Assembly (NCBI RefSeq): GCF_020085105.1
Contig: NC_058054.1
Coordinates: 6,931,595 to 6,995,594 of the forward strand
Length of the DNA stretch: 64,000 nt
Direction of reading: 5' to 3'
Source of the DNA: Siniperca chuatsi
Taxonomy: Eukaryota
The position numbers and the translations under genes are program-made. Position 1 is the first letter of the stretch. Each line of letters starts with the position of its first letter. This document shows, piece after piece, positions 1-64,000 of the stretch. The notes under the pieces are model-generated. The model saw only the letters and a list, made by a program, of their open reading frames with translations, made no database searches and was not told the DNA's origin.

Positions 1-216
1 TGTTTTATGTGAAGCACATTACAATACAAATGTGGAATCAAATCTATTAGTGATAGTACCGTTTAACCTGCTGAGGTGACCAGGACAACAGAAGTACGTG
101 TATCTGATATGATTTTGTTCCTTCTACGTGGGAACAGGGCACAGGGAAGTGCTGTATTGTATTGTTTTTCATCCCTTTAGATAATAGTATTATTTTAATT
201 ATATTGTTTCCCATAC

Positions 217-360
217 CAGTGAATATAGCAGAGCACCCAGACATCCATAGGCGACATCAGTGATGTAGGAGTAGTAGAAGGTGCAGAAGAACCCAAACAT
301 GATTATGTCCACAGCCAGAATCAGCAGAACACCGTAACAAATAGTGAAATCATAACGAGT
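217..360 (-). CDS. grina: GRINA/TMBIM3-like internal coding exon (TM5-6 region); more 3' exons lie beyond window start
   Basis: minus-strand acceptor tgttttgcag| at 361-370, donor CTG|gtatgg at 211-216; aa TRYDFTICYGVLLILAVDIIMFGFFCTFYYSYITDVAYGCLGALLYSL matches GRINA TRYDFTSCMGVLLV...ASLGALLF. Confidence 0.65.
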
Positions 361-670
361 CTGCAAAACACACAGAAAGACATTAGTACATTAATACATT
401 TCATTAATACATTCTTTGTCCATATATTCCTCAATACAGCTGCTTTTAAGTACAATTAAACTTTATTCAAATCAGTGTAAGTTCTTTACAATAAAGGAAA
501 CAAATATCACATACAATACATGACATATATTGATCAATATACATTAACATGCATTAATAAAATTGAATTAAAATACGTGTTACATTTTTTATATACCGAA
601 CAATTGCACAGCCCACCTACACACTGGGCCAATATACACTTTAGCATCTGAATATTTTATCAGAATCAGA

Positions 671-1145
671 AATACTTTATTGATCCCGAGGGGAAACTCT
701 TTCGTTACAGCTGCTCACTGTCAATGTGCACCTGAGAATAGATGTACTAAGCAAATCAAAATATAATACACTACAATACAGGTAAGATAAATTAAGTACA
801 AGTGGATATAAAGTATAAAAGCTAAAATAAGTGTAAGTACCAAAGTGGATTTACAGGTTGATATGTACGGTATAATACAATGTAATAATATAAGTAATAA
901 GTAATAGTGCAATAATGAGTACTGTCAAGTTAAGTGTAGCTTATTAAGATGATTAGGAGACGGTGGATATTGCACAGCAGTAATAGAAGTATGAATAAAT
1001 ATCAATAAATAGGGAATTTTAAACTGAAAACAGAATATATTGCACAGCAGTATTAAACAGAGAATATTGCACAATATTTCAAGTATTGCAGAGATGTTAA
1101 TGATCAATGTCCAGTTTAGTGACTTAGGGTCATACAGACTAACAC
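671..1145 (+). repeat. interspersed repeat family A, copy 1 (about 480 bp, about 90 percent identical to 44141-44605)
   Basis: long near-identical direct match to 44141..44605 (ttattgatcccgaggggaaactctttcgttacagc...agtattgcacagcagtattaaacagagaatattgcacaat...gtcatacaga). Confidence 0.8.
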
Positions 1146-1759
1146 TTAGAGGGAGGAGTTAAAGAGTTTGATGGCCACAGGCAGGAATGACTTCCTGTGT
1201 CGCATTTTGGGGGATGAGTCTTTCGCTGAAGGTACTCCTTTGTTTTACCATATGTATTACACATATTTATAATTTTTTTATCTTTGGATTTTTATCATTT
1301 ATTACCTTTTCTAATTCTTATTTTTACTCTTATTCTAACTATTATTCTGTATGGCACACAAGCCTTTTAGCACAGCCTCAAAAGGTATGCCACCCTGCAT
1401 CTTACTGCACAAAATGAGCATGTGACAAATAAAACCTTTGAATCTTGTAATAATAAAATATGGATTCCTAACCCTGTATCTAACAGGGTTTGCACATAAC
1501 TACTTAAATTCAACACATTTTTAATAAGACCTAGAAAGTAAAAGGGATGTACTGTAGCTGTTGTCTTGTTTAGTCCAAAGTCCCTGTCTGTTGTTTGTAC
1601 AGTGGATACAGCTGATAAGAACAGCTGTAATATAGAACACATTTAGATATATTCCATTAATCTGATTATATATTTTCTCCATTCATCGATTTTATTTGTT
1701 GTGTCCTCTGTCTCCCAGAGCTCAAGGCAACTTCTTTAAATGTCGTGAGTCTAAAACCG

Positions 1760-1990
1760 AAAATATATTAAAGGTAAAAAGTAACAAATCTTTGAATTGA
1801 AACAAGATTTTGACATTTTGTTCTTTAAAAAATGATGAATCAGTTATCAAAACAGTTGCTGATTAAATTTCTGTCAAGCAACTTATAAATTAATCGACTA
1901 ATCGTTTCAGCTCTGCATTCACATTCTGCCGCCTTCTGATACTATTTTCCAGTGCAACTTGTATCGTCCTAAACTCAAATATGGATTTCC
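1760..1990 (+). repeat. MITE-like repeat family B (motif ...cagctctgc / ggctgcaactaacgattattttcatta...) partial copy
   Basis: shares about 60-100 nt blocks with copies at 10090-10400(-), 11490-11700, 21690-21960, 30290-30700, 47080-47290. Confidence 0.45.
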
Positions 1991-2119
1991 TTTACGAGAA
2001 ACAGTTGAGAGCTGTAACTTCAAAACTGATACATAAGCATATCGCTTTGATTAAAATAAACACAGAAATAAAAACAGCATTTTGAAATGCAGCTCTTTGG
2101 CTCAGCCTGGTTGTCTGAC

Positions 2120-2248
2120 CTGTGCAGAGAAAGCGATGATTGCGACAGAAATGGCCAGCGTTGCTCCCATAGTGATGACAACAGCAGTGGTGTTGTGGAA
2201 GGATGCAACGGTTCCCACCATGTAGGACAAGCTCAGGGTGACCACAAC
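2120..2248 (-). CDS. grina: GRINA/TMBIM3-like coding exon
   Basis: anchored on ORF 2102..2314(-); acceptor cccacag|, donor CAG|gtcaga; aa VVVTLSLSYMVGTVASFHNTTAVVITMGATLAISVAIIAFSAQ (TMBIM signature SLSYMVG...FSxQ). Confidence 0.75.
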
Positions 2249-2696
2249 CTGTGGGCACAAAATATCATCTGAGAAAGCTCTTTTTTTCATAGTTTGCTTG
2301 ATGGATAGCTTCACAAGTTTAACTACTTCAAACAGAGACTATTATTATGTTTTTAAATAATTATAGTCTTTTATAGATCTTGTAGAAAAAGACGTTAAGT
2401 GTAGACATGTTTTTTTTTTCTACCAGAAACCCTAGTGTGTGTGCACTCCTAACCCTGGCAGTGGTTGTGCTCTGCATAGTGTACCTAACAATCACAATAC
2501 AGGAAGTGCCTGTCCTAATTTAACATACCAACAAAACCTCAACTGCTCACAGGGAATCGGTGAGCATGTGTACTCAACTTAGAGACTAGAACTAGAGGAA
2601 ACTGAGGTTTTCATTTGGAAACAAAAAAAAATGTCTAAGAGAGGTCTAAATATTTAGGAAAGCCAAGCAGAAAAGTGCCTTCTTATTGAGCAACAT

Positions 2697-2701
<5 letters not shown>

Positions 2702-2736
<35 letters not shown>
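2702..2736. repeat. (TA)n microsatellite
   Basis: about 17 TA units. Confidence 0.95.
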
Positions 2737-2740
<4 letters not shown>

Positions 2741-2873
2741 TTTAAACTACAAAGCTATTAAATGTTTTGTTGTATATTTTTTACTATAGTCATCTGTGAC
2801 AGTATCTATATTGTGTAAAATGAATTTCCACATTAGATATTTGGGGTTTTATTCGCCCGTATTTGTAACCCAC

Positions 2874-3074
2874 CAGTCCCACGATGTTCCAGGGGTGACG
2901 CCGACTGAAGGACTTGCAGCAGTTGAGGGCGGTGGCAACCACGAAGAAAATGATGAAGGAGCTGAGGTAGGCCCACAGGTTGGCCTGCACCGCCTCTTTG
3001 ACCACACTGGAGAAGGTGAACACGCACACCACACTGAAGGTGAACAGCAGCTGGAGAGTCAGGATGCTGAACAC
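2874..3074 (-). CDS. grina: GRINA/TMBIM3-like coding exon (TM1-2, ...RRHPWNIVGL)
   Basis: anchored on ORF 2790..3074(-); acceptor tgtgtag|GTG, donor CTG|gtgggt; aa VFSILTLQLLFTFSVVCVFTF...CCKSFSRRHPWNIVGL. Confidence 0.75.
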
Positions 3075-3180
3075 CTACACACGGAAAGATTAAGAACAGC
3101 ACTTATAAAAATGAAGAGCTTCATTACTAAATATTCTGCACTGTAAAAGCTTATCTTAGAGTCACAGATATTGTACAAAC

Positions 3181-3471
3181 CTTTTTAACAAACCCTCTTC
3201 TCACTGTCTTGTCATCAAAAGAAGATGAGGCTATAAGTGGAGTTGTGTCCTCCGGGGCCTCCGGGCATATGTCGCGGAAAGACTCGTACCCACTGGTAGG
3301 CTGACAGGTGTAAGTTGTGTCGACTTTGGGTGGAGGGTACGTTGCCGGGGTAGCAGAGTAGGGTGGAGGTTGCTGCCCTTGGTAGGAGTACGATGGTGCT
3401 GGTGAGGACACATCATAACCAGGAGCGTCCTGTGTCTCTTTGGATGTGAGGGAGTCAGCTGTGCCTGACAT
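3181..3471 (-). CDS. grina: GRINA/TMBIM3-like first coding exon (ATG at 3471..3469; Pro/Tyr/Gln-rich N-terminus)
   Basis: anchored on ORF 3151..3504(-); acceptor cctccag|A immediately 5' of ATG; donor AAG|gtttgt; aa MSGTADSLTSKETQDAPGYDVSSPAPSYSYQGQQPPPYSATPATYPPPK...SSFDDKTVRRGFVKK. Confidence 0.7.
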
Positions 3472-4278
3472 TCTGGAGGAAACTGGGCCAAAGACAAAGT
3501 TCACTCAAATAAAAAGATGCAACTTATGCAAAAGCCAACACGGGTGCGACAGGGTGCATTCTGTTCAGCTGAAGCGTGTGAAGAAGTTCTTATTTTACAT
3601 AATTAAATATACTGTCTGATTTACTCATTCATTGATTTACCAGCAGGGTCAGTTGTCCATTTCAGCCAGTGTTGCTGATACAGTATTAAGTTGAATATTG
3701 TCAACAAGGTGTAAGCCTGAGTGCAGGTGCAACTGGACCATGTTGTATATCTCTTCAGTCATCAGTTGTCAATGACTGATGAGAGAAGAATGTGGAGGGA
3801 GATAAAAACAGCAGAAATTACAATCTCTGTTGTTGGTTTAATATAGTGAAACAGATCAGGATTTTTTAAATACAACCAGACCTGCTACTGACTTGTTGCC
3901 CAAGAATGGAGTAAACTTTAGGAAGTAAAACTTGAACTGTGGGGCCTCTTCTCTTACAGTCAGTAAACATTGTGGGAAACCAGTGTCATTTATTTAAAAA
4001 AAAAAAAAACAACCTATGAGGTCTTGGATTCATGTGTTCTCCAACAGTCCTGATAACCCATAAAAATCTGTATATTTTATCCAAGGTTGAAAACACTGCA
4101 GCAAGTTATAATAACAAGACAACTGGCCCTTTTGCCTGCTCCCCTGTGAACTGTGTTCCCTCTTTGGACTCACTCCCCTGCTTTCACCTCTGCTAGCCGG
4201 TAACTTATCTGCGTTTTGTCTGCCTGTACTTGCCTGCATACCACCCCACAATAAACATGGAAGTTCCGGCTACTTTAC

Positions 4279-4330
4279 CTTGAGACTGCTTCCTCGTCAT
4301 CTGCTTTTGGGTCCACATACCTCTATATAG
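4279..4330 (-). promoter_or_regulatory. putative TATA box (CTATATAGAG on minus strand) plus short non-coding exon 1 with donor CAAG|gtaaag, candidate promoter of the GRINA-like gene
   Basis: minus strand reads gtgctatatagaggtatgtggacccaaaagcagatgacgaggaagcagtctcaag|gtaaagtag; spacing TATA to donor about 45 nt; downstream acceptor at 3472 needs an upstream donor. Confidence 0.25.
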
Positions 4331-7300
4331 CACCCCTGTTACGACAACAACAGGCGTTTTTTCACAGCAGACATTTTGACTTGTCATAGTAGGAAAATCA
4401 CAGGTGTTACTATTAACCCTGAAACTGAAGCAGCTAAATGGAATTCAGCCATCATTAACTTTATTTACATCTGTGCTTTTACATTTACATTGTGCACCTA
4501 CGTGTCAAAATGTCTTCTGTGGAAAATGTTCTATAAACGTAGTAGTAGAAATACATTCAATTACGATATGTTTAAGATATAATCAATATCAAAAATAAAT
4601 AGTATGTCTTTGGGGGGTGTTTTGTATGAAGAGATTTTACAGTATATGTATATTTTAAACTTCAGTGAAGTTGTGTAGACCTACTTAGTTTTACCTACAC
4701 GCATTTGAATGGACTGGTATTTGTTTTTGAGCATTAAACATTTAAGTACATGTTCAGGGCGGTAGGGTTCCACAGGGAATAGAGACATATTTCTTCTTCC
4801 CCTGATAAATTAACTAAAATTAATACAAATAAAATGAGTTTAAAAGAGTCGTTGTTGCAGTTATACTTCCTGCACCTACTTCCTTTTTAAATTCATATAG
4901 CTTCAAGAGTCACTTCACCCAAATCACACAAGAAATCTGATGTACCCAAGTGTTTTGGGGGGGTTTGACAGGTGTTTTGAGGTGTCTATCACTGAGACTT
5001 CTGCTGCCAGAGATCTCAAAACCTCAGCAGATGAAACCAAAACTACAGTATCTGCATAAATAAATAATAATTGATAAATGGCAAAATATATATTTTTGTC
5101 TATTGAGTGAAAATACCCTTTAAATCATTATTAACCAAATAATGTTTGGTGTCTTGTTGAAAATACCAGTAAATACTTCAAAAATGCAGCAGAGTAAACA
5201 GTAAATTATTTGCTTTTACTGTACAGAATAAGTTACGCTCTGTAAAAGAGAACAAAGCGAGTGTTCTGCTTACCTTTTCTGCTGGGTTGTAGTTGTGTCT
5301 GAGACAATAGTCCAATAGTCCAACACCACACAGTGCTGTGTGAAGAAGACTCCTTGGTGATGGGTGTCGTTTTTTCTACCAACCTGTGGTGTAGAGTTTC
5401 ACTTCCTGACAGCATGAAGTGAAGAAAAAAAAAATCTGTCTGTAAAGACCCACTGTGCGGAAATTGAAAAACCCCACTGTTTCTGCACTGCTTCACAATA
5501 AGTCAGAGGTCATCAAAGTGGAGTCTGGGGACTTCCAGGGGCCCCTGTGTCAGTTCAACAACATTTCACTGTTCACTCTGTGGTTATCCCTTTTTGCCAG
5601 CTCAGTAAAGAAAATCATCAGATGGGACAATTTAGGACACATTATTATCTAACTTGTGTCTGGGAATACTTGACCTGAAAATGTTTAAGAACCATTGCTG
5701 TCAGCTGTTGCCAGGCAGAGATTGTAATTGCAGTAATAAGTGTGTAGCCTGTTTCCAGACCTCTGAATCATTGCCCTCGTCTCAGTTGTTTGTCATAAAT
5801 TCAAACTGAAATTGAAACTAAATGGGAATTCAGTCTGATTACAGTATTGTTTGTGCCAACACTACATGGTGTATTTCAATCAGATCGGTCATTTAAGAGT
5901 AGGGCTTGTACTTGTAGCATGGAGGTAGCACTCACTACTATACTACATATACTAAAAGTTCATTCTTGATTTTGGAAACAGTTGACAAGAAAAACAAAAT
6001 CTCACCACAAGGTTGACTCAGTAGCTCTATCAACAGCTCTACTGGAGCTTTAAATGTGTCACATAATCTTAATCAGCAGAGGGAGTTTGCCCAGTTGTCA
6101 TGAAATAGTAGATGTTCGAAATGTAATTTTTTCTTGTCCGTGTTGGCTTAACATTTTAATAGAACATTCATTTTCAATGGTAGGGAACAAGGCAGAGGAA
6201 GATCATGTGATACCATTGAAAGCACATATTGCTAATTAAAAAGAAATAATTCTGAGCACAACTAAGTTTATTTTCAAAAATGTATTTAAATGTAACTAAT
6301 GTATTGTGTCCATGCTGATATCAACGTCGATGTGCATTCAAGGGAGAATAAATAAAGAATAAAACTGGCATAATGGCATAATATAGAATTTAGAGCTGAC
6401 TGACTGAAAATTAATGTAAAACTATTTTTATAATCGATTGTTTCAACCACGTCAGTCACTGCCAAACTAGATTCAGCTTCTCAAGGATTTCTTTATTTCT
6501 TTTCTTCATATACCACCGTAAACTGAATATCTTTAGGTTTTGGACTGTTAGACAAACAGTCCATGTTGACCTCTGGGAAATTATAATGTGATTTGTTTTG
6601 TTTTGTTTTCTGACATTTTATAAACAAAACTATTTTCAAATTAATCAACAATGAAAATCATCATTAGTTGTAGCACTAACAGAATTAAAGCTCACATTTG
6701 CAAAATTGTAACTATCTTTACAGTTAATTTTAAAATACTTAAGTATTAATAGTTAAAAGGGAGGAAAGAAGCATTAACTTAACCTTTTAGCATGTTCTTT
6801 TAAAGTAGTTAGTTTAAAAGATTTGTGCCATCATGTAGTGATGTTAAGTGTAAATTAAATTCTCTTATTAAAATAAAACTCAAAACAACCACAAACGCAT
6901 CACTGACACTTAAAAACACAAAACTGACAGACATTCACAAAACATCTCTCACACATATTTATTGTAAAAAATACATATAAAAACAATTTCTGAGACATAC
7001 AAAAGATTGGAGCTTAGAAACAGTATACTGAACAGACAAAGACCAAGCCATTTTCTTGAATTTCATTACATATTTACAATTTAATAAATAAAATTCAATT
7101 TGTTTTTTTACCAGAGTAAAAGGCAGATTGTCCATATCTTGGGGATGCAGATACCGCTGTGGTGACTCTTTGAAAAACATTTTCATCTAATACATCTGCC
7201 TCAAAGCACAGGGCAGACAGGGGATCAGTGCCCTGCGATTCAAAACTGAGGATTTAGGGACATTTCTACAAAATACCACCCTTGGTTGGAGAGGAGCTAG

Positions 7301-7456
7301 TTTACACAGAGTGTATTAACATTGGTTAGCATTGGTAAAAATTGAGGTATTGCACCACACAGCTTAGAGGGGGGCAGAAAGAAAATGAGAGTAATGTGGG
7401 GTTTTTAGATTGTCTATTATCTTTATCGACAACCCAACCACCACCAAACCCCCCCA

Positions 7457-7479
7457 AACACACACACACACACACACAC
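7457..7479. repeat. (CA)n microsatellite
   Basis: about 11 CA units. Confidence 0.9.
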
Positions 7480-7730
7480 CCACCCCTCCCAGCCAAAGTA
7501 TACAACATCATAACTTATCACCACAACAAATGTAACACCTAATGATCAATGCACCTCGTCTTCCGCACTCTTTCACACAATGCCCCCAATGCACAAACAG
7601 ACTTTTGGCATTATCTTTCTATTCCCCAATACAAAAAATGAGAAACATGCACTGAGCTGCTCTCTAGTGGCGGAACAACTCGTAGCACCTCAGACTGCAG
7701 AATAACAGGGACCAGAAAAGAGAGGGGGTG

Positions 7731-7761
<31 letters not shown>
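7731..7761. repeat. poly(A) tract, about 31 nt
   Basis: homopolymer. Confidence 0.9.
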
Positions 7762-7765
<4 letters not shown>

Positions 7766-8146
7766 CTGGGGTGAACAAACTAGCCAGTAGGAAACCTGTG
7801 CACCGGGCTGACCTCTAAACTGATCCATACCTAGCATAGAGATTAAAACACATGGAACAGACTCGCCTTTTGAGCAGGCAGCAAAAGCAAATCAATTCAT
7901 GTTTTTGTTCTTTCCCACTTTACCCTGGCCTGTGTACAACCTGTATCAGACAGCATCTGCTGAGCAGCCTTACTGTTGGGCTTCCACCTCAGTTCAGCCT
8001 TAAAAACACCACAAATACCTGCTTGCACAACAACCCCTTCACCAGGCAAAGGCAATCAACACACACACAAAAAGGCAAAGGAAAGCCATTTAACACATTT
8101 AGCAATAATCATGATCATAATGTGATGATATAATATATAAAATCCT

Positions 8147-8169
8147 AAAAAAAAAAAAAAAAAAAAAAA
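8147..8169. repeat. poly(A) tract, about 23 nt, followed by G-rich gggtggggtggggg
   Basis: homopolymer. Confidence 0.9.
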
Positions 8170-8651
8170 GGAAAGGGGTGGGGTGGGGGCTAGTTATGTA
8201 ATAATTAACCATCAGCTATACATAGCCTCCAGTGTTGGAAAGAGAGGCAGATGCCACATGGTGTAAACATGCCGTCCCTTTACCCCTCCTCGATCTGGCA
8301 TGTAACCAGATGGCAAAACTGTCGCTTGGGGTCTGGTAAAAAAATCCGGACTACACCCCAGAGAGTGTTTGAGAATGAAGAGGGAGGAGGGGGGCAGTGG
8401 GAAAAAAAAAAATCCCAAACCGCATTCAAAGTACAACGGGACCACATGAGCCGCCATGTTGCGTACCAATGCCACATGTAAGAGGATGTTTGCCAGCTAG
8501 CATGCTTTGCTAGCATTAAAAATGAAAAGGGTAACCCGCTTGACCAAGCAGACTTCTGGGCAATTTACAGTAAACACACACACGCACACACAAAGCCACA
8601 CACTTACACACAGTCATGCTCAGGACATTTCCTGTCCCTGGTCATCATCTG

Positions 8652-8652
<1 letters not shown>

Positions 8653-8701
<49 letters not shown>
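8653..8701. repeat. (CA)n microsatellite, about 25 units
   Basis: direct reading. Confidence 0.95.
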
Positions 8702-8704
<3 letters not shown>

Positions 8705-10089
8705 TATGTGACCCAAAAAACAAAAGAGAAAAAAAAAGAAAAAAAAACAGCCTTGAAGGACAAAAGTGCTCGAATTGGTGCGTACACCAGTGCTACTATG
8801 GCCCTATGAAATACCTACAACCCTCCTAAACACTCAGCAAGTAGCAGCACATTAAACTCAGAGCTAACTAACCACCTACAAGAAAACTGACCTACTCAGA
8901 AAAACAATTAGCCCCCAAAATTCCCACTGAAATGTTTACAGGTAATAGAAAAAAGAAAACACCTACTAACGGCAGCCCCCATTCACCAAAAACAAGCCCT
9001 CAACTTCCAGCTTGTTCAAAATAAAGCAATGTTTATGTGGTAACAGTTCACGCTTTCAGTGTGAGGTTGGTTCATTTGGGGTTAGCCGAGGAAAGAAAAC
9101 ATTCATTCAATGTATGACATGGAACAATACTCTTTCTGCAAAATACTTGATAAAAATGACCAATCCCATTAGGAGGGAGAAGAATTACACAGGAGAGGAT
9201 CCAGAGTCACAGTTAAAACAACTTTTCTTTGTTCCTCCCCAAGTTCAAGATCTTTATGAGGAAAGTTCCATCGTTCTGGGATGATAATGTTTATTTGAGA
9301 TTTTTTTTTTGTTCCGCGGATTCAAGCCAAGTCCGTTACATAGAAAGGGAACCTCCTCCACTTCTACTCCAACACGGGTCTCGATCAGATATTAGATGGA
9401 GCGGCTGTTTTTACCGTTGGCTTGAAATGTCCTAGAACAAGTTCAAATAGACTGATCCAAGCGGAGAGCGCCGGGTGTTGCTAAGTGGAGCTTTCTCTTA
9501 GGATCGTCTGTTCTCCAGTCAAAAATAGGTTTGCGTCTGAGAAGGACAGTTGGCTTTTATTTGTTCAATTACCGATTTTATTGGGATTCAGTGTTGTCTC
9601 CTGTAAGGGAGGAAAAAGACAGACTGGCCATTAGACAAAGTACTACGTACTGTAATGACTGTATTGAAATATAGTCTGCAGCAGGGCTGGGCAACATGGT
9701 TGAAATCAATCACATTAATAATATTTTTCAGTATAATATATCATATGTTATGGCAAATGCATGCAAAATCACATAAAATAGATAAACTAATGTTCAATGT
9801 CTGTTCTACTGTTTCACATCAAACAAAACACTTGTAAAACAAAAACTTCAATAATACATTTTTTTACCTTTTAAATTACACTTAAGTGCCTGATATACTC
9901 CAAAACAGACGCAGAAACAGATATTTGTAAAAAGACAACACAATATTATCATCACAATACGATTCCACTGGACACTGATAAACGGTAATATTGAAGTATT
10001 CCCCAATCATAGTCTATAATGATAAATATGCAGTACTGTTCTCATGAATATCCATGTGAGCGTACATGCAACACACTTCAGTCTTTATA

Positions 10090-10400
10090 CCTTTTATCAC
10101 TATGTGCTAAAAAGTGACAAGTTGTCAATACGTGTCTCATAGAGCCACAAACATTCACTGCTTCCAGCTTGTCAAGTGAGGATTTGATTATTTTCTTTGT
10201 CATACATGATGGTAAACCTAATATCTTTGGACTGTTAGTCGGACAAAACATGACATTTGAAGACTTCACCATGGACTGTGGTAAAATATAACAGGCATTT
10301 TTGACTATTTTCTGACATTTATTGGACAAATGATTAATCAATGAATTGAGAAATTAATCGGCAGATTAAGTGATAATTAAAATAATTGTAAGTTGCAGCT
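10090..10400 (-). repeat. MITE-like repeat family B copy (reverse orientation; ends ...gttgcagctctag)
   Basis: reverse complement matches 21690-21960 / 30290-30700 blocks (tgtccaataaatgtcagaaaatagtcaaaaatgcctgttatatttt, gtgaagtcttcaaatgtcatgttttgtccgac). Confidence 0.6.
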
Positions 10401-11182
10401 CTAGTGTCTTAGATTAGGTCATAAGCATCCTTCTTTGGTTTTCACTGTAAACTTTCCTAGGGAAATGTGTAATTCCTGTTGCTATGGATACAGTAACATT
10501 AGACGCCTTAACAACTGCATCTTATGTTTATCAAACACTAATTTTTTAACTGAATCTCGACTCAATCCAGTTTACATCTGAAGGATTTGTTTACATCGGA
10601 TGTACAAGAAATTAGGTTGGGTTTTGACCCTCAATACTTTTTTAAAAAAAATTTTAAACTTTTTTCTTTTATTCATTACCCACCGAAGTGTGTCAAATAC
10701 TGAAAACTGGCATGAAATGTATTGTGTTTTGTACTCTTAACTTTTGAGCAGATAGTTCATGGTTTCAGTGAAAATTGGACCAATTTTAGACCATTTTATT
10801 CAGGAAAAGTTCTTGTACAGGTTCTTGTGAGTTGATGATTAGCTAACTACCTGATCTAATCTGGACACCAATTGTGTGAATGTTTTGTATATGCTGTAGC
10901 TTGCAGATTCCACATTGATCAAATGCATCACCATTATCCTCGTAGCTTGATTACTTTTGGTACGGAAAAGTGGGGCAGCATTGGCCATAATCTACTCCAG
11001 TGACACCTTGGTGGATTCTGGTTTATTATGTCATAGACCCTTATGTATTTCTGCACTATCTCAACAGTAGCATTGTTGTGCCTGATGTTGAAGCTAATTG
11101 CATGTCCTGATCATTTAGTGGGTCTTACACGTACATACCTGAGTCGGGTTGGTCACTGTGCAGAATACATGTGATCCGCGAG

Positions 11183-11240
11183 TCAATCAAAGGGATGTTC
11201 GGGGCAGCAGGGTTTCACCTTGGACCAGGAATCAATGCAG
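11183..11240 (-). CDS. ZNRF1/2-family RING E3 ligase, last coding exon (ends with stop TGA at 11185..11183)
   Basis: minus-strand acceptor ctgtag| at 11241-11246; aa (S)CIDSWSKVKPCCPEHPFD* compared with ZNRF1 SCIDSWFEVNRSCPEHPAD. Confidence 0.65.
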
Positions 11241-11489
11241 CTACAGGGAGAAAGAACAGAGATAGGGGTGGAGACACCAAGACATTACATTTTGATTAAC
11301 TCATGTTAATGTGCCAGAACCTCTATTGTGGGTTTCTGAATGTGGTGTCTCCCACAAGGCTTAATCCTCTTACTGACAGAGTGAAACCAAACTGAATCAC
11401 TGCAGCAGGTTATGAATAAATATAAGAGCTCTCAGGCTTGTTAACTGCAACAGAGCCAGAGATAAGATGCGATAAGTGTGGTGGGCTGG

Positions 11490-11700
11490 TACTTACCAGT
11501 ATTTTTATTTGCCTCAATCACTAATATGGAGCTGAAACCATTAATCTATACTTGAGTAGTCGATTGACAGACACAATAATCATCAACTATTTTAATATCC
11601 CATTAATCGTTTAAGAAATTTTTCAAGCAAAAATGCCATCCATTTACTAGTTGCAGCTTCTTAATTGTGACGATTTGCTGCATTTTCTCTCTCTTATGAG
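11490..11700 (+). repeat. MITE-like repeat family B partial copy in ZNRF-gene 3' region
   Basis: gctgaaaccattaatc...cgattgacag...ttgcagcttcttaattgtgacgatttgctg blocks shared with other family B copies. Confidence 0.45.
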
Positions 11701-12750
11701 AGAAATGTATGCACGTACAATGAGTATGTTTGGGTTTTCCTAATCTCAGTTGCTCGACTGGGTGGATCAGAATGTCAATTACACGGCCACACCTACAAAC
11801 TGTGGTACAAAGCTGAAAGCTTATATGTTCTATGACTTAAACAAAAGGTAGACATGTGTGCTTTATCTGAGATTAACTTATGTATCAACTTTCTCTCTGC
11901 TGGTTATCCATCACAATTAAACACCATGTCTGCTTTTATTGTTGTCAGGGTAACATTATTGTTGTATTGAAATGGGATGTGGATTTTCAAAGCAATAAGC
12001 ACTTACAGCTGCTCGAACATGCATTTACCATGATTACCTAATCTTGGTAAATTTCAAGTCTCAGCAAGTCCAGTCTTATAGTGTGCTGACATTATGGGAA
12101 ACCTTGGAAGTTGTGTAAAACCAAAAAAGTGTTGAACATTACAGCATGCTTTGAAAATGAAAATTTGTAGTAAATGGGCTGAAATACGCAGAAACATTGG
12201 TGGTCTTTTAACAACTTCCAAGTTTTAAATACACATAAAACTCTTTGCTAGCAGATCTGTTATGTCTGTGACTATGTCTCATTAAAATGTTACGATGATG
12301 CAGTTATTTTCAGTTGTGAAAGCTCTATTGACAAATATTCACATAATTTACTTGTAAAATAAATTGTTACAAGACAGAAACACAAAAACTGTTGATTCTT
12401 TTGCTACATAAAATGAACAGATGTTCGCTCTTATACTGCACTTTATCCATTTGATCTCATGTTCAAAGTAATGATGACAGTACCTCAGCAGTGGTTGTCA
12501 AGATCACTTTTAAGAACATCATATCATGGAAAATGACATCAGTCTCTTATCTGATATGTGCACTAGTACAGAACACCTTTTACATCTTTATTTTTGAAAA
12601 TCCTTAGCCCAAAATACATTTCCCCCACCATATGCACAATGCCTGTTTTTAATTTTACCTGAACTCATTTGCATTTTTTTACTCTCCCCTTTTCATTTGT
12701 GTCTGTCTGTATTTCATTGTGATGCAAATACATCAACTGAACTTTGTTAC

Positions 12751-12856
12751 CTCTTATGGTAGACGCAGAGGCAAGCCAGCCTGGCGATGGTCTCTCCCTG
12801 TAGCAGATCCTCCAAACAGATGGAACACTCTCCGCTGTCTTTACTGAGCACATCCG
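12751..12856 (-). CDS. ZNRF1/2-family coding exon (RING-H2 core)
   Basis: anchored on ORF 12665..12883(-); acceptor gtgtgtacag|, donor AG|gtaaca; aa TDVLSKDSGECSICLEDLLQGETIARLACLCVYHK(S). Confidence 0.8.
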
Positions 12857-12944
12857 CTGTACACACACGCACAAAGCAACCATGAAGGTTTCCAGCCTTT
12901 TAAAAACACAGCTTTCTGGGCCATTTCTGTGATATGATACTTAC

Positions 12945-13040
12945 TATTGTAAGGTAGGGGAGGAGACGTGAGGCAACTCAACAGGTGATCCTCGATCCGA
13001 CCCCCTGGGAAAGGCTTCGAGCAGAAAGGACAGCGGATAT
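12945..13040 (-). CDS. ZNRF1/2-family coding exon (UBZ-like zinc finger CPFCSK...HLLSCLTSPPLPYN)
   Basis: anchored on ORF 12841..13152(-); acceptor ctctgtgcag|, donor A|gtaagt; phases consistent with flanking exons. Confidence 0.8.
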
Positions 13041-14344
13041 CTGCACAGAGCAGATACACAACAGAGCTGAGATTAACACACTGTGTCACTGCGAGACGTA
13101 AATGACAGATGATGTGCGCATCGCATCGAGCACAAGTGTTGTGTTTGGACATCTAGATTAAACAGGCCGACTTGGCAAACCGAAGAGCAGACTGAAACAC
13201 AATCAGTCAGCGTGAAGGCTGTATTCTCATCCCAGAGATAGTGTGATGTCGAGTGTAACTGACTCAAAATAGTTTGAAACTTTATTTGACTGTATTGCAC
13301 AATGCAACACAGTGACTAGCGCTGGAGGGATGGCCACCGCTAGAACCGTGAGTGGATGGGACAGACGGGCAGAAACGGTGCCTTGCTGCCCTACATTCGC
13401 CTCCATCTATGAGCTGCTTGCCAGCAGTGAGCAGGCTTGTAAAGTTGTGACCCATTTCCCTACACTTGCTAGAGGGCTGGCCTGGGAAAACCACCACATT
13501 GTTGTGTTTTGGCTCGAAATGTCTTGTTTGGTGTAGAACCACCACCATCTCTGTGTTTTTGATTGTCTAATGCAGACCAAGTATGCATTTTCACTTCCTC
13601 TGCAAACTCATGTTCCTGTTTTAATGCACTTTAACGAAAAAGGTGGTTGGTTACTTAATGTTTTCAATTTGCATGCTGCAGGATCTAACACTGACATCCA
13701 CTGTCAACAGGCCTTGTGACATGAAAGAGCTTGTATGTCTCCACTTCCAGTTTTGCACCATAGCTCTGCTTCATACAATAGGGTCTCTGATGATTTTAGT
13801 CAGCATGCAAGCACGGGAAAAGAGATTATCTGTTTCGGAATGTAAATTCCCCAAATAATCCATTTTAATTTCACATTGGGTAGATTGGGGGTTGCACTGG
13901 GTGATAATCTGACACAAAATTCATAGTGTGATGTGAGACTAAATGTCTTTGAGTTTGTTATTACTATTGAAACAATCTAAGATATATATATCTTTTCTTG
14001 ACATTAAAGGCTGTTCTAATTTTTTCTGATTTCATTTGCTATTATGGCTGAGTTGACAATGAATACTCCTATCTACTACTTGACTTATCATATTCATACA
14101 CTATCACGTCAACCACATTTGTCTTCAGTTAAACATCAGCTGACTTATGGGAAGCATTAACAGTCATACCCCAGATGTCATGTCATTTATGTTGAGGTTT
14201 TGATTAATTTCTTTTTGCTGATATTACTCTAGTACACACCACAAACTACTTGGAGACCAGCCAATTATTATGGCAAGTGTGATTATGCGCCACAAATAAT
14301 ACAAAATTACATGTATAGAAAATACCACTGCACTGTAAACTTAC

Positions 14345-14870
14345 TGCCATGGCGGTTGTTAACACGGTAAAGGCCGACCCAAGCCTCTGACACCGGCCGC
14401 TGGTGTGTGCCTCGGACCCGGGCGGACCTTGCGCCGACGCTGCGGGTGGAAGAGTGTCGATTCCCGGGAAGCCGCTCGGAAAAAGTGCGGTGGGGCGTGC
14501 GGCCTGTCTCCTCTCCTTGCTGATGTTCCGCTACGACGGGAGGCTCCGGGCTTATATCCCCGTCTTCTTCGGGTTTCCCTTCGCTGCTGTTGTCGTCCGC
14601 AGGTGACGCTTGGCTAATGCTGGAGGGGATGCTGTGGTTGTCAGCGGGGCTACCGTCGGCACTCGCCCCGTGCTGCCCCAGGTCCGAGTCGCTGCCCTCC
14701 TCTGATCGGCTCCGGTTGGCCTCGGTGTCCTCGAAGCTCCCAGAGAAGTCGACCATAAGACTGGTGGGCCTGGTACAGCGGGGTCGCCGACAGGAATCCC
14801 GCTTTGTGCCATCTTTTCCGAAAGCGGAGGGAACCGGGTCTTCCTGTAGGCGGCTTGCTCTCGTCCCCAT
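14345..14870 (-). CDS. ZNRF1/2-family first coding exon (ATG 14870..14868; MGTRAS N-myristoylation-type start; long disordered Ser/Asp/Glu-rich region)
   Basis: ORF 14307..14879(-) begins with TTG; first true ATG gives MGTRASRLQ...; strong phase-1 donor GGC A|gtaagt at 14344 matches the phase of the next exon; GC/CpG-rich. Confidence 0.6.
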
Positions 14871-14879
14871 CTCTAGCAA

Positions 14880-15500
14880 GCTAGCTAATTCAGCTGGCTA
14901 GCCGAGCTGCTTCCTCAAAGCGAACCACCACAGAACAAGGGGTGCGAGTTAACCTCGAAACGACCCTCAAACTGTCAAATATTCTTTTTTGAACTTTAAA
15001 TAATAACAAATACCTGACAACCGAGCCCAACGGAGACGATATGCGTAGTTCGACGTTCCTTCTCTGGCCTCAGTTTGTCCTTACTGTCCACATTTTCCTT
15101 TCTTTTTTGACGTGCCCGTTCTCGCTGCTGCAGCGGAAATAGAGCATTTTCGCTTCCTCTTTTGAGCCGTACACAAGCAGTTACGGTAACGTCACCGTAT
15201 CGCCCCGTAACTTTAATTTAAATATTAAAAATATATTGACACGTTTATGTTGTAATTGTTGTGTTTGTTTTGTGATTATTGTTTGTTTTCTTTCTAAGCA
15301 ATTCCGTCTTCAATCGACTAAATATTCGATTATTTGAGGATGGGCGCCCATATATGTGGTATTACGGTAAAAAAGTACACAATAATACTGACCAATCAGT
15401 GCTCTCTAGCCCGGCAGCTGCTTCCTATGAGGAAACTTACAGTAAATTAGGAGCTACATTTCGCTCAATAGGCGTCAAAAATAGATGCTAACACTGCATT
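14880..15500. promoter_or_regulatory. CpG-island bidirectional promoter region between the ZNRF-family gene (-) and tep1 (+)
   Basis: CpG-dense, GC-rich sequence between divergent first exons; no long ORF on either strand. Confidence 0.45.
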
Positions 15501-15586
15501 ACATCAAACGGTAACATTTTACACCGGAGGGCACGTTTGTGCAGAGGAAGTGCTATCCACGTGGAGTTTAAATTGTGGTATTTGAG
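15490..15586 (+). other. tep1: putative non-coding tep1 exon 1 (5'UTR) ending at donor GAG|gtaagt (15587); 5' boundary unknown
   Basis: first coding exon starts directly after an acceptor (16327) so an upstream exon is required; best donor between CpG island and 16327 is TTTGAG|gtaagt. Confidence 0.2.
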
Positions 15587-16329
15587 GTAAGTTTTCTGCG
15601 TCTAATCTAGGTGTCCATTGCTAACCACCACACCTACACAAATTTATGAGTCATTGCAAAGAAGTAGGCTACAAGTAAACCTCCTGACTGATGTTGACTA
15701 AAGTCTCAGTTCAGTTCATTTATGGAAGTTAAATCCAGTGATAGGATGTTCTTTGCAAAACTGTACTTTTCTTTCTGAATACTCCACACAGTCTAGTAGT
15801 TTATACGTAAAAAAAAAAAAAAAAAAAATTATGAAAACATGTAAAATACTGCTTCACTAATATGTAGAAAGTGCTTCAGGTACACCAACAATTCAGCTCT
15901 GAACCAACTTGAAACTTTTTGGTATTAATTTAAACATTTTCTGTCCGTGAAAGAGTTCTAATTTGGTCTAGAGCTGAGTTTTTAGTGTGCAGCAATCTTT
16001 TGCATTGCCTGTGTTTGACCAGAACCAAACTGAATTATACTCCTGTGTGGTGGATTTCTGATGTATTTCACTAATGTTATATTATCTATGCATTGTGATG
16101 CTCCTGGTGTCTAAGGAAACTCTGTGCAAAGTCTGTTGGGCCTTATGATGACTGTTTCCGGACTTTGTTCCCCTTTTATGGATTCTTTCAATTGAACACA
16201 CCCTTAACTACATTAGTACAAAGCTTGTTCAAATAGTTGAAGGAATGCTGCTGAATTGCTTGTCTCAATGCTTCATGCTATCTTGGATTGTGAAAGGTCT
16301 TTGACCCTCTGATGTGTTTCTCAACAGAG

Positions 16330-16848
16330 ATGAGGGCGCTGACTTTGCAGCAGGCAAATGTGGCCCAAGGAGAGCAGCAGCAGGCCACGTGTGGGAGAAG
16401 TTTGTCTTCCAACTATGCTCCTCCGAGTCTGGAGAATAAATTCTTAGCTCAGACCTCCACGCTGATGCCCCAGCCCGGCTCTTCACTCTTAAACTTTGCA
16501 GCACAACCTTCCTCCTGCCCCTCTCTCCAGCCCTCCAGCCTGTCTTCCACCTCATCCTCCCTTGTCTCCACCTCTTCCATCACCTCTCTTCTCCACAGTA
16601 CCGAGAATAAGTTCCTAAATAGCCATTCACTTCATTTCTCTTTTCCCCTGACCTTGTCTACATCTGTCCCTAATGACTCTCTGCTCTCCACATCTTTGGC
16701 CAGCAGTGCTCTGCTCAGTCGCGTTGCTCATCCTCCTTCATTCCTCCATCATGTTCTGGGTGGAGAACAGAAGAAGTATGATGGAGGAGACGAAGGCAGA
16801 GAGGAAACATCTGAAATGATGGAGTCCTGTTTTGGAGAAACAAGTGTG
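16330..16848 (+). CDS. tep1: tep1 first coding exon (ATG 16330; exon begins at 16328 after acceptor ttctcaacag|)
   Basis: anchored on ORF 16312..16941; aa MRALTLQQANVAQGEQQ...S/L-rich...GETSV; in-frame donor GTG|gtacat. Confidence 0.55.
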
Positions 16849-17008
16849 GTACATGAAATGTTCTTCATTTGTTTTACTTTTTTAACCATTTGTCTTTTTG
16901 CACAAACTGAAAATGAAATTACCATGGCTGCTAATACATGACAAACACCATTTCTGATGCATCCCATTTGGCGGTATTACTGTTTTTATATAACTTCTTC
17001 TGCATTAG

Positions 17009-17212
17009 ACACATTCTGAGGAAGATGATGTTTTGCCAGAAGAGGAGGCGGAGGTGGAGGAGGATGATGCTGGGACAACCATGGAATTACCTGTCCTGGA
17101 AACAGAGTTGGGCAACCAGGATCTCGAACAAGCTATGGTCATCAGACAGGAGGAATTTGCTGAGATTGATAGAGGAAATGAAATTATTGAAGAGGAGCTG
17201 AATGATAAAAAG
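17009..17212 (+). CDS. tep1: tep1 exon 3 (acidic region), probable GC donor
   Basis: anchored on ORF 17033; acceptor cattag|; aa THSEEDDVLPEEEAEVEEDD...IIEEELNDKK; only phase-0 junction to next exon is AAG|gcagga (no GT available in frame). Confidence 0.55.
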
Positions 17213-17380
17213 GCAGGAGAAAATATTTTACACTGTATATGTATGTCATAGAAATAATATTCTCTGCACCAGTGCTACCAAATTATGTTCCTGTGTGCTT
17301 ATTTTATACATTTATTAAAGTGATTATAACTCCTCTGAGTTGTGAACACATACTTTATTATCTTTCTGTCTGTTCCTCAG

Positions 17381-17530
17381 TATCTCCTGCTGAATGCGGT
17401 GTGTTGCTCCCTGGTCAATAAGAGCACAGCTCCAGGCCAGAAGGACTGGGACTCAGAGAACAGTGTTTGGACCAGGATCACAAACCTGGCGAAGGACATT
17501 TCTGTCTGTGACCCACAGTTTCTTCTCAAG
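17381..17530 (+). CDS. tep1: tep1 exon 4
   Basis: anchored on ORF 17342; acceptor ttcctcag|, donor AAG|gtgtgt; aa YLLLNAVCCSLVNKS...DPQFLLK aligns with human ALLSLLCSTLV...EPEFILK. Confidence 0.8.
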
Positions 17531-17760
17531 GTGTGTATGCATGTCTGTGTGGGTGGGTGGGTGTGTGCGGGGATATGTATCTGAAGGCATTTTTATTTGT
17601 AAACTGGATTGTAGTTCCTTAACTGTTATTTTAACTAGTGGTGATGTTTCAACCCTACTGGGACTTCATCATGCCGTTATTATGGTCAACCAATCAAGGA
17701 AAACAACCTAGAATAAAATGCACTGTAGCAATACCAGTTCTAACAGAAATCACTAGAATC

Positions 17761-17830
17761 GGGGCGACCCGGTAGCTCACCCGGTAGAGCGCTCGCCCCA
17801 TGTACAAGGCTGAGTCCTTACCACCAGTAT
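17761..17830 (+). repeat. tRNA-derived SINE 5' head fragment (A-box/D-arm-like GGTAGCTCA...GGTAGAGCGC)
   Basis: ggggcgacccggtagctcacccggtagagcgctcgcccca resembles tRNA D-arm/acceptor; no complete cloverleaf. Confidence 0.25.
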
Positions 17831-18431
17831 CTTGTTTCATGTGAGTGATCCACTTTACCCAATATTTATCTCTCAAAATATAGGTCAACTTTTCCAATCA
17901 AGAATTTTCATGGAGGATCAGTTTTACACAAATGTTGCTTTACTGGAGCTTTTTGCTGGCTGCAAGTGAAATCTTTGTCACGTATCTCCTTATATAGCCT
18001 CCTCAGTGTTTCCAAGGTACATCACAGCATAGTTGTTTGGAATGGCATATCTCATAATAACTATTATGGCTGAATTTACATAGTCCCAGAAAGGTTTCTG
18101 TTAGTGTAACTCTAGAAAACATTAGTGTGGTTTGGCTCTAGCTTGCCACAGAGGTTCTTCTACAGAGGAAGAAGCGCCTTCTTTCCCCCACTTATTCACA
18201 ATATAAAACATTTCTTTGAACACAGCAGCTGATTGTTGTATTAGCTTCTTTTTTGCCAGAGAAACAGGCCACTGAAATTAATTTTTAGATCAGTTACTGA
18301 AACGTAACTGCCTTAATTTGGCACAGTGAAAACAATCGAAGCGGACAAATGGTACACATTATGACAGTAAAGGCTTAGAATCATTTTCATCAGTCATGTA
18401 CAGTCTGCTTGTTCTTTCTTTTGCCATTCAG

Positions 18432-18596
18432 GTGGCAGTTTACACTCGGCAGGAGTTGAACATCCGCATAACAGCAAACTTCTTATTGGCCCTGGCTGCC
18501 AATCAGCCCTCCACCAAGCCACATGTCCGCAGATACTTCTGTGCTGCTGTACAGCTGCCGTCAGATTGGCTGGAAGTCGTCAGAATCTATAGTACA
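18432..18596 (+). CDS. tep1: tep1 exon 5 (TROVE domain)
   Basis: anchored on ORF 18396; aa VAVYTRQELNIRITANFLLALAANQPSTKPHVRRYFCAAVQLPSDWLEVVRIYST, close to human ...HLRRYFCAIVQLPSDWIQV; donor ACA|gtgagt. Confidence 0.85.
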
Positions 18597-18692
18597 GTGA
18601 GTCTCAGTTAGCGTCTACAGTGTGGTGGAATGTAGATGCATCAGTGCTGTCAGTTCTGTCCTGTTTTTAACACTATGTTTGTCTGTTTCCAG

Positions 18693-18830
18693 TGCTTCAG
18701 CCACTCCCTGCCAATGTGCCTGAAGAAGGCAATGGCTGACAAGTTCAAGCAGTTCAGCGAGTATCAGCTGGCCAAATACAACACACGCAAACACCGCTGT
18801 AAACACAACCGCAACAGGCCCAAAGCCAAG
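18693..18830 (+). CDS. tep1: tep1 exon 6 (TROVE domain)
   Basis: anchored on ORF 18636; acceptor tttccag|, donor AAG|gtacag; aa CFSHSLPMCLKKAMADKFKQFSEYQLAKYNTRKHRCK... Confidence 0.85.
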
Positions 18831-19183
18831 GTACAGAAGCATTCATTTTGGTCTCTGTTTTTTCATTTAGTTCAATGTAAAAAAAAAATAAATAAAAATA
18901 AGGTTAAACCAAATAATACTAATATTACACCCCTGTTATTAAAAGAAAACACGTATTAGTGATAAGTGTGTTTTGCTATTGTTTTCAGTGTGGTCAAAAA
19001 ATAAAGGTTGACACCCACACACTATTAACCACCTCGACTGAAAATGGATCTAAACTTTGTGCGGTTTCTATTTTAGCACAATTGACTAATTTCCCTAAAT
19101 TAATACTCAGTGCATATGTGCCTCAAATATCCTCTCTTGATCACTCCATGATTTGCTCTACGTACGCTATCATTGATTTCCAG

Positions 19184-19255
19184 AAACCAACTGATCAGCA
19201 GCTAAAACAGTGGGGGAACTTGCTCAGATCAGATGCATCTATTCTGAAGAAGTTT
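19184..19255 (+). CDS. tep1: tep1 exon 7
   Basis: anchored on ORF 18959; acceptor gatttccag|, donor TTT|gtaagt; aa KPTDQQLKQWGNLLRSDASILKKF. Confidence 0.6.
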
Positions 19256-19532
19256 GTAAGTCAATATACAGTACTTTTCTGTTGTGTCACTAAATAAGTT
19301 ATTCCATTTTGAGTTACTTGTATTTTTGTGTTTTCATAAGTAATTTAGCTAGGCTTAGGTACTTTAAGTTCACATCCATCTCTGCTGTGTGTGCAGATAT
19401 GGGTCCAGTGCAGATTGTTAAACTAAAACTGTAAAAGCAATATTCATTCTGAACATAAAGACCCACCTTCTTGATGTTTTAGAAGTAACCTCATCACGTG
19501 GGTAACTCTGGTTTATTTGTGTATGTGCGCAG

Positions 19533-19657
19533 CTGCAGATAGAGGGCAGCAAAGTGGTGGTGGATAAAAAGCAGAATGAGTTCAGTATAAAGAAGATGAT
19601 CAAGAGGCTTCACATTAAAGAACCGGCTGAACATGTTATGGCCATTCTGGGAAGAAA
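19533..19657 (+). CDS. tep1: tep1 exon 8
   Basis: acceptor gtgcgcag|, donor AA|gtaagc; aa LQIEGSKVVVDKKQNEFSIKKMIKRLHIKEPAEHVMAILGRK aligns with human FTLKKLVQRLHIHKPAQHVQALLGYR. Confidence 0.8.
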
Positions 19658-20276
19658 GTAAGCCACGCAAGCACACACATTAACACACTACATACTACAT
19701 GCTTTTAGTATCATTTAATCAGCTAGTTGAATTTAGTTGGTGTTAAGCATTTTTCACACAGAGCAAGCCATATAAATAACATTCACCTGCTATCTGTCAC
19801 TCTACTTCAGTTTACTCCCTAACACATTTTCCTCCAGTGGTGGAAGTTTGGTAACAGCTTACTTTAACCCCCAACCCCTCATTTATCATCTATAAGCAGT
19901 ATATAAACCTATAATAAACTGTTTATAACAAAATGCAAATTTTAGAGAAATGAAAATGTGCACAATAGTCCCGTTACCCGAACAAGAACTATGATCTCTT
20001 TATTACATGCTCCTTTTTGACCCACTTAAAGCTCCTTTTTTAGAAGAAACTGAGGAGCATTTACTGTCCTCCAGCATTTTACTCATTTATTGTTTAGACA
20101 ATATGAAGAAAGAAAAGTAGACAGGGGAGTGGAGAATAAGGAGAAAGGGGTCCAGTTAGATTCAGTCTCAGGCCTGTTGTGTTATCTCTGTTGTTTGAAA
20201 GGCAAGTAACTTTACCACTGGGCTATCTCTGGGCTTGTCCTGCTTCCATTTTAAATTGTGGTTGTGTTGGTCCCAG

Positions 20277-20434
20277 GTATCCCGCTGACCTGAAGACGTT
20301 CACCCACAGTGGAATGAAGGGCGTGTGGGACAGGGAGAGAGCCGGGCAGCGAATGAAGCTCAAAGAGCCAGAGACGTGGGAACGCCTGCTCAGCCGAGAG
20401 GGCAACAAGGCCGCCACCTGGGAGAAGCTCATAG
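20277..20434 (+). CDS. tep1: tep1 exon 9
   Basis: anchored on ORF 20179; aa YPADLKTF...RAGQRMKLKEPETWERLLSREGNKAATWEKLI aligns with human RAGKRMKLSRPETWERELSLRGNKASVWEELI. Confidence 0.85.
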
Positions 20435-20988
20435 GTCTGCTGAGCGCATACAGACATTTTGTTAACTGTTTCCAAAAGTTCCAAAATGTTAAGCTGTTCC
20501 AAATTTATCCAGGGAAATTTGAACACTCTTTTTTTCCAGAAGTTGTCTGTTTCATATTGCACGTCATTTGTTTGAAAGAATAAAAGCCCTACCTTGTTAT
20601 TAGATTTACAGCATGCACAGGCCTGCTGGCCAGAACACTGTAATTACTGAATCACCAGTTCCAAGTGCATGACGATGGGAAAACTACAGTCATCACAAAA
20701 ATCTTTCATATTTTGTTTCTAAGTACTGTCTGACTTTACTGACCTACAATTTCCAATCTGGTCCAGAGTTTCATTCCAGCATTTTTCGAGTCCAAAGCTC
20801 TAAATCACTGGTATATATGGAATGAGAAAAGCAATTAATCCAGTACAACACACTTTACATGAGACATAAGTCCAAACACGTATACATTCAAAAACACACA
20901 TACTGTATGCATATAACAACCTATAAATACTTAAACACAGACATGTCCATGATCACACATATTGATGAATAATGTCTCTACTGTACAG

Positions 20989-21098
20989 ACAATAAGTCTC
21001 TTCCATTCATGGCCATGCTGAGGAACCTGAGGAACATGATCATTAAGGGCATCAGTGAGGCTCATCACAAGAAGATCCTCAGCAGACTGACCAATAAG
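20989..21098 (+). CDS. tep1: tep1 exon 10
   Basis: acceptor tgtacag|, donor AAG|gtgaga; aa (D)NKSLPFMAMLRNLRNMIIKGISEAHHKKILSRLTNK aligns with human ENGKLPFMAMLRNLCNLL. Confidence 0.8.
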
Positions 21099-21288
21099 GT
21101 GAGATCCAACACAGCAAAGCATGTACTACATACTTATTTTATAAATCACAATACAGTCAGTAAAAGGTAAGAGTCAGATTTTCGTTCGTCAGTTGGTTGT
21201 TATGTTTCTTTTTTAATTAAACTCTTATGGTGCAGTTTATTAAGTTCTTTCTCTAAGTTTTTTCTTTGTGTTTTTGATGTGTTTATAG

Positions 21289-21367
21289 AAAGCAGTTATT
21301 CAGAGCCGACAGTTTCCCTTCAGATTCCTCGCTGCCTACAAAGTTGTCATGGAGCTTCACTATTTGG
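21289..21367 (+). CDS. tep1: tep1 exon 11
   Basis: acceptor gtttatag|, donor G|gtgaga; aa KAVIQSRQFPFRFLAAYKVVMELHYL aligns with human KSVIHSRQFPFRFLNAHDAI. Confidence 0.75.
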
Positions 21368-21689
21368 GTGAGATACATATATATCAAGTAGCACTAAAAC
21401 TTTTGGCTGAAAGTCGCATTAAAGAAACTCCTCTTTTAGGCAGCTCGTTTTGAAGGCGAGGTATCGCATTTCACTCATTCAGTGTTTGGAAAAAGACTGA
21501 GAGTCCTATCAGAACTTTTTTTTTAAATGAAGAACAAAAATGTCAAACTTACAATTGAAAAATGAAATTGATAAACACAAATATGCAAAATCATTAGAAC
21601 TGTATTGTACCGTTACAGCCTTATGTTTTCTCTTGCTGTGGTTCTTACAGGATGTCATATTTTGTATTTTTCTTATTGTCAACAAATCT

Positions 21690-21960
21690 CATGTAAAGAT
21701 TAGGGCTGCAGCTAGTGATTATTTTCATTATTGATTATGTTTCTTGATTAATCATTTGGTCTATAAAACATCAGAAAACAGTGAAAAATGTCCACTACAA
21801 CCTCCTATAGCACAAGGTGACATCTTCAAATGTCTTGTTTTGTTTGACCAACAGTCCAAAACCCCAAAATATTCAGTTTACTAATCAAGTAAGACCAAGA
21901 AAAGCAGCAAATTCTCACATTTGAGAACCTGTAACCATCATTGGAATTTTTGCTTGAAAA
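21690..21960 (+). repeat. MITE-like repeat family B copy (tep1 intron)
   Basis: tagggctgcagctagtgattattttcattattgattatg...gacatcttcaaatgtcttgttttgtttgaccaacagtccaaaaccccaaaatattcagtttac...aattctcacatttgagaa matches 30290-30700. Confidence 0.65.
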
Positions 21961-22649
21961 TTACTTATTATTTACAAGTATTGCCTGTGTTTCCAAAGCC
22001 TGGCATATCTTATTCCTCTGTGCCATAGAGCTCCATTGTTGTCCAAAAACTATTAAAAACACATCAGTGAGCCACACTGTTGCACTGTTACAATGAACAC
22101 TAGCACTGTCATTTATGTTGAGTCGATCCCACATACACCGTCCTGCAGCCATTAACACTCACCAGAGCACCAAAACTGTATTCATCCACAGCTCAAAGTA
22201 GTCCCCAACAAATGCTCTATTTACTCCTGTTTGAGTAACGTTTGCTAGAAACTACAGCGTCCAGCTGTTTCACTGATTTCTGAGCTTTTTTATAAATATA
22301 ACTATATATTAGTAAACCGTTTTTTAAAGATTTACGTCTTCAGTAGGAACCAGTGGACTTGGACGTGAGTGCCACAGTCAGGGTAGGCCAGTCAGAACAC
22401 ATTGTTGGTTTTGGTCCTTTCATGGGAATTATTGACAATATGAAAAATGTAGAGTAATGCCAACCTCATTCTTTAATATCAGTGTTTCATATGATGGCCA
22501 GCTTTCAATATTAAACCAAAGCCCAATATTAATCAAAACATGTTGACAAACTAACATATCAGCCTAACCTTGATTTAATAAAGTGTACCTCTGACATAAT
22601 GCAACACAGAACACATACAGTACCTCCTCTTTGCCTCTCTGTCCTCTAG

Positions 22650-22842
22650 CCTCAGCAGCACAGCAAGCACTCCCCCCTGTTAAAGAGATCCTGAAGGGCA
22701 TCCTGAGGAAGATTCCCAAGAGCAGGTGCTTCAATCGTCTGGACTGGGAGACGACTTCAAGGAGCAGGATAAGGGTGACACTTGGAGTGCCATTTATCTA
22801 TCGACTATACCGAATGAAGAAGGCCCAGCTCCTGAAGGCCAA
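22650..22842 (+). CDS. tep1: tep1 exon 12
   Basis: anchored on ORF 22631; acceptor ctctag| (alternative acceptor 6 nt downstream), donor AA|gtatga; aa ASAAQQALPPVKEILKGILRKIPKSRCFNRLDWETTSRSRIRV...KKAQLLKAK. Confidence 0.7.
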
Positions 22843-23402
22843 GTATGAGAATGTGCTTTTAGTAGTTTTCTCTGATATTCTACTAATTTATTACATTTAA
22901 AATTTAAACCCACAGTTGTTTTTGTCGTCTATGGCTGATGCAACACAATACCAATGAAGTATATTCCTAGTTAATGACAGCTCTTTGGTGCACCGAACAC
23001 TGTGTCTGTTAGTTCTTCACTGGGAAAAATCTTTCTGGTGCACAGGAAGTGAGAGAAGCATCAGCAGTTTGAAATAAACAAAAGCATTGGTTAGTTAGCT
23101 TGAGCAGTGATGTCCATCATGACTGAACAGGCAGAGCAAAGAGCAGCACCTACGGAAACTGAGACTTCAACAGAAAACGAGTAGTGAAAGATGTCACTGA
23201 ACTGCAGATACAGCCTGACAACTGAACTCAGGGAAGTGCAAAAACATCACAACAATACTGCTTCACACCAAAGATGCAGCCAAAAAAATTTTTTGAGGAA
23301 CAACCTATTTCTAAAAGAAAATTGTGCAAAAGCTTTTCGACATCTACTTGGATTAAAATACTCTGTTATATAATGTAACTGTTTCTGTGTCTGTGCATCC
23401 AG

Positions 23403-23694
23403 GCAGACCCTGTACACTGTTGCTCTGTTGGACCGTTACCGCAAAGCTCTGGAGACGGCCGTTCAGATCTCCTGTCGTTACAATGTGCCGCCACTCCCTG
23501 GACGGACCCTTATCGTGCTATCCACTAACATCAGGGATGATCAGACCTGGAATAAGAAACAGGGTTTCTGCCTCCCACCAGACCCCGAGCAAAAAAACAA
23601 TGATGAGAAAGAGGAGGAGGAGGAGGAAGAAGAAGAAGAGTCCGGGAGGAGAAGGAGGAAGAAAGAGCAGGAGGATGACAAGCTCAATGCTTCT
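23403..23694 (+). CDS. tep1: tep1 exon 13 (contains Glu11 tract)
   Basis: anchored on ORF 23428; acceptor gcatccag|, donor TCT|gtaagg; aa QTLYTVALLDRYRKALETAVQ...EKEEEEEEEEEEESGRRRRKKEQEDDKLNAS; aligns with human MLNRYRQALETAV. Confidence 0.8.
23619..23640 (+). repeat. tep1: coding (GAG/GAA)n tract encoding a Glu11 stretch in tep1 exon 13
   Basis: gaggaggaggaggaggaagaagaagaagag. Confidence 0.9.
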
Positions 23695-23848
23695 GTAAGG
23701 GCCTGTTTTCTTCTGATTAGCAATAACACAAAGGAAGACATATGAGCTATTTGACTTGAAATCGGACAACTCTAACCTAATTAGTGTTGTTTCAACTGTA
23801 TTTTGTTTTATTTTTTTTACTAATCTCTCCAATTTTACATTCTCTCAG

Positions 23849-24001
23849 ATGATGGAGGTGGCAGTTTTGCTCTCTCTGATGATTGGCAGCAGTGCCGAGG
23901 ACAGTCGGCTCTGCTTAGCTGGCTGGAGTCACTGTGAAGAAGTCACGCTGAAGTCTGATGTTCTTTTGGATAATGTCAGGACTGTGATGAAGCAAATAAA
24001 G
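23849..24001 (+). CDS. tep1: tep1 exon 14
   Basis: anchored on ORF 23756; acceptor tctctcag|, donor AAG|gtcagg; aa MMEVAVLLSLMIGSSAEDSRLCLAGWSHCEEVTLKSDVLLDNVRTVMKQIK. Confidence 0.75.
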
Positions 24002-24287
24002 GTCAGGGCTTTTTTTCTGTGGCATCCTTCTTGTGTTTCATGTAATGAAAATGTTTTTTCATTCTCTTTTAACATCTCATACCAGCATTCATTTTAGCAT
24101 TCATGAAGTGACGTACTTTAACATCTAATGAAGGAAAAAGTCTTAAAATGCCTCTAACTTCAAAAAAGTAAACTATGGATGGACACAACTGAATTTCTGC
24201 ATTGGTAGAACAACAGATGAGCTGTGTTTTGAAGACGTTTCTGTTCATTGAATTTGGCCTTTATTAATGAATACTTCTGTTTCACAG

Positions 24288-24359
24288 GCATGTTTAGACA
24301 GGTCACATGATGAAAAGGACAGCAATAACCTCTCCACAATGCTCACCAAGAAAAACAAG
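24288..24359 (+). CDS. tep1: tep1 exon 15
   Basis: anchored on ORF 24267; acceptor tttcacag|, donor AAG|gttagt; aa ACLDRSHDEKDSNNLSTMLTKKNK. Confidence 0.6.
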
Positions 24360-25456
24360 GTTAGTTTATTTGTACATATGCAGGTTATTTTCATATGTTT
24401 GGCCAATTATTCTCAGTTTTATGATTTAAAACAGAATGAGATCAGTGGTATTTAGGGGAGAGTCAAAAGGTAATTTATTAAGTGCCAATTATTTATTTTT
24501 CAAGTAGTATTGTGGATCTGAAATTTATTTTTCAAATAAATAATTTATTATTATGTCTTAAGTTTGCTTTTAAAAGCTTCTATGTTGAAACTGCCTAAAG
24601 GAGGGCAACAAATATCTTGAGATGGTTTTACAGTTAGAGAAGAGTTATAAGTGGTGTTAAGGAGGCATTTCTATGGTTTTAAAAGAAATGTTTTATAGAT
24701 ATGAAGCACCTAACTGAACTGGCTTGCAGCTCAGTCATGCACATTTATTAGACAACCGAGTCTGCAAAAGAGGAAGCTGTTCGGAAAAGAAATAGCAGCT
24801 GAAGTTTCGAGGTTTACACGTGTCCCTGTCGCCACCCACAGGCAAACAAAGTAATAGCTGCTGTAATTTGATTACTTAGCTACCTGCAGGCAATAAGTGT
24901 TAAACGTTTTTTGTTTTTTTTAGCTGTGGTCTTTCTGTGTCTTTGAGGTTTTACATTTAACACTCTACCTCCTGTTCCAATAAACAAGAGATATTTAAGT
25001 GATTTCAATAATACTTTGACTTGAACTGTGTGAATCTAACCTCTCCTCCCACTGTTACGTCTATGTACAAACAGCAGCTATGAAAAAAAGACACACTTGA
25101 GTTCAAATATTCTTTGCCTGCGGGGGGCACATGTTTCAGAATTGCAGCAGCTATTAAAGTACTTTCCTTGCATGTAGATGGCGCACATCTGCATATTAAC
25201 TCCTGCGGTTCTAAAATGCTGCTGCAAGGCGGCCTAATTTGGACTTGAACTACACATCCAAAAAACTGATCTGAAACTGCTAGCACTGTGGTTCTGCAAT
25301 TTAATGATATTTGCTGAGCCAATACCTGAGTTTCAGGTACATGTTACATCAATGACACTGTGTGTCTTTGTTGGACGGGTGAGATGACGTTGCTTTAGAT
25401 GACAGTACAAGATGCTTCCTTGTGATCCTTGACCTCCATATGCTTTTGTATTTTAG

Positions 25457-25578
25457 GTGGACAACATCATTGTGCTGACTGATGTCTGGATCTTGAATGA
25501 CATCGAGTGGCCCATCAACAACTACAGGAAGGAAATAAACAACAAAGCCCTCGTGGTGCAAATCTTCTTGTCAGAGGA
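25457..25578 (+). CDS. tep1: tep1 exon 16
   Basis: acceptor attttag|, donor GA|gtaatg; aa VDNIIVLTDVWILNDIEWPINNYRKEINNKALVVQIFLSE aligns with human VPVDRVILLGQSMDDGMINVAKQLYWQRVNSKCLFVGILL. Confidence 0.75.
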
Positions 25579-25858
25579 GTAATGTCCCAATTTGCTGCTG
25601 TAGCTGCTATTATTACTTTATCTCACAGACAGTATTGGGAAGCTAAAGTTGCACTCACACCAATCACAGTGACTTAAAATTGACCATGTCCTGTCTGTTT
25701 TTTTTTTCAGCATAGACAGGTACTTTTATATATTTGTTTAACTTGCAAAAATGTACAGTAGACATATTTAGAGCCACAAACTAACATTTACTGACATTTA
25801 GCTTTCAGCTTGTTTCTTTTTTCCTGAATGCATTTATTTTTGTACTGACTACTTGCAG

Positions 25859-25924
25859 AGACCCGCAGCACATCTCTGACAGGAACTGTGTGAAGCTGAC
25901 AGGCTTCAGTGAACAAATGCTGAG
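25859..25924 (+). CDS. tep1: tep1 exon 17
   Basis: acceptor acttgcag|, donor AG|gtaaaa; aa (E)DPQHISDRNCVKLTGFSEQML. Confidence 0.7.
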
Positions 25925-26149
25925 GTAAAATGTCATTTTCATCCAAAAAAAGATTTATATAATTTCTATAAAGAATTTTTAACCCAATGGCACTTCAAAG
26001 CAAACTCTTCGCTTTCTGATTATGATATATTGATAAAGGTAGGAACTTATTCATTTATTGTTTTAAGGAGTTCAACATGTTAGGAAATATGCTTGTGTGC
26101 TTTTTTGCCAAAAGTTAAATGAGAAGATCAATACCACTCTTATATCTGT

Positions 26150-26640
26150 CTGTTAGATATGAAGCTGGAGCCAGCAGCTAGTTACCTTAGCTTAGTACGA
26201 AGACTGGAAACATGGGGGAAACAGTTAGTCTGGCTAGTTCACCGACCAGCACCTCTACAGCTCAATAATTAACACGGTACATCTTGTTTCTTAAATCAGT
26301 ACAAAAAATTAAGTGTAAAAACAACCTGGAAGTCAGGGTCCTGGCCAAGAAATAGTCCAGCACATAACTCCCCATAAAATGTAGAATTGTCATTTTTACA
26401 CTTCCATTTTCATACAGATTAAACAAACAAGATATAACATGCTAACTGGTGAGCTTCAGAGGTGCTGGTAGGTAGATTTTGTTACCTTTGGGCAGAACCA
26501 GACTAGCTGTTTTCCCCCCTGCTTTCAGTCTTTATGCTAAGCTAAGCTAATCAGCTGCTGGCTGAAGCTTCATAGTTATCCTACAGACATGAGACTGGTA
26601 TCAATCTTCTCAACTAACTCTCGATAAGAAAGTGAATGAC
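26150..26640 (+). repeat. interspersed repeat family C copy 1 (hallmark gtctttatgctaagctaagctaatcagctg)
   Basis: matches 47690-47960 (atgaagctggagccagcag..., tgtcatttttacactt..., ccagtctttatgctaagctaagctaa.cagctg..., tatcaatcttct). Confidence 0.7.
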
Positions 26641-26685
26641 TGTATTTCCCATTATGTTTAACTATTTCTTTAACTATATGACCAG

Positions 26686-26829
26686 GTTTGTGGCAGAACG
26701 AGGATCATCCAGGCTGCTGGACCATGTGGAGCATTTAGACAAACTGCACAACATTCCACCGCCAGAGGGAGCCAAAGGCCCTCAGACCACAAACAATGTC
26801 GTCCCAATACCAGCCAGCCCCAATTTAAG
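26686..26829 (+). CDS. tep1: tep1 exon 18
   Basis: anchored on ORF 26636; aa (R)FVAERGSSRLLDHVEHLDKLHNIPPPEGAKGPQTT...PNL aligns with human FIAEHGASHLLEHVGQMDKIFKIPPPPG. Confidence 0.8.
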
Positions 26830-26914
26830 GTAATTTTTATTTTGTGGCAAAGAAGCAATTATGGGCAGTTTTCTAATTTTATGTTTAATGTTGAACTCCT
26901 ACCTCTCTCCTCAG

Positions 26915-27206
26915 GTGGCGAGGTATACGTGTGTTTATCTCCTCCACCTTCAGAGACATGCACGCTGAGCGCGACATCTTGGTGTGGAGTGTGTTCCCAG
27001 AACTCCGGCGTCGTGCTGCGTCACACTGCCTCTACCTGCAGGAGGTGGAGCTGCGTTGGGGTGTGACAGAGGAGGAGTCGGGGCGGGCCACTGAGCTGTG
27101 CCTGTCAGAGGTGTGTCGCAGCCAAATGATGGTAGGAATCCTTGGGGAGAGGTACGGCTTGGTGCCTCCCAAACCTGTCCTCCCTGACCTGCCGCAGTAC
27201 AGCTGG
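26915..27206 (+). CDS. tep1: tep1 exon 19
   Basis: anchored on ORF 26931; aa [20 protein letters not shown]...LRWGVTEEESGRA...VGILGERYGLVPP...PQYSW, near-identical motifs to human [20 protein letters not shown]...LRWGVTEEET; donor TGG|gtaaga. Confidence 0.9.
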
Positions 27207-27654
27207 GTAAGACATATTATGAAATAAAATTAAAGAATGAATAAGTAGAGCTGTGTACACAATGTGCTCAGAGCTACTTGAATATATAAGTGAAGTACTG
27301 ATGCTTTATTCAGGGCAAGAACCTATTTTATTTAGATTGGGATTAAAATTGGCTCACTTTAATTCTCCAGGCAAGTGCAGAACAAACAGAAAATGATTCA
27401 AAGAGAACTCCTCATACTGCACTATTTTCCCATGAGGGTTCATTTTTACAGTTATGAGCCTTAAAGGGACAGTTAACCCCAAAATCAAAAATACATATTT
27501 TTCCTCTTACCTGTAGTGCTATCTATCCATCTACATTGTTTTGGTGTGAGTTGCTGAGTTTAGGAGATATCGGCTGTAGAAATGTCTGCATTTTTTAATT
27601 TAATGGGACTAAATGGCACTCGGCTTCTGGCGCTCAAAGCGAAAAACTCAACAG

Positions 27655-27815
27655 AAATGTCTCTTTCCAGAAATTATGACCCGGTTACTCAAGACAATCC
27701 ACAGATTTGTTGTGAGCAGTTTTATGTAGGAACTGGTAGAAAGAAAATTGTTCCTACATGAAACTGAAACAACAAATCTGTGGATTATCTTGAGGAACCC
27801 GGTCATGATTTCTGA
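27655..27815. repeat. about 50-bp perfect or near-perfect inverted repeat (hairpin) element
   Basis: ccagaaattatgacccggttactcaagacaatccacagatttgttg ... caacaaatctgtggattatcttgaggaacccggtcatgatttctg; arms reverse-complementary, about 45-nt spacer; MITE/foldback-like. Confidence 0.6.
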
Positions 27816-28359
27816 AAAGAGACTGACAATGTCCCTTTTTTAAATTTGATTCTTCGCATCTTACATAAGAAAAATGAACTAATCACAATCTTGAAGGGAC
27901 ATTAAATAATCTGATATTTACTGATTTCTACCTGCAACCTGTAGGATTTAAATTTGTTCAATGTAAGTCTCCTAATGCAGTCTCTGGCTTGTTAGCCTTT
28001 GTTGCTGAAATGTGTTGTGAAACTAGTCACCTGTTGCATCATAGATCATTTAAAAATGAGAGAAAATGGTGCAATAATTATCCTGAAACACAAGTAGCAT
28101 TCAGAAACTGAAAATTATTATTTAAAGGTAGAAATGTCATCGACTGGTGAAGTAACTATTATGTTATTGTTAGTGATCAACAGGCCAATCAGACCTTTGT
28201 AGAAATATTTTGGTGAGTTTGTGATATAGGGCATGAAAAATCAAACTACTTTTAATACTTTAAAGTGAAAGAGAATGGTGTCTGTTCTTAAATGTGAATT
28301 TTAATTTAAAATATTCATTAAAATATTGAAAGAACCATAATTGCGTTGTTTGTTTGCAG

Positions 28360-28481
28360 CTGGCGTCGGCCCCTGCAGGCCTGTCCATCACAGAGATGGA
28401 GATCCGTCAGTTCCAGGCTCTTTACCCCGACACAGCACACCAGCGAATGTTCTGCTACTTCAGAGATCCAAACATCACCAA
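28360..28481 (+). CDS. tep1: tep1 exon 20
   Basis: acceptor gtttgcag|, donor AA|gtatgc; aa LASAPAGLSITEMEIRQFQALYPDTAHQRMFCYFRDPNIT aligns with human RSVTEMEVMQFLNRNQ...ALIYFRDSSF. Confidence 0.8.
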
Positions 28482-28732
28482 GTATGCAATCCATGCTGAC
28501 ATTCACATGTGACAGTTTGTCTAAACTTTTTATACTCTTTAAGTGTGAATAAATTAGTCACTTTAATGAATTACTAACTCCTTCCAATTCATTTTAAAAA
28601 TGGCATAGGATGTAGATGTTTTTGTGTATAATATTTGTGATTCTATTAAGTCGGTTTCAATGCTGTAATACTACACAGTTTGCTTGAAAACCATTTAATG
28701 TTTGAATTTCATTTTCCTCCGTTGTTTTTCAG

Positions 28733-28846
28733 ATCAGTTCCGGTGGCTTGGAGATCTGACTTTGTTCCTGAATCAAAGGAGGCCGAGTCTAAAATGGCCT
28801 CTCTGAAAAGAAGGATCCGGGCCAGTGAAGTCAAGGTCACTGAAAA
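28733..28846 (+). CDS. tep1: tep1 exon 21
   Basis: acceptor gtttttcag|, donor AA|gtgagt; aa (K)SVPVAWRSDFVPESKEAESKMASLKRRIRASEVKVTE aligns with human SSVPDAWKSDFVSESEEAA. Confidence 0.8.
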
Positions 28847-29078
28847 GTGAGTCATCTTGGTCATATCCTTACGGCACTGAAGTTGTGGTACTAAAACAAT
28901 AGTTCACGATTACTTTTACGGTACTACTCAGACTTTTATTTGAAAAGTATTTGTTAGACCTAATCTGTGTTTTTCAGTATTGACTGGTGAAGTACAATAT
29001 TCTTAAAAAACTAGCATTCTGAAATTAAACCACTGAAATTAATTAGTTGAGCCTACTTGTCTGTTTTTTCTGTCATAG

Positions 29079-29196
29079 TTACCCATGTGAGTGGGGAGGC
29101 GTTGTGGAGGGAAACCCATATCTGAAAAACCTGGAGGACTTTGGCAAGGCCGTGTTGGAAGACCTGTGGATGGCTGTAGTAAAGCAGTTTGTGGAA
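29079..29196 (+). CDS. tep1: tep1 exon 22 (alternative in-frame donor at 29178)
   Basis: anchored on ORF 29047; aa (N)[39 protein letters not shown] aligns with human [41 protein letters not shown]; donors GAA|gttagt (29197) or GTA|gtaaag (29179). Confidence 0.75.
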
Positions 29197-29823
29197 GTTA
29201 GTTACTCTGACAATTCAATCAATTTCATTTCCAAACTTCTCATTAACCAAACATAGCTATGTGAAACCAGTGGTGGTAGAAGTTATCAAATCATTTACTT
29301 AAGAAAAAGTAGCAATACCACACTACAAAAATACTCCATAACAAGTCCTGCTTTCAAAATTTACTAAAGTAAAAGTATTAACAACAAAATGTACTTTACG
29401 TACTTTATGTATCAAAAGTAAAAGTACTTATTATGCAGAATGGCCCAGGTCAGTGTTGTATTATGATAGTATTGGATCATTATTAATTATGTATAAATAT
29501 GTAATATATGTAACAAATTAAATTTTGTAGTTTGTCGAGGTGGAACAATTTTAACTTCTTCAAATACTGTTGGGTAGTTTAATCTATAATAATGTATCTT
29601 TTATAAACTGGTCCAACAAGTCTATATGCTTTGTATGTAAAATATTAATCTGAAAAGTAGTGGAATAAAAAATACAATATTTCCCTCTAAAATGTAGTGG
29701 AGTAGAAGTATAAAATACCCTAAGATAGAAATACTCTTTCTACCGCTGTGTGAAACCACTAAAGTTACAAACTTTACAAACAGTAGATGACAAATAAACA
29801 CCTCATTATTCTGCATCTGGCAG

Positions 29824-30012
29824 GAGGATGACGGGGCAGAGGCTGTGTCCGATGTGACTGAGCAGGAGGTGCACCAGGGGGCGCTGCAGAGGCAGTTCTT
29901 CGGCAGGGCAAAGCTGCTGTTCGGGGCCTTCGAGACCGTGGAGCAGGTCCAGACCAAAGGAGGGATGATGGTGGTGGAGGGAGGACCTGGCGAGGGCAAA
30001 ACTGTCTTCATG
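29824..30012 (+). CDS. tep1: tep1 exon 23 (NACHT Walker A / P-loop GGPGEGKT)
   Basis: anchored on ORF 29845; acceptor ctggcag|, donor ATG|gtaaat; aa ...VQTKGGMMVVEGGPGEGKTVFM aligns with human LVTGQSGQGKTAFL. Confidence 0.9.
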
Positions 30013-30289
30013 GTAAATTTCTTAAAGGAATTTTATTCTATTCTTCAGGAATTTTAACATGTTGATTACATGTATACAGCTGGATCCGTATAGGAGTTTG
30101 GACAAAATAAAGGAAACACCACATGAAGGCTTGCTTGTTCTTCAAAAGCTCCAAATGTAGGAGAGACACTGACATGCCTGATTATCATTACTCCGATTAA
30201 ATTATTTTTTTTTCATTCAACTCTCAAGATTAGCTGTTAGATGTGTTGTTGTGTTTTTGAACATGGTGGAGTTTGATTTGACATGCAGT

Positions 30290-30700
30290 GAAGTTCTGCA
30301 TGGTTTCATATATGGCTGCAACTAACGATTACTTTCATTATTAATTCATCTTTCAATTATTTTCTGGATTAACTGATTAATTGTTTGTTTTATGAAATGT
30401 CAGGAACTTGTTAAAAAAACTGCCTGTTACAATTTCTCAGAACCCAAGATGACATCTTGAAATGTCTTATTTTGTCCAACCAAGAGTCCATAAGCCAAAG
30501 ATTTAGTTTACAGTGATATTAAGCCAAAAAACATTGCAAATCCTCACATTGGAGAAGCTGGATTTTTAGCATTTTTGCTTGAAAAATTTGATTAGAAAAT
30601 TTAGAATTTGAAGAGTTACTCGATTATCTAAACAGTTACTGATGAATTTTCTGTTGATCAACTAATCCGTTAAGCACCACAAACTAAATCCTCAAAAATC
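30290..30700 (+). repeat. MITE-like repeat family B copy (tep1 intron)
   Basis: ggctgcaactaacgattactttcattattaattcatc...gacatcttgaaatgtcttattttgtccaaccaagagtccataagccaaagatttagtttac...aaatcctcacattggagaagctg. Confidence 0.65.
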
Positions 30701-30904
30701 ATCATAAATTTGAATCAGCACGTCTCTAAAACAGTTTCAACAAAAACATCATAACCTTAAACCTCCCTTAAATGTAGGATTTATTACAGGACTGTTGTAT
30801 TAGACTTCACTAGTTTTAGCTAGGTGTACCTAATAAACTGGCAACTGAGTGTAAATTCTCTACATGGGTAACATTACTACCTATATGTATCTCTCTCCAC
30901 ACAG

Positions 30905-31092
30905 GCTGCTCTAGCAGACACCCTCAGGACTGGAGTTAAGTCCAGGACAAAGCTTGTCTGTGATGTCATCTCCTACTCTACAGCTGCCAGCCAATCAGCA
31001 CGCTGTGTGGAAAACCTGCTTCGATGCCTCGTTCAGTGCTTGAGGAAGATGAAAGATACTGAGGAGGAATCACCTCTTCCCCATTCTTACAA
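30905..31092 (+). CDS. tep1: tep1 exon 24 (NACHT)
   Basis: acceptor ccacacag|, donor AA|gtaggt; aa AALADTLRTGVKSRTKLVCDVISYSTAASQSARCVENLLRCLVQCLRKMKDTEEESPLPHSY. Confidence 0.75.
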
Positions 31093-31193
31093 GTAGGTAG
31101 ATTGTGAATTGTCCTTAAAATAGATTTACAGGTACGTCATATTGTATACGCACTAACAGCTGTTGCCTTTCCTTTAATTATTTTTGATCACAG

Positions 31194-31335
31194 AGATTTG
31201 CTGTCAGAATTTCACTCCAGTTTGAGTGACATGAAGAAGAAAAAACCTCTTGTGCTGCTGGTTGATGGGGTGGATCTTGTCCGAGATGGCAGAGGTCAGC
31301 TCAGCTCTGATTGGATACCACAGCAGCTTCCACAG
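31194..31335 (+). CDS. tep1: tep1 exon 25 (NACHT Walker B region LVLLVDGVD)
   Basis: acceptor gatcacag|, donor CAG|gtccgt; aa (K)DLLSEFHSSLSDMKKKKPLVLLVDGVDLVRDGRGQLSSDWIPQQLPQ aligns with human QVLIIDGADRLVDQNGQLISDWIPKKLPR. Confidence 0.85.
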
Positions 31336-31620
31336 GTCCGTTACACTGGTTAGAAAATTGAGGGAAAACGCACACCCATTCTTGTGAGGTGCTGGCTTGC
31401 GGACATAAAGATGAATTTATTTCAACTCAGTAAGATCGACATTTCTTCAAACTGCCGAAACGTTGATCTTTATAAGTTCACATGGTTTGGTTGTAGGACA
31501 AAAGAAATACTATCTGAATTTTTACCTCCATCTCTCCATGTATATGTATTAGGGATTAGTGGTTGAATTTATAGGCATTGGTCTGCTACAGTAAAACTCA
31601 GATTCTCTTTTTCTTGTCAG

Positions 31621-31800
31621 GGTGTTTGTTTGGTAGTGAGCATCACATCCAAAGCAGCACTGCTACAAACCCTGGCCAAGAAAAGAAGCACTGTCCTGTT
31701 TGCCCTGGGACAGCTTACCATGCCGGACCGGAAGGAGATAGTTCAGAAGGGACTGGACACCTTCGGGAAGAAACTCAGTGACTCTGCATTCAACAACCAG
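31621..31800 (+). CDS. tep1: tep1 exon 26
   Basis: anchored on ORF 31630; acceptor cttgtcag|, donor CAG|gttctt; aa GVCLVVSITSKAALLQTLAKKRSTVLFALGQLTMPDRKEIVQKGLDTFGKKLSDSAFNNQ aligns with human ...LEESPFNNQ. Confidence 0.8.
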
Positions 31801-31954
31801 GTTCTTGTTATATGTTTTGCACTGTAGACTAGCAGTGTTCACATTTTTTGTGAGTCTCCAAATTCTGGAGTTTTCCCTACAGAGTATAATCAACGTGTAG
31901 TTAATGTTTTCTTTGTTATTTTTTCCTAAAACTATGGTGTGTCTGCTTGTCCAG

Positions 31955-32047
31955 CTCCAGACGCTGGTAATGAAGAAGGGAGCAGGGAGTCCTCTCTACC
32001 TGCACCTGGCCTGTGAAGACCTGAGGAACTTTGCCTCCTTTGATAAG
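31955..32047 (+). CDS. tep1: tep1 exon 27
   Basis: acceptor cttgtccag|, donor AAG|gtacat; aa LQTLVMKKGAGSPLYLHLACEDLRNFASFDK aligns with human MRLLLVKRESGRPLYLRLVTDHLRLFTLYEQ. Confidence 0.8.
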
Positions 32048-32916
32048 GTACATATAAAATGTTTCTGACAATATTAAAACAAGACTAAGCCATGCTAGCG
32101 ACTCTGTGAGACAATACTTGAGCTAAATGCTCACATCAGCATGCTATGATGATGTTTAGCAGGTATAGTGTGTGAGCATGCTAACATTTGCTAATCAGCA
32201 CTACATATAAAGTACAGCTGAGGCTGAAAGATGGTGCACTCAATACAGATGAACTGTATTTGAAGACTTATATATGACGTATGTTAATGTTCATGTACTT
32301 ACTATGAAGATACTGAGGTTGTTTTGTTTTCCTGTCTTGTTTTGCTTTTTCATTATGATTGTGGGTCTTTGTTTTGTTGATGTGGGAAGTGTATATGATG
32401 TAGATTGTATATATTGGGTAATCTAAATAAAATCTTTTTAAAAAGTACAAGTGAGGCTTATGTGAATGCCATTAGTTTTGCATGTATTTGATCATAAACC
32501 AGAGTATTGGACAAAATAAAATTTTGACCTGATAATGAAATGAAAGATATTTAAATAAAAACTAAAATGTCAACCTCATGCAGGTCAAGTAAACTTTGAC
32601 CTGCTGGTGGCGCTAGAAGAAACGTCACAGGATCACCACAGTCCTCATAATTAATCCTTTAGGGACCTTTAATATCAGTAGCAAATTTCATGGCAATCTT
32701 TCCAATACTTGTTGAGTTATTTCAGTCTGGACCAAAGTGGTGGCCCGATCCAGCCGACACACTGGCAGACTGACGTTTCCGCTAGCATGGCTAAAAAGGA
32801 TACAATGTACAGTACATGACAGCTGCTGACATAATGATTGATGAAAGGAAGATTTCAGTTTATTTTTGAATGTACAGTATATTGTTGCAGTATTCTTCTA
32901 TGTCTTTGTGTCTTAG

Positions 32917-33052
32917 TTGAAGGAGAGCCTCCAGGGCTTGCCTCAGTCTCTGAGTCAGTTGGTGCACCACAGCCTGGACAGACTCTGCTCGCAGTACAGA
33001 GGCATGCTGGGACTCCGCTGGGCCCTGGCGGCACTCACTGTCAGCACCACTG
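32917..33052 (+). CDS. tep1: tep1 exon 28
   Basis: anchored on ORF 32838 (frame offset); acceptor gtgtcttag|, donor G|gtaaga; aa LKESLQGLPQSLSQLVHHSLDRLCSQYRGMLGLRWALAALTVSTT. Confidence 0.75.
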
Positions 33053-33231
33053 GTAAGATGAGTCAAGTTTTTAGCGTTATTTTTTAACCTTTTATGGAGT
33101 GCTACATTGGGTTAATTGGTAGGAAGTCCAATACAGCGAGTGCTAGAATATTTAAAGGGATGTTATAACCAAAGCGGTAATTTGCTTAATTGTCTTTGGT
33201 TGCCTCAACATTTTCTCCTCTTGATCGACAG

Positions 33232-33391
33232 GTCTGAGGGAGAGAGACTTGTACTCTGTACTAAACACATGCAATGACCTATCCTCACGCGACGGACAGG
33301 TCACATGGCAGCAAGTAAGGCATTTGTCCAGGAAGCCCAAAGGACGCATTCCCATGGCAATGTTCACCCGCATAGTGCAGAGTATACAAAG
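33232..33391 (+). CDS. tep1: tep1 exon 29
   Basis: anchored on ORF 33249; acceptor gatcgacag|, donor AG|gtatga; aa (G)LRERDLYSVLNTCNDLSSRDGQVTWQQVRHLSRKPKGRIPMAMFTRIVQSIQ aligns with human GLTVDQLHGVLS. Confidence 0.75.
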
Positions 33392-33879
33392 GTATGAATG
33401 TGAATATATGCGATTTTTGAAAAATCCACCACTGGGAAAAATCTTATTATCTCATTATCTGGGACAACAATCTCCCCCAGTTGACTTTGGTTGCTTGTCA
33501 AAATTCATCTCTGACAAGCTGATAAAATGATAAAATCTCAAAGTAAGTGTAGCAAAGGTCTGTTTTTATCTTTACTCTCTTGCACTATAATTTACAGTAA
33601 TGTTAGTTTGTTTTACTTTAGGATTTCAGGTTTTTTTTCAATACATATTGCTCTTTTCACTAAAATTGAATACAGTAAACAGATTAATATTTGATCACCG
33701 TTTTGACAACCAAAAGGGTTTATACTGATTGTGTGCTTTTATATTTCCTCCATGTTAAAGGGAACACACATTTTGGAGAAAACTGTTTGTTTAGATATAG
33801 TATACTGAGGTGGGTAGATTATACACAACAATCCTAAAGGAGGAAGAGATAGTAAACGTATTTGGATCCTTATCTGCAG

Positions 33880-34013
33880 TCTGATTGGTCCGTCTCATTG
33901 CCACGACACTGACGACCTGCTGGCTCTAACCAATCCGGAGGTGAGGAAGGCCTTTGAAGACTTTCTCCTCCCAACAGAAAGTGACAGAACCAGAGCTCAC
34001 CTCGTACTGGCAG
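33880..34013 (+). CDS. tep1: tep1 exon 30
   Basis: acceptor tatctgcag|, donor G|gtaaag; aa (S)LIGPSHCHDTDDLLALTNPEVRKAFEDFLLPTESDRTRAHLVLA. Confidence 0.7.
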
Positions 34014-34110
34014 GTAAAGTACACACAGTCTGTTTTAATACAGTATAAGCAAGTATAAGTCACTGTATATTTTAATTAGTCTTGTATCACTATACTGTCT
34101 CTGTATACAG

Positions 34111-57024: not shown

Positions 57025-57099
57025 GATAAGGAAAAGACTCAACACTCAGGAGACTCAAATGAGAATACCTCTACTACAGAGAAGCCCAAAGACAAGCAG
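57025..57099 (+). CDS. unidentified gene exon: DKEKTQHSGDSNENTSTTEKPKDKQ
   Basis: acceptor ttgtaacag|, donor CAG|gtgggt; phase 0-0. Confidence 0.5.
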
Positions 57100-57264
57100 G
57101 TGGGTTGTTAATCAAGAGTAACTCGATCTCCTCTTTAAAACAGTTTGGACTGCACAAAACATCATGGCGTGAAAATCAGCTTTCTAAAATTAGAAAGAAA
57201 TGCTGTGACGTTGAGGTGAGGGTTAGGGCTATAAACTGTTTGGACAGTCTTTGTTTTATTTCAG

Positions 57265-57312
57265 AACGGTTTCAGTGCAATGATGAAGAGCGTGTTCCAC
57301 ACTGACAAACAG
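57265..57312 (+). CDS. unidentified gene exon: NGFSAMMKSVFHTDKQ
   Basis: anchored on stop of ORF 57105..57305 in another frame; acceptor tttatttcag|, donor CAG|gtgaca. Confidence 0.5.
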
Positions 57313-57527
57313 GTGACAGGTGGCGTACTGTACTCTTGACATTTGCTGCATGTCATCAGTTCATTTTTCTCATCATACTCCCTGAAACTAAATAGTATCT
57401 CTAGCAGAAAAGCCTAAAATTATTTAAAAAAATTATGAAGTAATCCACAGATGATGAAAAGCTAGTTATACTGCTACTAGTACTACTATTGTTTATATTT
57501 TATGATAAATATTGGCTCCATCTGCAG

Positions 57528-57596
57528 GAGAAGAACACTGACTCTGACTGTGAGGAAACATTGGACAATGGAGAGGGCCAGGCCAGTCACAAACAG
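57528..57596 (+). CDS. unidentified gene exon: EKNTDSDCEETLDNGEGQASHKQ
   Basis: anchored on ORF 57489; acceptor tctgcag|, donor CAG|gtttgt. Confidence 0.55.
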
Positions 57597-57722
57597 GTTT
57601 GTAAGGTTTTTGAATGTTCCTTTTCTTTAAGCTTTTGTCTCTTGGTTTCAATCAGCAATTTAATATCTGTATGCTTTTCTTATTTTATGTTTTTTTCTCT
57701 TTTTGTTTTGTTTCATATTTAG

Positions 57723-57773
57723 AGTAAACCTCCTGGGGCAATGACAAAGCTGAATCCATTTCGATCTGCAAAA
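57723..57773 (+). CDS. unidentified gene exon with NPF motif: SKPPGAMTKLNPFRSAK
   Basis: acceptor catatttag|, donor AAA|gtaagg; phase 0-0. Confidence 0.5.
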
Positions 57774-57865
57774 GTAAGGAGGGTTTAGATTGTAATCTTT
57801 TGATAGTTAACTGTACAGCCTCATTTATGTGTTTTCATAAAATGATTTCTGTCTTCTCTCTGCAG

Positions 57866-57931
57866 TATGAGAAGCAGGCAGGTGATGAGGATCCACCTGC
57901 GAGCAGCGAGAAGTCATCAGGCAACAAACAG
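57866..57931 (+). CDS. unidentified gene exon: YEKQAGDEDPPASSEKSSGNKQ
   Basis: acceptor tctctgcag|, donor CAG|gtgttt. Confidence 0.5.
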
Positions 57932-58279
57932 GTGTTTTGATCTTTACTTGTTCCTGTTTCATTGTGTTATTTTGGAAGTTTGACATCACATTTTTGACAT
58001 TTAACTGGTTATTTTTATTCAGCAGACACTAGTCTCATTGAAGGGTAGAAGAGTGTGTAAAGTTTGTTGTGAAAAGTCATTAGTCAAAGGTTTAAGTTTT
58101 TGAGAAGCATTTTACCCACAGGCTGCAGTCCAGCTTAATTTATTGAGATTGTGATACCTACCCAACAACCTCTAGGCCACCAAGGTGCCCCAGACAAGAT
58201 GAAACTGTTGCTCATAAAACTAAATTACATCAGTAGGGAAGCTAGAAAACATGGTAGTCTGACTAGTTTATTACAGTGT

Positions 58280-59250
58280 GATGGTGTATTATAGCGTTGT
58301 TTGCAATGTGCATGCATGGTCTCTCTCCTTAAAATGTCTTGTCAGTAGTCACGGGAGTGGAGACAGGAACAGGTTTAGGGAGTCAAAGTACAGGTTTAGC
58401 ATGACGGTGAGAGAAGCTAAACAACTGTACTCAGAGAGAATACAACACCAGTTCTCAGCCAACGACTCTGCTTCTGTCTGGAGGGGGCTCAGACAGATCT
58501 ACAAACCTGTGGCCTAAAGCCATTACAGACCCACTCCTGGACCCCCTGCAGTTCGCCTAAAGAGCCTACAGGTCTGTAGACGATACAGTAAACATGGCCC
58601 TCCACTTCATCCTCCAGCACCTGGACTCCTCAGGAACCTACGCCAGGATCCTGTTTGTGGATTTCAGCTCCGCCTCCATCCCGGCTATATTACAGGACAA
58701 GTTCTGAGTGTGCCTGACTCCACCTGCAGGTGGATCACAGACTACATGTTCGACCGGAGGCAGAATGTGTGGCTGGGGAAACATGTCTCTGACTCCCGGA
58801 CCATCAACACTGGTTCCACACTGTTCTTTCCCCTCAGCTCTTCTCCCTGTACAACCAAAAGCTGCACCTCTAGTCAGCAGTCCGTCAAGCTCCTGAAGTT
58901 TGCTGATGACACCACCCTCACTGGGCTCATCTCTGATGGGGATGAGTCCGCTTACAGGTCAGAGATTGATCACCTAGTGACTTGGTGCAGGCAGAACAAC
59001 CTGGAGCTCAACGCTCTAAAGACAGTGGAGATGGTTGTGGATTTCAGAATGAAATCACCCCGTGTGACTACTCAGTCGACACTGTGGAGTCCTTCCATTT
59101 CCTGGGCACCATCATCATACAGGACCTCAAGGACCTCACCAAGTAAGCCCAGCAGAGGATGTACTTCCTGCGGTAGCTGAAGAAATGATGGTGTACTTCT
59201 ACACCGCCATCATTGAGTCCATCCTACAAGGACTGACTGCAGTGTATCAT
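58280..59250 (+). mobile_element. degenerate LINE (L2/CR1-like) reverse-transcriptase 3' fragment inside an intron of the downstream gene
   Basis: ORFs 58278..58517 and 58710..59180 in different frames; aa ...SVWRGLRQI... and ...LLKFADDTTLTGLISDGDESAYRSEIDHLVTWCRQNNLELNALKTVEMVVDFR (RT FADD box and downstream thumb region typical of teleost L2/CR1 elements); frameshifted. Confidence 0.65.
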
Positions 59251-59785
59251 TCGCTCTGCCAAGAAAGTGATGATCATGATGTTTAAGGCGACAGGAAGTC
59301 ACTGTAGTAGTGATGGGACTGTGATAATGGTGATGTTGGTGATGTTTGTAGGGAGTTATGGTTCATTTTAGCGAGTAGTAATGATGTGCTGCACATTTAT
59401 AGGACCATACCAGTGATTTTGCATGTTATACCCTATTTACTACAGATCACACATACTTTACATCAAAACTAACCGTTTTACAAACAATGCTTTCCTACCG
59501 CTCTAGGCAACCATTGTTATCCATTTATTTTTGTACAATATGAAATTCAATAACTCTTTGCAATTTTGGTAAAAATTAATACAGGCTTGATGTCCACTGT
59601 GATGAATAACACAACCCAGACAAGTTTCAAGAGTCTGCCATTTGATTTTTATTCCATACAAAAGTGTACAATACACCATTTGTAGTTAAACTTGCAAAAA
59701 ATACTGGTATGATCCTTTAATCGCTGCACAAGTAATCTGATGGTCGCTACAGTTTAATAGCTAATATTTAATGTTCTTTGTTCAG

Positions 59786-59845
59786 AAAGACACTGAAGAG
59801 ATGCTCAAGGAGAACGAGAAACAAGTGGAAGAGAAGGTGAAAGCG
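59786..59845 (+). CDS. unidentified gene exon: KDTEEMLKENEKQVEEKVKA
   Basis: acceptor ctttgttcag|, donor GCG|gtcagt. Confidence 0.5.
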
Positions 59846-60079
59846 GTCAGTCTATTTTTTGCCTCACTCATGACTCATCAGTGACCACACACACACACAC
59901 AGCTGTGTGATCAACTTCTGTCAAAAATACCCTCCCTCCTCACGCTCCTCCTCTTCCGTACCTCCACCACATCCTTCTCATCCCCTAACTTCCCTTTAAA
60001 TCCTGCCTGCTCGTTGTCGAACCGCCATGCCCTGCTGCTCCACCACACTGTGTGACTCTGTGTGTGTGTCCTTGTCAGG

Positions 60080-60157
60080 TCAAAAGCAACATGATCCAGC
60101 GAGAGAGGAAGGAAAGAAATGAAATGCCACCGGTCCCACCCAGACCAACTGAAGAGG
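60080..60157 (+). CDS. unidentified gene exon with PPVPPRP motif: VKSNMIQRERKERNEMPPVPPRPTEE
   Basis: acceptor ccttgtcag|, donor GAG|gttcgc. Confidence 0.5.
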
Positions 60158-60267
60158 TTCGCAAGCAGTTGAACAGAACTGCTCAGTAACATGCGGTCCA
60201 AGTGAGACCATTCTGACTTCTGCTCTGTCTGTTATATTGTGTTGTTAAGGCTGTGATTTCGCCACAG

Positions 60268-60327
60268 GAGATGAAGGGGATATCCACATACGACAAAGTA
60301 AAACCAAGAGGAACTGAGTATAATCAG
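60268..60327 (+). CDS. unidentified gene exon: EMKGISTYDKVKPRGTEYNQ
   Basis: acceptor gccacag|, donor CAG|gtacag. Confidence 0.5.
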
Positions 60328-60607
60328 GTACAGTTTGCACTTCTTAGATTTACTAAATGATGTGTGGGTTGTCTGTATATTTCTGCTTCCACAGAAGTTC
60401 CACAGGTTAAATCAGTTAACTATTTTCTAATTTTATTTTTCAAATACATATATGGATAAATGATCAAATATAACAAGCAGAAAGCATGAAACTTACATAC
60501 TATGCTTTTAAATGTCATGCTTTGTACACATGGAAGTAGCACTAAGGTGTCACTCTCAGATATTGGGTATCTGTTTTGAAAAAAAGTATTTATTTCGTCC
60601 TCTGCAG

Positions 60608-60688
60608 GATTACAAGGACATGATCTCCAGAGAGAAAAAAGCAAAACCTGCAGAAACTCCTGTTGTTCCTGCCAGACCGTCAGAGGAG
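60608..60688 (+). CDS. unidentified gene exon with PVVPARP motif: DYKDMISREKKAKPAETPVVPARPSEE
   Basis: anchored on ORF 60512; acceptor cctctgcag|, donor GAG|gtagtt. Confidence 0.55.
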
Positions 60689-60817
60689 GTAGTTTAAGCC
60701 TTCAGTGTTTAGTGAATAATGGCTGTTTGTGTCAGTTTGGAGCCAATGTGTATCACTGTGTATCTATGCTGGTTTATCAGTTCTGTGGTTAAGCAAACTG
60801 CTCTGGTTTAATTTCAG

Positions 60818-60871
60818 GAGCTGAATAGAGCAGCGAGACGTGGTCTGCAAAAGCAGAAGAGCCACCATCAG
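60818..60871 (+). CDS. unidentified gene exon: ELNRAARRGLQKQKSHHQ
   Basis: acceptor atttcag|, donor CAG|gtactc. Confidence 0.5.
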
Positions 60872-62190
60872 GTACTCACATGTACACACAGTGCAAGGGT
60901 TAGACAGATTTGCTGATATTTTGGACCAGTATTGGCTGTTTATCAGCAATTGGCTATAAGAGAGGTTTCTTCCTAACCACAGCTACAAAAAAAGATAAAA
61001 CTTAAAGTCCCCTTCAGTCAGAAATGTGCTTTACCTATTGTTACTTGACTTGGATGTTCTCTGTGCAGAATGATGAATGTGCAAAGTTTGACACTACATT
61101 GATTTGCAGAAGGGGGAATGTTTCTCTGCGCTCACCTTAAATCTAGGTTTAACACGTGTACGTACCAGCAGGATTTTGTGACATCACAACAACACGCCAA
61201 TTATGGTTCAAAATGCAACTTACACAAGTTTGATGTGGAAATTTGAAACCTCTAGTGCACATACACTGAGAATGAACTTTTCAATGACATAGGAGACATC
61301 TTGTGTCTCTGACATGGAAAAGCCATATCAGAGACACAAGTTATTATTCCAAATATTTTTTGTGTCTTAAAGGTGGGGTATGTGATTCTGGAGAAATCCA
61401 GTACCATGACAAATACCATGATATAGAGCGAACAACAACACAGCAAGTAATATAACTAACGTAAGTTAGGTTGTGGGTTAGTAAACTGTCGCTACAGTTG
61501 CTGCTGCGAAGCTAACAGCCAGAGAGGACGAGATGTTTCCCAGCCAGACAGCGATACTCACAACTCTCCTGTTACTATAGCAAACATCACAACAACAGCA
61601 TAGCTTTGGCAAACTAGAAAATAAGCTGAATGTCCGTGGGCAAGTAATTTAACGTCACCTGACACACAAATCATGGCTGGAATAGTGCTGTGTGGCTCGG
61701 TTTACAGAGCCAGGGCTGTGTACAAACACCAGAAGTTTTTTCAGCTCCCACACTGAACAGACAGCTAGTGGACCCTATGGAGATATTCGCTGAACTTGAC
61801 AAAAAGACGTGTATTGGACTAGAATCGCATACCCCACCTTTAAAACTTGTCTGGAGGGGGTCTAAAAAACATCCCTATCATTTGAAAGCTGTTTCAAGCT
61901 ATTTCCACCTTAAACAAAATACAGTTCTGAGGAACCCTGAGGAACACATAAAACGTGTCAAATTTGTTGATTTGAATTTTGGCATAAAACATTGTCTGTT
62001 AACAGCCTAAATACAATAATATCAGCATTTGCTTTTACAAACCTTTATCAGTCAAACTATACACACTCAATACATACACTCAAAAACACAGGAACACATT
62101 CCAACACTTACCAGTGCACACATGTAGAAAACACTTTGCTGAAACATACTGTAAGTTTAATTCAAATCTAATTAGTTTAATTTGCCACAG

Positions 62191-62277
62191 AGCCAATCCG
62201 ATGATGAAAGCCTAAAAAAAGATGAATCTGCTGAAGCCAAAGAGGGAGGCGAGGCGAACTCTCCAGAAAGCAAAACA
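62191..62277 (+). CDS. unidentified gene exon: SQSDDESLKKDESAEAKEGGEANSPESKT
   Basis: acceptor tttgccacag|, donor ACA|gtaagt. Confidence 0.5.
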
Positions 62278-63180
62278 GTAAGTTTACTGTATCTCTTAAT
62301 CATTGTCAGTAAAACTGTATTCTTCACTAATCCTCAACATTAGTCTTAAGCTCGGGAAATGGATTGGTACACACAGTGACTGGTGTCAGAGCAAGTAAAA
62401 TGCCATGTCAGGCAAGTAAATCTAGCAACTCAAAAAGAATTAAACACATATATATATATATATAAACACGTATTTTTCTGGAGCTGATGAAGAAAGTAGC
62501 TATCTCTGTTGAGAGATGCGCATACCGATAGGGCACTCGCAAGTAGGGATGGCTACTGAAACCTGATATTAAACGGGCCCCGGGGTTAATTCATTAAAGA
62601 CTGTAGTATTACCACGCTCACTGCAGCCTCTCCTTCTGTCTGTGTCTTGTTTGTTATTTGTATATTTATATAACCTCTAATAAATCAAACAATTTGTATA
62701 GGGGCAAGTAAAAATTGACTTTGGGCAAGTGGATTTCTGATCATTTGCCCAGAAAAACCTCAATGTTGAACCCTGGGTGTAGAGACTGATTAACCTATGT
62801 AGTGTGTAGGTATTTGAGACTTTTTGTCAGTGTCTAAATTGACTGTGTGGTATGAACCCACATTTGCTGCTACCCGGGTTTGTGTACTAAGTTTTTGAAA
62901 ATAGACATAAATAGACATGGGTGCTTTAATTTATATATTTTGTGCAAGAATAGAAATTAAAGTTTTGATATTTTTTTTTAGTTAAAGTAACATCACTGTA
63001 ACATAGTCAAGCCTCTCTCTCTTTTTAATTGTTGTCTGTGAGCTTCTGTAAAGCCTGCTAGTTCTCATTATACAAATTGGCCCCGGAAAGTCCTTGAGAA
63101 GTCCTTGAATGAAATGTAGTTCTCTTGCAGCAGCTTCTTATGTCACCTAACACACTGTCACTGTGCCATTGTCTTTACAG

Positions 63181-63237
63181 ACCATGGTGAAGAAACACAA
63201 GCACCGTAATCCGTTCATGCCACAAGCTGCAGCCAAG
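63181..63237 (+). CDS. unidentified gene exon with NPF motif: TMVKKHKHRNPFMPQAAAK
   Basis: acceptor tctttacag|, donor AAG|gtattt. Confidence 0.5.
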
Positions 63238-63715
63238 GTATTTTCTTGATTTTGTACTTCGAGTAGGGTAAATACAGTCATGGAGACATTTATTCTCTTT
63301 GCACCTACCTCAGTTGGTTATATATACTATACCTAATTCATTACCTCCTCAATTTTTTTGACACAGCCTACACAATGAGCACCAGTTGTGTTTTTCCACT
63401 AGACTTATTTAGTCTACCTTTATGAGGAAACCACTGAGCTGGTTACCTAGCTGCTGGTGTGAAGATCAGGGAAGATAAAAGAATAATAAAAGAAGATAAA
63501 AATACATTATTTTGCCATTAATATTATATAATAGTTAATTTTTTGCTTTGTAACAAATTTTTAATTTGTTCCAATAAGATCACTTGTTTTTACCTCCAGA
63601 ACAGCTCTGCCTTTGAGTAATTGTATGGGAATTGGGAACCAATATCAGCCCAAAGCAAAATGTTATATTGATATTACAAATGCTTCATCTGCGTGTTTGT
63701 GTTTGTTGGTTGCAG

Positions 63716-63769
63716 GGCAAAGTTATACAGAGGCAAGCACAGGGCGGAGCTGCAGGCAACACAGACGAG
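63716..63769 (+). CDS. unidentified gene exon: GKVIQRQAQGGAAGNTDE (gene continues beyond window)
   Basis: anchored on ORF 63632; acceptor ggttgcag|, donor GAG|gtagag. Confidence 0.5.
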
Positions 63770-64000
63770 GTAGAGAAAATAAAACACTCATCAGTCTTTG
63801 TTTCTCTAAATGAGACAGAAAATTGTATTTGATGTTGCTTCTCTTTCTTTCTCTCCCTCAGTCACATTACATATAAAGCAACTTTTAGCCTTTTCCCACC
63901 CAGTCTGTGCCACTGTATTTATCCACCAGACTGACATGTTGTAGTCTTACTCATTGGGGTTCAGGATTACAAAAGCAGTTTCATTTACCCAACATGTCCC

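Follow-up and report, generated by a model that had tools for sequence, protein, structure and literature searches.

A predicted disordered N-terminal extension with NPF and PxxPxR motifs is encoded by phase-0 exons of apol1 in Siniperca chuatsi

The window analysed here is a 64,000-nucleotide stretch of the Siniperca chuatsi genome (contig NC_058054.1, positions 6,931,595 to 6,995,594, forward strand). It contains tep1 and, downstream of it, 22 short exons between 51613 and 63769 of the + strand, all of which are in phase 0, are multiples of three in length and are bounded by AG acceptors and GT donors, with one GC donor (Table 1). These cassette-like exons encode an N-terminal extension of approximately 470 residues, which is part of the disordered N-terminus encoded by the ApoL-domain gene that is annotated in teleosts as 'apolipoprotein L, 1' (apol1); the ApoL membrane domain (PF05461, hairpin) is encoded downstream of the window end, past base 64000. 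In a search with the translation, as the first-pass annotation had suggested, the concatenated peptide matched 101 teleost proteins, with the best match in Seriola dumerili (E = 2.9e-123, 77% identity), and the majority of these are named apolipoprotein L1 and have PF05461 at the C-terminus. The homologue search thus revealed the N-terminal extension of apol1 rather than a free-standing adaptor of an unnamed family. The likeness to teleost apol1 extends from sequence orthology (E down to 1e-123) to colinear exons and to the position directly downstream of tep1, as seen in the genome of the flatfish Limanda, and the orthologues likewise have a disordered N-terminus followed by the ApoL domain. 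Some database proteins on short contigs, such as a 587-aa protein from a contig of 3.7 kb, contain the window exons in the same order and are probably spliced transcripts, since the contigs are too short for introns.

Table 1. Start codon and exons of the apol1 N-terminal extension, in positions of the window.
Feature	Peptide	Position	Strand	Remarks
Start codon, last 3 bases of exon 1 (ATG/GTGAGT)		51443..51445	+	orthologues begin M-DRYD
Exon 2, conserved acidic N-terminus with YxxL	DRYDDLDLECDGGGVA	51613..51660	+	94% identity to colinear Limanda exon
Basic-hydrophobic repeat exon	QKPALFGGMFKRSFKSAEPSVQAQ	53844..53915	+	
Acidic Ser-rich repeat exon	DSSSASGELSKRNDSLTDNSTK	54172..54237	+	
Basic-hydrophobic repeat exon	EKEGVFKGMFKKTTKTAKEGQPQ	54326..54394	+	
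Acidic Ser-rich repeat exon	DLLDNKLTASNDSLSENIATK	54600..54662	+	
Basic-hydrophobic repeat exon	ETGGMFSGMFKKSPKPFGGRTQPQ	56039..56110	+	
Acidic Ser-rich repeat exon	EDFSAPNELSGSNDSLSVNINTK	56210..56278	+	
Acidic exon	DDLSADGELSARVSLIEKPSK	56640..56702	+	
NPF class A exon (KNPFTSS)	GEVAAKILKNPFTSSSQ	56854..56904	+	GC donor (CAG/GCAATT)
Acidic/polar exon	DKEKTQHSGDSNENTSTTEKPKDKQ	57025..57099	+	
Basic-hydrophobic exon without NPF	NGFSAMMKSVFHTDKQ	57265..57312	+	
Acidic exon	EKNTDSDCEETLDNGEGQASHKQ	57528..57596	+	
NPF class B exon (LNPFRSAK)	SKPPGAMTKLNPFRSAK	57723..57773	+	in Seriola isoform models, its orthologue is a cassette that is skipped
Acidic exon	YEKQAGDEDPPASSEKSSGNKQ	57866..57931	+	
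Exon	KDTEEMLKENEKQVEEKVKA	59786..59845	+	donor refined to GTCAGT
SH3-type motif 1 exon (MPPVPPRPTEE)	VKSNMIQRERKERNEMPPVPPRPTEE	60079..60156	+	
Exon	EMKGISTYDKVKPRGTEYNQ	60268..60327	+	acceptor refined
SH3-type motif 2 exon (TPVVPARPSEE)	DYKDMISREKKAKPAETPVVPARPSEE	60608..60688	+	sub-threshold p47_phox_C match, residues 377-388
Basic exon	ELNRAARRGLQKQKSHHQ	60818..60871	+	in Seriola and salmon, isoform models show its orthologue as a cassette
Acidic exon	SQSDDESLKKDESAEAKEGGEANSPESKT	62191..62277	+	
NPF class C exon (RNPFMPQ), invariant NPF, polybasic context	TMVKKHKHRNPFMPQAAAK	63181..63237	+	
Final exon within the window	GKVIQRQAQGGAAGNTDE	63716..63769	+	ApoL domain exons past base 64000

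Between 53844 and 57931, the exons largely alternate between basic-hydrophobic units of the GGMFxGMFKKSPKP type (net charge +1 to +4 per exon) and acidic Ser-rich units of the ELSASNDSLS type (-1 to -5). The two refined exon borders were set against orthologues and a transcript-like contig, which left the motif peptides unchanged. Isoform models within one species differ by exactly such phase-0 exons, e.g. an NPF exon in Seriola, and because all exons are in phase 0 and multiples of three, the motif-bearing ones can be included or skipped without a break of the frame. With regards to structure, the segment had been described as disordered, and this was borne out. Disorder-favouring residue types (A, G, R, Q, S, P, E, K, D, N, T) make up 81% of the window peptide, and a profile search with it found no Pfam domain in the tail. 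In the AF2 model of an orthologue (P0020), residues 1-398 are without secondary structure (pLDDT ~30), which supports disorder weakly as the model is of low confidence throughout (mean pLDDT 37.5).

Three NPF tripeptides and two PxxPxRP motifs, all five found where the first-pass annotation had placed them, lie on the + strand in small, open, phase-0 exons with AG/GT borders or, for KNPFTSS, the GC donor. The KNPFTSS exon, which is located slightly outside the 57723-63237 span of the annotated cluster, had been called lower-confidence; its donor is indeed GC, yet the exon is real, because orthologous sequence is present in Seriola (GGVAAKILKNPFTSSSQ) and a colinear exon in the Limanda genome (KNLKNPFTSSFQ). 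Both motif counts are far above chance. Among 200,000 composition-preserving shuffles of the 472-residue window peptide, the mean NPF count was 0.044, and three NPFs as well as two P..P.RP were each reached in 1/200,000 (3/200,000 for either motif with an earlier 458-residue version). As the motifs were chosen post hoc, with the sequence already seen, their conservation outweighs the shuffles as an argument. The proline motifs, previously labelled class I/II, both belong to class II (PxxPxR), and the window peptide is devoid of class I sites ([RK]xxPxxP). Their extended consensus is ETPxVPPRP(T/S)EEE, the T/S-E-E-E tails of which fit the CK2 phosphorylation consensus.

Conservation in orthologues, by which the earlier proposal itself was to stand or fall, was evident for both motif types. 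NPF occurs in 96/101 homologues, always N-terminal to the ApoL domain, and the SH3-type motif in 87/101 (consensus E(T/M)PxVP(P/A)RP(T/S)EEE), with PxVPPRP missing from the elopomorph and Danio orthologues examined. The NPFs fall into three position-specific classes (A, B and C) with conserved flanks. Class C, the one closest to the ApoL domain, reads K-K-x-K-R-H-NPF-M-P-R, and in an alignment of 35 species no column of the disordered region other than its N360, P361 and F362 is invariant. It was found in Danio, Cyprinus, Scleropages, Arapaima, Denticeps, Albula, eel and catfish, and sturgeon and paddlefish homologues contain a similar basic-NPF-M motif. The class C NPF, within its polybasic cluster, precedes the ApoL domain by a fairly constant spacing and could serve this domain directly. 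Family-wide, after clustering at 50% identity, 95 representatives contain 94 NPFs in their N-terminal regions versus 6.6 expected (14-fold, a figure that tandem repeats and common ancestry inflate, as they do all these counts), while the control tripeptides SPF, TPF, NPL and NAF occur at ~1x and KPF is likewise not enriched. Other endocytosis-type short motifs are abundant in the related fish proteins (DPF 46 versus 11 expected, DLF 107 versus 9, DIF 61 versus 3.6).

The teleost paralogues apold1a, apold1b and si:cabz01007807.1 share the ApoL domain at 40-50% identity and long, exon-modular disordered N-termini, but differ in motif mix and length (700-1700 aa). The apold1a group has the GGMFxGMFKKSPKP and ELSASNDSLS repeats and a PxVPPRPT motif in common with the window gene, but is without NPF and bears a long charged C-terminal tail. 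An NPF lies within the same GMF-type repeat in apold1b, and the si:cabz01007807.1 group has NPFs in its N-terminus together with numerous D(L/I)FQ repeats. The zebrafish gene (ENSDARG00000007425, 'apolipoprotein L, 1' in ZFIN) has been studied with a short model (~2.6 kb locus), and the discussion was confined to the ApoL-type domains (PMC4492502, PMC4854397). A Danio orthologue has an N-terminal part of ~160 residues that carries just the class C NPF, whereas the ~470 residues in the window fish include the repeats, all three NPFs and both proline motifs. In the literature searched, 'apolipoprotein L' and NPF/EH-domain terms appeared together only in an unrelated hub-gene analysis of type 1 diabetes.

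Human APOL1-6 and APOLD1 contain the same Pfam domain (PMC11726835, PMC8557400), and the fish ApoL hairpin is without acidic residues, as described for APOLD1. An APOLD1-like ancestor has been proposed for the family (PMC8557400). However, an NPF/PxxP-rich tail is not described for human APOLs in the literature cited (PMC11726835, PMC8557400), and caecilian (286 aa) and bichir (298 aa) relatives are short, without the long N-terminal extension. Spaced NPFs combined with SH3 ligands in a disordered, presumably cytosolic region are reminiscent of epsin, synaptojanin-170, Rabenosyn-5, EHBP1, MICAL-L1 and SCAMPs, where weak single contacts are likewise expected to act via avidity. There is no homology, however, and the fish tail has no ENTH, C2, CH or other adaptor domain and is joined to a membrane-inserting ApoL domain instead. 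The core P-x-V-P-P/A-R-P-S/T also resembles the start of the p47phox C-terminal proline-rich profile (PF08944), a ligand of the C-terminal SH3 domain of p67phox (PMC2121648). Membership of the p47phox family was rejected, as the scores of the window peptide (13 bits) and a salmonid paralogue (25.3 bits) are below the gathering score of 27, 12/33 profile positions match and an EEE tail follows instead of the p47phox helix; the likeness is at motif level.

With regards to function, it is an evenly balanced proposition that a cytosolic, multivalent tail couples the hairpin-anchored ApoL domain to EH- and SH3-domain trafficking proteins. Topology, binding partners and cellular role are what we infer here, with candidate partners read from consensus motifs. 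The tail is most likely cytosolic, since the protein, like intracellular APOLs, lacks a signal peptide and the ApoL domain that follows contains an uncharged hairpin of ~50 residues. APOL isoforms without signal peptide reside on the cytoplasmic face, and the APOL family takes part in membrane remodelling and trafficking (PMC11726835, PMC8557400).

For two of the three NPFs, the constraint may not concern EH binding, because classes A and B are variants of the basic-hydrophobic repeat GGMFxGMFKK and cichlids retain the flanks at these sites with SPF and ISF in place of NPF. The earlier proposal is supported in part, and the NPFs of A and B, which are dispensable in cichlids, count against it. 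A tentative alternative is that the conserved unit is the repeat GxΦΦxGΦΦ(K/R)(K/N)(S/P)(P/F), binding anionic membrane or itself, and that NPF in A and B is a tolerated spelling of the module with EH domains uninvolved. This module presumably resembles the MARCKS effector domain (FKKSFK) or FG repeats. The A and B exons are in register with the alternating basic/acidic series, the apold1b units (GVFRGMMQKVNPFKS) have NPF inside the repeat, and apold1a reaches up to ~12 GMFxGMFKK units with zero NPF. However, the repeat explains neither why NPF is the sole invariant element, in a class C outside any GMF-type module, nor why NPF and not SPF, TPF or KPF is enriched, and sites with matching flanks still read NPF in 37/46 (class A) and 16/20 (class B).

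It seems rather unlikely that NPF and the N-terminal YDDL (YxxΦ) are sorting signals for internalisation or recycling of ApoL cargo instead of adaptor-type recruitment sites. The predicted membrane anchoring via the hairpin, the conserved N-terminal RY(D)xLDLE, LP(I/L)YE(N/E)V repeats in elopomorph orthologues and the yeast precedent of NPF cargo signals (PMC2199253) would agree with it, but the NPFx(1,2)D read by Sla1 and required in such a signal is present in 0/3 motifs, and 3-5 NPFs with SH3 ligands over ~450 residues are more typical of scaffold-type tails. Class C could also be read by a non-EH partner, through a contact, intramolecular or facing the lipid, with the neighbouring ApoL domain or with K-K-x-K-R as an NLS and a nuclear reader such as POLE2, which binds NPF motifs preceded by Arg (PMC12808100). 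The site matches K[KR].[KR], and its distance to the ApoL domain downstream is ~60-120 residues in teleosts and ~10-50 in paddlefish and sturgeon. Still, we consider this improbable, as AF2 shows no structured contact there (pLDDT ~38), POLE2 would hardly be expected to bind a membrane protein anchored by a hairpin and nuclear localisation is without positive evidence. Chance tripeptides or mispredicted pseudo-exons, for which the high K, S, E and P content and the post hoc choice of motifs could be cited, are contradicted by the shuffles (~1/200,000), the conservation across teleost orders, the colinear Limanda exons and the transcript-like contigs that contain the exons, and are hardly credible.

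In the proposed coupling of the ApoL domain to trafficking proteins, the hairpin-anchored domain would be the membrane-acting part and the tail a multivalent, low-affinity tether. Individual NPF-EH contacts are weak (PMC6524969, PMC12808100), which is why multivalency matters. Acidic residues after NPF, preferred by EHD-type EH domains and distinguishing EHD1 partners (PMC13282721), are absent at all three NPFs, and these may engage scaffolds of the Eps15, Eps15R, intersectin or REPS type rather than EHD1-4, bearing in mind that partner assignment from the NPF consensus alone is unreliable according to the NPF literature (PMC12808100). The PxxPxR sites would engage SH3-domain proteins, and the basic-hydrophobic repeats may contribute affinity for anionic membranes or for one another. 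Such contacts of the tail would place the ApoL domain on membranes of the endocytic or recycling pathway, or sort it there.

The exons in the window almost certainly encode the N-terminal region of teleost apol1. The homology search with the full translation proposed in the first-pass annotation led to a named family, as the concatenated peptide matched 101 teleost proteins with a Seriola dumerili sequence at the top (E = 2.9e-123, 77% identity). Most of these proteins are named 'apolipoprotein L, 1' or 'apolipoprotein L1' and are 550-800 residues long, and the ApoL domain (PF05461) occupies their C-terminal 250-300 residues, scoring at E = 1e-33 to 1e-38 in all full-length orthologues. The part matched by the window is all of the sequence N-terminal to this domain. 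Past the window end, the orthologues continue with ...NEGGNRSLFDQLEDF...WWNTVE and then the ApoL domain; the window itself ends in an intron after exon 63716-63769, before the expected ApoL-domain exons, and the domain of the Siniperca chuatsi gene would be expected beyond base 64000. The exon-by-exon matches to annotated apol1 proteins place the gene in this orthologue group by similarity. Both in the window and in Limanda limanda, the one other genome compared, tep1 adjoins apol1 upstream on the same strand, and nearly all window exons have colinear copies in the Limanda genome, among them upstream repeat exons left out by its annotation. Database proteins on contigs of 1.7-3.9 kb carry the window exons in the same order and are probably spliced transcripts, because such contigs leave no room for introns. 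The source names of the relatives are inconsistent (L1, L2-like, L3-like, L6-like, apold1a/b).

All NPF and proline-rich peptides quoted in the first-pass annotation were found in open plus-strand exons where it had placed them, with the KNPFTSS exon just beyond the span that it had given. The surroundings have the short exons and long, AT-rich introns of fish genomic DNA. Every exon between 51613 and 63769 has a length divisible by three and is in phase 0, and the start codon (51443-51445) forms the final three bases of the upstream exon. The splice sites of exons 59786-59845 and 60268-60327 were corrected against orthologues and transcript-like database proteins.

Coordinates of motif-bearing exons and other features in the window
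Feature	Position	Strand	Gene	Exon state	Flanking pattern
KNPFTSS (class A)	56854-56904	+	apol1	open, GC donor	G(I/V)(M/A)GK(I/M)(L/F)(K/R)-NPF-(T/N)SSxQDKE
LNPFRSAK (class B)	57723-57773	+	apol1	open, AG acceptor and GT donor	AMxKL-NPF-RSA(N)K
MPPVPPRPTEE	60079-60156	+	apol1	open, AG acceptor and GT donor	
TPVVPARPSEE	60608-60688	+	apol1	open, AG acceptor and GT donor	
RNPFMPQ (class C)	63181-63237	+	apol1	open, AG acceptor and GT donor	K(V/M)KK(P)K(R)H-NPF-(M/L)PR
Decayed reverse-transcriptase ORF	58518-59177	+			
TEP1 gene	16300-48210	+	tep1		
TROVE	20140-20580	+	tep1		
DUF4062	26895-27224	+	tep1		
TEP1 beta-propeller	39325-39618	+	tep1		
Minus-strand ORFs	2000-3500	-			

The encoded 472-residue peptide has the composition of a disordered chain, with 81% of its residues drawn from A, G, R, Q, S, P, E, K, D, N and T and no Trp, and Pfam assigned it to no family, save for a sub-threshold match to p47_phox_C. 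For the salmon orthologue, an AF2 model based on a 35-sequence alignment left residues 1-398 without secondary structure (pLDDT of about 30), and helices started just ahead of and inside the ApoL domain; with a mean pLDDT of 37.5 the model is poor overall and lends weak backing to disorder. Basic-hydrophobic exons with a net charge of +1 to +4 (e.g., QKPALFGGMFKRSFKS, ETGGMFSGMFKKSPKPFG) alternate with acidic, Ser-rich exons of -1 to -5 (e.g., ELSGSNDSLSVNINTK). Between predicted isoforms of one species, the difference is exactly one such exon, namely an 18-residue NPF exon in Seriola and, in Seriola and salmon, the exon orthologous to 60818-60871, and cassette-type splicing of the tail is therefore plausible on the basis of these gene models.

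That the motifs are chance tripeptides, as the first-pass annotation had allowed, is effectively excluded by shuffling and conservation. In shuffles of the 472-residue peptide, NPF occurred 0.044 times on average, and three NPFs were reached in one of 200,000 shuffles, as were two P..P.RP motifs; an earlier shuffle run gave a similar result for both. As the motifs were picked post hoc from a sequence already seen, conservation was given more weight. It had been set in advance as a possible refutation and came out in favor of the motifs, with NPF in 96 of the 101 homologues, invariably N-terminal to the ApoL domain, and the proline motif in 87, in the disordered region. Truncation or mis-splitting of the gene model seems to account for the five homologues without NPF, four of which also have no ApoL domain. 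It is likely, with a good margin of confidence, that the motifs are functional short linear motifs; the NPFs lie in the predicted disordered, accessible region.

By position, the NPF sites fall into the classes A, B and C, all of which were found in eel, tarpon and halosaur and are therefore as old as the teleost ancestor. Class C also occurs in Danio, Cyprinus, Misgurnus, Scleropages, Paramormyrops, Arapaima, Denticeps, Albula and catfishes, and its N, P and F are the only invariant columns in a region of about 400 residues in a 35-species alignment. Sturgeon and paddlefish homologues carry NRR-NPF-MKTE just ahead of the ApoL domain; the gar gene model has none. Where the flanks are recognisable, NPF is present in 37/46 sequences for class A (SPF in cichlids), 16/20 for class B (otherwise ISF, NLF or NIF) and 76/78 for class C, so that the constraint is tightest on class C and relaxed on the other two. 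The SDDE-rich exon and the KVKKPKRH-NPF-MPR exon each have a second copy in Seriola, Epinephelus and Limanda; none is visible in the Siniperca chuatsi intron 63238-63715, and this species seems to have a single class C copy.

Classes A and B are kept from elopomorphs onward and are gone in cichlids (P0013, P0039 and other orthologues), where the flanks are retained around SPF and ISF cores, a natural experiment which suggests that these two NPFs are dispensable or redundant. Both classes sit in register with the alternating exon series, and the paralogue apold1b holds an intermediate form, GVFRGMMQKV-NPF-KS, in five repeats; in classes A and B, NPF is therefore one spelling of the basic-hydrophobic repeat and, judged from sequence, not an independent invention. 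The same observations would suit a reading in which the conserved entity is the basic-hydrophobic module rather than NPF itself, which we consider rather unlikely given the invariant class C tripeptide.

With regards to the proline motifs, the first-pass annotation had assigned them to 'class I/II'; both are class II (PxxPxR), and a motif scan of the peptide found no class I motif. Their extended consensus, (K/R)x(E/K)xxE(T/M)PxVP(P/A)RP(T/S)EEE(L/M)(K/N), is far longer than PxxP and, together with its conservation, marks them as predicted class II SH3 ligands; the downstream T/S-E-E-E matches the CK2 consensus, by consensus only. Residues 377-388 match the first 12 of 33 positions of p47_phox_C (PF08944) at 13 bits (E = 0.074), below the gathering cut-off of 27 bits, and a salmonid paralogue scores 25.3 bits. 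The part of p47phox that is matched is the proline-rich ligand of the C-terminal SH3 domain of p67phox (PMC2121648), and the resemblance is read as putative class II SH3-ligand-like working, not as family membership. A PDB search with the proline-motif region returned a single spurious match (Plasmodium MSP1, E = 1.6). The motif is missing from the elopomorph and Danio orthologues. In elopomorph apol1 (P0056, P0024, P0021: eel, tarpon, halosaur), repeats such as LPIYENV, PPSYETV and LPLYEEV replace PxVPPRP; they look like YxxΦ or SH2-type tyrosine motifs, and there may have been a lineage-specific exchange of motif type.

The first-pass annotation had proposed an adaptor-like disordered trafficking protein. 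A disordered, conserved region rich in trafficking motifs is indeed present, but not a free adaptor, since the homologues are ApoL proteins and adaptor domains are absent: Pfam found no ENTH, EH, NT-C2/CH/bMERB or similar domain in the 472-residue peptide, and no epsin, Eps15 or EHBP1-like adaptor is among the 101 homologues. EHBP1 or another named NPF adaptor is ruled out, as all homologues are ApoL-domain proteins. In the orthologues, the ApoL domain at the C-terminus includes an uncharged hairpin some 50 residues long (ITGGSTSAIGGVATIAGLALAPVTLGTSLIVTAVGLGVAAAGGLTSAGAGI). The acidic N-terminus lacks a hydrophobic h-region and is not signal-peptide-like. From the absence of a signal peptide we infer that the NPFs are exposed to the cytosol; APOLs without signal peptide are found on the cytoplasmic face of membranes (PMC8557400), and roles of the family in membrane fission, fusion and trafficking have been described (PMC11726835).

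The tail is thus most likely cytosolic and would serve as a multivalent tether, in which the NPFs would engage EH scaffolds, the PxxPxR sites would engage SH3 proteins, and the basic-hydrophobic repeats would stick to anionic membrane or to one another. The ApoL domain would thereby be placed or sorted at endocytic or recycling membranes, with a valency tuned by splicing. For this specific EH/SH3 mechanism, the chances appear close to even, leaning slightly against. Lone NPF-EH contacts are weak (KD > 100 µM) and need multivalency (PMC6524969, PMC12808100), which agrees with the three to five NPFs of each tail. The C-terminal EH domains of EHD1-4 favor acidic residues directly after NPF, e.g., NPFEEEEED (PMC13282721). 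Here, NPF is followed by T/N-S-S, R-S-A or M-P-R, with acidic residues absent at all three sites, which favors N-terminal-type EH domains over EHD1-4; if the motifs are EH ligands, Eps15, Eps15R, intersectin and REPS would be the likelier readers. NPF is also recognised by unrelated proteins (PMC12808100), and a reader of class C other than EH, or an intramolecular role, is conceivable and very improbable. That the motifs are cargo-sorting signals is decidedly unlikely.

Scanned without a profile, 1.8 billion cluster representatives yielded 1361 relatives, the best of which included three more teleost groups, apold1a, apold1b and si:cabz01007807.1, all with long, disordered N-termini. While apold1a has up to about 12 GGMFxGMFKKSPKP and ELSASNDSLS units and an N-terminal PxVPPRPT without NPF, the repeats of apold1b bear NPF, and the cabz group has N-terminal NPFs, to which eel and arapaima members add D(L/I)FQ repeats by the dozen. 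No such tail is found in the bichir and caecilian relatives, which are short proteins of 286-298 aa. In the N-terminal regions of 95 representatives, compared with shuffles, NPF was counted 94 times (6.6 expected), DPF 46 times (11), DLF 107 times (9) and DIF 61 times (3.6), counts inflated by tandem repeats and shared ancestry, and the controls SPF, TPF, NPL and NAF were at about 1x expectation. EH domains, AP-2 appendages and clathrin classically bind motifs of the NPF, DPF and DLL/DLF types, and with this enrichment the whole family looks wired to the endocytic machinery. Downstream of apol1 in the Limanda locus L001 (21281-25695), the start of a second gene carries PTPVVPPRPSD, EKGGLFSGIFKK and ELSASSDSLSEN; this gene has the look of an apold1a-type paralogue lying in tandem with apol1, and local duplication is thereby suggested as the source of the paralogues. 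The Seriola ApoL domain (P0001, residues 450-563) weakly resembles the bacterial, pore-forming ClyA-family toxins NheB, MakA and MakE at E = 0.07-0.13, non-significant alone; such weak toxin matches (E of about 0.1) were all that a PDB sequence search with the full orthologue returned.

Several further features were observed in and around apol1. The N-terminus M-DRYDDLDLECDGGGVA (51443-51660) is strongly conserved, with M(D/E)RY(D/G)N(L/M)DL(D/E)LECDG in 39/101 models, and holds a YxxL between acidic residues, a candidate tyrosine sorting signal or LC3-interaction-like motif. Read-through of the donor at 59845 (59846-59881) gives ...VKAVSLFFASLMTHQ-stop, and the transcript-like homologue P0002 (517 aa on a 1.7 kb contig) has a similar end, ...PKAVSLFSTSLMSHH. 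A tail-only isoform without the ApoL domain may arise by intron retention; alternatively, the two species are simply close relatives. The reverse-transcriptase ORF in intron 57932-59785 (RVT_1, E = 6e-4, 20 bits, sub-cut-off) is probably a retroelement remnant and explains the GC-richer stretch of this intron. Upstream lies the large gene for telomerase-associated protein 1, whose final coding stretch ends at about 48210. Another gene is suggested by the minus-strand ORFs near the window start, whose Pro/Tyr-rich peptide (…QQPPPYSATPATYPPP…) runs into hydrophobic stretches; fragments of these ORFs (2.1-3.5 kb) and a plus-strand ORF at 16.3 kb had no Pfam match, and a tRNA scan of 48-64 kb came back empty.

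The gene itself is already annotated in many fish genomes and hence known; an ApoL membrane domain joined to a tail of endocytic-type motifs is best seen as a new combination of known kinds. A search of the available library found no relevant paper joining ApoL with NPF/EH, the lone match being an unrelated diabetes gene-list analysis, and no mention of apold1a or apold1b. ApoL proteins are studied chiefly for human APOL1 kidney disease and innate immunity, and zebrafish apol1 serves as a stand-in for human APOL1. Its knock-down or F0 editing harms the glomerular filter, and a short gene model was used in these studies (PMC4492502, PMC4854397), which leave unmentioned the long, conserved, motif-rich tail of apol1 in many teleosts. 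A single tripeptide of this tail is invariant in all teleost orthologues aligned, and sturgeon and paddlefish carry a motif resembling it. As a tentative and somewhat doubtful reading, the members of a ray-finned ApoL subfamily (apol1, apold1a, apold1b, si:cabz01007807.1), whose disordered, exon-modular tails are rich in short motifs of the endocytic kind (NPF, DPF, D[LI]F, YxxΦ, PxxPxR), may be effectors hard-wired to EH, clathrin and SH3 partners, with cassette-exon splicing setting the valency. If true, this would be an unrecognised direct link of ApoL to the endocytic and recycling machinery, older than teleosts because sturgeon has the basic-NPF-M motif, and could also account for the disturbed podocyte filtration barrier on loss of zebrafish apol1. 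Should the tail not bind such partners, it would still be a clear case of disordered sequence built by exon duplication. If it does bind EH and SH3 proteins, it would offer a concrete, testable route for targeting the ApoL domain to trafficking sites and would call for caution where phenotypes of fish apol1 are taken to model human APOL1 in a simple way.
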